A stretch of 63,768 nucleotides of DNA, filler included, from Lenisia limosa (taxonomy: Eukaryota; Protista; Breviatea), in assembly GCA_001655205.1 (NCBI GenBank). It is 18 parts of 18 records of this genome, joined end to end, with 100 filler letters (N's around TTAATTAATTAA, not from the genome) between each part and the next. Parts side by side here need not be neighbours in the genome. Positions count along the whole stretch, not along the records: positions 33,281 to 35,576 come from LPNZ01002490.1; 17 more parts are not named here. One strand, written 5' to 3'. The position numbers were made by a program, and so were the translations under genes. Shown here one piece after another: positions 1 through 63,768 of this stretch (positions within the stretch are counted from its first letter, which is position 1; every line of letters starts with the position of its first letter). The notes under the pieces were generated by a model. The model was not told where the DNA came from and did no database searches. It saw nothing but the letters and a program-made list of their open reading frames with translations.

Positions 1-1185
1 AAGATCTGCACTAGGGGCTAAACAACGAAAAAAAATGGGAATATCGCCAGTCCGAACATTCTCAAGAGTATTATAACATTTTTTTTTTGCAATATTCTTT
101 GTTTTGTCTCACGGCCGACGCTTCTTCTCAGAGGATAACATGTCGAAATGATGAACATGAAGAAATTTACGAATTTAAACGACTAAAAATTGGAAGTATA
201 CGGGTGGTGCGGTATAAAAAGGGGAGGAATAAGAGGCGAAGAATGTAACCAAAATACGGCATACTTGGAAGCGGTGCATTGTGGACGTGTTTACCTGCTG
301 AGGATGAGGTCACTACACGGTTAGGAGCAAGTGTCAATAAATGGGAGTAAAATTAGACAATTTATGAACAAAAAAAGGCCAAAACCAACTCTGTTGGGGG
401 GAGCAATATTTTAAATTAGGAGGGAATGAAAATGTGAAAAAAGCAAATGGATACAAATTATTATAATTATTATTATTATTGTAATAATAGAATATGAAAA
501 CAAAAATAACACCAGCGCTTACGGGAAAAGGGTTTGAAGGACGTGGGGGGAGGGGCTAAAGGAGAGTCCCCCGTAAGTTGATGGATTGTTATCTGGTCCC
601 ACCGTGTGGACCATAGGAGCTGGAATGTGAGATAATGCACACGGGGTGTTATAGTCGCTGATCTTTATGATCCTAGTTTCAATAGGGTAAATGAAGGATT
701 CAATAGTTAAGGAAGATAGAAAAGACCACCTGACAGTTCAATGAAAGGAAATCATGGGGTGATGAAGGGTATTCGTATATATGTACAGTATATATACATA
801 AAAAAAGGGGGTTAGAGGGCAGAGAGTAATAAACCGGAGTACAATAGAAATCAAAGGAAACCAAATCACCTCCTATGCTCCCTGAGTATTATGCGGCAGT
901 TTAAGCTGGAAAATAGACATATTATACAGAGGACTCCCCCGGGTGTAAATAGGGCCAAGAAGACCAGAAACATACGGATTGCCACCAATGATATGTCATA
1001 CCCGAATTAAATACAAATGTAGACCCATGCATATGAACGTCTTTAAAGTAGAAATGATAAAACTGGGTGTATTAGAGAGACTTATTTAGATTTATTGGTT
1101 AATTTTCAAACGAGTGGATATGAGTTATCATGCACTGTGTGATAAAAGAGTGAAGAAGATACAAGAAGTGATATGTTGTGCTTAC

Positions 1186-1345
1186 ATTTGAGGTGATCGC
1201 GGACGTGATGTGCTTCTTCAGCGCGGCAGAAGCGATCTCCTTCTTATTGGCAGGGCAACTGGAGGGTGAGAGAAGGCAGAGGCGCCTACTCTCGAAACAC
1301 TCGCTCCGTGAGCTTCTTGAGGCTGGGAGGCCAAGCATCGCTCAT
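1186..1345 (-). CDS. 5' exons of a spliced gene, N-terminus resembling LENG8/THP3 (SAC3-family) proteins
   Basis: ATG at 1345 and a 31-nt GT-AG intron give MSDAWPPSLKKLTERVFRDCPANKKEIASAALKKHITSAITSN, then a GTAAGC donor; WPxSLKxxxERxF recalls the LENG8/Thp3 N-terminal motif. Downstream exons not resolved. Confidence 0.35.
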
Positions 1346-2548
1346 TTTAGGCTAAAATCGGGCAAATAAGATTAAATCCAATGTTATGCTTGCGTTAGAG
1401 GTCCATACGGCAGCTGCGCGGCGAAAAAGCAGGAAACTGTGTTGTAAGTTTCTCTTCTAAATTAAGTAAAACTCTGCTTAACCTTTTAGAATTTTAAAAT
1501 GCAATTATGCCAAGGATTAGCTGAGGATTAGAGGTCTCATTTTTCCAAATTCACAATTTTGGGCTAGACGCGTTATTCCGAACCCCCAGGTTCCTAAGCA
1601 ATAAAATTCTCGAAACTTGGCCCTTTCGCACACATCTACCTCCCTAAACAGATTTATTTTCAATTAATCTAGTTTTTAATAACATAACTAAATGGAGTTA
1701 GCTCACAGCCCTTGTGCCCCTTGTCACTGGTCCTTCCTTCAAGCCTGAACCTTCAACCGTACGTCTCAAATATTAATAATAAGAGTATTTTAGAATATCG
1801 GTGCTTCAGGCAAAAAAAAACAAAGCAATAAATCACCACACGAAAAAGTTCGAAAAACCATGTAAACATTAGTCGTAACCGTTTGCCACATCATACCATT
1901 TCCATATCCATATCCCTATAAATACAGCAATAATCATATCAATATGCATATTATAACAAAGCTCACAAACCAAAATCACGTGAGGTTTTACCATATTTCA
2001 AACCATAGAGCTTCTCGTCCGTTTGCTCTTTCCGCATCTTGAAATATTTAAGTCTAGCAATGATGGTCCCCTAATTGTCTTTAATATTGCCATGTTTGTG
2101 GAGGCCTTGCTCAATCCGACCCTGATACCAACAGACAAATAGTTTTGAAACACTGCCATATGGTAAGTATAAAGTCAAATCAACAATGTTTAGTCAAAAA
2201 CACCTTCCCCCAAAAGCGCCTTAATACTGTCGGGTGATCTTGGTAGTGTTCTCCATGGAAACTCACAGCATCTCTCCTGCTTCTTAAATGACCACTCCAC
2301 TGTCCAGAAACTGCTCTTTGACATCCTCAGAGTAGTACAAGTTTGAGAGATTGTTTTGGATTGTAATTTACATTTTAGAGTATTTTTTTTATAGCGCACT
2401 TCTTGTTTTCAATACACTTCTACTAGCATACCTAGATCTTCACTTTTGATCCAATACTTGTTTATTTATCAATATTTTAGATGGATTGATCGAGAATTAA
2501 GGCATTGTTGGAACCGAAAGTGAAGTACTAACGTGACCGCATTTCTAC

Positions 2549-2790
2549 TTGGACAGCTTTTTTAGCTTATGTGATCATTTCCTACTTATTACACGCGTTC
2601 GGGACATCCAAGACATGGTGCATGTTGACCTAAAGCCCTCCAATGTGTTCCTTGAGAAGGTATGGCCATCATTCTTTTTATTCACGTTATTCAAAATATG
2701 GATTTCAAATCAGCAGCAATTATGGGGAATACGACCAGACCAGAATCTGACTTAAGAACCTCGGAACAGCAAAACATTATAAAAATTGAC
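2549..2790 (+). pseudogene. decayed protein-kinase fragment
   Basis: Catalytic-loop-like MVHVDLKPSNVFLEK followed by a GTATGG donor; NLGTAKHY at the DFG position in the next segment; no intact frame around it. Confidence 0.4.
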
Positions 2791-4473
2791 TGATTCCAAA
2801 AATATTTGAATTTATGATTATTCAGCAATATTTAATTTGTGAGTAACCTAAAAATCAATTCTTTATCATAATATGCCAAGTGAAAAGGCTAACCATCTGT
2901 TAAATTTTCACAAGGTATGCATGTTTTTATAAAACAATGGAATAACAACTTTGACTAATATATATTGATATTTCATAATTTCAAATAATATACACAAATA
3001 TACAAGTGACATCCAAGGCCGTCTACATCAGCATTCTCCTCTGACGTAAAGCTGCTCGTTTTGACTGCCCTTTATTCTAAATTGGTTAGCTGTCCTATAT
3101 AAATATAATTAGTTTTTCATTTTGGTTCAAAATGACAGGATTTATCTATAAATCTTTGACAAATACAAATATCATTACTCTATCGGTCGTGTAAGAAACC
3201 AGATTGAAGCCTAACATATATTTCGTGAAATTAAACAAAATAAAATTGGGCAAATAAGCAATCAAAGAGCAGAGTACGGCAACCATTCTTGCGACAACTT
3301 TGTACTTTGCAGGAGTTAACACTAAAAATAGAAGTTAATTATAATCCAGAACATTTGCCTTCTCCTGAACGAATCTTGCAAAAATGATCATTGGTCGTTA
3401 TTGATGAAGTTTACCACACAATTATCATTTACGTTGTTGTGTTGCTGTCAAAGTTTCCCTACATAATACAACACTTTTTGTATCCTATTTCCCACTTAAG
3501 CTTCTGGAGGGAAAGTTAGAGTAGCTCTGATAGATTCTATTATTGTTGACATTCCAGTTTTGGTAAGATCTGGTTAAATTTTTCAGTAATATTATTTGTT
3601 TTGGGTTAATTGAGCAATTATTCCCAATTCGCAATACCGTATACTTGTTGTTTCTGTTCTCGATTAGAGCATTTGGTTAGAGATATCAGATGAGGAGTAT
3701 TCACCGCAATATCATCTTGAAAATGAACTAATATTGAGATCTCCTCTCTGTAGTCTCTTTTAGCTGGTTTTTCACATCCCATACTAAGCAATTTAGAATG
3801 ATTTGGATGTTTTCAACTTCTCAAAATAAGTCTATTACTCTTCAATGGTGTTTTCCAAAATGACCAGAGCGGTAAAGTGGTGGGTTGGGGGCGTTAAACT
3901 TTAAACTTGTAATATTTTTACTCTCTGCAATGCGAGTTTTAAATTTGACAACCTATTTCTGCATTACCCAACCATATGTTATTTACAAATGGTTTTAGAC
4001 CTAACATCATTAAGGCGTTAGATATATATAAAAAACGCGACACACTGGTCAAAGGAATATTAGGTTGGAAAGACGTATTTCATCTGCTTGAAGACAGGCA
4101 ATCTCCATTACGTGGGGCAAGTGGTCTTCCGCTACCCCTTCTCTTCACTGTCTTATTTTCACAATTTTGCCCCCGTTGCAAATATTTAGCTCATAGAAGA
4201 TTCCCTTTTTATGTTTTACCATTTGATTTTACGGATTGTATAACAAAAAGGATTGCAGAAAGGTGTTTAAAGACTCAAACAAAAATGGTGGATAAGCGTA
4301 TTTGAATATTCTGCGGAGTTAATATGGTTGGAGAAGGGTATTTGAATAAGCAGCAGAGTTAAAATGGTTGGGGTCACAGTGCCATTCAATTCCAATCCCA
4401 GTACCCCCAACAAACTTCCAAAGAAGGGGAGCCGCAAGGACAAGGAGAAATACAGTCAATTGTAGCAAAGTGT

Positions 4474-4925
4474 AAGCTCAAATTGGGAAATGGTATTTTA
4501 TTGTTCGTCGCCAAACTCCTGAAATTACTCTTTCCTGGTTTCATAGAGGGTGACAATTCCGTACATGAGCCGTTACAGTCTGCTTTCAACTAGTTGAGTT
4601 GCTTGAATGCAGCTCAAATGGGGTGATAAACTTTATCTAAAACTAAATACAGGCGAGAGACCGATAGCGAACAAGTGTGAGGGAAAGATGAAAAGAGCTT
4701 TGAAAAGAGAGTTAAAAGTACCTGAAATTGTTAGCAGGGAAGCGAAGGAACCAAGTCTAGCCTTAGGCTTAGGCGGTGGCTTCGGTCGTGGTATGGTCTG
4801 GAGTTGGCGGTGTAATGCCGTGGTTTGGGCTGTATTCAGAAGTATGTCACTGTTTTGCCTGTTTAGTGGATTGGGTTGGATGTTTTCGCTTCTCCTCTTA
4901 ACATGAACAGAAACGTATGCAACGT
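4474..4925 (+). rRNA. isolated, degenerate LSU (28S) rRNA 5' fragment (D1-D2 region), probably a pseudogene
   Basis: LSU landmarks in the correct order: AAGCTCAAATT, TCATAGAGGGTGACAATTCCGT, GAATGCAGCTCAAATGGG, GGCGAGAGACCGATAGCGAACAAG, GAGGGAAAGATGAAAAG, TTTGAAAAGAGAGTTAAAAGTACCTGAAATTG, GGGAAGCG. The conserved AAGTACCGTGAGGG is reduced to AAGTGTGAGGG; no 5.8S upstream and no D3 core downstream. 3' boundary approximate. Confidence 0.75.
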
Positions 4926-7413
4926 GTCGAGGCTGGCAAATCGAGCACGGTCGTCACCTTGGACCAAAACGCTCAGCAGAAAAGTTTGAGGGGGGAGTGA
5001 GTGCTTTGTGAATGTTGGGCTGGCAAATGTTAGTCTGCTGCAATGTCAGGGATTCAACACTACTTTATAATTCTTTAAAGAACCACCCTGAGTTGATAAG
5101 TTGGTTAAAGAAGATCCTAACTCCTCTAATTCAATTAGACAAAAAACCAATAAGGTAACAGTCTTCCTACCCTGTTGAGTTTTGTCGTTCGTAGGATGGA
5201 CGTTCATTGTCACTGAGTATAACGCGTCTGAGTCTATGCGCGAAATGATCAACTCAGATCACGTTTTCAAGAAGCAGAATATGAGTAAGTCAAGATGGAG
5301 GAGGTTTGGTCTTAGTTACCTTCCCAGGAGAGAAAAATAAACTTCAAAAAGTATGCAAAGAACAAGATGGAAGGTCGCCCAGTGGAGGAAGGGACGAAAA
5401 GGTTGATGCGTCTGTCGTCAGTCTTCCACTCTGCTTGGAAAGGAACAAATTTCAACTTCAACTTCTCAATATGAGAAGTATTCTAGAATCCTCAAGCTTG
5501 TTGGTGATTATTATAAGAAGGTCAAGCATATTGTTATGAAACGAATCAGTTCTTTAAAAAGGCGAAACTGCGTGAGCAGGATGCTCTCAAGAAAAAATAC
5601 CACCGCTGCTCAAGGACTTTTCGTGGTTCTCTCGACAACAACTTGGCGTTAACTCAGGATGGCAAGTGCTGGCACAATACCGTCACCTTTGGTCTCAAAC
5701 TCTTACTTTAGCTTTCTCCAAAAATTGTCCATGTTGTTTGTTTTCAATAATATCTTGATGTGATATTTATCTATGTTAGTTTGCTACTTGTGTAAGAATG
5801 GTTTCGAAATAAAATTGGTAAAAAAATTGAAAATTACACAGCATCTAGAAAAATATCTTACTTCAAAAATAAAACATAGTCAAATGAAATTTGAGAATGA
5901 TAAAATGAGAACACAGAATAATGAGAACACAGAAATAAAATTGTTTATTGAGATCACACTTGGAATTATATACTACTATGATAGAATGAAGGTACTTGTG
6001 ATTCATCTAGAGTCACTTGATGTAATGATAGAGTAACTTACAGAGATATGGTAATTTTGAACAGGGCGGCCTTTCTTTGAAGGTCGAATATCTTGAGGAG
6101 TTTCCTGAATGTTTATTAATATAACCAGAATATTTGAGGTGAAGTATAATATTATTTGTTGTTTATATATTAACTATTATTAATTTACGTCGTTGATCTA
6201 AAGAATTTCTCATTTGACGGGATATACATACATACATAAATTTTATATTACCCACTAAAAAGGTATTCTGATTTGATTGGAAAAGAGAAAATGGAATTTA
6301 TATCTTGATAAGGAATTATTTCAACAGCAATGCCACATTTATCTACCATATTTTTTCCCAAAATGACACTTTGGTGTTCTCATAGTTATATTTTACAGCA
6401 GTTAAATGGTGTCTTTTTGTAAAATCCAAACATACCCATTCTGGAGGGTAGTTGGTATGCCTATTTTCACTATAACCCTTCCAATCAGGCGCGGGAGTTG
6501 GAGATGACTAAATTATCAGATATGATATATCAACATTGTAAAGTGCATGTTAAAATATTCAAGAAGGCATTACGGGAATGCTTATTATAATCATAACAAT
6601 ATATGATGGGCAAAATTACATACCGATTAATTATGTCCCAAAGTGGTTGCTTCGCTTCCATTTGGGCCATTTTACCAGTAAGTAATTTTTGGTATGCTGT
6701 AATATGTGCGCATCCTATATTATTTATTATATTATATTTCCTACTTCCATTGAATAGTGAGAATGTTTCCATTCTTCGGGACTTGGTGAAGGCGAAAATT
6801 GTTGAACTAAGTTGTAAAACAAAACAAAATGCCATAAAACTACCTGGTTATTGCGTATATGTACAATCCAATATGAAGGACAACTAACGGTTTTGCTTCT
6901 GAAGCTTAGCATGAGTCCACATCAGCTGAGTAGAAGGCGAAGGAGTAGGGCTATCCAGGGACATTGGCATCATACCCCAGGCAGGGCGACTTCTAGTGTC
7001 GTTAGCGGGTTCCTAGTATATCTTCACTTCGGTGTGGAAAATACAGGGAAAATATCGATCGTTTTGAGGATTTATCGGTTCCACGTTTTTCGAACCGAAG
7101 TGATTGGCTAATTATTAATTGAGTACAGTTGGCTAAATCAAGGAGAACATTATTGATCTATTATTATTAAATATGATGTAGCATGTAAATGTTTGTACGC
7201 GTATGGATTTCATATAGACTTCTTACAGTTGAGGCCTTGGTGAAATGGATTGGGTACTTCTTGGGCCTCTTCTATAAGCTGTTGTTGATTCAGTGTCCTA
7301 GACAGTCATAGAATGTTGAATACTTTAAACAGCCAATTTTGAACATTTAGACCCGATATAATTTGCGTAGAAGTAAAGAAAGATCTTAATAGATATTAAG
7401 CAATATAATGCAC

Positions 7414-10400
7414 TCATGATCCTATTGTGCAAACTGAAGATTCTGGTGATAACTCCTGTCTAATGAACCGCGGTGCATGTTCTCTGTTGTGAGTCTGATC
7501 GGTGTAGATTCTCCTATTTTTAGAGTAACGTTGTGTCTCAGTTCCGAGATAGTTGTCTCTGTGATTGTGAGATTGCCTCTTCTTTGGTTTGACTGTTGTG
7601 AAAGAAGGCTCTGGTTCCTGGTGATTCGAGCGATGATTTCGGGGGTTGTGCATTTGTCGCGGTTTTGGAATGGGTTCCCTCAGTTTTAGTTGGGCTGAGT
7701 ATGGAGGGGAGACAGATTCATTTTGAGGTGCTCGGTCAACTTGTTCCATTCTAAAACAGTGAGAATAACTGGTTTACTTTGTGTAAATGGAATACACTTG
7801 GAGAGCATTTACCAACCTTCTTCCTGAATGTGTTCTTAATTTTGGGTGTTGTTTCTAAAGAATAAAGAAAGCATGAATTACAGAAGCATAGTGTTGTATA
7901 AATGCAAAAGCATCAAATCAAAGTGAAGCCATATTCAAAACTATAACTAAGCACTCCAACCTTGACATTATCTGCTTTTTGCATTGCCGTTTTTGGTGGA
8001 AGCTCCATTTGGGTGGTCTAAAGGATTAGGTTACGGATTGAAAAACAAATTTACCACAAATGGACACTATTTAATATGTAAACATCCCGGCAATGTACTC
8101 TGAAAACCATTTAAATTACCATAGTGTTGACCACTCAAACCTCTACAGACTCCACCTCCATGAAACTTCCTGGAGATTTCCAATGATCTGATTGGAGGTC
8201 TACGATACTAGCTGAGTCGGGCTCTTCGGATCCTTAAAGAGGTGAAAGATGTCGTTTTTGGAAGTAGCGAACTACAAAAATTTCATATGATATATGGTCT
8301 TAAAACACAAAAATGATATGAAATCTCAAAAATAACACTTTTATCCCTTCTGATTTTTTACATAGACGCTCAAACAATACCAACCCATTGTTAGGTGAGC
8401 TCAAAAAGGGAATGTCAATATTGAGATAGTATTGAAATATTTGTTGATCCAACTACAGAAATAGAGATATTTATTGTAGACTCATTCATTTTTGCTGAGC
8501 CCACTTATTAAGGACTTTTGGGGACTACTTGTTCTCGAATGCTCAAGGGGTGAAGTTGGTTTGTCTGCAAGTTGTACTGGAGGGGACCTGAAAATGATAT
8601 TTATGAGAAACAAAAACGATATGCTGTCAATTTTATTTTCTAAAGTCTTACTTTTCAAATTTGAAGAGGTCTTCATCATTTTCAGAAATTTGTGGGGAGT
8701 CCTCTTTTGCTTCCACTTCTTCTTCAATTGGCTTAATGGAATCCTGGTATGCCCGAAGTTGTTCAAAGATCTAATGAGGTTAATATCATAGACAATATAT
8801 TTTACAGTTTTGAAAAGAAGACAAGCAGCAAATCTTTGTCCCCATACAAAAATATCGCTCCACCAAACCTGGACTTGGAGAGACTTGGGGTCGGAGTCTT
8901 CCATCCATTCGGCAACAGCTAAGTGTCCGCTTCTGAGTGTTTAAGATAATATCATGTTTATTAATGCGGTTTATCAGAAAAACAAAAGGTTTTTTCATGA
9001 ATATTCCTGGTAGTATGATTTTACCATAATATGAATCCGTAAGGATGATATTTTTAGTCTGATATCAGCATGTTAACAATTCATATTCAAGAAATATAAC
9101 AATCTTGTTTCCTACTTTTTACAAGCGGAAATAGGGGTTTCACCTTCATTGTCTGTTTGTTCCAAGCCTTTGCGAGGTTCCCCAAAAAGAAAATGTTTGA
9201 TCTACAAAGGCAGTGAGAGGAAGCATTGAATTTTGAATTAATTAATGGCATTGTGTTCCATCATACAATATTGATTTTGCCCTGGATTGCAGCCCAATGA
9301 AGCGCAGTTCTCCCTCGGTTGTCTTTGTCAAGTGCCAAGGGCTGTTTCGAGGTAATAATATAACATGATAGGACATGAAATAGTTATGAATAACAAAGCA
9401 AGAACATTTTTTTTAATTTGTCCAAAGCTGCAAATTGGCACTATTTAGCTCAAATGTTAAAAAAATCACAATAAATACTTTATTGTATGATGCGGCGACA
9501 AGGTAGGCCACACAAATTTCGTGCCCGCTGTGTACAGCTAAATGGAGGGGGTTTACTCCTCGGTCATCCTATAATACATCACAAAGAATTCAACGAATCA
9601 AACCATGATGAATGGTATTTATTTAATAGTTTATAAAAATTCCACAATTAATCAAGTGAATTGGTTTATTTGCATCTTGACGCACCTTTGGAATGACAGT
9701 TGAGACAGTGTTCAGTATCAAACGGACACATTCTATTCTTCCTTCTTCTGCTGCCTATTTCGTCATTGATTAAGAAATGTTTTCCTGTTAGCAAAATGGA
9801 GATAGTTAGTACTGGCCCATCGGTGTGATACTAGAGACTAAGAGTAGTTTCTATTTATACAATAACATAGAAGTGTTCAAATGATTTAAAAATGCACTGA
9901 CATACCTAAGACCTCGATACAAGCTAGCTCTTCCAAATATTAATGTTCAGGAATTTGTTTAAATATTAAAAGAGTAAGGATCTCTGTTTGACAATGACGT
10001 GATCAGAATATTGACACTGTATTTTTATTTAAAAAGCCGATATTGTAATAAACATACCAGGTGTAAAGGACTGTAACCATGTCCGTCCTCAACATCAAGT
10101 TTGACCTCACAGTATTCCCACAGCCTGGATGGGAGTAAATTTGATTATTGGAGTGTATGACACAGATAACAAAACAACACTCCCAATTGATACTAATGAT
10201 GAAATACAGACAGCAAGCTCTTTAAATTATTTATTTATCACAGAAAAAATCCAATTATACAAATCCAAGTAATAATATATATTTATTTTATCAATATGCC
10301 AAACCATATAAGTGGATATCATGTACCAAACACATCCCGCTAACCATTTGAGTGTAGCCATATGTCCTGCATAAGCCGCGTAGTGAGCTGGAGTTCTTCC

Positions 10401-11510
10401 GAATTGGTCCCTAGATTCCACTGCACTCGGTCGGATTTCTTGAAGAGCCCTGGGTTTACTGTTAAACTGAAACAATTGCTTGATGAGATCCTTTTTTTTA
10501 TTGCTAAACTGAGCATATTTCATAAAGAGATCTGGGTCCATTATTCAACTGAAAGAATCTATCATTCTTTTATTATCTGCTAGTTTTTAAACAAACGTTA
10601 TGACTATAAAACTGTCAAACGTGACTAACCGGAGTACATTAGTGTGTCCAGCTAGCGCTGCTAGGTGACTGGCCGTAAATCCTACGGCGTTATTTTGTGT
10701 GTTATGCAATTGAAAGTGGGTTTAAGGAACGAAATGATTGTCACTGCATTATAAATATCATAAATTTAGAGTTATTAGTGTTCTACTAAAGTAGTATCTC
10801 AAATACTATTATTTAACATACCCGAATTTGTCAATGCGTCTGAAATCTCTGGGCAGGTTGCAACAATAAATCTGTGATTATCAATAATAAATAACTGTTA
10901 ATTGAGAATTTATTTTCAAATATGGGTTTTGAGTTCTTCTGAAGAAATGTAATTACATATGGTTGAAAACTATTTTGTTGTTGTTCAAGCGTACCGTACT
11001 AAATCAGCGTGACCGTTGTTAGCAGCATGGTGAATGCAGTTGTATCCCTCGCTATCCTTGACTTCTCTCATATCTTCATACTCTAAAGTAGTTAATATAA
11101 TGGCTATAATGGTTCCTGTAAACCTTCAATGAGCATTTTCACAACGCTAAGATGGCCAAAAGAGGCAGCATAATGAATAGCATGTCGTCCGCTCTGAATA
11201 AATTAACAAGATAATTTGGAATGTATTAACATGCATTTCATCTCACTTGTATTGAATGGTAGGGGTCTGCACCACTTTCGATCAGCATTTGAAGGCATTC
11301 CAATGAACCACTGAATGAATCAAACATTATTTTCCATTGACTACCACATATAGCACATCACAACAAATATTGTCACTCAATATACTAAATACAACTTTTA
11401 ACAGACACAACATGCCTATTGTCCTACCTGCCAGCTGCTCTGATCAATGGTGTCCCATTTTTGATATCCAGGCAGTTAATGTCAATTGCGCCTTGTGTAA
11501 GATAGAACTA
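7414..11510 (-). CDS. multi-exon ankyrin-repeat protein (about 9-10 repeats) with low-complexity C-terminus
   Basis: Successive short exons translate to ANK motifs: DINCLDIKNGTPLIRAA, GSLECLQMLIESGAD, GRHAIHYAASFGHLSVVKMLIE, GYNCIHHAANNGHADLVR, GFTASHLAALAGHTNVLR, FGRTPAHYAAYAGHMATLKWL, HGYSPLHL, RGVNPLHLAVHSGHEICVAYL, EGRTALHWAAIQGKINIV, EGETPISAC; GT-AG introns. Ends approximate. Confidence 0.75.
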
Positions 11511-11589
11511 GATGGTTATAAATATGAATTCTTATTACGATGTTATAAATATGAATTCTTATTATAATGTGATCATCACTGTAACATCC

Positions 11590-14542
11590 CTATTTCATGC
11601 TCTTTCCCATCCCACCTCAAGGTCTCCAGGAAGTTGGTTTGTGGAAGACTCATGAAGGGGGGTGGTGTCAATGATAATTGTGCGGAGCTTGTTGACAGGC
11701 TTTACAGTAAGTCATCAAAAATATAATGTATTAGTTGCATTATTCAAACAAACAAAGGGGGGATAAAAGGAGGGAAATTGATATTTGAAACAAAAAATGT
11801 TCCCAAAAATATATGCATGAAACATTTGGGTTCCCATCAATTTTTAGCAAGATACTCTCCTGAAACAAAAGATGTGTATACATAATGGATTATCTTCGAG
11901 AACTGTAATTGATATCATCTTACATGAAGCAGTTTGAGCAGTCCCGTATGATGAGACTTGACATCTGTTCCAACTAGGTTGCAAGTTTCAATGTCAGGAG
12001 AGTGGGACAGAAGGGTAATTATTGTGCCTAATTTGGTAAACAAAAGAACAAGGTAGCAAACCGATATGAAAGTTGCTGCATCCTTTGAGTGATAGAAACT
12101 TCAATGATGTATTGTGCTCTTCACCTATAAAGAATTAGGGTGTCAAAAAATCCGTTAAAATTGATAATTTTGTTCGACAATGTATTCCCCATGTGTCAGC
12201 AACCTACTATCTTGCATTTGAATTGTGAGTTTGCGTAGTCCAGAGTTGGACAAATTCAACCCTTCCAAATCAAGTGTATGGCGTCCTGAGACCATTATAT
12301 CTATCATCATTTGCTTCACAAGTGAAATAACAAGAACAATATGATATCTAATGATGAGCGTCTAATAATGAAATACTGAGATCTCCTCCATACTTGTCAA
12401 TGACAGGCAGACGGCAGAATATAGGCGTTTTGAGCATTTTGCCAGGCTTGCCAGTTGTTGTAACGGTAGCTTAGGAAGAAGGTTTTGAAGAACATCACTT
12501 GATAGGTTACCAAGACTGGTTTCTAGAAATGTGAGATCAATATTTGAGCTGAAATATTGTTTTACGAACTGACCTGTCTGTTTTTCTTGTCCTGAATGAC
12601 CAAGAACGTCAGAAAAGTCACTGTAGGGGGTCTGCCCTTCGTAAGCAGATGATGGGTATTCTGTTTGTGGTCTGTAATAGGTAAAAATTTATTGATTATT
12701 TCAGCAATCTACTTACGTTTCTAGAACTTGTGGGTAAAGAGGGGACTCAGCTTCCATGTAATCGGAAAATACATTATTCCATTGCTGCTTTGGTGGATTT
12801 GGTACCTAAAGGGAAACAGGGTGAGATGTTAAAAGGACAAAATCAACGTAGTTGGTAGTTTAGTCTTATTTCAACATTTAGCAAAAAGTCGACACAGTAA
12901 TTGAAATAACTTCCGATTTTTTATGTACACACGTTCTATCATCAAGAGAAATCATCATGTTCGCATCAAACTTTAACTATGGTCGAATGCACATCCTTGC
13001 CATGTAGGAAGGATTTGATATTTATGGTCATAGAGTTACCATTTATACACTGTCTAGCTTTTGAATACCATTTATTTGAAGAATACAAGCTTACATTATG
13101 TTCTTGTTCTTCTTGTTCCCTTTTTATTTTTTCGCTACACTTTTGTTGAATTGTTTCTTGGTCTTGCTCTGAAGAGTCAATGTTGAAAAGGAAATACTGA
13201 GGGACTTACTGTGGAGGAAAGCTCTGAGGAACTGAGCGGCGCTTGATTCTCCTTGCATTTCATAGAGGGCATTGAACAAATTCACTGTTGCCTCGTTTTG
13301 TATTGCCTGTATGCTTAGAATAAAAAAAGAAAAGTATTGGGAAATCATTATGGTGAAAATTCTCTGACCTGAAATGCAAGAACTTGCTCTGATTGCTGCG
13401 TCCATATTTTTTTGATTCTTTCCTTTGCCAGGTGTTTTGATGGCTCTGGTAATTTGACTTCCGGAGATTCCTTGACCCGAGTTTCAGGTTCTTCCAAGTA
13501 CTCCGTTTGGTAATCTTCTTGAATCCCGTGCCTAAGCGAATTACAAACCAACAATAATATGTATGTATAATTGTAAATCCACAATGCTGATTGAAATGAC
13601 AATCTAACCTGTTTTGACCAATGGTAAATTGAGGCATTTCGGGAATTGAGGTCTTTGATCGGACTTCTGAGTCTGTAAGTAAACAAATATATTAACAAAT
13701 ATGATGACAACACAGCAATAGTTCAAACCTTGTTTCTTGACTTCAGAATGTCGATGCTCTCGTGAAAACTTAGTAGTTGGGAAGGTCATAAAGCTGGACA
13801 TCAGGGGGAGAACAGATGAGGCTGATTTTAACTGCTTGGGTTCGAATGCAGGTTCAGCAGGTATCACTGGAGGTTCCTCAGGTGGCTCTTCAAAAGGTGG
13901 CAGAGGGGGTGGGAGAGTCGCATTTCTCTTCTTTGTGAGTCGTTTTGGTGGAGCTGGTGCTGAAGATTTGGCAGTTGACAAAAACGACGGCAGGACGAAT
14001 CGAGAAGTCGATTTCGATGACTTTGGAGTAGTTCTGCTGGAAGTACTGGGACGAGATTTGGTGAATACGCTTGATGAAGGTGTTGATGAAGTGGAAGAAA
14101 TTGGCAATAGGGATGGAACTGTTGGAGAAAGAAACTTTTGTGACACCGAATTTGCTTCAACCGAAGTGGATCTGCTTGAACTTGACTTCAATGATTCTGC
14201 TGGAGAGTTGACTATTTCAGTCAAAATGGGCATTGAAGGGGATGATGGAGGGGGTTCTTTTGAAGCAAACTCAGTCTGTTCAATAGATGGACTTGAAGAT
14301 GCCTCCATGAGAGGGACAGATGTGTCAAGTGAAAAGTCTTGTTGAACAGCTTCAGTTTCAGTGTCATGAACTTCTTCGACTTGAAGAGATGGACTTCTTG
14401 GACTTGCACTTGCGGGTTTCATTGTCACTTTCGGTGAATCACTCGGGTCTGTTAGTTGAACAGATGGAGGTGAATCGTTACCCATTATGTTTAGAACTGG
14501 GGAGGCTGCATCCGCCTCACCCGACGACGATGAGGGAACCAT
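11590..14542 (-). CDS. Ser/Pro-rich protein with F-box-like motif and leucine-rich repeats; may be continuous with the downstream ankyrin gene
   Basis: 312-aa S/P-rich first-exon ORF (13604-14542), then short exons including LGNLSSDVLQNLLPKLPLQQLASLAKCSKRLYSAV (F-box-like, ~12400-12520) and SLKFLSLKGCSNF (LRR-like, ~12070-12120). Confidence 0.55.
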
Positions 14543-14964
14543 GATCAGATCAAGAGTGTGGTCATGATAAATATGAAAGGTAGTAGAGGTAGCTGATTAG
14601 CTTGCTGTTTTCATTAATAACAACTATAAATTAAGTAAAAGAAGGATTGGCGGTTTTGAAGAGAAGTGAGAGAGACAACAATCCCAAAATGTCTATCACA
14701 AAATATTAGTGACAAAACTGACACCGCTTTATAGTGAAAGTAAGTTTGTTGAAAAAAATTGAAATTTCTTGACGTAGTAAACTTAAATGTATCTTTTGTA
14801 CTTGATATAAGTTCTAACAGCGCTGTTACTTACTTGTGTGTGTATTTGATATTTACGTAAGCGGGTCTCTGAAGCTTTCTAGCCTACCATTAGAGGTGGT
14901 TTATAGTAAAAACTCTATCGATTAAATTTTGTGATTCGTGGCTTTGTCGTTGACCATTTTCAGT

Positions 14965-15650
14965 TTGAAAGATGACAATGTCTCGATCACGCGTCTCCTT
15001 CAGGCGGTCCATCAGGCTAGGATGTGTCATTCGACCATTTTTAGAGTTTGATGCGAACATGAGGATTTCTCCTGATGATAGAACGTGGGTAATTCTCTAT
15101 TGTTCTATTGTTTCTCAATATATCTTTCTTTATTCAATTTTGTTTTAAGGGGATATTTCGTTTTTTTTATTATAACATTATTTTTGTTTTTCATGTTTAT
15201 ATGATAGGATGCTTTCTTTAATCCATTAATATTTAGTTGGATTATTTCCTTTGCCCGTTAACACTTTAGATGCTTCGTCACAGATAACGGAACAACAGTT
15301 GAGATTGATGGCTACGGGATAACCGGCAAGTTTAGGGTGGGTAAATTGGGCAACCTATGGGTCGAATGCGCCTAGAATGTGGTTTTATTGAGTCATTTTC
15401 TGGTTCATTTTAGCAATATTCATTCATTCTTCTATTTGTGTTTACAGATAAAGAATGGAAAGTAGATGTTGGTGTCTTTTGGACACTGTGTTCCCTTCAC
15501 CCTTGATCACAGCTCTTTTTTTTAGCTTTTTCAAGAAGGAGCTAATTATTTAGGTTGGTGAGGTGATCCCTTCAACAGCTACAGCGGACCATTCCTATAT
15601 CCATTTCACTCGAAGCTTTGTGGATAACTTCTTAACCAAGGGTGAATCAT
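14965..15650 (+). CDS. unidentified spliced gene fragments
   Basis: AG/GT-bounded segments translate to LKDDNVSITRLLQAVHQAR, EFDANMRISPDDRTW, CFVTDNGTTVEIDGYGITGKFR, EVIPSTATADHSYIHFTRSFVDNF; family not recognised. Confidence 0.3.
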
Positions 15651-18180
15651 GTAGGAACGGATTTGATGTTTATGGACTTCTTTTCATGTGTTTCTACTTT
15701 ATTCAATTGGCATTATACGTATGATGGTGTGTTTCGGAGACAAGTTTTGTTTCGTTTATTGAGATATTGAGATATATTGCCTGAGCGAAGCCGTCTTCAC
15801 CATCACATTTTTGAGAAATATTACATTCAAGATTACTAAATATTACCCAATACTTTTCTGAAAGAGCCAATATTCTTAATAGTTGTCGATTATAATTCTT
15901 ATTTGTAATAGTCTTCATAAGTGCATCCATATTCTTTATAGTCGTTCCATATTCGTCATACGTGTAGCCATCTTCTTTGCAACTGGAGCGTCAGCAACGG
16001 GCAAGTCATTTCATATTGTAGGTTTCTAGCAACGTAAATATTCAAGGGGTAAAGGGGTCATATAATATTAGTTTAAATGTACACGAGAGTTTTCTGGGAT
16101 ACAAAACAAATTAACAAGGATTGTTTTGCTGGTTCATAGAAATGGTTCTCTTTTTATGGATGCCCTATTAGGCTCATATCGAAATCTATATTTATGTATT
16201 CTATGATATCTTGACATGAATTCAATCTATTCAATATAATTTTGAGATTACAAAATAATACAGAGGGGTACCAAAGAACCAAGTTCTAATAAAAATAGAA
16301 AGCCTGACATATTTAGGCTAACCTCTGTGCTCGAGCCTTGGATGATGTCGCAGTTTTCTGTGAAGACAATCAGGTATTGCCGGCACATTTTTTAGAAATA
16401 TTCAGTGACCGCGATAAGTCAAAAACATAATTGACTAAAATTAAAGTTCAAAACATGTTTCAAATCTTATTGTTCTGTTTTTATTCATGCTTACTCAAAC
16501 CCAAAAGAGAGGGAGGATTTAGCGTTTCAATTGGAGCTGGGCTAAATCACATATTCCATTTTTCTGCTGATTTTTCATCCACTCAGACGTCTTGGCGGGG
16601 CAGTTACACATTTTCAGCAATAGAGGTAGGCTATCTGGTTTTTTCTATTTGGTAAAAAAATGAGACTCCCGCAACTAATCTTTAAAAAGCGTCTGAAATT
16701 GAGTTCTCTTTGTAATATTTCGCATTGATAATTTTGAAAATATTTTTTGCAATCAATTGCAAACAGACCAAGTACAAAAATAACATAATAATTTGATATG
16801 CTGTGGCCAAATGCTCTCATTTTCCCCATAAAGACGGGGTGGTTCTCACTTCCCTAGGTTATTGGTAACAAGATCCACGACCTGATCCCTCCGACCCCCA
16901 CACCCGTAACTGTTATCAAGGGGGATGTGAGTGTAACTGGTGGGATTGGTTCCTGCTTTTTTATTGAGAGGGTTGGAGAAGATATTGCGATACGTCTTGA
17001 CTGATTTTCTTTGAGAGTCCTATTGTAAATATGTCAATACTTATCACGTCAATGTATATCGTAGGTCTAGTTGATTTCACATTTGTAGAAGTATCCATTG
17101 ACGCTCCCATCATATCCGCTGATGAGGTCACACAGTTAATTGACATGGTGAGATGGATCGTGCTCTTTAGCCTTATAATGGGATGGAATTCTGTAACTTG
17201 AATTGCATTCTTTGGTGTGAATGGATTTGTTGTACTTTCAGATTTTATTTGAAAGTATGCTCTTAGGTAACGTATTGCTAAGTATTTTTTAAAATTTTGA
17301 TAAATATCTATTTAACAGGTCTTCCTCCGACAGGAGTGAAGCAATATCCCAGACATACACTGGCCGTGATAAATCTTGACACACTTAGATATCCTAAAAA
17401 TTAAGATAGTGATCTAATATCCTAGATATGGAACAAGAGGACGCTTTTGAGCCAAGCTTCTGGAAGTTCAAAAACCAAGACCTCGCGAAAAACTAACAAC
17501 GGTATGTCAACGTATCATATGGCTGAATTTATTTAGAAAAATAACTGAACAATACAATAACAATAGTCTGAGTTAAAGAGAAGATCCCCACGATCACACT
17601 TCTCGCCTATTTACACTGATCGCAATAAGTCCTGACATGATGGACTAAAGATAAAGCGTTTGATAAAACATGATGGACTAAAGATAAAATATCCTTATTA
17701 GGACATCTCGCATCCATTTTATTTTGCCAAAAAGGCCCTTCTCTCACCGCCGCCCGTCCTAATTCCCCTTAACATTTACAGATATTCAAGAGGACGCTTC
17801 GCTGTCTCACGTCGTATACCGCATCAAGAGATACAGTCAGCCGCTTCTGGGTGAGGACAGCCATTTGGATCAGGTATGGGGGTAAGTATTGGACAAACAT
17901 ATGCACCAGTTGATGTTATTGGGGGTGGGTGTATTTTTTTCTTTAGCTATACATCTAGGCCTTCATTTCAGTTTGAAAATAGACTGAATGTCTCTATAAA
18001 TCCTCGAAAACTATCGATATTTTCCCGAGTTTTTTCGAACCGAAGTGAAGCCCTAATCATTGTTTTTATGCATATATAATATATAGTATACTATATTACT
18101 TTCATAATGACATAGTATTTGAAGAGGTTACTGGTATATAGTTTCTCATTTCTATTTAGCTATACTTAAGTACGATATGG

Positions 18181-18280
18181 NNNNNNNNNNNNNNNNNNNN
18201 NNNNNNNNNNNNNNNNNNNNNNNNTTAATTAATTAANNNNNNNNNNNNNNNNNNNNNNNNNNNNNNNNNNNNNNNNNNNN
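18181..18280. other. artificial contig-join spacer (first of 17)
   Basis: 44 N + TTAATTAATTAA (stops in six frames) + 44 N; also at ~20268, 21497, 23639, 26022, 28267, 33181, 35577, 37549, 40909, 42321, 47897, 49183, 58309, 60050, 61279, 62624. Adjacency across these is not biological. Confidence 0.95.
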
Positions 18281-18583
18281 TGTCTGACGAGACCATTTCT
18301 TCAAGCTTTCACACTGTTTGTTGGGGTCTTTTCAAGCCTCTACACTGTGTATAGGGCTTCACTTCGGTTTAAAAATTACTGGTAAAATATCGATATTTTT
18401 CGAAGATTTATCGAGAAATTCAGTCTTTTTTCGAACCGAAGTGAAGCCAACTGTTTAATTCTTTTCATGCATATCTCTTTAAAGTGTATAATGAATTCTC
18501 CACACCGTCTGGTGGGTTATGAGAGCTGCCCAACTGGGTTGTTTTTGAGCTTTTTTGTTTCATAATTGTCCCCCCTCCCCCCC

Positions 18584-19674
18584 AGTTCTACGCGATTAAT
18601 GATGAGATGTTGGCATGTGTTTACAATGATGACGACAGCACCTCCGACGATTCTGTTGAGAGTAATAGAACTTCTNNNNNNNNNNNNNNNNNNNNNNNNN
18701 NNNNNNNNNNNNNNNNNNNNNNNNNNNNNNNNNNNNNNNNNNNNNNNNNNNNNNNNNNNNNNNNNNNNNNNNNNNNNNNNNNNNNNNNNNNNNNNGCTCA
18801 TTTGGACGGGATTTGAGTGAATATCTGGGTATCTGGATATCTGGAAGGAGTATCTGGAGGTCTCCTTTTTCCCTGATCTGCAGTCCTCTGTCTTGACCTT
18901 AGACAATTAAAAAATCACATGTAAAAAATATGAAATATATGTATGAATGTAATAAATGTAATAACCCTGATTCTGCTAATCATCTTTATTTTCTTCCAAG
19001 AAATATAGTAACAAATGTAGCTTTTTTGATCCTGGCTATCATCTTCGGGTTCTTCGCCGTTTTCATATGTATTGTCCTTTGCCCCTTTTGCGTAGGTGCC
19101 TGTATTAAAAGTGAGGAGGGTGTTTCCTTTTTTATTCCAGTATTTCTGACAACAAATGATTGGGTGAATTAATATGACAGTATACTCCAATTTTAACCAG
19201 GTACCACCTCACATCTATGATGGTTTCACTTTGGTTTTAAAAAAGACTGTCTCGATAAATCCCCGAAAACTATCGATATTTTACCAGTCTTTTTGAAAGG
19301 CCTAATCTCTACACATAATACACTTTCCTTCTTTAGTATGATTCACTTCAGTCTCTCAAGTACTTCATTGGAATATGTAATACATCTTATTTACATGGCT
19401 GAGCTGTTATTACTAGTTCGATCTCACAATTTCCTTGTTTACAGTGCTGAGCTATTATTTTAAATGATTGGGTAAATTAATATTATATACTATAATCCAA
19501 TATCTCTTTTAACCGTGATGGTGTGGATGGCCTCGGCCTTATTTTTTATTTCTCATTGCTATACATATATATATTATTACGAGTTTGATCTAACAATTCC
19601 CTTTACAGGCAACCAGTCAAAAAAAGACCACCGGAGACGAAAGGCTAACATTCAGATGCAAAACACAAATCAGG
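18584..19674 (+). CDS. exons of an unidentified membrane protein (Cys-rich juxtamembrane, one TM helix)
   Basis: Poly-C acceptor at 18583, exon FYAINDEMLACVYNDDD; ORF 18930-19172 with hydrophobic VAFLILAIIFGFFAVFICIVLCPFCVGAC; further exon ~19609-19674. Confidence 0.35.
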
Positions 19675-20367
19675 TATGGGCTAATTTCTTGTAACAAGAG
19701 AAATCATATCAACCATAGAAAGAAGGAAAGAAAAGAAAAAGAAAAAAAGGGGGGAGGGGGGATTGCAATACTCTCGCACCCACTCTCCTCGCCTGTGCCC
19801 CTTGCAATTCAGTTTTTGTTTAAGGGATCCATGAGTGAAGAGCATTAGTACGAATGATTACTATAAATTAGTATGTAATATGTGGTGTGGAGCTTTAAGG
19901 CAAATTAAATCGTTATTAAGAAGCTGATCTCAATTTTCAATTTAAGAGATATAATATTGACATCATAATTTGTGTTATTATTTTTCTTATTTTTGCACTA
20001 AATGGCAGACTCTCTGACCTCTTAGACCGCACAAAATCCGTATCCTCCCCAAAGCGGTAAGAACCGTGTTTTGAATTCTATATAGCTACATGTATATGGG
20101 ACCATTAGGGCTTCATTTCGGTTCGAAAAAAGAAAACTATCGGTTTCTGTGTTCTTTTTTGAACCGAAGTGAAACCCTTACAAACTATACTGTTGGATTT
20201 CCTTTGTCCTTTGTTTGGTGTATTCTATTTTGTCTTGGTTTACTCCTCCATCAGAGTTGATTTTTCTNNNNNNNNNNNNNNNNNNNNNNNNNNNNNNNNN
20301 NNNNNNNNNNNTTAATTAATTAANNNNNNNNNNNNNNNNNNNNNNNNNNNNNNNNNNNNNNNNNNNN

Positions 20368-20552
20368 CTGGGCTTTGTTTGTTTTTATCAACCCTCGTAA
20401 CAAAGTTGATTTTGGGCTTTTTATGGTTCATAAATTTTCCAATTCGTGTTTTTTGTTTCTTGTTTGGAGTTTCAGGTCATTCGGCTCGTGATTAGTAACT
20501 TTACGCCATTATTCTTCATCGAAATTATCTTCGTTTTACCTCCCCTCCCCAG
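20368..20552 (+). repeat. families D and E: intron-3'-end repeats that end in or abut the acceptor
   Basis: D: CTGGGCTTTGTTTG..TCAACCCTCGTGTGTTGTCAGCCAACAGAGTTGATTTTGGGCT..TGTTTCATAAATTTTCC; E: TTTGGAGTTTCAGATTATTCGGTTCGTGATTAGTACCTTTACGC..TTCTTCATCGAAATTTCCTTCGTTTTAC-(C)n-AG. At least 13 sites. Confidence 0.8.
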
Positions 20553-21382
20553 ATTGCCCTTGTCAAGACCCAAGCCGCCCCGCTGACAAACGAAGACATT
20601 AGCCTCAGAGTTACGATTTTACCCCTACCCAAGGGCCCCGTGTCGGGACTGTTCACCGCCCTGCACAACGTTTTTGTTCCGATGCTGTCACAGTGGGGGG
20701 AGTTTCCTTATTAGGTAGCAATACTTTCCTTATTTGGTAACAACACTTTCCTTATTTGGTAACAATGCTTGATGTTGTCACACTGGGCTGCGGGAATATT
20801 ATGGGTTAGAATTTCTTGATTTGGTAGTTGTATTATCCTTTTTTGGTAGGTTGTTTAGAGCCTTCTGCTTATATGTTATCTCAACCTCTCTCACTTTACT
20901 TCTATGGTACCTTTTCCTCTGCCACTTTCCTTATTTGGGATCTTTACCTTTGTCACTTTCCTTTCTTGTAATTTTGCCTTGCTTTCCTTATATGGTACTT
21001 TGTCTCTGTCACTTTCCATATATGGTAACTTTTTAGGGGTCGTGCCGCGACCACTGTCGGGCCGTCGGTTCAGGAGGGCATGTCCAATTTGGAAGAGGGT
21101 CTAAGGCACGCTGCAGTAAACGCTCCGGGTTGGGAGGGACGGTGAAATAGAAGGATTTAGATTGGAATTTTGCAAGGATGTGTTGGAAAGGAGACCCAGT
21201 ACATCTTCGTTTTGGGTTGTCAGCCAGCAGAGTTGATTTTGGGCTCTTTTTGTTTCATTAATGATCCTATTTACCCCACCCCATATGACCCCTCAGACGA
21301 CAAGTTCGCGGATTCGGTGACATCAGTGGCGTCGGAATGCCAGTTTTGGGTCGATCGCGGATCGAACTACGGCCTTTCTGCT
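20553..21382 (+). CDS. DYNC2H1: dynein heavy chain N-terminal tail fragment, most like cytoplasmic dynein-2 (IFT dynein)
   Basis: Three exons: IALVKTQAAPLTNEDISLRVTILPLPKGPVSGLFTALHNVFVPML / GRAATTVGPSVQEGMSNLEEGLRHA / DDKFADSVTSVASECQFWVD, matching by recall the DYNC2H1 pattern P.S.LY.A...VF.P.L ... LS.LE.GL ... E.QFWIE. Confidence 0.6.
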
Positions 21383-21828
21383 GTGGGATAGAAGGGTATA
21401 ATGGTGTATAATTGTGTATTATGGTGTGAAATTGTGTGGAATTGTGTATAATTGTGCATAATTGTTTTATTGGGTCATGAGTTTCTCATGGTGGGGNNNN
21501 NNNNNNNNNNNNNNNNNNNNNNNNNNNNNNNNNNNNNNNNTTAATTAATTAANNNNNNNNNNNNNNNNNNNNNNNNNNNNNNNNNNNNNNNNNNNNTCAC
21601 GAATAGTAAACAATAATATAGACTTATGAGAGAAAAAAAAACAAGGTTGCATCTGGACGAAGCCGTCCACACCATCTTATAAGAGATAACAAAACCGTAT
21701 AAGCAATGATAAACAAATAATAAGGTTGTATCTGGCCGAAGCCCCATCACGCTTAGAGATTGGATTAGAGTATACTATGTAGTATATACTATTAATTCAC
21801 CAATCATTTGCCTCAACTCTGTGCAATA

Positions 21829-21932
21829 GATAAAGGGTCTGGAAAGATAGATAAAGGGTCCGGAAAGGAAGATAAAGGGTCTGGAAAGGGAGATAAAGGG
21901 TCTGGAAAGATAGATAAAGGGTCTGGAAAGGG
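21829..21932. repeat. 21-bp minisatellite x5 (GATAAAGGGTCTGGAAAGRKA)
   Basis: Five near-perfect tandem units read directly. Confidence 0.9.
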
Positions 21933-22064
21933 AGAGTTAAGCCAGCCTTAAGAATGAACCTGTGACCCCCTATCTGGTTCTTGGCCACAGAGGATTGGAA
22001 ACTATTTTGACACAAAAATTCGACGACTTTTCAAAAATCCCCCAAAATCAGTTCAATTAGCCTT

Positions 22065-22980
22065 TAACACCTTTTCTTGAGGCAAAGTCGTCAAACTTTT
22101 TCGGTTCCAACATTTCCAACCCCTGCGGCGAAGTGACCCCTATCACTTGGAACCGCGTGTGTGGTGGCAGGTAGGTGGCATTCTTCATAATAGCTTGCTG
22201 CGAAAGAGCTGAAATATTACGATTTACAAGGATATAAACAGGACAATCCAGACAAATAAAACAAAAGTGCAAATGAGTAAAGTATTACAAATAGCTAGTG
22301 CAAATTGTGGCATTCCAGCAGACCCATTTCTGGAAGGCAACACAAGGAGAAAGCTCCGGATCCTGGTCCATGAAAGCGATCATAGATCATTTCGGCAAGT
22401 GGTGCTGAAACACCCTAAATGGATTAGAGCAAGGTGGGTAAGCAGCATTGTTTGATCAACACAACGTCGATATACAAAGTAGTCTGTCTATTCGAGCAAT
22501 GTAGATAACATGTTGTGCTTGCCTCATCTCCTTGACAAGTAAAGTAAGCAATACAAGAATCAGGCTATTATTGTTGTATCAAATACCTCGCGACCTTTTT
22601 GAAACATTGGAATCATCCCAGGCTACCTCAGTCATCAAAGCCGCGACACTGACACGTTGCAAGAAGGGCGCCTCCATCCGCGTTGACGTCAACTTTCCTG
22701 TTGCTGAGGCTTTGAAGCCGTACATCTTGGCGAACATTCCCACCGTCAGTGACGACAATGTGGGGCAGAATATAAGGTCTCGCCCCGTGAAGCGGTAGTC
22801 GTTTCGCGTGTTTTCGAAAACCCGGCCTGGCAAAATTAATGATGCTAAAGCTCCACAAAAAGAAGCAGCTACGGTGTTGGATCAAAAGGTGTTCATTCAA
22901 TATTTGGGCTTGAGTCTTCATACTTATAGTGTTGAAATGAGAAACCAGAGAACCTGTATCTGGGCCGCACACCATCATAC
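22065..22980 (-). CDS. unidentified spliced gene fragments
   Basis: GC-richer segments with splice-like ends, e.g. ALSQQAIMKNATYLPPHTRFQVIGVTSPQGLEMLEPKKFDDFASRK and DLIFCPTLSSLTVGMFAKMYGF; not recognised. Confidence 0.3.
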
Positions 22981-23789
22981 TTCAGGACATTATGGACGAA
23001 TATAACAACTTCCCCCAACAAAATATGCAAACTCAACCCTTCACATACTCCATCCTCCATACCTGAACGAAACGGATTTCTCCCTCTTCCTCCTTTTCGC
23101 CTCATCTCTATAATCATAAAATGTAGTACAAAAACTAACAAAAAAAAAAACGATTAATTGTAGAATATCTGCATTATACATACAGGATATACACCAATAT
23201 GAAGCTTCTATTTGGTGAGAGAATTTTTTTAAACGCGATAATTCAACAGAGAAGGGGAAGAAGATCAAACCAAGCGTAGAAATAAAAGGGGAAACAAAAG
23301 ATGTGAACAAAATGCAGCAACATTACTCATCATCCAGGAAGCTGAGGTTGGTTTTACCAATAAAAACTCATTCAAACCTTCGGTTAAAGGTTGCAGCAAG
23401 CCACCAGAAGCAAACTAGGAGGCAAGGTGAGAGGAATCGATCGAGTATGAGGTTTCTTGAGTCTTCGTAGTCAAGCAAATGATATGTTTTTTCTTGTGCT
23501 CCCGTGTACGTGCTGTGCTTTGTTTGGTGTTCCCTGTTTTCCTGTCTGTTTCAGTTGGTTTTGGCGTTTTGGCTTTTGGTGGTTGTGTGTTTTTGTGTTT
23601 TGCAACAAGAGATCTCTGGGATCACGCCTCTCCGCCCCNNNNNNNNNNNNNNNNNNNNNNNNNNNNNNNNNNNNNNNNNNNNTTAATTAATTAANNNNNN
23701 NNNNNNNNNNNNNNNNNNNNNNNNNNNNNNNNNNNNNNATAAATTTCCAATTTACTCTCCCCCTCTCCCCTTAAAAGAATACCCCCCCC

Positions 23790-25599
23790 CACCTTCTCAT
23801 CCAGGGCCGCCATTTCAACCTCCAGTTGCCTCTTATCATCTCTCAAGGAGGCCTCAACTTCACGTCTGCCCTCAATCTCAGCATAGGCTTTCTTCAAGTC
23901 ATGTTCAAGGGTCTGGAGCTTGCTCTTCATCTGATCTAATGATCTGGCAGCTTCGGATTTGATCTTGGCGATTTCGTCGTCGGACTTCATTTTGCAGCTG
24001 CGAACGTCGGAAGCGGAAGCCAGCACTTCCGACCTAACCGAGTCCAGTTCGTTTTGAAGACGATCACAGTGATCTTTCCTCTGAGCCGCCTCTGTAGCCA
24101 TAACCGCCATTTTTGCATTGACTGCGGTGNNNNNNNNNNNNNNNNNNNNNNNNNNNNNNNNNNNNNNNNNNNNNNNNNNNNNNNNNNNNNNNNNNNNNNN
24201 NNNNNNNNNNNNNNNNNNNNNNNNNNNNNNNNNNNNNNNNNNNNNNNNNNNNNNNNNNNNNNNNNNNNNNNNNNNNNNNNNNNNNNNNNNNNNNNNNNNN
24301 NNNNNNNNNNNNNNNNNNNCTCCGTTGCTTTAGCTCCGATTCTAGCTAATTCGTCCTAGAAAGATTATGAGCTGTAAGGTAAATGATGGGTGAAGTAATA
24401 TTATACTATAATCCAATATCTCTTATAAGCGTGATGGTATGGACGGCTTTGGCCAGATACAACCTTCTCAATACATTGACCGGGATCTTGATCGAGTAAA
24501 TTCATGAGCAAATCGGTCAAGACTTATCCCAGTCACTGCATTAGGGTTATGGGTATATATGTACAATGACTGTGATAAGTCTTGACCAATTGCTATATGA
24601 ATTCTCAATAACAACCTTAAAACCTCCCCCCTCATTACAAAACTCACCTCCAAAGTAGCACGTGATCGATCAGCGGACGATTTGAAGTGGCCGAGGTCAG
24701 ACGCCAATGTGGTGGCGCGCGCGTCGGCTTCGGATCGCTTCTTCGCTTCTGCGGTGAGGTCTGCCTGGGCCTGGGAGGTGTATAAGGGGGGAGGAGTATT
24801 AATATACAGGGGGGATATTATACGGGTGTCTATTTCCTTATTAGGAAGGCTCACATTATCAAGTTTCTCCTTTAGACTGTCAATTTCCTTATTAAGAAGG
24901 GCCACAGTGCCAGACTCTTTTTGAAGGGACTGTTCTTTTTTGCTGGTTTGTGTGGCTTGCTGGAGAGGGGTAATTATGGGACCTTATCCCACTATCGTTC
25001 AACCTCCATTTTTTACCCCCCCCCCAACCTCATTCTTAGCCTCAGCTCGGGCAAGGGAAAAGCTCAAATCGTCACATCTAGCCATCACCTCGGCCAGTTG
25101 CTTCTCAGCCTCCACTGCCCGGCTTTCGGCGTCGGCTGCTCGAATATCCGCTTCGGATACTTCCGATGATAATCGGTCTGCGTCTTTTTGGACTAGTTGC
25201 AGCATCGATTCCAGGCTGTTTACCCTAGAGGGAGTAAAATTGGACAAAAGAGAGCCCAAAATCAACCCTGTTGGCTGACAACACACAAGGGTTGAAAACA
25301 ACAAAACAAACAAAGCCCTTTAGTTTTAGGGTTGTTGAAATACAACCAAATCCTGGGGGATACGATGGGAAAAGTTATAACATGATTCAAAGCTGTTCAC
25401 CCTGGGGGGGGGGGGGAATTNNNNNNNNNNNNNNNNNNNNNNNNNNNNNNNNNNNNNNNNNNNNNNNNNNNNNNNNNNNNNNNNNNNNNNNNNNNNNNNN
25501 NNNNNNNNNNNNNNNNNNNNNNNNNNNNNNNNNNNGGCTCTTTGAGGCAAAAGAGTCGATAGAGTGTCGTAACGAACGCAGCTCTTCCTCGAGTGCAAC
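23790..25599 (-). CDS. long coiled-coil protein (internal exons)
   Basis: Heptad-rich exons (VALEEELRSLRHSIDSF; LESMLQLVQKDADRLSSEVSEADIRAADAESRAVEAEKQLAEV; DHCDRLQNELDSVRSEV...LQTLEHDLKKAYAEIE) with GT-AG boundaries. Confidence 0.65.
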
Positions 25600-27014
25600 C
25601 TGGGGGGGAGGGAGTAAAACAAAGGAAATGTCGATGAAGAATATTTGCGTAAAGGTACTAATCACAAACCGAATAATCTGAAACTCCAAACAAACAAAAA
25701 ACAAAAACCAAATAACAAAAATCAATCAATAACAAACACGAGCAACCAATGCTAAAACTACACAAAACCATGACAAAAACAAAAAACAAAAACAAGAGGG
25801 GGAGAAAGTGTTAGAGGTGGGGCTTCCCAACAAAAAAAGACTGAATTTCTCGATAAATCCTAGATTATTATCGATATTTTAAAGGTCTTTTCGGACCAAA
25901 GGGAAGTTAATAAGAGGTCCCACAGCATAGATTTTGCCCCCGCCCCCCATATATACAGTGACCGGCATAAGTCTTGACCGATTTGATCTATGATTTCCCA
26001 ATGAAAATCGGTCAGGACTTANNNNNNNNNNNNNNNNNNNNNNNNNNNNNNNNNNNNNNNNNNNNTTAATTAATTAANNNNNNNNNNNNNNNNNNNNNNN
26101 NNNNNNNNNNNNNNNNNNNNNCTGAATAATACCTATTATGTAATAATCCAGATGCTGCCTTTTTTTATGGAATGACTAGCCCTACGGTCCGAAAAAGACC
26201 TGTAAAATATCGATAGTTATCGAGGATTTATCGGACAATTCTGTTTTTTTTTTTTGGACCGTTGGGAAGCCTCTCCCTTTCTTCTCATTAATACTTCTAC
26301 CATCTGATGCAGTTGCAATATCTAAGGCCTTTCAAACACTCGTACGTTCGCCATCAGCAATTCCCCCATTATTACCTTACAAAAACAGGAGACGTTGACA
26401 CGTGGAATCGTGTCCTGGCTGTGAGACGCCTAGTACTTCGCCCAGCTGCAGATCATAACACCTGGATCAAGGTGGGGGGATAGAAAACAGAAACAGAAAG
26501 AAAATGACGGAGGGGAGACACTTGAGTTCTACAGTTTTCTCTACCCAATAAGGACAGTTTGGAAGTATGTTGACTACCTGTGCTTACAGTATGATGAGTG
26601 TGCCAGTTTGAATTCGACGTGGTCTTCCTTTAATGGGTCATAGCCTTAGGTTTGAATTATTTAGTTGAGCTGATTTATGTCAAGTATACAAGGCCACACT
26701 TCCTGGCTGATTGACCCTCCTTCATATGCACTAAATCTCAAATACACCCCTCTGGACACAGTATCCAGGACTGGCCCGAGCTTTTTTTTTTTTGTTGTTG
26801 TTGTGGTTGTTGTTGTTNNNNNNNNNNNNNNNNNNNNNNNNNNNNNNNNNNNNNNNNNNNNNNNNNNNNNNNNNNNNNNNNNNNNNNNNNNNNNNNTTGT
26901 TGTTGTAATAAAAGTTGTTTTGTTGTTTTCAACTCTCTTGTGTTTCTAAAATGTTACGCTAACAGAGATGATTGTGTTTCTTACATTACCATTTTTACTC
27001 AATAACCTCTGCAG

Positions 27015-28146
27015 TTTGCCGCCATCTGCCGTCAGCGTGATAGGTCTCATCTGTCTCAGCAAACACTCGAGGCTGTCAGTATGGGGGGGGGGGNNNNNNN
27101 NNNNNNNNNNNNNNNNNNNNNNNNNNNNNNNNNNNNNNNNNNNNNNNNNNNNNNNNNNNNNNNNNNNNNNNNNNNNNNNNNNNNNNNNNNNNNNNNNNNN
27201 NNNNNNNNNNNNNNNNNNNNNNNNNNNNNNNNNNNNNNNNNNNNNNNNNNNNNNNNNNNNNNNNNNNNNNNNNNNNNNNNNNNNNNNNNNNNNNNNNNNN
27301 NNNNNNNNNNNNNNNNNNNNNNNNNNNNNNNNNNNNNNNNNNNNNNNNNNNCTAACTCCCAGTTCTCGACTTCAAGGACATGGCACCTCCGCCGCTGCTG
27401 CTCTACTCTCTGGCCAAGCACAAATGGGACACCGGCCGCACGGCGAAGGCTATTGAAATGGTGGCAGAGGGATACAAAATCAGATAATACTACAATAATT
27501 ACCAATATTAAAATTTACCAGTATTTTTTTATGATTTTTATTTCTCAACATCTAACCCCCCCAGCTCAACGATTTGACTGAGAATCCTGGAGCAGACAAT
27601 AGCTTGCGCGCACGTGTGTTTGCGCGGCTTGCCAAGTGGACCAATATCCTGCACTCTGAGGCTAAACCAGCACTTGTGGGTGGCTTGAGAATTGGACTTC
27701 CCATTAGAACGAATTTCATATTCTCGATATATTCATGGTCTAATATAAAGAAGCCGAACCCATTAAATACCTGTTGTACAATGACCATTACAAGTCTCGA
27801 CCGAATTGGTCAGATTTACATATATTATCGGCCAAAGCTTACCACGGCCACTGCCAACCCCGTAATCAGTACAGTACCCTCATAAGTAACAGACGGTGGT
27901 CGAATTATGCCATTCTAATCTCAAAAACAGTCCACACACTCGTCTCCCGCCTTCCCACTCCTCATTGCAGCCACAGAGCTTGACCCTTCAATTTTCAAGG
28001 TGGGCGATTTTCAATATTCAGAAAGTGGGGAGTTTGGAGGGAGTTGATTGTTAATTTTCCAATTTTACCCCCCACCCCAGGCATGGCATCATCAGGCTGT
28101 TTTGGCCTTCATCGCCGCCTCAGAGGACGCCAACGCCAACCCGGGG
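27015..28146 (+). CDS. TOR: TOR kinase, FAT-domain exons
   Basis: Exons FAAICRQRDRSHLSQQTLEAV / PPPLLLYSLAKHKWDTGRTAKAIEM / LRARVFARLAKW / ATELDPSIFK-AWHHQAVLAF parallel mTOR YASLCGKSGRLALAHKTL / PQVTYAYMKNMWKSARKIDAF / LMARCFLKLGEW / ATEHDRSWYKAWHAWAVMNF in the same order. Confidence 0.8.
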
Positions 28147-28549
28147 TGGGCAGGGGGGAAGTGGTATAATCTACTGTTCTATCTTTTGTTAGAATAACAT
28201 ATTCTAAGCTACTGGTGAGGAGAGATTGCTTTTGATTAGAGCCATCACTATCACTATGCTTTTGAANNNNNNNNNNNNNNNNNNNNNNNNNNNNNNNNNN
28301 NNNNNNNNNNTTAATTAATTAANNNNNNNNNNNNNNNNNNNNNNNNNNNNNNNNNNNNNNNNNNNNTATTGCCCTCTCACAGTTCCTATTCCTTCCCGAG
28401 GAAATATTAGCACCATTTTGCTGAAGATATCCGTTAAGACCCTCCATCATTGGTATTCCATACCCTCTCCCTTTCAAGCACTACTCCAATCATGTTGCCA
28501 ATATGGGGCAAAAACAGACATAATCTACCCCCCAGATATAATTCTTGCC

Positions 28550-28649
28550 TAGGGCTTCACTTCGGTTCGAAAAAAGACTGAATTTCTAAAATAGATCCTC
28601 AAAAATTATCGATATTTTCCTGGTCTTTTTGAACCGAAGTGAAGCTCTA
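28550..28649. mobile_element. family A: 100-bp hAT-type MITE (type copy)
   Basis: TIR TAGGGCTTCACTTCGGTTCGAAAAA ... TTTTTGAACCGAAGTGAAGCTCTA with perfect 8-bp TSD TTCTTGCC (28542-28549 / 28650-28657). About 23 copies, approx. starts 7021, 17954, 18352, 19222, 20106, 25819, 26176, 28550, 35743, 35936, 39872, 40183, 40554, 51152, 51443, 51983, 52418, 52562, 53861, 59706, 60547, 60878, 62371. Confidence 0.9.
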
Positions 28650-28669
28650 TTCTTGCCCCCCCCCCTACA

Positions 28670-31600
28670 TAGTTCCTGTTTCGACCCGAAGAAATACTAG
28701 CGCCCATTTGCTGGAGTAACCCGTTGACGTCACCGTTGAAGGCGGATTCTAGAAAGGTGGTGGAGGGCCTTCCAATCTGGAGGCGGGTAAATTTGGAAAT
28801 TTTATGGAACAAAGGGGGTGGGGGGAGTGAAACGAAGGAAATTTCGATGAAGAANNNNNNNNNNNNNNNNNNNNNNNNNNNNNNNNNNNNNNNNNNNNNN
28901 NNNNNNNNNNNNNACTCCGACAAGAAACACGAACAAACAACGCCAAAACTAGACAAAAACCAGATAACAAAAACACAAAACAATGAAGTGAAGGAAATTT
29001 CGAATGAGTATTAGTGTTAATGGAAGCCCTTAAGCCCCTCACCTCCCCAAGCCAATAAGTGATCATGTCAAAGGATTCACGAGGGGTCAATCCTACAATG
29101 TGAGAAAAAATCTGGGAATATGAACCTCTACATGTACATTGCACATATTGATATTGATTGCTTGACATACATGTATGTATATTAGGGCCATTGAGCAAAC
29201 TATACATATTATATATGATATCGATATGCATATGATATATAAATCACTGTATTATGTCATATGGTATTTATCAAAACTTAACACCTACACCCACACCTAC
29301 CAAGCCTATCCAGGGCAGCAGTCATGAAGGACGGGAAGTTGGCAGCGTTAACACAGAAACTTCGGGGGTCTCCTGTGATGTTTAGTTTATGGCATAAAGC
29401 TGGATAATAAATAAAAAACTGGATCAACTGAAGATAAATGGACTTTATACTGTTCTTAGTGTATAATCATCGTTTTTCTTGTTGAGGTATACAGACTATC
29501 CATCAAACAGCTTTGCATTATCCACACTCACACCATCCATTATATGATTAAATGCAGCTCCACACACTCCGACTCCCAAAATAGTAAAGGCACAATATAT
29601 AGTGACCGGGATAAGTCTTGACCGATTTGCATTGCACTACGTGTAATATCAATCCACAGACTTGATTGAAAACTCTGTTTATTCCAACAGTTTTGTATGA
29701 TAATATGAATTCACCAATCCATTTTCCTTTGTAATAGTATAATAATCCTTATAAACGATGGAGTGAAAGGATTGTTAAGGTATGGTATTAACAAACCAAC
29801 CCGTCATCCCGCACTTCTCATCCCTCATACCAGCACTTCTCATCCCTCATACCAGCACTGGGCCCTATCAGCGGATGCGGTTCAACACACACGGACTCCC
29901 AGAAGAGATACGGCACAATATACGGTTCTTTCTTGAGAAAACCCATGGCAACTGGGGCCAGCATCTTCTCTTCAAATTCGAGGACATCTGTCCACCCCGC
30001 GAGTTCAAGCTGTCCGTCTCTGGGGGGGGGGGGGGNNNNNNNNNNNNNNNNNNNNNNNNNNNNNNNNNNNNNNNNNNNNNNNNNNNNNNNNNNNNNNNNN
30101 NNNNNNNNNNNNNNNNNNNNNNNNNNNNNNNNNNNNNNNNNNNNNAAAGAATGATAACAAAGTGATAGTTTTCTTGGGATTATGAGAATATCAGTCATTA
30201 TTTTGGGTAGACTGTATAAGTGTATCTGGGTGGGAAGGGTCTACTACAGTGTTTTAATAGCATATCATTTGTTCCAATTTCTTCATTGTGTAATCTCCTC
30301 TTTAATAATGTCATGGATAAACATATTGATCCCTTACCGGTTTCCTAATCAATGTCTTTACTATTTTGGTTTTTTTTTGTTTTATAAATGTCCCCGGGCT
30401 GATTTTCTTGGGGTTTTGTTTCTTTTGTTTCCAAATCAAAACCTGTATTTTACACTGAGTTGATTTTGTGCTTTTTTAAAAAACATCCCTTTCACCGTTG
30501 TCAGCCAACAGAGTTGATTTTTTTGGACCGAAGTGACACCCACAGTGTACTAGGATCCCAAGGCTGTCAAAGCAAGTCTTCACACCCGATTCATTACGTA
30601 ACCTTAACTGAACCCCAAATCCATGAATTTTGGTCCCCCAATAGAGATCCCCTCTCACCTCTACTCAGTATCCCCCACACAGATTTCCTGGGAAGTGAAC
30701 AGTTGCCTCATTGTCGACTGTGAAGGCCGCAAATACTCCGGAAAAACTACTTGGTCAATTTTTTTTAAAAAAAGTGAATTGCAACAGTTCCGTCTAGGGC
30801 TCATTGTATCCCCTAGGCTCCGGCTCCGTGCAATAATTGAGAAATTCATTACAAAACATGAAGTAAGACATGTTGTAATGGGATCTTCATTTCAGCTACT
30901 AAAGGCCAAGAGTCCTCCTGCCCAGAAAAAAAGGCACATCATCGCACAGAAATCCTCGTCTATCTCTTGTATCTACCATTTTACGACTGACATTTTTTAT
31001 ACAGAGCCCCCACTCACCATCATCATGTGCCTCCTAGCACCATCACTTGGATTAATGTTGCACCATATCCACTCGAGATAAGATCATATGACCGACTTTC
31101 AAGTCGAAATGATGAACGGAGGAACTAAGGTAACGGAAGAGTTTATCCTCATTGAGACTTGTTGCTCAATTACCATATGATGAATCATAACACTGAGTGG
31201 AAAAAAATTCACAAACTAAAGACCCCTCCCCTCTATTCTCTCCGTAAATCAATTTTAGACCACGTTTACCTCAGAATGGCAGAGAGAACAAGGCAGAGAG
31301 TTGTGCCCTTCGACATCATCGTGTTTAATCCCGAAGACTTCTAATAATTGCGTAACAGGCGCTTCTCCTCAAGTTGTTTTATTACAGGCTTTCGTTCTTC
31401 ACCGTTTTTTTGCTTTTTTCATTTCAAAAAAGGCAAAAACAGAAAGTGAGCTGATCTGTAGATCTATTGTCAGGTCGATTTCCATTATTCATTTTACAGA
31501 TGTTGCGATAAATAAAAAAAAAATAAAAAATCTATATATATATATATATTTAAATACACTGACAGAAAGAAAATGAGAAGGAACCTCCTTCTGAAACTGA

Positions 31601-31710
31601 TCTCTTTTAAGGCTTGGAAATATTTCAAAAAATTACCTCTTCTGTGACTCGAACTGACCTTCCCCAAAAGACAACTTGTTTCCGGCAGTTTCGGTTCCTA
31701 GTCGTTTCAT
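28670..31710 (-). CDS. unidentified multi-exon gene, head-to-head with UTP23
   Basis: Probable ATG at 31710 (MKRLGTETAGNKLSFGE, GTCAG donor); later exons include DGQLELAGWTDVLEFEEKMLAPVAMGFLKKEPYIVPYLFWESVCVEPHPLIGPS, GDPRSFCVNAANFPSFMTAALDRL, IGRPSTTFLESAFNGDVNGLLQQM. Confidence 0.4.
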
Positions 31711-31901
31711 GTTGTTGCCCGCCAAAACCCGACAAACCCAACAACCAAGCCAACGACCCGGAGCACACTCTTTTTCTCTTTTTTCGCTCATTTTCAATAA
31801 CGTAGTTTAACGCTTTGACGAATTTACGAAAACAAAAAAAGATCCAACCATCAGCACATCAACAGCAACAGACTCGTGATCTTGGGCTATAAATAAGGAG
31901 A
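31711..31901. promoter_or_regulatory. putative bidirectional promoter (191 bp between divergent ATGs)
   Basis: Divergent start codons at 31710 (-) and 31902 (+); TATAAATAA just upstream of the UTP23 ATG. Confidence 0.35.
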
Positions 31902-32669
31902 ATGTCACTCGCTAGGATCAAGAAAGCCCGTAAGACGCTCCAGTTCTATCAGCAACACGGAGGATATGAAGAGCCTTTCTCAGTCATTCGTTGGGGGGGG
32001 GGGGGTCANNNNNNNNNNNNNNNNNNNNNNNNNNNNNNNNNNNNNNNNNNNNNNNNNNNNNNNNNNNNNNNNNNNNNNNNNNNNNNNNNNNNNNNNNNNN
32101 NNNNNNNNNNNNNNNNNNNNNNATTTGGATGTGTTTGTGCAAAACGTGACCTTCTTTTTGATCAGTGAAATTTCGGTTGATCACCATTTTCCTCCTCTTC
32201 CCTAATTTCTGGATTCGTGTGCGTTCCTCCAAATATTAAGCACCTCGCGCCAAGTCCAAGCGTTGCTATGTCAATTATTAGATTCACTCTCCCTCCTCCT
32301 TCTTCTCTTAAAATATTAATACTCCAATAAAAAAAGACACAGGAGAAAGAATAGATAAAAACAGCCTTTTGCTTCAACAGACTCGATTTTGGGCTGTTTT
32401 TGTTTCATTATTTTCTTCTTCAGGTTAATAGCATTAGCAACAGTTTTCAGGTTGATAGCAACAGTGTTAGCAACAGTTTTCAGGTTGATAGCGACAGTGT
32501 TAGCAACAGTTTGTTGATTTGTTGTTTGCGACAATATTTAGAAACCAAAACTACTGTCAAATTTTCTCTGACGCTTCAGCTGACGAGTTCTTCCTGGAAA
32601 AAGTGGTCCAGATGAAAGTCCCTCTCGACAACTCCCTCAACAAGCTTCTTGGTGACAAATGGACATGTG
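31902..32669 (+). CDS. UTP23: UTP23/FCF1-family PIN-domain rRNA processing protein, 5' exons
   Basis: MSLARIKKARKTLQFYQQHGGYEEPFSVI matches the UTP23 N-terminus (R.K.A.K.L.FY...FGF.EPY.VL); next exon DEFFLEKVVQMKVPLDNSLNKLLGDKWTC. Confidence 0.6.
32420..32512. repeat. 33-bp intronic tandem repeat (about 3 units)
   Basis: TTTTCAGGTTGATAGCAACAGTGTTAGCAACAG repeated. Confidence 0.85.
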
Positions 32670-33280
32670 GTGAAGGGGGGTGTCTTGTTCCTAAAGTGGG
32701 GGTGAAAGCAGATGGGAATATCGATAAATAACGATATTTTACCAGCTTTAACTGACAGTGAAGCAAATTTGTTTTATTACAGGGGAAATTTTAAAACAAT
32801 GAGGGCTTTTCTAGGATTTGCTTCCACTTGACTGAGACACTCCCTCACCTGGCCTATAATGGTTCAATTAATATTCTATACTAAATCCAATATCTCTTAT
32901 AAGCGTGANNNNNNNNNNNNNNNNNNNNNNNNNNNNNNNNNNNNNNNNNNNNNNNNNNNNNNNNNNNNNNNNNNNNNNNNNNNNNNNNNNNNNNNNATGT
33001 AGGTTATGATATACTATAACTTATTGGTTCATTATAGTGAGATTATACTTACACCACAGCCACCACGCCATGCATCAAAGCACGTATCGCAAAGCTGGCC
33101 AACAAGAAGGGCGATAAACAGTGGGAGGGTCTAAAGCCTGGGGTGGGGGGGTGTAAAGCTGTGAGAAAGGGGGAGGGTAGNNNNNNNNNNNNNNNNNNNN
33201 NNNNNNNNNNNNNNNNNNNNNNNNTTAATTAATTAANNNNNNNNNNNNNNNNNNNNNNNNNNNNNNNNNNNNNNNNNNNN

Positions 33281-35441
33281 TAGCGATGACGTTGACAAAA
33301 GGACCCAAGTTGGGATTGGTGAAGCCAGCTTTGTAGATAATATTGCGTGTGGTCAACTTCTTGAGTTCGATAACCTCGGAAGCAATAGCCAGGTTAACCT
33401 TGGATGACAGAACCTGCTGTGTCAATACTATGTAGAAATGGGATTATATGAGGGCCATGAAACAAGAAATACTGCAACCTGCTGATAAACCTCAATTCAT
33501 TATATCCAATATAAAAGACCAACGTAATGTGTTCATGCTAAACATTTACCCCATATAATTAATCATCTTTCAATAAAGAGAACACCAAGAAAGCGACAAC
33601 TTTGCTTACAAAGGGAGAGAGCAGAATTGCATCCCGCACTTCCTGGACATTCGTATCGTCCTGCACACGTTTGCAAGCCTTGGTCAGAATCTCCGTCGTG
33701 ACACACTCGATGTACCACGCAATCATCTCGACAACCTGGGTGGTGAGGCAAGGGGGGGGGGGGTTTACAANNNNNNNNNNNNNNNNNNNNNNNNNNNNNN
33801 NNNNNNNNNNNNNNNNNNNNNNNNNNNNNNNNNNNNNNNNNNNNNNNNNNNNNNNNNNNNNNNNAAGCAAAAAAAAAGTATAGGTTGCGTTGAGTCTAAA
33901 AGTCATATACTAAGGTGAATCTGTTGTCACAAAAAATGAAATAAACCAAAAATTGGCAGCTACTACTCTGGTTTGTCAATAATGCACACCTACGTGCATT
34001 CCTTGAACATTCTACCAAAGAACCCATCTCCCAGCTTCGTCACTACTCTTCTATTACTCATCTTCAAGCTAACCTTCCTTGACCAAGCGCTGGACGGCCC
34101 ATCAAGAATGTCCTCCCACACATATTCGAGAATAGCGAAGGCGCTTTGGTTAGGAAGCACCTGTTCAGTGGACTTCTGCTGCCTCCTGGGGAAGATGTAA
34201 GACTATTAGAGTTCCACTTTCGATTAGAGACACGTAAAATATTGATTTGTATCAAATATTTATCAAGATTTATCCAGTACTCGGTCCTATTCGGCACTCT
34301 GGACCCTTCAAAATATCCCCTTGTGTCGTTCGGAGACCCTGGAGGGTACAGGGTACTTTTGAAACCGAAAGTAAATACCAGTATAAAAACATTAAAAAGC
34401 TGAACATCAGTGTTGTTAAAATAGTTTGAATGTATAAACAGAACAAAATAAATACTCCACTGAAATGAAAAGCCTCTCAAGTCTCACCTAATTTCCCGGA
34501 GTGCCTGCGTAATACTAGGGTTGTTTCGTCTTATTCTCTGAGGGCAAATGCAGGGCACAACACTGGCATTTGGCAAAACAAGGAAGTTGTTAACGAAGAA
34601 CATATCACAGAGCTCTGAATCGTACGCAATGGCAAGAAAGATGTGACGAGGCGTGATCCGGAGCTTCTTAGAATCCCGAGCCGCGTTTCCTGACAGCTCA
34701 AGGATTTCAGCGCAAACGTACTCCATGCCGGCAGCGAAAACGACTTCGGCCACCTTGTTCACACGTCCCGGGAAGAAGACTCTCATTTTTACAGGAGCAA
34801 ACTGAAGCCCAGCGCGCTGAGCTCTAGAAAGCCGGCATCGTCGCTGGAATCGCCCTTTTGATTTCGGCGGCGGAGCGCTGCTGCTGGAGTTGACGTATTT
34901 GGTCATGGCTTTAACCATCTCGGATTTGGCATGCCTCGTAATTTCACCTGTGACGTTATTAGAACATGAGACAAAAAACATCAAAGAAAAAGAATAGATA
35001 ACGTGAAAAGTAAGGAAGAAATAATGCCTTTCATACCTTTCCAAAATAAACCATTCTTGATGATTGTAGATAACTGTCAATAAAAGCACAATGAAGCACA
35101 AGAGAAGACTGTCCAACCACCATACCTCTGGTCATGCTGCAAAACGCTTCTATTGCTGATGATGGCCTCACAATCTATTCAATAAGATGCAATTTACGAG
35201 AAGATCTAAAACGAATACTTTAAGGGAATAATAATATGTCGCAGTGATAAATAAAAAATAAGGTTGTATCTAGCTGAAGCCGTCCACACCATCACGCCTA
35301 TAAGAGATATTGGATTATAGTATTAAATCCCACATTGCAGTCCAACTCAGCGGCAAAAGCGCCAGCCTTGTTGCCCAGGTAGTTCAGGAGCAGGTTCAAG
35401 CCTCTCATCGTCGCCTTGTTCATGGACATACCGGGGTGAAC
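33281..35441 (-). CDS. spliced, fused multi-histone protein H2B-H2A-H3-(H4?), truncated at both contig ends
   Basis: Exons 35441-35334, 35174-35126, 34947-34488, 34185-34074, 33735-33610 and 33413-33281 join in frame at GT-AG sites (phases 0,1,2,0,0). H2B: VHPGMSMNKATM...GEITRHAKSEMVKAMTKY. H2A: SRAQRAGLQF...MEYVCAEILELSGNAARDSKKLRITPRHIFLAIAYDSEL. H3: ITQALREIR|RQQKSTEQVL. H4-like (weak): LKKLTTRNIIYKAGF. Confidence 0.85.
35250..35330 (-). mobile_element. family C: ~90-bp non-TIR repeat with GGC-TTCG-GCC hairpin, Helentron/HINE-like
   Basis: Consensus AAATGATTGGGTGAATTAATATTATACTATAATCCAATATCTCTTATAAGCGTGATGGTGTGGACGGCTTCGGCCAGATACAACCTT(G/A)TTTT; copies ~19465, 21640 (x2), 24380, 32860, 35250, 40830, 50130, 60410. 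Confidence 0.7.
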
Positions 35442-35742
35442 CTTGGGTGGGGGGTGGGGGGTAAAACGAAGGAAATTTCAATGAAGGATAGTGGCGTAAA
35501 GGTACTAATCATGTAAAATTGGAAGAAACTAAAGCCCAAATCAACTCTATTGGCTGATAAAACACAAGTGTTGATANNNNNNNNNNNNNNNNNNNNNNNN
35601 NNNNNNNNNNNNNNNNNNNNTTAATTAATTAANNNNNNNNNNNNNNNNNNNNNNNNNNNNNNNNNNNNNNNNNNNNTTCCACCTCCTTATCTCTGTTAAA
35701 CTCCACCCCACCCCTGTTATGGTACATATCAACCTCTGTCAC

Positions 35743-35842
35743 TAGGGCTTCACTTCGGTTCGAAAAAGTCTGGTAAAATATCGATAGTTTTCGAGGATTT
35801 ATCGAGAAATTCAGTCTTTTTTAGAACCAAAGTGAAGCCCTT
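35743..35842. mobile_element. family A1 MITE copy
   Basis: 100 bp, full TIRs, flanks TCTGTCAC/CTTGTCAC (6/8). Confidence 0.85.
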
Positions 35843-36120
35843 CTTGTCACCCCTTTTTAGGGATTAACGCCTTTCAATAATCGCTACCACTTGGTTTATT
35901 TAATAAAAATATTCCGTACTATTGCCCTTTTGGGTGGAGTTTCACTTCGTTTCAAAATATGATGAAATTTCTCGTTAAATTCTCTTTTTTGGTATTTTTC
36001 TGACCAATGTGAAGCCCTATTGGGTTCATTATTGTTGATTCCAGCCATTTTTAGGAAATCTCCCCTTCCAAACACCCCTTTTTTACCCGCCTTTTTTGTT
36101 TATAGACCAACCCACTTTAG

Positions 36121-37467
36121 GGTCTTACTCCATGCGGAAGCTGTCCGAGCCACCAATCGCCAGTCAACGCCACACATTGCGCGTGCGTCGAGGGCTTCGT
36201 GCTTGATGAAAACGACAGCTGCAGCTGCACTAAAGGTGGGAGCTAGGTTTAGCCTTGTTGTTCGTTTTCTCTCTTTAATAGTTCGCCACCTTCGTTCTCT
36301 TTTCATTTTACTATTCGTGTGTAATTCTTCACCTCATAGATAAAAGTCACCTGATATTTAATTGCAGAAACTTGTTCAAATATGTCCCGCTACTTAATTC
36401 AAAATTTTGATGACAGAGACGTGTATTAATTATCTAATCGGAAGAAAGGGGATGGAAAAACAGTCTGTTCAATTTACAAATTAATTATACATTAACTCAT
36501 CAATTTAGGTCGACAGGTGACTTCTGAGGGCTGTTCCCTTTGCCCTATAGGATTCTATAAGGTGGGTTCACAATCTAATACAATACGTGTTTTTTTTTTG
36601 TATCTTGTAAGCAACATATAAAAAGGTGTGTTCACAATATGATATAATATCATACTCCCTGCCCTTGTCCGCTTTGTTCTTCTACAGGTGGGGGCTAGAC
36701 AAGGGTTCAATATCGACACCAAATGGGACTCTTTGGAACAACGGTAGTATGAACCAGATTCTGAGCTTGTCATGTTGTAGACATTTTACTTTTGTTTTAT
36801 GACATCGTATAGTTCCTCTCTTCATCTATAAAGCAAAATAGAGACATTCTTTGACGCCAATCTAGGACACGATTGGCATTGATGCGTGCACTCCATGCAT
36901 GGATACGCGCACCACCACTGCTGAAGGCGCCACGAGCGTCCAGGATTGCGTATGTGCTCCTGATTATTTCACAGACCAAGGTGGGGGGGTCTGATAGTAT
37001 GATAATAATATTTTATTATGATATTATGATAATATGATAATGTTATGAATGATGTTTTTTGGAGAGTGGGGAGCATTCCAGACTTTCTTTAACCCCCACT
37101 TTTTTTTTTGACAAAAGAAATAATATATCATATACAAGCAACTTCAGAAAACAAAGAAAACATAGGGATACCATACAAAATTACCCATAATTGGGTGCTG
37201 ATTGTGTTACTTCTTCAAATAATTGGCGCTTTCAACTTGCAAGCGGGCTATGCCTATATTAGTGGGATCCCTGGTGATCCTTAACTCTCAGTAAATAATC
37301 AATTGCACTTAACTCTGATATTCACTCTGTATATTATTTGTGTTTTCTTATTTTTTGATAATTTTGCATGCATGCTTGTCCCCAATAAAACAATTATTCA
37401 CACTTTTCAGCCGAGGGAGAAGAGCCGAAAACATGCTATGACTGCCCTGAAGGAGGCATGTGCTATG
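36121..37467 (+). CDS. Cys-rich surface/secreted protein with GCC2/GCC3 (ephrin-receptor-like) repeats
   Basis: Exons GLTPCGSCPSHQSPVNATHCACVEGFVLDENDSCSCTK, DTIGIDACTPCMDTRTTTAEGATSVQDCVCAPDYF, PKTCYDCPEGGMCY. Confidence 0.65.
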
Positions 37468-39114
37468 GTGGGGAGGGGAGGCGATTTTCCAAGGGAAATC
37501 ATATCAAATCGGTCAAGACTTATCCCGGCCACTGTATTTTATTTATTTNNNNNNNNNNNNNNNNNNNNNNNNNNNNNNNNNNNNNNNNNNNNTTAATTAA
37601 TTAANNNNNNNNNNNNNNNNNNNNNNNNNNNNNNNNNNNNNNNNNNNNTATCATCCCTATGTATTTATTCGTTTCCTAGATTCCTTATGTCTAATATTTT
37701 TCTTGTTCAAAAAATTGTCTTATTGGACCTTAGATGGTATTTTTCTTTGGACGGTGTGACAGAGACAAGAACAATAAAACACTCTTTATTCCATGTAAGG
37801 GGGTCGTCTGTTGGGCTTCACTCCACGAAGACCGGTAAACTAGCGAAGTTTGTATCTCGAGAAATTCATCATTTTTTTACAAAAGCGTGTCACAGGTCAC
37901 ATGATCTTGTCACTAGTGGATATGGATTAACATAATATGATAGAGGATTGTGACATTTCACCCTTGTGGTTGGAGCTCTGTGTACGTTCATCACAAAAAT
38001 AGTCATAATTAGGGGATTAAGCATTATTGACATTGTAATAAATATGAGAATTATGTATTGGTAGACATTTCACTCCCGTAGTTGGGAAGACAATTTAGAG
38101 ATATCAGAATTATTTAAATAATAGAAATTCACCCTTGTAAATGAAAACACTATTTATCAGAATTATTTAAAAACAAAACAAGTGGTTTTAGGATGCATTT
38201 ATGTATACAATAGGCATTCACCCTGTAGTTGGAGCTTTGTGTGCAGTTCATCACCGACTGCATAACCCCTCAGTCCGGGTGTTCTGCGGCTTATTGGTGC
38301 ATGGTGGGTGGGGCATTAAGTGTTTTGTATGATATGGGGGTCGGTGGTATTTGTGTATTAACGATATGGTATTGGGGGGGACCGAAATTTTGGGCGATTT
38401 GTTGGCGATGGGAGCAGATCTCTTGAAGTTATTCACNNNNNNNNNNNNNNNNNNNNNNNNNNNNNNNNNNNNNNNNNNNNNNNNNNNNNNNNNNNNNNNN
38501 NNNNNNNNNNNNNNNNNNNNNNNNNNNNNNNNNNNNNNNNNNNNNNNNNNNNNNNNNNNNNNNNNNNNGTTTGTTTTGCGTGGTCAACCACCGGATATAT
38601 CTTGACCGATTTTCCTTTGAAAATCATAGAGCAAATGGGCCAAGACTTTCCCGGTCACTTTCCGTATATCATGTATTATAATAACTACCCCCACACCTCC
38701 GTTTGTTACCCCATGTTCTTATTGCGTTCTTTTTATCCATGAGTCATCCTGTTGTTTTGTCGCCTTCATCCCCAGCAAAAGCGATTGGCCTGGGCTTTGT
38801 TTGTTTTGTTGTTCTCAACCCTCTTGTGTTGTCCCAACAAGTTAATTTGGGCTTTGTTTTTGTTTCATAAATTTTCCAGTTTTATCCCCCCCCCCCCCNN
38901 NNNNNNNNNNNNNNNNNNNNNNNNNNNNNNNNNNNNNNNNNNNNNNNNNNNNNNNNNNNNNNNNNNNNNNNNNNNNNNNNNNNNNNNNNNNNNNNNNNNN
39001 NNNNNNNNNNNNNNNNNNNNNCGTTTGCATCCGAACACACTTCAAAAGCAAAGAAAAGGTGAGCTTTTTTGAAAACAAGAGAAATCATACGCATTAGAAA
39101 TCTAGGGAAACAAA

Positions 39115-40767
39115 TAAATATGGATACCATTAACACATTACCATACTTCTGCACACACTTGTCCGAGGTTTCCCTGCTTTTGCGTCTATCCATATCCAAT
39201 GGGGAAATCCATACCACTCCTTCAACCCATGATTTCTCGCCTGTTTAACAATTGAAGGTGGCATAAGGCATACACTCTTGTCAGAAACCCAAGTCTACTC
39301 CAGAGGACCGTTTCGCATAGCCACCACCATCACTGAACACTGTGTTCGGTTTCAGATTATTATTATTATTCTTTTTTATTGTTTCCCAGTAGTTTAGTTT
39401 TCTTGTCAGTTCTATGGTTGAATAAATACATGCGCTCTATTTCACTACCAGGATACTTGGGATTCTTGTGAACACGTTGGAATTCCCTTCTTCTACATGG
39501 AAATCCAATGGAATTTTATGGAAATTTGAAGAAATCTAAGAAAATACAAGCATGCGCCGTAGTGGAGGAATAACAATTACACAGCCCCACCTCCCCCCCA
39601 GAATAAAACAGGAGATCTATTGATCGTAATACAAAATAAACACTCATCTTCCTCGAAGCACCTTTAAGACCTCGTGTATTGGGTGGCTGCTCCTTTAGAT
39701 CACCTGGGGGGGGGGGGGTNNNNNNNNNNNNNNNNNNNNNNNNNNNNNNNNNNNNAAATCGAATAATAATAATAATCTGTAACCGATTACAGTGATCAGT
39801 GATGGTGGGGTAAGGTGAGGTTATTAGACCGGGACTTATCTCAGAATCGTTACCTCCAAGAGTTAAATTAATAGCGAATTCCCTACGGTCCGAAACAGAC
39901 AGGTAAAATATCGATAATTATCGAGGATTTATCGAGAAATTCAGTCTTGTTTGGGACCGTAGGGATACCTTATTAGTAATACAAAACGAGGTAAATGGGT
40001 AATTTACTACAAAACAAAAAAAAAAACTCTGGAATCCTCTGCTGTCTAGATATGATATACATGACTGTCTTTATCAGTTTACAAACGCACCCCCTCCCCC
40101 CCACCTTCCGCCTAGAAATGCGACTCCTTTGAAAAGTGCTGCCTTGGCTTGAGAACGTCCACTGTCACCTCATCTGCATACGTTAGGGCTTCACTTCGGT
40201 TCGAAAAATACCAGTACAATACCAATATTTGAAGATTAATCGAGAAATTTCGTCTCTTTTCGAAGCCCAACAGACGGTGAACTGTTATTGCTACCCGCCC
40301 CGCTGCATGGAGATATTATACAATGACCCACCCCCTATAAACTATATATAATTACTAATTTACCCCATAGTCCCACCCCACCCTGCTCGCGTGCACGCAA
40401 TCTGCGTTCCTGCGCCGCCTTAAACAGGGCCCGGATCTCCGAGGGCGCCAACGGGGNNNNNNNNNNNNNNNNNNNNNNNNNNNNNNNNNNNNNNNNNNNN
40501 NNNNNNNNNNNNNNNNNNNNNNNNNNNNNNNNNNNNNNNNNNNNNNNNNNNNNTCACTTCCGTTCGAAAAAGATCGGTAAAATATCGATAATTTTCGAGA
40601 ATTTATTGACAATTTCATTTTTCGAGCCGAAGTGAAGCTCTTTGTTTTGCTCAAAGCATTAAGACATCTGCTCTCTTTTTCTCTCCCCCAATACCGACCT
40701 TGCTGTGTGACGGGAAGTTGTGGGAACCGGGTGTATTCTGAAGCACATTGGAGACGCACCCTGATGC
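39115..40767 (-). CDS. unidentified multi-exon gene fragments
   Basis: Spliced GC-rich exons (VRLQCASEYTRFPQLPVTQQGRY, PLAPSEIRALFKAAQERRLRAREQ, DLKEQPPNTRGLKGASRKM, GEKSWVEGVVWISPLDMDRRK). Confidence 0.3.
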
Positions 40768-42420
40768 GAATGAAAAAGGACATCATATGTGGTTCAATAT
40801 ACTATATCATCCTATGTACATAAGATGTTATTATTTCTGGCCGAAGCCGTCCACACCATCATGCTTATAAGAGATATTGGATTATAGTATTATTAATTCA
40901 CCCAATCANNNNNNNNNNNNNNNNNNNNNNNNNNNNNNNNNNNNNNNNNNNNTTAATTAATTAANNNNNNNNNNNNNNNNNNNNNNNNNNNNNNNNNNNN
41001 NNNNNNNNGGCGGAGAGCATGAAGGAGGTGTTTAGGTTGGGAAGGGGGCTTAATAAACGTGCAATAGGTGGCCAATACCATTGTTGACTTGTCGACATTT
41101 GCAGTGACTTGACCTCCTTGTGGTGACAATTGACTGATATGTTTGTAATGCAACCTTATAAACGCTGGGTGAAGCCTCGTTTTATCTCCATTCATCATTT
41201 CAATTCGAAAATCGGTCATTTGCTCATCCCACCTCGGGGTATAACACAATATGAAATGCACCTATTATTCTTCAGATGTACTTCATGTTAAGCATCCAAT
41301 CCATCAAAACCCTTTTTTTTTATTGAAAAATTAAAGCCATGTTGACAATTCTTAGGCATTACTCTGTTCAAAAACTAAATTCAGTTGGTTGACTGTTTAG
41401 GAAACTCTTCACCAACAAGCCCGCTATCCGTAACCCCTTTGTGCTCTGGGAGACGCTTCAAAACACATGCAAAGCTCATCACTTCCGGGATACGTACATG
41501 ATCATGTCAATGGCGGGTGAGAGGCTCTCTACCTGCTTTCTTGTCGCTCTCATATTCAATACAAAAACTATTAATTGTATTTGTTTGCTACTTGAATGTT
41601 ACTTTTTTAGACTGCGCTATTCAACATTCAAGTAACCCGTGCACTCTTCCAAGAAACCATTACTACACTGTTGGTTCTATATATAGCTATCATTGATATT
41701 GATGGTGTGCATAAACTATCAAACAATCCAAATCTCTTTTTAGCGTGATATTTGGAGGGGCTTCACTGCATATTTTTATTTCTCATTTCTACAAACCATT
41801 TGATACTGGACAACCTATCATCCACACACCATTTGATACTGGACAACCTATCATCTTTTACGCATTTATTTATCGTATCAACGTACTCTGTGACCTTTCG
41901 CAAGTTAGAAATTTGAATCAAAAAAACATTCGGATTTCTTGATTGCATTTGCCTGATAAAACAGTGGGCGTTGACTGATGACTTTGAACTCTCCTTTGGC
42001 CAATATCGCGATATTTGGGAGGTGAGAGGTTGTCATTGAGAAAGTAGGAAGTGAGTGCTGTGTATGCTAAGTATTGTAGTTAGTACATATATTACATACA
42101 TACATGTATTACACATGCATATGTATGTCATAATTCCCCTCCATCGATACATATAATATATATATGTTTATAATACCGCTTTTGCAGTATTTGGTTTTGA
42201 GGATTATCATTGAAAATTCAGCTTCATAGTTCTATATCTGTCATATAGATATTCTTCTGTGACAAAAATAAGTTCTTGAAATTATTTCTGTTCTTTCCCC
42301 TCGATATGTGTTGCATATGANNNNNNNNNNNNNNNNNNNNNNNNNNNNNNNNNNNNNNNNNNNNTTAATTAATTAANNNNNNNNNNNNNNNNNNNNNNNN
42401 NNNNNNNNNNNNNNNNNNNN

Positions 42421-45400
42421 CCGATGTTTGTATTCAGAGTTTATACCTCATTTACACCCAGATGAAGAGACAGAAGGCCCTGCTCAGAGGGACGGAGTGG
42501 GTTATGCACCGAAAGCAAAGGCTAATCTTCTTGCTGTCAAGGTAAGCGACCTCATCTTTCACTGATATCCAGACAATCCAAGACCTTGACCTTGCCTTCA
42601 GTGCCGCCTGCCATCTCAATCTCAGACCATCTTTACCTAATATGGCACTCAAAGGGTCAATGGTCTCAATTGCTCCAGTTCCTGAAAGTTGGTTTCTTTG
42701 GACTGCAGATATATCAATGGAATTTTTCGAACGTCATTTTTTACTCTGAATTTCATCATATTTTCTGATTTTTTTTTCGCCATTTTGTCTTCAAAATATC
42801 TATTTTTAAGCAAAACTCAATAGTCAATTTCACAAAATTTACTCCACCACATCCACGAGTGAATGTCCAAAGATAAACTGTTAATCACTACACGATCAGT
42901 ACATATTAATATTAACTACCTAGACCCCTACCCCTCAACAACTGCGTTGGCCGTTACCAACTCAACAATGAAGTACATCGTCAACGCCATTTATGCAACA
43001 GACTCGTATCCTCCAGATGAATCTTCTTTCAAAGGACCTATTCCGGACTGCATTATGCCACCTGATCTCCCGGTCTTGTCTGGAACCACAAACCGCCTAT
43101 CTACTCAGCTTCTTTCCGATCTCATTGCGGCAGGCGCCTCTTTAGGTTACTCCTCTGAAACTCTTTCCTGGAAAGTCAGCTTATCTGAATTCAACAATTT
43201 ATTGGGGAAACCGTTTTAACGACACCAGGATAATGAATTACTTGCTGAAGGTTCTGATCAAGTGCTCCAATCGACACATCATTCTTTGGCGGTTTGAATG
43301 ATAATACATACTAATTCTTAGAACACAACGGAGGGAGGCCATAGATTTCCCTTGTTGCCATCTCAACGTGAAGCCAAGGTCATGGCTGCTTGTATGGAAG
43401 GAATGCTTCGAAGGTATATCTTTGAAACGAATACTGTGTTGTTTATTATTTAGCCTCTCGCCTGGTCTTGTCGTACCTTCACTTCTCTCTCTTCTTTCTT
43501 CGAATATTCAAACGGTAAGTGTGGTGTGACTTTTCTTTGAGCATTAGATGACAATACAGAGACCAAAATGGTTTTCGGGTTTCCTTGGCTCTAGACTATC
43601 AGCAACAATGATGCGACCCCTTGGGATTGCATCCCTTTTCAACACGTGTCTTTTGGACACAGAAGACAGTGAGATGGGTGGAACTTTGCATTGTTTTACT
43701 TTCTACATTGTGACTAACAAAATTAGTTTCCACTCCCGCATTTGCTCGAATGGTCTCAACCATATGCAAACCTCCTAGAAATACTCCGATCTCCAGATTT
43801 CAAGAGAGCATATTTGAGCAAGTTGGAAGGATAATACTGGTGTTTTGGACACTTGATTTACTGGTCTAGCTCCATGAGCTCCATTTTTCAGGCTCTGGAG
43901 TGACACCTCTCGCAGCTGCTTTTCTGACAAGTTGGGTCATTGTTGTACTTTTCCCTTTGTAATGCTCATTTACTCCAGACCATCTCCTGACCGTCTACCC
44001 CGAGACCCGAGCAAACCTTTTGTATCGGCTCTTGGACCCGCTTCTCATCGCGTGTCGAACCAAAGTGCCCGCAAAAATGGATAAGTCACTAAGTGGGGAA
44101 GAAAAACATAAACAAATCCGCAATTGAAGGGATTTCCATTTTCTTGGCTTGTTGTTAGTCTGATAATTTAGCGAAACCAACGGAGCCTTTGAGAGCCACC
44201 TTGGAATTTGACACTCCATCATTGAGTCTCTTTACAAGCCATCTCACAGAAACCGCGCTGTATGTTTGAATTTTGACACTCATACAACAGGAGCCAAACA
44301 TCTCCTTTAGCAGCCTCGTTTGATCATGAGATCATGGATGAGATTCAATTCATGGCCATGTTGGAGATAATCGTGAGGCTGACAACAAGCCCCTCTGCCT
44401 GCGACCAGCTTTGGACGGCTCTTTGCCCATGTAGGTGGACAATGTTCCATTGACCTTTTGTAGTCTTCCCAATGTTTTTGAGACTTCACGCCTGGGCCCA
44501 AACGTCGATTTCCAATGTCGGGCCTTTGTGCGAGGTTGGAATATCCAAGTCTTAACGCATAGGCTGTTCTCTCGTCTTTTTTCACCCGGTGTTTAAGTAT
44601 TGTCGACCTCATTAATGACTTTTGTCAAAAACGTAATAGGGCTTGGTGTGCTACTCAGTATATTTCCCAATTATTGTTCATGACTGACGTAGCATTTGCG
44701 TTCTGCCCGTTCTCCTTCGCAGTCGGCGATAACCAGGGCGTTTGTCTCTGGTCCTCAAGACCGTAATTGGGGTGTAATTGTGACTGTACATCCAATTTCT
44801 GTCTCATATTCAAGGGAAGACTCCACTTCCCCAATTGTACAATCGATAGTCAAGATGCTCAGTAACGCGTCAGGACAGGTACCCACTCGTAATAACACAC
44901 TACCGGGTAGATGTCAGTCACCATGTAGGGAGACAAACAATCCAGAACGATCTGCTCGCTCTTTTCATCCCTCACAACCACTGCTTCCCTTCAACCAGCA
45001 AATGCTTCAGATGGAGGGTTGGCGCTTTGAAAGAACCATTTTCTCTTACATGTTGACTCAGGCGCATTCTTCTTTTGGAGCTCATAGCGGAATTGATTGC
45101 GATAATTGGCTCCTTGACTCGAATTGACATTGATATGGTTTGAAAGTCGTGTTTGACAAACTTACCCTTTTAGGTGATTCCTGGTCTTTGTAGTTTGATA
45201 GAAATGCAAGTCCCGACGTTGTCAATGATTGCGCTTCAGTCACTCAATGCCATTCTGGATACAAGCCCTCCAATCGGGGTGTCTGTTATTTCAAGTTTGA
45301 ACAAAGTTTGCACTGGGATCCCTTCAACGTATTTGTTCTTTTGATATTATTGAAGTTACAAAATAGGTACAGAAAACAGTGAACATGATGCTGAGTAGAG

Positions 45401-46965
45401 ATGGTTCAATTGCAGCCGAAACTGAGTAGGGAATAGGATCTTTGGTCTCAAAACTGACTTAACAGACACGCGGCCCGAGATTTGCTGGTTCAATCCGCAC
45501 CCTATATTACAACTTCACTGAAGAATATTCCGGTAGTAAATAAAGCACAAGCCTCTAAAGACAGCCATCTGATTGATGATTTGGCTGAAGACCTTTCCGA
45601 TCCCCTCATTCCAATTAGGTAATCGCTTTTATGATATTTATGATATTCAGAGCCCATGCTGTTCGCAAACTTTCGGCACTTTTGACGACTTATATGTTGA
45701 CTTCCGAGGATTCTGTTCTTCGGGCCTTTGACATTATTTTGGCAGCGGCTGATCTTGATGATGAGTTTGTGGACTGAAACGGATTAAAGGTCTAAACTGG
45801 CCCTCTAACCTGGTATAGGTTCTTAAATACAGCGATGATCCAGTCTGCGCTTCTGTCTGTGGTGCAGTTCCCAACTCTGCTTCTTCCAGTCCTCTTAAAA
45901 CAACTACATCATCAAAATGCTCACAACAAACTTATAGTAAGCTTTCTTAAATCATTTCAACCACTATCTATCCAGGCAGCTGACATTCTGTGCGGTGTTA
46001 TTGAGAGAATGAAAGAGAAGCTCAACTTCAATTGTTTGGCTTTGGGCTTGATTCACTTTGTAGCATCGGAACTGACAAACAACATTATTGGGATTCTCAC
46101 CTCCAATCCATCACCTGATGTGTTTGGGGGGATGAACGGTTATTTCTTATTCTGACCCCCTGTTACTATTATAGGCGATTATCAGCGTTCTCACTCCTCT
46201 CAACACTCCTCGAGCATATTCCTCTGTCCATTTCAGGAGCTATTTCAGAAACACTCCAAATGACCGAGATAGTCCTCACAACTGACCCTGACAACATTGT
46301 ATGTATTGGATCTGTGATCTGAATATTTGTCTCTGGTGCTTAATGAAAAGGTTCGACGAGCTGCTGCCTTTTGTTTGGCTGGGTTATCGTCAAATATTCC
46401 AGTTGACGTACTGGTTGAGCATCAAAGGTATGGGTACTGGAAATCTGTACATTTGAATGTGTGTTCATCAAAAAATAGTCGACCTTCCCAATTACGCATG
46501 AGTCCCTCTTCTGAAAAGGAGTGATGGATGCTGCAGAAGCCACTGGCTGTGCTTTATTGTTGTTGTTCTCAACCCCCGTGTATTGTTTCTGGCCAACTGT
46601 TCATTTTGGGCTTTTTTTGTTTCATAAATTTTCCATTTTTNNNNNNNNNNNNNNNNNNNNNNNNNNNNNNNNNNNNNNNNNNNNNNNNNNNNNNNNNNNN
46701 NNNNNNNNNNNNNNNNNNNNNNNNNNNNNNNNNNNNNNNNNNNNNNNNTTTGTTGACTAACCCTCATAGTGAATTGGCGCGTCTCCTTTCAGTGGCTGAA
46801 AATGACACTGGTATGTGGATACTCGGGCTGGACTTTGGTGTGTCAATGTTTAACAATGTAGACTCTTTGGTCCGCAGTTTTGCATCAACAGCGGAGGTGT
46901 CACAGCAAAACGCTCTTATTGAGGAGGTACATGACCCCACTCCGTCCATATTAAAGATTGTTTAA
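42421..46965 (+). CDS. TANGO6: TANGO6/RTP1-like HEAT/ARM protein (RNA polymerase II assembly/import factor), many short introns
   Basis: Exons PKWFSGFLGSRLSATMMRPLGIASLF (cf. [23 protein letters not shown]), DLSDPLIPIRAHAVRKL, ADLDDEF-VFLNTA, AADILCGVIERM, VRRAAAFCL; stop at 46965; 5' end cut by spacer. Confidence 0.75.
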
Positions 46966-47155
46966 GTTTCTATGCGTGTTTTTTTATTGTTTATGGTACC
47001 ACTCAATGTTTCAATTTAATACTACAATTACTACAATTACTACAAAAATAGATTAAAACCTGCATTCAGTACAATTGACTGGATTTACGGATTTAGACAG
47101 CTTAATATGGTGTTTTCTTTTTTTAAAAAAATCCCTTTTATCTTTGTATTTCAAC

Positions 47156-47896
<741 letters not shown>

Positions 47897-49360
47897 NNNN
47901 NNNNNNNNNNNNNNNNNNNNNNNNNNNNNNNNNNNNNNNNTTAATTAATTAANNNNNNNNNNNNNNNNNNNNNNNNNNNNNNNNNNNNNNNNNNNNCATC
48001 TAGCCTCTCTTTGAAGAACATTTGAACAGGTGACCTCCCCATTGCGTCCCTAAAAAAAAAGGTAATAGCAAAAGTTGACTCAAAAAATGGGATTGAAAAA
48101 TATAAGCCAAGATAGCAGAAATGCTCTCATAGGCTATTAGATATATACAAATTATACCCTTGAGAAGGGAAGAAGGATCGAAGGGAGGACTAACATCCAG
48201 CTTACAGAGGGTGGAAAAACAGTGAAGAGAGTGTTTCTACTCAGAGCCCTTCTTTCCTACAATTTCCGTCTTAAATAATCTTCTTTCTACAATATACACA
48301 TAAATACAATAAAGATTTAACAAATGAAGAGAAAAGCAACAAAAAACAATTTTGGGGGATAAATTGTATTAGTACCACAGGAAGTGGAAAACTCGAGTTC
48401 CTGTGTACCTTCTCTTTATTTCTTTCCAAATTATGAAGATTATCAAATAAATATAATTATTATACCGGCCAAAAGTCCAAAATTCAGAAAAAAAAAGGGG
48501 TGATCAGTTTTTACTGATCTTGTCCAAAAATAGTAATCTTTAAAATTTGACGATGTCCCAAAAAAGGAACTTTTGATTGGTTATATTTCTTTTATATGTG
48601 ATTTTTGGAGAATATTAACCTTTCAAACATCTTTCTTGAAATTATATAAAAATAGAATACGGAGTTTTGAATAAAATACGGAGTTTAGGTTGCCTAGCAT
48701 ATGGGATTATTATCAATATGTGTGATATTTGTAAACATTTTTATTTTCCTTTTAATATGTAGAATATCACACATTAGCATAGAATATACATGTACATATG
48801 TGTCTATCCATGTAGTATATTATATATGTACATGTTGCTATATATTCGAGGAACATGTCCGGTAGTTTTGACCTTCACAGAATGCATACTATGATGACGA
48901 TGATGAAGAATATACCGAACCTGGGAGCCATGGCAACTCTTCTCCTGGATCACCTTGTTCAGTGGCCAGTCACTTGTCCGGACCGATGTCACCAATAGTT
49001 GCACCAATTCCTCCTTACTCCTACAATGAACCGATGATGCCGCAGCTAAATACACAAGATCTCACTCCCCAAAACACCCGAATCAAATTGAACCCATATG
49101 CTCCACCACCGAAGGTGAGATTTAACTTTAATCGCAGTGTAAAAGTCGTCCTATACAAATTGATGTTAAGAGTTTTTTTTTTNNNNNNNNNNNNNNNNNN
49201 NNNNNNNNNNNNNNNNNNNNNNNNNNTTAATTAATTAANNNNNNNNNNNNNNNNNNNNNNNNNNNNNNNNNNNNNNNNNNNNCCCCCCCCCCCCCCAGGT
49301 TCGTGATAAGTACCTTTACACCAATATCCTTCATCGAATTTCTTTCATTTCACCACCCAG

Positions 49361-49790
49361 GCAAAGGAAGTCATTCACGGCCCGTCGGCTCAGTTCAAGG
49401 CCACCGCCGCCGAGCTGCACGAATGTCGGCTGTTGGGAGCGGAAATGGCGGGGAAAGCCATTCGCAACGCCAGTGCTTAGGCCNNNNNNNNNNNNNNNNN
49501 NNNNNNNNNNNNNNNNNNNNNNNNNNNNNNNNNNNNNNNNNNNNNNNNNNNNNNNNNNNNNNNNNNNNNNNNNNNNNNNNNNNNNNNNNNNNNNNNNNNN
49601 NNNNNNNNNNNNNNNNNNNNNNNNNNNNNNNNNNNNNNNNNNNNNNNNNNNNNNNNNNNNNNNNNNNNNNNNNNNNNNNNNNNNNNNNNNNNNNNNNNNN
49701 NNNNNNNNNNNNNNNNNNNNNACGAATGCCGGATGTTGGAAGTGGAAATGTCGGAGAAAGCCTTTCGCATCGCCCGTGCTTCGGCCTTCT
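49361..49790 (+). CDS. unidentified exon plus a diverged partial duplicate
   Basis: Exon AKEVIHGPSAQFKATAAELHECRLLGAEMAGKPF (49361-49482); 49722-49787 repeats its last ~65 nt at roughly 80% identity by eye, with a 1-nt indel. Confidence 0.4.
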
Positions 49791-51151
49791 TTCAATGCAT
49801 CTTTGTTTTACTTTTCAAACTTGCACTTTTTTAGATAATATTACAAACATCTTGTTATGTATTGAGGAACTGTTGACAAGTCTGCTGATATACAAGAATC
49901 TCAATGATTTGATCACATGATATAAGTAATACCATTCGTAACTTCCCAGAGCTGCCCTCTTTCAATACATTTTTTTTTTTTTTTTTTTTTNNNNNNNNNN
50001 NNNNNNNNNNNNNNNNNNNNNNNNNNNNNNNNNNNNNNNNNNNNNNNNNNNNNNNNNNNNNNNNNNNNNNNNNNTGACCAAAGCTGCCCACACTTACTCT
50101 TATGAGGTATCTGACTGAAGTCGTTCACTCACGCTTTAGAGATATTGGATTCTAAAAGTATACCATCTTATCCCACCTACTGTATACACTGTTATGATAC
50201 ATGAGGGAGGTTCAAGAGAATCATATGTTGGCAATTTTGACAACCAGTAGTCTCGATAAATACAATAAATATACTAATAATACACTAAACAACACAATAC
50301 CGCACCATTTACCTATCTATGACCACCTAAATAGTCAGAGGGTGGAGAGCTCGGAGTATCCTGGATGAATTTCTTAATGATCCTCCCAAAATCGATAATA
50401 CTTTCGCTACTATCGATATTACACCATACCATCTTCACGGAATTTCTCGATTAGCTCCTCCCCAACTTTGGTCAACCCCCCCCCNNNNNNNNNNNNNNNN
50501 NNNNNNNNNNNNNNNNNNNNNNNNNNNNNNNNNNNNNNNNNNNNNNNNNNNNNNNNNNNNNNNNNNNNNNNNNNNNNNNNNNNNNNNNNNNNNNNNNNNN
50601 NNNNNNNNNNNNNNNNNCCACTTTGAGATACACGGATTTCATAAGTGGAAGCCTGGAGTGGTGAGGGAATTGGTGGGAAAGATGAAGCAAATGAAGGAAT
50701 TAACCCAATATCCACCGGTGATATGATCATATTACAGACTTTCAAGTCCAAATAATGAACGGAGATAACTCGCGGGTTCATCTCGAGTGTATCAGAGTAT
50801 CATACTTCTCGGCCAATAATCATCAGGTATCATATTACACTGCGTGGGAAAGGGTTAATCACACGTGTGAAAATGACTAAAAAGATGAAGGATGGAAATA
50901 AATATGATGAATATTACGCTATCCACCCTCAAACACTTCAAAAGCGGACAATCCTCTGTCAAGTTGATATGTTACCTCCTCTTTGAACGCAGCCTTTTTG
51001 CCCGACCCCTCGTCGCTCATTTCACTGAAATGAATTAATCTCATGCCAAAAAAAAACGTATACCTTCAGCAACTGAGTTAAGTATCACACAAACCAACTT
51101 ACAGTTAGCAAGAATGGCTGGATACCCTGACAGTTACAATTACCTTACTGG

Positions 51152-51251
51152 TAGGGCTTCCCTGCGGTCCGAAAAAGACCGTTAAATTATCGATATTTAT
51201 GGAGGATTTATCGAGAAAGTCGGTCTTGTTTGGGACCGTAGGGAAGCCCTA
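51152..51251. mobile_element. family A2 subfamily MITE (TIR TAGGGCTTCCCTACGGTCC)
   Basis: 100 bp, same internal core as A1; TSD CTTACTGG/CTTACTAG (7/8). Confidence 0.85.
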
Positions 51252-51294
51252 CTTACTAGCAATAGACCCCCTCAGTATACCACACACCCCGCAC

Positions 51295-54200
51295 CTGGTG
51301 TTCAGGTGAAGCACCACCTTATCCGGCTCATTTTCAGCAACCTTCGGCACAACTATTTTCTGAAGCGACGGAAGAGGAACCCGCCACTATGTCGTCAATA
51401 AGGATTATAAATACTATGACATGAAATGATTATGGTAAAAATCGGGCTTCCCTACATCGGTAATATATCGATATTTATCGAGGATTGCTCAAGACATTTA
51501 ATTTTTTTGGGATTGGAGGGAACCCCTAAAAAATATGTTTGTAGTATTCATTCCGCAGTGATAAAGGTAAATAAGAAGATAATAGGCACCACAGCATACA
51601 GAGATTATATTATATGGAGGGCTCAGTGCAATTCATTTTGTGACGAAATTAATTGACAAATTTTAAATCAAAGCGTCTGAAATTGAGTCTACATTACAAT
51701 ATGTCGCACTTGTAATTTAGCAATTATTTTTCCAATTAATTGCACGGAGCCCTGATTATAGGGTAGATAAAAGAACTATAAAAGTGTGCAATAGAAGTAA
51801 ACATGTATCCAATGTTTGTAGCATCCAACCCGCCACCTCGTTAAGAAGTTTTTTTAAAAATTATGATATACTATATTATGATTCTAGAAATTTTTTTGTA
51901 TCTAAATAATATATTTGTACATTTGTAATACTGACTCTCTGCAAGCAATACCTCCCTTCCCCTTTGAGTTTAAATAATATACCTAGGGCTTCCCGGGGTC
52001 CAAAAAAGACCGCTAAAATCTCGATATCTATCGAGTATTTATCGATAAATTCAGCCTTTTTTGGGACCGTAAGGAAGCCATAATTGTTACCCCCATATTA
52101 CTATATAAATACCCCACCTTAACCTTGCCACACTCCAGCTGGTTTTTGGACANNNNNNNNNNNNNNNNNNNNNNNNNNNNNNNNNNNNNNNNNNNNNNNN
52201 NNNNNNNNNNNNNNNNNNNNNNNNNNNNNNNNNNNNNNNNNNNNNNNNNNNNNNNNNNNNNNNNNNNNNNNNNNNNNNNNNNNNNNNNNNNNNNNNNNNN
52301 NNNNNNNNNNNNNNNNNNNNNNGATCCCAATGTATTTATTAGTTTCCCTAGATTTCAAATGTATAAACAAAATGATATTATTTCTCTTGTTCAAAAAAAA
52401 AACAAGGTTTTGGGGTTCTGAGCTTCAGTTACAAAAAGTCTGAAAAATCCATAAATATCCAGTATCGATAATTTACCGGTCTATTTCGAACCGAAAGGAA
52501 GCCAGGTTAAAAGGTTTGTATATAACTATATTAGATGCACATATTATAAAAATATATACATCTAGGGCTTCCCTACGGTCACAAAAAAGAGCGTATCTCG
52601 ATAAATCCTTGATAAATATCGATATTTACGGTCTTTTTCGGATAACAGGGAAGCCCAAGGAAAAAAGGGTTGTATTACATATCATACTATATAATATAAT
52701 ATATTATAGTCAAAGCTCCGGACAACATTCAAATTCTCTGAACACATCAAAACTCCCGGACAGCTTTCCCTACAAAAGTACTATAAACTTCATTTTCTTG
52801 TTATTTTCGAAAGAAATTTGAGTCATAATCACAGGAACGCGATTTTTACATATTCTTGGCTCAAACCCAAATTAAGTCACTTAGCTACCCGTTTGCGGCC
52901 CTTAAACTACCACAAACAACCAAAACCGTTATAATCGGCCACATTCAAGGAATAAATGGCAACTATTCGGGAAAGTTTGACCTTGTAGAAAGCACTATTT
53001 TGAACATTTTTCTCTCAAAATTCACCATTACATAGCCAAAGCAAGGGGTAATCCATAACCAATTACTCCGAGGGGTACAAATTTTTGTTTCTGAACACTA
53101 AAAGAGGGATAGATTAAGAAAAAAATCCCTTGAAAAGGCAAAAGGGGCCACCTCCGGGAGAGCAAATTCACGGATTTTTGACACTTGCTCAAAATTGGAA
53201 AAAAAAAAAAAAGTTAGGGAACGTTACGAGGTCATTTTCTCTATATATCTGTCGAGCCAGTTTTGTAAAACACTAAAACACTACCGTTGACCCATACAAG
53301 GGGTCAACTTCAAGCTGTCAGGGAGTTTTGATGTGCTCGGTGAATTTTGAATGCTGTCCGGAGCTTTGAGGACCCACACACACACATATTATTATATTAT
53401 AATAGTAGTATACTATAACTATATTATTGTACATACTATATTCACCCTCATCCCGCACCTTGTGTCCGATAAAATGGCACTGGTAAACTTCAGGCTCAAC
53501 TATCACTGAGGCTGTGGGGGTAAGAATGGAGATTGATGAAACAGAAAACAACAACAACAAAAAAAAAAACAAAAAAAAAAGCAATCTTGTCCTTTCTCTC
53601 AGCANNNNNNNNNNNNNNNNNNNNNNNNNNNNNNNNNNNNNNNNNNNNNNNNNNNNNNNNNNNNNNNNNNNNNNNNNNNNNNNNNNNNNNNNNNNNNNNN
53701 NNNNNNNNNNNNNNNNNNTGTTAAGCGCCAAAGCAGCGAATTCGGCCTCATCCTGTGTCGGCATTTTATAGCGTCCTGGGGGAAGAGGAGGTGAGATTAC
53801 TAGGTTCGTTAGCTCAGATTTTCTCAAGGACGTGTACGAAAGACAATGAACAGTTGCAAGTAGGGCTTCACGTCGGTCGAAAAAAGACCGAATTTATCCA
53901 TAAATCGTCGAAAACTATCGATGTTTAACCAGACTGTTTTGAACCGAAGTGAAAACCTAGATACAAACCCCAGAATGGCAAACTTTCAATATTGTGCGTG
54001 TCGGATATGGACAGAAAATACTTCGAAGATGTCGAAATAACACCCGTGGCTGGGGGGGGGGGGTNNNNNNNNNNNNNNNNNNNNNNNNNNNNNNNNNNNN
54101 NNNNNNNNNNNNNNNNNNNNNNNNNNNNNNNNNNNNNNNNNNNNNNNNNNNNNNNNNNNNNNNNNNNNNNNNNNNNNNNNNNNNTGCAAAATTTATGAAA

Positions 54201-55393
54201 CAAAAAAAGCCAGGAAGCAACTAGAACACACGAGCCTAAAACATTCGATATAGTAAAGCAATCCCCCCCTCCCCCCAACAAGCATGTATTAACTCAACCA
54301 GCTCTTTGCGCCACGTGAGCGTGTGGTTGCCTTCAGGCGTGAGCTGGCATTTTAGCCAGGCATGGTTGAGGAACACTATGGTGGCGTCGGATTCTTGTTC
54401 TGAGGGGGGGGAGGAGGGGAGGTGAAATTTTGGAAATTATATGCCCCCAATAGATTATATCATATCAAGTATTCAATGAACTGACTTGTTCTCATAACAG
54501 ACTACTAAAAAGAGGTAATTATTTCAAATCGAGAGAAAAAAAGATAGGATGAGTGAAAAGATAGGAAAAGGGCAACTAGCTTATCGGGTCAAAATTTAAG
54601 CTGTTTTATTCTGTTACTTTGCAGCAGATACAGAAGTAGAGGAAGATCTCATATTACATCCTCAAAGAAGTTGCTTTCCTCAGTTTTAATTGCATCCTAA
54701 AAGAAGTTGCTTTTACTCAGTTTTGATTACATCCCAAAGAAGTTGTTTTTACTCAGTTTTATCCGAAAGAAGTTGCCTTTACTCAGTTTTACTCCTCTTA
54801 GCGGTCCACTCAGCAAAGATGAATCTGCTAAGACTGTGAACGAGAAAGACGACAATAAGCTATTGCACAATGGAGATACACATAAGAGTAGTAACTTTCT
54901 TTCTTTCCTACAATCCAGCTATCTATCTTTCTTTCTTACAATCCAGCTGTCAATCTTTCTTTCTTACAACCCAGCTGTCAATCTTTCTTTGGTTTCAAAT
55001 GGAAAGTTGGCTAGGATATCCGAAGCAAACTATTATTTTTGTTGAGGTAAGCTTACAAAATGGCGAATACCCCCAGAAAAATGATGTTGTTTTAAAAGGC
55101 GATAACTCTTCAGAGAAAACTAAATCGAAAATCAATCAGAATAAAGACAAGAACTGGATAAGAACACAATAGCAAAAACAAACGTTTTCAGGATCAAAAA
55201 ACAAAAAAAAAATGAAGTAGAAAATATAGATTAATAATATCATGAACGTGTCCCAATCATTTGGCCAAATAATTGTCTATGAATAATACAGGATACGTAC
55301 CGTGCTCGAGTTTTGTGGCGCGGACGTGGAGAACATAATTGTCGTTTGGCTGCAGGAACGCCTGGAATTCCGGCGGGCAATATGATGGCTCAC
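51295..55393 (-). CDS. unidentified multi-exon gene with long repeat-filled introns
   Basis: Exons after poly-C acceptors: EPSYCPPEFQAFLQPNDNYVLHVRATKLEH, EQESDATIVFLNHAWLKCQLTPEGNHTLTWRKEL, GRYKMPTQDEAEFAALALN, SVIVEPEVYQCHFIGHKVRDE, WRVPLPSLQKIVVPKVAENEPDKVVLHLNT. Confidence 0.4.
52706..53372. mobile_element. family F: ~670-bp non-autonomous TIR element
   Basis: ~60-bp inverted repeats TCAAAGCTCCGGACAACATTCAAATTCTCTGAACACATCAAAACTCCCGGACAGC (~52710) and a diverged reverse complement at 53313-53370; non-coding interior. Confidence 0.65.
54655..54995. repeat. two adjacent minisatellites (~35-bp x4 and 28-bp x3)
   Basis: CATCC(T)AAAGAAGTTGCTTTTACTCAGTTTT units at 54655-54790; CTTTCTTTCTTACAATCCAGCTGTCAAT units at ~54895-54990. 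Confidence 0.8.
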
Positions 55394-56204
55394 TGGGGAG
55401 GGGGGGGGGGGGNNNNNNNNNNNNNNNNNNNNNNNNNNNNNNNNNNNNNNNNNNNNNNNNNNNNNNNNNNNNNNNNNNNNNNNNNNNNNNNNTTGGCTTT
55501 ATAGAGATTTTAAGCTTCATAGAGATTTTAGGCTGTTATTTTCTGGGGGTTGGGGGGGAGAAAATCCTTTTCACTTAAAAAAGAACAAAATCGAGACGAA
55601 ACCCAGAAATAAAACATAAGACCAATCAGGATAGAGTTGGAAAGAGAAAAACTTCATTACCGATCATTTATGGCTGCAAAGCTGACAAAAAGTGTGAAAG
55701 CAGAGTCTCAAAAGAAAAGTGGTAATTTATTTAGGATTTTTTTTGTTATTTTAAACCCTTAGATATTGATGAACCTGATAGTTTTGAAAGTAAAACCAAA
55801 AAAATAGAACAAAAACACAAACCTTTTACTTGCTACGGACTTCTCCTTCTCTCTTTTGAGGATCATGGCAGAGCTACCACTGAGATGTGGAAAGCAAGTG
55901 CCCGATACGGTAGCGGCTCGTCCTTATTCCTGGATTAAATGTTTAAGAACTCGCACAGCTGCAATGAATGTTCGAAGGGATTCTGTGCTTTACCAGTTGA
56001 TTGTTAACGTTTAAAAGTTATTTAANNNNNNNNNNNNNNNNNNNNNNTGAAATAATAAGGCGCAAGAAGTTTAGAAGTAAAAGAGACAAAATTCATTTAG
56101 AAAAGGAGATCATCCGAATGGGTGCCGGGGCTCCTTTATAATCGGACAAATTTTTGGTTTGTTGGTGTTCTGTTCATTTTCATCATGGGTTACAGTATCA
56201 TTCC

Positions 56205-58170
56205 AGTTAATTCTGACGGCCCCATCTCCGATGCAGCCGCTGCGGCGTCGGTTAATATCCCGAAGGGCCAAGGGTAGGGCGTTTTGAGCCGACGTTGTCA
56301 CCTCCGCAGGTATTATGAGCTTATGAAAACCGAGACAGTCCAGGCCAACAAGTCAGTTGTCGTAATCAAGGTCGGAAAATTTTGTTCTGTCCGTTTTACC
56401 GCTTTTCCTCGGATCATCTGCATCTTCAAACTGTTTTTGGAGTACCTGTGTACGTTTAAATTATGGCGAGCTTGGGGAATGTTGCCACTGAACGAACATC
56501 TTTTGAATTTGATAGAATTTTGGCCGTTTCCTTGTATTCTTTGCTTCTCTTTCATAATATGAGTGTCGGAAATATATTGGAACGGAACCCTTGACTGAAA
56601 TCTACTGATAGACATGTTTCCTCCTTTTTTCTGGATCTTCGAACATCTCGAACAGTGCTTTCACTCACAAACCTGCTGGCTTACTCCCCATTTTAGCTAA
56701 TTTACAACCTTACATATTCATTCCATTATTTTTGCGTAATTGAACTTCCTTTCTGACCTTCTAACATAAGCTTCTCTCTCTTACTTGTGGGTCCGTTTCA
56801 ATGCACAACCCGAATTCAGGGAATCGGAGCTGTTTACCGGATTTCTTCCTCCACCACCACCCTTCTCTCACAGTCATAGCATATGGATTTTTATTTTATT
56901 TTCGTAGTGTACTATTCACACCTCAGATATACTATTATATACACTGACCGGGATAAGTCTTGACCGATTTGGTTATTTATTTCGAAAAGTAAATAGGTCA
57001 AATCCTATCCCGGTCGGTGTATATATAAGAGTTTGTTTTTGTTATTATAATTCTTATCCAGTTCTTGCTTTTATTCTGATTGATTTTCGATTTCGTTTTT
57101 CTGAAGAGCAACTAAATGATATCAAATCACAACATTCTCGCCCCTTACCCGAGTAGCTTTACGCAAAACTTCTTCATCGGGGTTTTTTACTGCGCTTACG
57201 CGTGCAGAATTGATTGATTTTTTTTGTTTCCAAATTTTTCCAATTTTCCCCCCCAGGATGACGGAACTGTTATCGATGGACAGCCTGCACGCGACCTCCT
57301 CAACCTTGGCGCCACCACCGTCAAGCTCAAGACCACTGGTGGGGTTTTTTTTAGGACTGGCGGTTTTGTTTTAGTATTATTTTTAAAGGACAATTGATGG
57401 GGGGGTATAACGGTGAGATACTGGTCATACACCCAATTTTTTTTGTTTCATTGTAGGATCGGGTTTTTGTCTAGTTGTAGCGTGTTTATTATTGCTTGTT
57501 TTTTGTTGGTTTGGAGTTTCAGATTATTCGGTTCGTGATTAGTATCTTTTTAGGCCAATATTCCTCACCAAAATTTCCTTCGTTTTACACTTTCCCTAAC
57601 ATTCCAGATGTTCCTACTTGCTACAAGGCCTTCGTACAGTCTACAAGTGCCAACAGGAAGGTGGGTATCTGAAAATATTCACTGACCGGGATAAGTCTTG
57701 ACCGATTTGCGGTATGATTTTCCAAGGAAAATCGGTCAAAACTTATCCCGGTCACTGTAGATATACTCCCCTCAAAATCACCTCAAACCTCAATGTAAAA
57801 TTAATTACCCTTGTTTGTTTGGAGTTTCAGATTATTATGATTATGAGAACCTTTACGCAACTATTCATCGAAGTGTCCTTCGTTTTACCGAGCTTTGTTT
57901 GTTGTTACCAACTCTAGTGTGTTGTCAGCCAACAGTGAGTTGATTTGGTTTTTTTTGTATCATAAATTTTCTTTNNNNNNNNNNNNNNNNNNNNNNNNNN
58001 NNNNNNNNNNNNNNNNNNNNNNNNNNNNNNNNNNNNNNNNNNNNNNNNNNNNNNNNNNNNNNNNNNNNNNNNNNNNNNNNNNNNNNNNNNNNNNNNNNNN
58101 NNNNNNNNNNNNNNNNNNNNNNNNNNNNNNNNNNNNNNNNNGACCCAACACCAACGTGTATGAGGGGGGT
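56205..58170 (+). CDS. conserved uncharacterised domain usually found C-terminal to vWA domains
   Basis: Exons give PKGQG-YYELMKTETVQANKSVVVIK / DDGTVIDGQPARDLLNLG / YKAFVQSTSANRK, matching my recollection of the G.G(F/Y)YE.TK.E.IQ..K ... G..AR.LL.L ... FVQSTS.NRKL family. Confidence 0.5.
56942..57019. mobile_element. family B: 78-bp Tc1/mariner-type MITE
   Basis: ~28-bp TIR CAGTGACCGGGATAAGTCTTGACCGATTT (consensus) with TA on both sides; other copies 24475-24538, 25956-26021, 29600-29629, 37490-37534, 38590-38659, 57680-57757. Confidence 0.85.
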
Positions 58171-58507
58171 ATATCCCAATACCAACGCCTGAGCTTTGTT
58201 TGTAATGCTGTTTTTAACCCTTGTATTTTTCTTAAATAGTGTAGATTCTGATGTTTCATACATTTTCCATATATACTCCCCCCCTGGGATGCGTTGCTGC
58301 AGAAGCGANNNNNNNNNNNNNNNNNNNNNNNNNNNNNNNNNNNNNNNNNNNNTTAATTAATTAANNNNNNNNNNNNNNNNNNNNNNNNNNNNNNNNNNNN
58401 NNNNNNNNATATTGTATACTATATGTACATAGGGTATATTATAATTTATATATTTCATTTCCAGAAAAACATTTCTCTCTCTCTCCCAGAATTCTAATAT
58501 ATTTTAG

Positions 58508-59679
58508 AAAAGCGTCTTTCTGACGCAGCTGAGAGATACCAAAAAGAGGTTCAAGCGCGTAAGTTGCTCTACAACAAACTGCAAGAATTGAAGGTTGGGG
58601 GGGGGGGGGNNNNNNNNNNNNNNNNNNNNNNNNNNNNNNNNNNNNNNNNNNNNNNNNNNNNNNNNNNNNNNNNNNNNNNNNNNNNNNNNNNNNNNNNNNN
58701 NNNNNNNNNNNNNNNNNNNNNNNNNNNNNNNNNNNNNNNNNNNNNNNNNNNNNNNNNNNNNNNNNNNNNNNNNNNNNNNNNNNNNNNNNNNNNNNNNNNN
58801 NNNNNNNNNNNNNNNNNNNNNNNNNNNNNNNNNNNNNNNNNNNNNNNNNNNNNTATCATCATCATATCACCATCGCCATCATCACCATCGTCTCCACCGT
58901 CTCCACCATCGTTTGAGAACCATCGTCATCATTTAGGGTAACATCCGCGTATATGCTCGTTGCCGCCCTATGAACGCCAAGGAAAAGGAGAAAGGCCCGG
59001 GATCGGAGCAGGTGGTTCAATTCCCGGTTAGTTATGTTGTTTTTGTTTTTTTTGTTTGTTTTTTTACTTTTATTTTAATAATTTCCAGGTAAGCCCTCCC
59101 TTTTGATCCTCGCCCCATCTATCCACCCCCTTNNNNNNNNNNNNNNNNNNNNNNNNNNNNNNNNNNNNNNNNNNNNNNNNNNNNNNNNNNNNNNNNNNNN
59201 NNNNNNNNNNNNNNNNNNNNNNNNNNNNNNNNNNNNNNNNNNNNNNNNNNNNNNNNNNNNNNNNNNNNNNNNNNNNNNNNNNNNNNCAAGCAGAGAAACT
59301 GTTCGAGTTTGATAAGGTCTATGACCCGACTACTACTCAAAGTGGGCTGGTCTTTTTTTGTTTGTTTTTTGTTTGTTTGTTTTTGTTTGTTTTTTTGTTT
59401 TTTTGTTTGTTTTTTGTTTGGTAATTTTACAATTTAACTCCTTTCTCTACTAACCAATTCAAAGATATTTCACTTCCTTACGCCTGTATTCTTCTTCGAA
59501 ATTCTTACCTTTTAACCCCCTTGGTTTTTTATTTTTATTTTGAGAATTTTTCAATTTTACTCCCTCAGGTGATGTGTTCAATGACACGCTGCCCCTGGTA
59601 CAGTCTGTGATTGATGGTTACAACGTCTGCATATTCGCCTATGGCCAAACCGGAACCGGAAAGACCTACACAATGGAAG
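58508..59679 (+). CDS. kinesin-14 (C-terminal motor, KIFC/KAR3 type), neck and start of motor domain
   Basis: [23 protein letters not shown] (kinesin-14 neck), [36 protein letters not shown] (P-loop). Confidence 0.95.
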
Positions 59680-61393
59680 GTTGGGGGGAGTTACTGTTTT
59701 ATACCTAGGGCTTCCCAATGGTCCCAAAAAAACTGAATTTCCCGATAAATTCTCGATAAATATCGATATTTTAACGGTCTTTTTTGTACCGTAGGGAAGC
59801 CCTAGATATATATAAATGTATGTATGTCCACATCTTTGTGGCAACTACATCACCAATAATTCTGTACTGGCATAACTAATGTTTCTGTACAAGCATATCC
59901 CGAAACAAATTAAATTAACATTTAATTATTATGACACCAAAGAAGGCGGTTCCCATACCCCCGCATACCCCCCATATCCCATTTTCTTTTTGGACTTATT
60001 TGAAACTGTGTAACTGCAAAATCATTTTTACCTCTTTTTTTTTTGTTTTNNNNNNNNNNNNNNNNNNNNNNNNNNNNNNNNNNNNNNNNNNNNTTAATTA
60101 ATTAANNNNNNNNNNNNNNNNNNNNNNNNNNNNNNNNNNNNNNNNNNNNCTATTTCTCAAAGACACAGACGAGCAAAAGCCGTCAACGATGCTCTAAACA
60201 AGGCAACCGCCTCTGTTGAAGGCTTGTTGAAGTCCGCTGCATCGACGCACACAACTTCGGGGCTCTTTAACTCGGATAATGTGCCAAACGCCGGTCCCGT
60301 TATCGTGGTGCGCATGGGGGGATTTGTTTGAATTATTCATTGTATTGAAATGCATTCTGTACTTTTTTTTGTTGACACAGTGAGAGGATAAGTGGACAGC
60401 TTCGGCTAATATAACCTTGTTTTATTTCTCGTCTCTGTGGTGTGGATGGCTTCGACCGTATATATCCTTGTTTTATTTCTTGTCTCTATCTATATATCTA
60501 AGATATGCTGGCCTCTTAGAAATATTGGATGTACATTAGCTATTACTAGGCTTCCCAACGATCCCAAAAAAGACTGAATTTCCCGATATATTCGCGAGAA
60601 TATTGATATTTTGGCGGTCTTTTTCGGACCGCAGGGAAGCCCTAATAATAACATTACTACTATCATCCAACAATACCGCTGGTGATTGTTGAAACAATGA
60701 ACACATTTCCCTCACTACTCCAGACAACAACCCCGACAGGAACCACAAAACCCATGTATTGGGGGGGGGGGGGNNNNNNNNNNNNNNNNNNNNNNNNNNN
60801 NNNNNNNNNNNNNNNNNNNNNNNNNNNNNNNNNNNNNNNNNNNNNNNNNNNNNNNNNNNNNNNNNNNNNNNNNNNCTTAGGGCTTCACTTTCGGTGCCAA
60901 AACTGCTGTAAAATATCGATATTAATCGAGGATTTATCGAGAATTCAGTCTTTTTGGAACCGTAAATGAAGGTCTACTTTTTCTTGGTTTAAGACTTCCA
61001 TGATCAGTGTTTGTATTATATGAAGCCACTGGCCTGGGCTTTGTTTTTGAAGCGACTGGCCTGGGTTTTGTTTGTTGTTTTCAATCCTCATGTGTTGCTC
61101 CTCTCACCTCATAGACACTGATATTTTATCAATAATGAAAACCCTTTTTGTTCAAAGAATAATTCCAATCACCCCAACAGAGTTGATTTGGGCTTTTTTT
61201 TGTTTTGTTATCAACCCTCGTGTGTTGTGGGCTTTTTTTGTTTCATAAATTTTTAATTTTACCCCCCCCCCCCCCCCGNNNNNNNNNNNNNNNNNNNNNN
61301 NNNNNNNNNNNNNNNNNNNNNNTTAATTAATTAANNNNNNNNNNNNNNNNNNNNNNNNNNNNNNNNNNNNNNNNNNNNGCTCATATTTTCAGT

Positions 61394-62134
61394 GTACCCT
61401 CAGCCCCTTTTCGCAGCACTCCACGGCGGATTATTGGTGTCGCTCCATCGCTTCAATGCCCACGCTCGGATCATCCTCAACTCAAGGGCCTCTAAAAGCT
61501 TCATTCATGTATGAGAGGATTTAGGGCTAGTTATTGCCTGGTGCTCTTTTGGTCTGAGTTTTTTTTATTATTATTGTGTATGCGTTTTTTTATTTTTTGT
61601 AATGTGTGTTTTTTTTTTTTTTTTTTTTTTNNNNNNNNNNNNNNNNNNNNNNNNNNNNNNNNNNNNNNNNNNNNNNNNNNNNNNNNNNNNNNNNNNNNNN
61701 NNNNNNNNNNNNNNNNNNNNNNNNNNNNNNNNNNNNNNNNNNNNNNNNNNNNNNNNNNNNNNNNNNNNNNNNNNNNNNNNNTTCTGCAGGTCTACGCTGG
61801 ACACTACACCGCAGTAGAGACCAGTATTGTGAACATGGGGCTGAAGGTTGGTTATAACATGGGGCAGGCTGGTCATAACATGGGGCTGCAGGTTGGTTAT
61901 TTCATGAGACTTGAAGGGATTGTGAACATGGGTTGGAGATTGGTCTATAGTATTGTGAAAATGGGAGGTTATGAACGTTGGTGATTTCTGACATTTCAGG
62001 CATCCCTCACATCGGCTCTGCTCGATATACTAAAGAAGTACGTTGGTACTGGGGACGTCAGCGTCCTTGTCGAGTGGATAAACTCCAATAGAACTGGTGT
62101 GGCTGCAGCGTTTGATGATGCTGCGCTGAAGGCT
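61394..62134 (+). CDS. unidentified spliced gene fragments
   Basis: AG/GT-bounded exons YPQPLFAALHGGLLVSLHRFNAHARIILNS, VYAGHYTAVETSI, ASLTSALLDILKKYVGTGDVSVLVEWINSNRTG. Confidence 0.35.
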
Positions 62135-63768
62135 AGTAAGGGGGGGCTTCGTATTTTGTTGTTTAATTTTGTATTATCTATTATTATATTCTTTATGACA
62201 CAAAAATCTGTTATATGACGAATTTTTTTCCTATCTTTTTTACTTTTTATTGTTTTCTGCTCAGCTTGTCTTTATTTTATATTATTCTATGTGATACACT
62301 ATGTTTCTGAATCACATTTTTGTTATTATCGATAGGTTGTTCAGTCACAAATACTTCTGTTTTCAGCACAAACTTCGGTTCGAGTTTTCGAGAATTTATC
62401 GAGAAATTCAGTCTTTTTTTGAACCGAAGTTATTAGAGGGAGGTTGGCGAACAATGGGGAAGTTTGAAAGTGCCCCATTTCCGTTAGTCACACAACCAAC
62501 AACAATCTTTGGGGATCTTACCAAATGAGGGAGCCCAAAAAATTGAGCGCAGTTATGTTTTCCTATATCTGTAGAGTCCAGAAATGTGATATTTTTTGGA
62601 AATGTGATATTTTTTCAAAAAAANNNNNNNNNNNNNNNNNNNNNNNNNNNNNNNNNNNNNNNNNNNNTTAATTAATTAANNNNNNNNNNNNNNNNNNNNN
62701 NNNNNNNNNNNNNNNNNNNNNNNGAAAGGAGGGGAGGCCAAAGAATCGGAAAGTCGGAAGCTCGGATAGTTCAGTTCATTTCCCATATATTTTTTTGTTG
62801 TTTGGTTCTTCGAATCACTGAATCACTTGCACACAGCAGCAATGTCAGGTAGTCACACAATTGATATATCAGTGACCTCTTAAAGTCATTCACCCCAGCC
62901 TTCTAACTCAAAACGTATCACATAACTTGGCCCTCAACTCCAACCCAAGGCGGCGCCAACCAACCCCTGCATCTGAACCGCTCAATTCAACACATTGTAA
63001 CGGGTCTCCCATTGCAGCCACTGAAGAAGTAATTGGGAGGGCCCAAGATGATAGAGTCATTGGAGTGGGCCGCCTCTAGCCCCAACATCCTGTCAGCAGA
63101 GGCCAATAATCTGTTTGTCCTGCTTGGAATTCTCTTTCTCGTCATCTGGAGTCTTCAGGTACGAAGGAGTACTTGGTCCATTCTGTGTTATTTCGTCATT
63201 TTTTTTTTCAATTATCCATTTGGGTTGTGTTTTCTTTAATTTTGATAATTTGACTGTGAATGGTTGCAAATGTGTAATTGTTGTTTGTGCTGGTGAAGGA
63301 CGGTGATTACTTTAGTTTAATTGGCTTATTCCAGGTTATGTTAGTACTTATGACATATTTATGTATATTCTTGAACCACAACTCAAAACTTTTTCAGACT
63401 TACAATAATGAGAAAATCTATAAAAAATTACTTCCTTATAATCCTCTGATCTGCAGCAATTTGACTCACGCACTAGGTTTTCCTTGGAGTGCTGACAGCT
63501 CTCGATACGAGGCGAAGTATCTTGGAATATGTGGGGGGCGGGGGTGATCTTGGAATACCGTTAAGTGAAGGAAATTATGATGAAGAATGTTGGATGCTGA
63601 TATTGTTCTGATAGACAAGCTCCTGTTGCACCAAGGTATTAATGTGTTTGTTTTGCTATTTAAACCCTGGAGTGTTTCCAAATGATCAGCTTACAGATGA
63701 TTTTGGGTTATGTTTTATCAATTTTCTATTTTAAGCTCTTGTTCTTTTTTATTTCATCAATTATTCAT

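Follow-up and report, generated by a model that had tools for sequence, protein, structure and literature searches.

A contig of Lenisia limosa DNA carries a histone-repeat gene that is spliced, transcribed and read in one frame, and in which H2B, H2A and H3 folds follow one another in a single chain, with a likely degenerate H4 behind them. The gene is likely nuclear and likely derived from a giant virus, and its product is predicted to mimic a nucleosome surface rather than to package DNA in bulk; to this reading, taken as a whole, we give an even chance of being right.

Gene structure and transcripts

The gene lies on the minus strand of contig LPNZ01002490.1 (2296 nt), which occupies positions 33281-35576 of the window, that is, of the whole 63,768-nt stretch of DNA that was analysed. 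Both gene ends are cut off. In the direction of transcription its parts are:

35442..35576, minus strand: partial upstream intron (3' part), ending with repeat r1 and an AG acceptor
35334..35441, minus strand: exon, H2B loop 1 and helix 2 (residues 1-52, against the H2B profile)
35175..35333, minus strand: intron 1, 159 nt, phase 0, with the high-copy repeat r2 (~35241-35323)
35126..35174, minus strand: exon of 49 nt, H2B loop 2 and helix 3 (RNA contig, H2B profile)
34948..35125, minus strand: intron 2, 178 nt, phase 1
34488..34947, minus strand: exon, H2B C-terminal helix to H3 start (PDB, Pfam, H2A profile)
34186..34487, minus strand: intron 3, 302 nt, phase 2, dividing the H3 N-terminal helix motif
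34074..34185, minus strand: exon, remaining H3 N-terminal helix, H3 helix 1 and loop 1, acidic and diverged
33736..34073, minus strand: intron 4, 338 nt, phase 0
33610..33735, minus strand: exon, H3-like helix 2, loop 2 and helix 3 (in-line quadruplet-profile alignment)
33414..33609, minus strand: intron 5, 196 nt, phase 0
33281..33413, minus strand: exon cut by the contig end, linker and probable degenerate H4 helix 1 and loop 1

The donor of the partial upstream intron and the 5' exon or exons lie beyond the contig, and r1 (35511-35442) has copies elsewhere. All five complete introns start with GT and end with AG, and the joined exons (988 nt) are open across 329 codons. An earlier reading of this DNA, made from sequence only, had placed the six exons at these coordinates with phases 0, 1, 2, 0, 0; both are correct, and its translation was reproduced. 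It also took the H3 αN motif to be made by the splice, and intron 3 does divide that motif. The largest exon (34488..34947) holds the H2B C-terminal helix, a linker, the entire H2A fold with its docking segment, an 18-residue link and the first half of the H3 N-terminal helix. An in-frame TGA (34486-34484) overlaps the intron 3 donor; the database model P0001 (312 residues), which was called on a 12,309-nt contig and runs through the TGA into intron sequence, is a gene-caller error. The 94-N gap in intron 4 corresponds to 39 letters in an unspliced DNA contig.

Splicing is seen directly in a poly(A) metatranscriptome run, where a single 1231-nt contig contains all five junctions of the sequence-only reading, with CT..AC ends, and where the exon pieces listed for that contig (n=5) align with 0 mismatched letters and 0 gaps. 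The interval at the two joints flanking the 49-nt exon is unlabelled, and record coordinates 215 to 267 fit only that exon. RNA depth is 0 in bins wholly inside introns 2 to 5. A 1980-nt contig from a second run of the same single study retains the introns unspliced; the window may itself derive from this second run. Because the RNA contig joins the exons, a prediction artefact is ruled out. At 35441 the RNA contig departs from the DNA and extends 107 nt further 5', which implies a sixth intron upstream of that position; the 30 of these nucleotides that were read form an open frame that fits H2B helix 1. At the other end it runs 136 nt past the DNA contig end, and those 136 nt are unread. Transcripts that keep intron 3 and terminate at the TGA were not seen, and no RNA covers the inside of this intron, with the proviso that contigs drop rare forms.

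Predicted animal histone fusions, of which there are many, are likewise spliced models that join core histones. The cases checked in PMC9145170 are described there as mis-spliced neighbours, each with a start and a stop of its own, and a mis-annotated fusion of this kind has its junctions in the model only. In the Lenisia gene, by contrast, RNA contains five of five junctions, and the H2B-H2A and H2A-H3 joins both fall within one exon (34488..34947).

Histone folds along the chain

Each segment was scored on its own profile against 1000 shuffles. The H2B fold reaches 13.9 bits, the H2A fold 92.0 bits and the H3 fold 24.3 bits, in each case with 0/1000 shuffles as high; residues 1-52 alone give 5.3 bits on the H2B profile, equalled by 1/1000. 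For the exon at 34488..34947 the top hits in the PDB are engineered single-chain H2B-H2A constructs (E 1e-18), and Pfam Histone matches at E 5.6e-05, below the curated cut-off; no Pfam family other than Histone was found on the five exons scanned. The third fold is the least typical: without its N-terminal helix it fits the H2A profile (10.5 bits) better than the H3 profile (6.0 bits), and the exon at 33610..33735, taken alone, also scores better on H2A. Aligned in line, this exon falls on the H3 section of the quadruplet profile. With a profile of 40 natural H2B-H2A-H3-H4 proteins, aligned in line, residues 1-187 score 130.7 bits and residues 199-315 score 28.1 bits. Thus the H2B, H2A and H3 assignments of the sequence-only reading, including 34185-33610 as an H3 fold, hold up against shuffles, whereas its H4 label is not confirmed.

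In a canonical histone each chain holds a single fold and has a start, a stop and a tail of its own; here one open RNA frame spans several folds. Viral H2B-H2A-H3 triplets agree in the first three folds, in their order and in having them on one chain; the Lenisia gene differs from them in being spliced, in a C-terminal part that may be H4, and in lying on a 2.3-kb contig with no visible H4 gene, whereas viral triplets have a separate H4 gene next to them. The H2B-H2A and H4-H3 doublets of Marseilleviridae (Melbournevirus nucleosome, PDB 7n8n) also provide a natural H2B-H2A single chain, but have neither three or four folds per chain nor a eukaryotic gene structure. Among eukaryotes, double-histone-fold proteins (SOS1, ABTB2, SPT3; PMC13088155) are nuclear-encoded chains with several folds as well. 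These have two remote folds with little core-histone likeness, usually together with other domains, whereas the fusion protein has at least three, possibly four, near core histones, its H2A being identical to fish H2A at 42/92 positions.

The part behind the H3 fold is likely a degenerate H4, to judge by its position. The spacing from the H3 to the H4 motif is 106, within the 102-134 of natural quadruplets (21/40 measurable). The alternative is an H2B-H2A-H3 triplet whose tail is not H4 but may resemble the end of H2A; such a triplet would depend on a separate H4, and it fits either origin. On the H4 profile the last exon scores 1.7 bits (54/1000 shuffles as high) and on the H2A profile 5.3 bits (5/1000), and it aligns to helix 3 and the C-terminal helix of H2A, resembling an H2A end. 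A linker-plus-H4 profile is matched by 439/1000 shuffles, the H4 motif log-odds is negative (678/5000 shuffles equal with the register free), and the H4 helix-1 arginines are mostly missing. Triplets are also the commonest repeat (74/436 proteins in the set), with frequent C-terminal extensions. Set against this, within the full quadruplet profile only 1/500 shuffles of the last exon scores as high, the gain being <2 bits; the YKAG of the last exon falls on YRAG in H4 helix 1 of P0212, the closest relative discussed below; and the unread 136 nt are about the length needed to finish an H4 fold. A triplet is a possible reading, if a somewhat doubtful one. A C-terminal part duplicated from the protein's own H2A was rejected (508/1000 shuffles as high). 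The last exon has no meaningful match in the PDB, and a 30-nt pattern for the 3' end has none in JGI metagenome contigs.

Genomic setting and origin

The gene most likely belongs to the host nuclear genome, as the sequence-only reading assumed, since its intron repeats (r1, r2) are common to other contigs of the window and occur in none of 117 viral loci. In run X1, about 3000 contigs align to these repeats. The gene contig has a depth of 30.1, near the 19.6-27.9 of the six other repeat-bearing contigs listed. The 2296-nt contig has no flanking gene or adjacent H4 gene, and the six frames of the window hold no other histone matches. A degenerate LSU rRNA piece, 28 frames compared with Pfam and two PDB searches that returned no hits gave no pointer to the host lineage. 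Could the gene still be viral, in an intron-rich nuclear virus of mirusvirus-like type or in a decaying endogenous giant-virus element? Mirusviruses have histones and many GT-AG introns, some of them introner-like, and endogenous nucleocytoviruses gain introns, according to the relevant sections of PMC12768974; the lack of a flanking gene on a 2.3-kb contig is also compatible with this. However, the introns here are 159-338 nt long, whereas the same sections give a mirusvirus intron length peak near 80 nt; the intron repeats occur on thousands of contigs at similar depth; and the gene has an unbroken frame and fully spliced RNA, unlike the intron-bearing genes of endogenous nucleocytoviruses, which are described there as untranscribed. 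We consider a viral location very unlikely.

The closest relatives are histone repeats. Among 436 histone-bearing proteins the best match is quadruplet P0212 (132 bits; the other quadruplets, n=46, score 85.9 +/- 9.6 bits), the second-best is the H2B-H2A-H3 triplet P0231, and all top 15 matches are repeats. P0212 comes from a 4418-nt Logan contig and is absent from IMG/VR viral and JGI metagenome contigs. Its model (38 rows) has four histone folds (pLDDT 79.8, pTM 0.76) and matches Melbournevirus 7n8n_B (E 4e-7); the single-sequence model has a pLDDT of 36.6. The order H2B-H2A-H3-H4 is that of the 40 proteins in the profile and also occurs on the IMG/VR viral contigs L003 and L004; such quadruplets are reported from Loki's Castle LCMAC101/102 in the part of PMC9145170 that treats them, and histone quadruplet (HQ) types have been distinguished (PMC11222145). 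With Nucleocytoviricota quadruplets (including L003 and L004, and the unplaced P0212) the fusion protein shares this order, the single chain, the H3-to-H4 spacing, two repeat-type residues and the absence of internal tails. One of these residues is a proline at H2A column 14 (53/68 triplet-type, 9/40 quadruplets, 1/53 in the singlet bin); the other, at H3 column 56, is an aromatic (50/68, 30/40 and 4/50, respectively). Both are present here; the columns were picked after the alignment had been seen, and the singlet H3 sample consists largely of animal-type or virus-borne sequences. All five singlet-bin exceptions are viral repeats misplaced by the binning. The fusion differs from quadruplets in its acidic H3 fold, its barely recognisable H4 and its H2A-to-H3 link, which has 18 residues against 27-67 in 63/66 repeats measured (the other three being pattern misfits). 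A viral quadruplet gene is uninterrupted, whereas this one is divided by six or more spliceosomal introns that carry host repeats, five seen spliced and a sixth implied, and is most likely nuclear.

Phylogeny does not tell capture from a virus apart from fusion within the host: the fusion protein sits on a long branch, sister to P0212 at 76/57, and stands beside it in three trees, weakly. By the AU test, grouping it with animal histones (p 0.323) is not rejected, and the same holds for long acidic fusions (p 0.384). Identity to P0212 barely exceeds that to animal-type histones (per domain, 19 vs 20/70, 46 vs 42/92 and 17 vs 16/67). The tests and the identities leave room for a history in which the host's own histone genes fused independently and then diverged fast, with a likeness to viral repeats that would be convergent because linker geometry permits few domain orders; eukaryote-looking multi-histone fusions do exist, one from an MMETSP transcriptome. 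The top 15 matches, the two signature residues and the P0212 neighbour in the trees speak against this origin, which we hold to be rather unlikely. The sequence-only reading had allowed for either a viral-type or an independent fusion: the domain order agrees with viral repeats, and the AU tests do not decide between the two. Close orthologues were found neither among 302 longer and 62 similar-length candidates nor in a single-exon search of IMG/VR, and an Atlas search returned generic H2A clusters only (0.89-0.91).

Surface residues and proposed role

Conservation is uneven along the chain. The H2A fold keeps 9/13 aligned basic columns and 5/6 acidic-patch columns, and the H3 N-terminal helix keeps 4/4 basic columns; H2B keeps just 4/10. 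Four columns of the H3 fold that are basic in 31-37/40 quadruplets are all non-basic here, the fold has a net charge of -5, and near the end of H3 helix 2 the histidine (21/40 quadruplets) and arginine (33/40) are unmatched in the profile alignment. Retention of the H2A surface with its acidic patch, together with loss of the H3-fold basic residues, favours a nucleosome-surface mimic over a DNA-wrapping nucleosome. Of the two functions considered in the sequence-only reading, a histone mimic and a dimer forming a nucleosome-like particle, the former is favoured by the loss in the H3 fold. The reuse of the SOS1, ABTB2 and SPT3 histone folds in non-packaging roles (PMC13088155) offers a functional analogy.

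A protein of the same origin might instead form a working nucleosome, two chains dimerising to a pseudo-octamer that wraps DNA without chaperones, like viral quadruplets, which protect ~148 bp in E. coli (PMC11222145). Domain order, spacing and length (expected to be at most ~410 residues) fit those quadruplets, and the visible 329 residues remain basic as a whole, with a pI (9.6) inside the 8.2-10.5 range of 40 of them, which also speaks against the mimic. The loss of the four conserved basic H3 columns, the unmatched histidine and arginine of H3 helix 2 and the scarcity of H4 helix-1 arginines make this improbable. A bolder version is equally hard to credit: a single-chain four-histone protein, virus-tamed or a relic of an early fused stage, that builds chaperone-free nucleosome-like particles on the organism's own chromosomes and is one of several overlooked eukaryotic repeats.

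For the preferred giant-virus origin and mimic role, we propose that a viral repeat without introns came into the host genome and there acquired six or more introns of host type. The chain would fold by itself to a half-nucleosome shape, with H2B paired to H2A and the H3 N-terminal helix docked on the H2A tail via a very short link. Selection may have preserved the face of H2A together with the acidic patch and the basic H2A residues that touch DNA; on the H3 (and H4) side, the residues for DNA contact and H3-H3 pairing would have been lost. With the one face kept and the other contacts lost, the protein would bind chromatin or DNA weakly. Acting as a decoy or as a specialised sub-nucleosomal mark, it would offer its H2A-H2B surface to remodellers, chaperones or proteins that read the acidic patch.

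Until now, fused core histones have been regarded as characteristic of giant viruses and have served as a model for the pre-eukaryotic nucleosome. Eukaryotes today are as a rule without them, as stated in the portion of PMC10919886 that bears on this, and the corresponding portion of a 2022 review gives no fused doublet, triplet or quadruplet as confirmed among eukaryotic histones (PMC9145170). Intron-bearing DNA with matching spliced poly(A) RNA now places at least three core folds on one chain in a eukaryote. The gene provides a natural case for asking whether histone repeats pass from virus to host, and what an H2A-H2B face does without the H3 grip on DNA. It also raises the question whether such repeats can form in eukaryotes living today; if they can, the case for viral repeats as relics would be weakened.

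Gene structure and transcript

The histone-repeat gene, predicted on the minus strand at 35441-33281 to encode H2B-H2A-H3-(H4) in a single chain, fills one contig (33281-35576, 2296 nt, with an internal N run at 33771-33864). The 18 contigs of the window are separated by artificial spacers, and side-by-side contigs are not necessarily genomic neighbours. The six exon positions proposed by the sequence-only reading were all borne out: joined together, the exons give an open frame of 329 codons, all five introns (35333-35175, 35125-34948, 34487-34186, 34073-33736, 33609-33414) are GT-AG, and GC content is 45-56% in exons vs. 33-41% in introns. The stretch was found in two public runs. In a poly(A) metatranscriptome, a contig of 1231 nt and depth 55.7 lacks precisely the five introns and agrees letter for letter over its five listed pieces; the second run has an unspliced 1980-nt contig (depth 30.1) in which they are retained. 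The run evidence, contigs rather than reads from one study, concerns presence only, not level or strand. RNA thus confirms the gene as it had been observed in sequence.

On the 5′ side, the RNA contig continues for another 107 nt, departing from the DNA at the AG at 35443-35442, and the 30 letters shown of this extension form an open frame matching the end of H2B helix 1. At the 3′ end, it extends 136 nt further. Counting these extensions, there are seven or more exons, and the protein does not exceed about 410 residues, provided the RNA contig is complete. The database model of the gene, P0001, translates the TGA in the donor of intron 3 as tryptophan and continues into the intron; the contig from which it was predicted, 12,309 nt long, would carry the flanks of the gene.

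Identity of the folds and nearest relatives

The large exon (34947-34488) spans the H2B C-terminal helix and the whole of H2A and reaches into the H3 N-terminal helix, so that two joins are independent of splicing. In the PDB, it matches engineered single-chain H2B-H2A constructs best. Domain profiles were cut from fetched proteins (57 H2B, 106 H2A, 72 H3, and 39 H4 domains) and scores were compared with 1000 shuffles each. The H2B profile gives 13.9 bits for residues 1-72, the H2A profile 92.0 bits for residues 89-190 and the H3 profile 24.3 bits for residues 193-286, with 0/1000 shuffles as high in each case. The initial calls of H2B, H2A, and H3 therefore stand, having beaten all 1000 shuffles, whereas H4 does not stand as a proven identity. 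The H3 N-terminal helix is split by intron 3. Without this helix, the third fold scores 6.0 bits on H3 (3/1000 shuffles) vs. 10.5 bits on H2A (0/1000), so its H3 identity comes mainly from the helix and from in-line alignment to the H3s of repeats.

The last exon (33413-33281), cut by the contig end, scores 1.7 bits on the H4 profile (54/1000 shuffles) vs. 5.3 bits on H2A (5/1000). A profile built from 40 natural H2B-H2A-H3-H4 proteins (quadruplets) aligns residues 199-315 as one piece and sets the YKAG motif of this exon at the end of H4 helix 1; here, only 1/500 shuffles scores as high, with a margin below 2 bits. The H3 and H4 motifs are 106 apart, vs. 102-134 in quadruplets (21/40 measurable). 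The exon is equalled by 439/1000 shuffles on a linker-plus-H4 profile and by 56/1000 on an H3-H4 profile. With an ungapped H4 matrix, the exon scores -28.6 bits (64/5000 shuffles at fixed register, 678/5000 with 11 registers), and a quadruplet-only H4 matrix is matched by 309/5000 and 2542/5000 shuffles, respectively. Judged on these alignments, the exon is somewhat more probably a degenerate H4 than not; H4 is probable, unproven.

Word-based searches with the large exon gave no close orthologue, the best match reaching 85 bits (23 matches among 302 longer candidates, 48 among 62 of similar length). Searching 1.84 billion representatives by profile, together with three productive viral-contig scans and a P0212 search, yielded 436 histone-bearing proteins. 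P0212, a 550-residue H2B-H2A-H3-H4 protein, is the best match among them, with 132 bits over residues 1-315, vs. 85.9 +/- 9.6 bits for the other 46 quadruplets; the top 15 of the 436 are all repeats. Its frame is unbroken on a 4418-nt Logan contig. P0212 did not turn up among IMG/VR or JGI contigs, and it is taken to be viral on the strength of its layout. A confident model with 38 quadruplet rows has four histone folds (pLDDT 79.8, pTM 0.76), and its listed structural matches (H2B-H2A chimeras, the Melbournevirus doublet) cover the H2B-H2A half. P0212 also carries a 110-residue K/S-rich N-terminal tail and has no full-length relative above ~37% identity. Viral contigs L003 and L004 encode the same domain order, and Atlas clusters nearest the four-histone protein P0152 are 98-100% viral (scores 0.85-0.86, leads only). 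On another viral contig, L089:4020-6241 holds two tandem H2B-H2A-H3 triplets with an adjoining H4 in divergent orientation.

Intron repeats, location and origin

The upstream intron, before 35441, ends in a ~65-nt repeat, and a second high-copy repeat of ~70 nt lies near the 5′ end of intron 1, with copies in at least seven other places in the window. Copies of the ~65-nt repeat, 80-90% alike, reach a C-rich stretch and AG in at least four other places.

Copies of the two intron repeats in the window
35511-35442 (-): ~65-nt repeat, ends the upstream intron of the histone-repeat gene (RNA)
25664-25601 (-): ~65-nt repeat (sequence likeness)
20489-20550 (+): ~65-nt repeat (sequence likeness)
49304-49359 (+): ~65-nt repeat (sequence likeness)
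57536-57588 (+): ~65-nt repeat (sequence likeness)
57840-57889, 28852-28814: ~65-nt repeat, weaker copies (sequence likeness)
35333-35241 (-): ~70-nt repeat, intron 1 of the histone-repeat gene
24403-24466; 40892-40836; 19487-19578: ~70-nt repeat
21773-21633 (two copies); 32878-32908; 50154-50107: ~70-nt repeat

Outside the histone-repeat gene, the ~65-nt repeat looks as if it formed 3′ intron ends in unrelated genes, in an introner-like manner. Summed depth over both repeats is 20,000-130,000 vs. 30 for unique DNA, and in the unspliced run 3060 contigs align to the 2.3-kb stretch, nearly all on the two repeats. For the comparison of coverage with the host that had been proposed, six listed repeat-bearing contigs have depths of 19.6-27.9 vs. 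30.1 here, depth not being copy number. Neither repeat occurs in the 117 viral loci compared. Since the repeats are common to other contigs of similar depth and absent from these loci, the gene fits a host nuclear gene. It is possible that it belongs instead to an intron-rich nuclear virus or endogenous element: mirusviruses carry histones and GT-AG introns, according to a part of PMC12768974, and no flanking gene is visible on the contig.

The host is an intron-rich eukaryote, probably a protist. Other contigs of the window hold F-box, ankyrin, and glycosyl-transferase-2 pieces (Pfam match in 7/28 frames). The short exons at 47274-47653 (+) belong to a glycosyl transferase family 2 gene, which we take to resemble dolichol-phosphate mannose synthase. 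At 4364 to ~4950 (+), a degenerate LSU rRNA-like fragment, its score just above the Rfam threshold, lies amid unrelated DNA and may be a decayed rDNA copy.

In trees built on joined H2B, H2A, and H3 columns, the protein is a long branch beside P0212 (SH 89 in a 173-row tree; 76/57 in a careful tree with 32 selected rows), and a quick tree with 67 selected rows did not resolve its position. Grouping with animal histones (p 0.323) and grouping with long acidic multi-histone fusions (p 0.384) both survived AU testing, and per-domain identity is about equal to P0212 and to animal-type histones. The protein matches repeats at an H2A proline column (53/68 triplet-type, 9/40 quadruplets, 1/53 singlet bin) and at an aromatic in H3 helix 2 (50/68, 30/40, and 4/50), both columns having been selected after the alignment was viewed and with a singlet sample poor in protist histones; the five singlet-bin carriers are misbinned viral repeats. 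Between the viral-type and independent origins left side by side by the sequence-only reading, neither AU test decides; domain order, spacing, best matches, and signature residues favour capture from a viral repeat but do not prove it.

Predicted working and place among histone repeats

Conservation is lopsided. H2A keeps 9/13 aligned basic columns and 5/6 columns of the acidic patch; in H2B, the two acidic residues of the C-terminal helix are present, with only 4/10 basic columns kept (column roles, DNA contact and acidic patch, are presumed from nucleosome structures). The H3 N-terminal helix keeps 4/4 basic columns. Within the H3 fold, non-basic residues occupy all four columns for which 31, 36, 37, and 32 of 40 quadruplets have a basic one, net charge is -5 (range -5 to +9, 29/40 quadruplets), and the histidine and arginine that we take to be part of the H3-H3 contact have no match. 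The H2A-to-H3 link has 18 residues vs. 27-67 in 63 of the 66 measured, and would anchor the H3 helix directly to the H2A docking segment. This pattern, the H2A face kept and the H3-fold basic residues lost, suggests that the chain may fold on itself as a half-nucleosome, with an intact H2A-H2B face and a poor DNA grip on the H3-H4 side. For acidic-patch readers, chaperones or remodellers, it could then be a decoy or a specialised module of chromatin. Of the two functions first put forward, a mimic would be more likely than a working nucleosome; a true DNA-wrapping dimer, which the basic character of the visible chain (pI 9.6) would suit, is less likely given the lost H3-fold basic residues.

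Viral doublets, triplets, and quadruplets are described, quadruplets protecting ~148 bp, in passages of PMC11222145, and particles of triplet plus H4 in parts of 10.1101/2024.12.06.627149 (journal form PMC13681535). Parts of PMC9145170 catalogue viral H2B-H2A-H3-H4 quadruplets and state that, in eukaryotes, fused histones are without a confirmed case; a passage of PMC10919886 has present-day eukaryotes as a rule without them. Eukaryotic double folds (SOS, ABTB2, SPT3) appear in a section of PMC13088155, and 10.1101/2021.11.30.470311, in the places found, mentions doublets for viruses only. In searches of the open literature, covering main texts, no spliced eukaryotic three- or four-histone chain was found. 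The histone-repeat gene is like a viral histone repeat in layout and predicted working, but unlike that intronless viral gene it has introns. It is a variant of the histone-repeat layout, set apart by introns and a most likely nuclear location: a histone repeat of at least three folds that is real, expressed, and most likely nuclear.

The searches also gave long multi-histone fusions of 471-1371 aa (P0018, P0019, P0023, P0140, P0152, P0160, P0162, P0178, P0189, P0192, P0219), one of them from an MMETSP transcriptome. Many have acidic insertions, some a Ras/Roc-type GTPase, RING or R3H domain, and they cluster together in the large tree (SH 91, one doublet included). They may constitute a class of eukaryotic histone repeats not yet described, which suggests that the gene of Lenisia limosa may not be the sole eukaryotic case.
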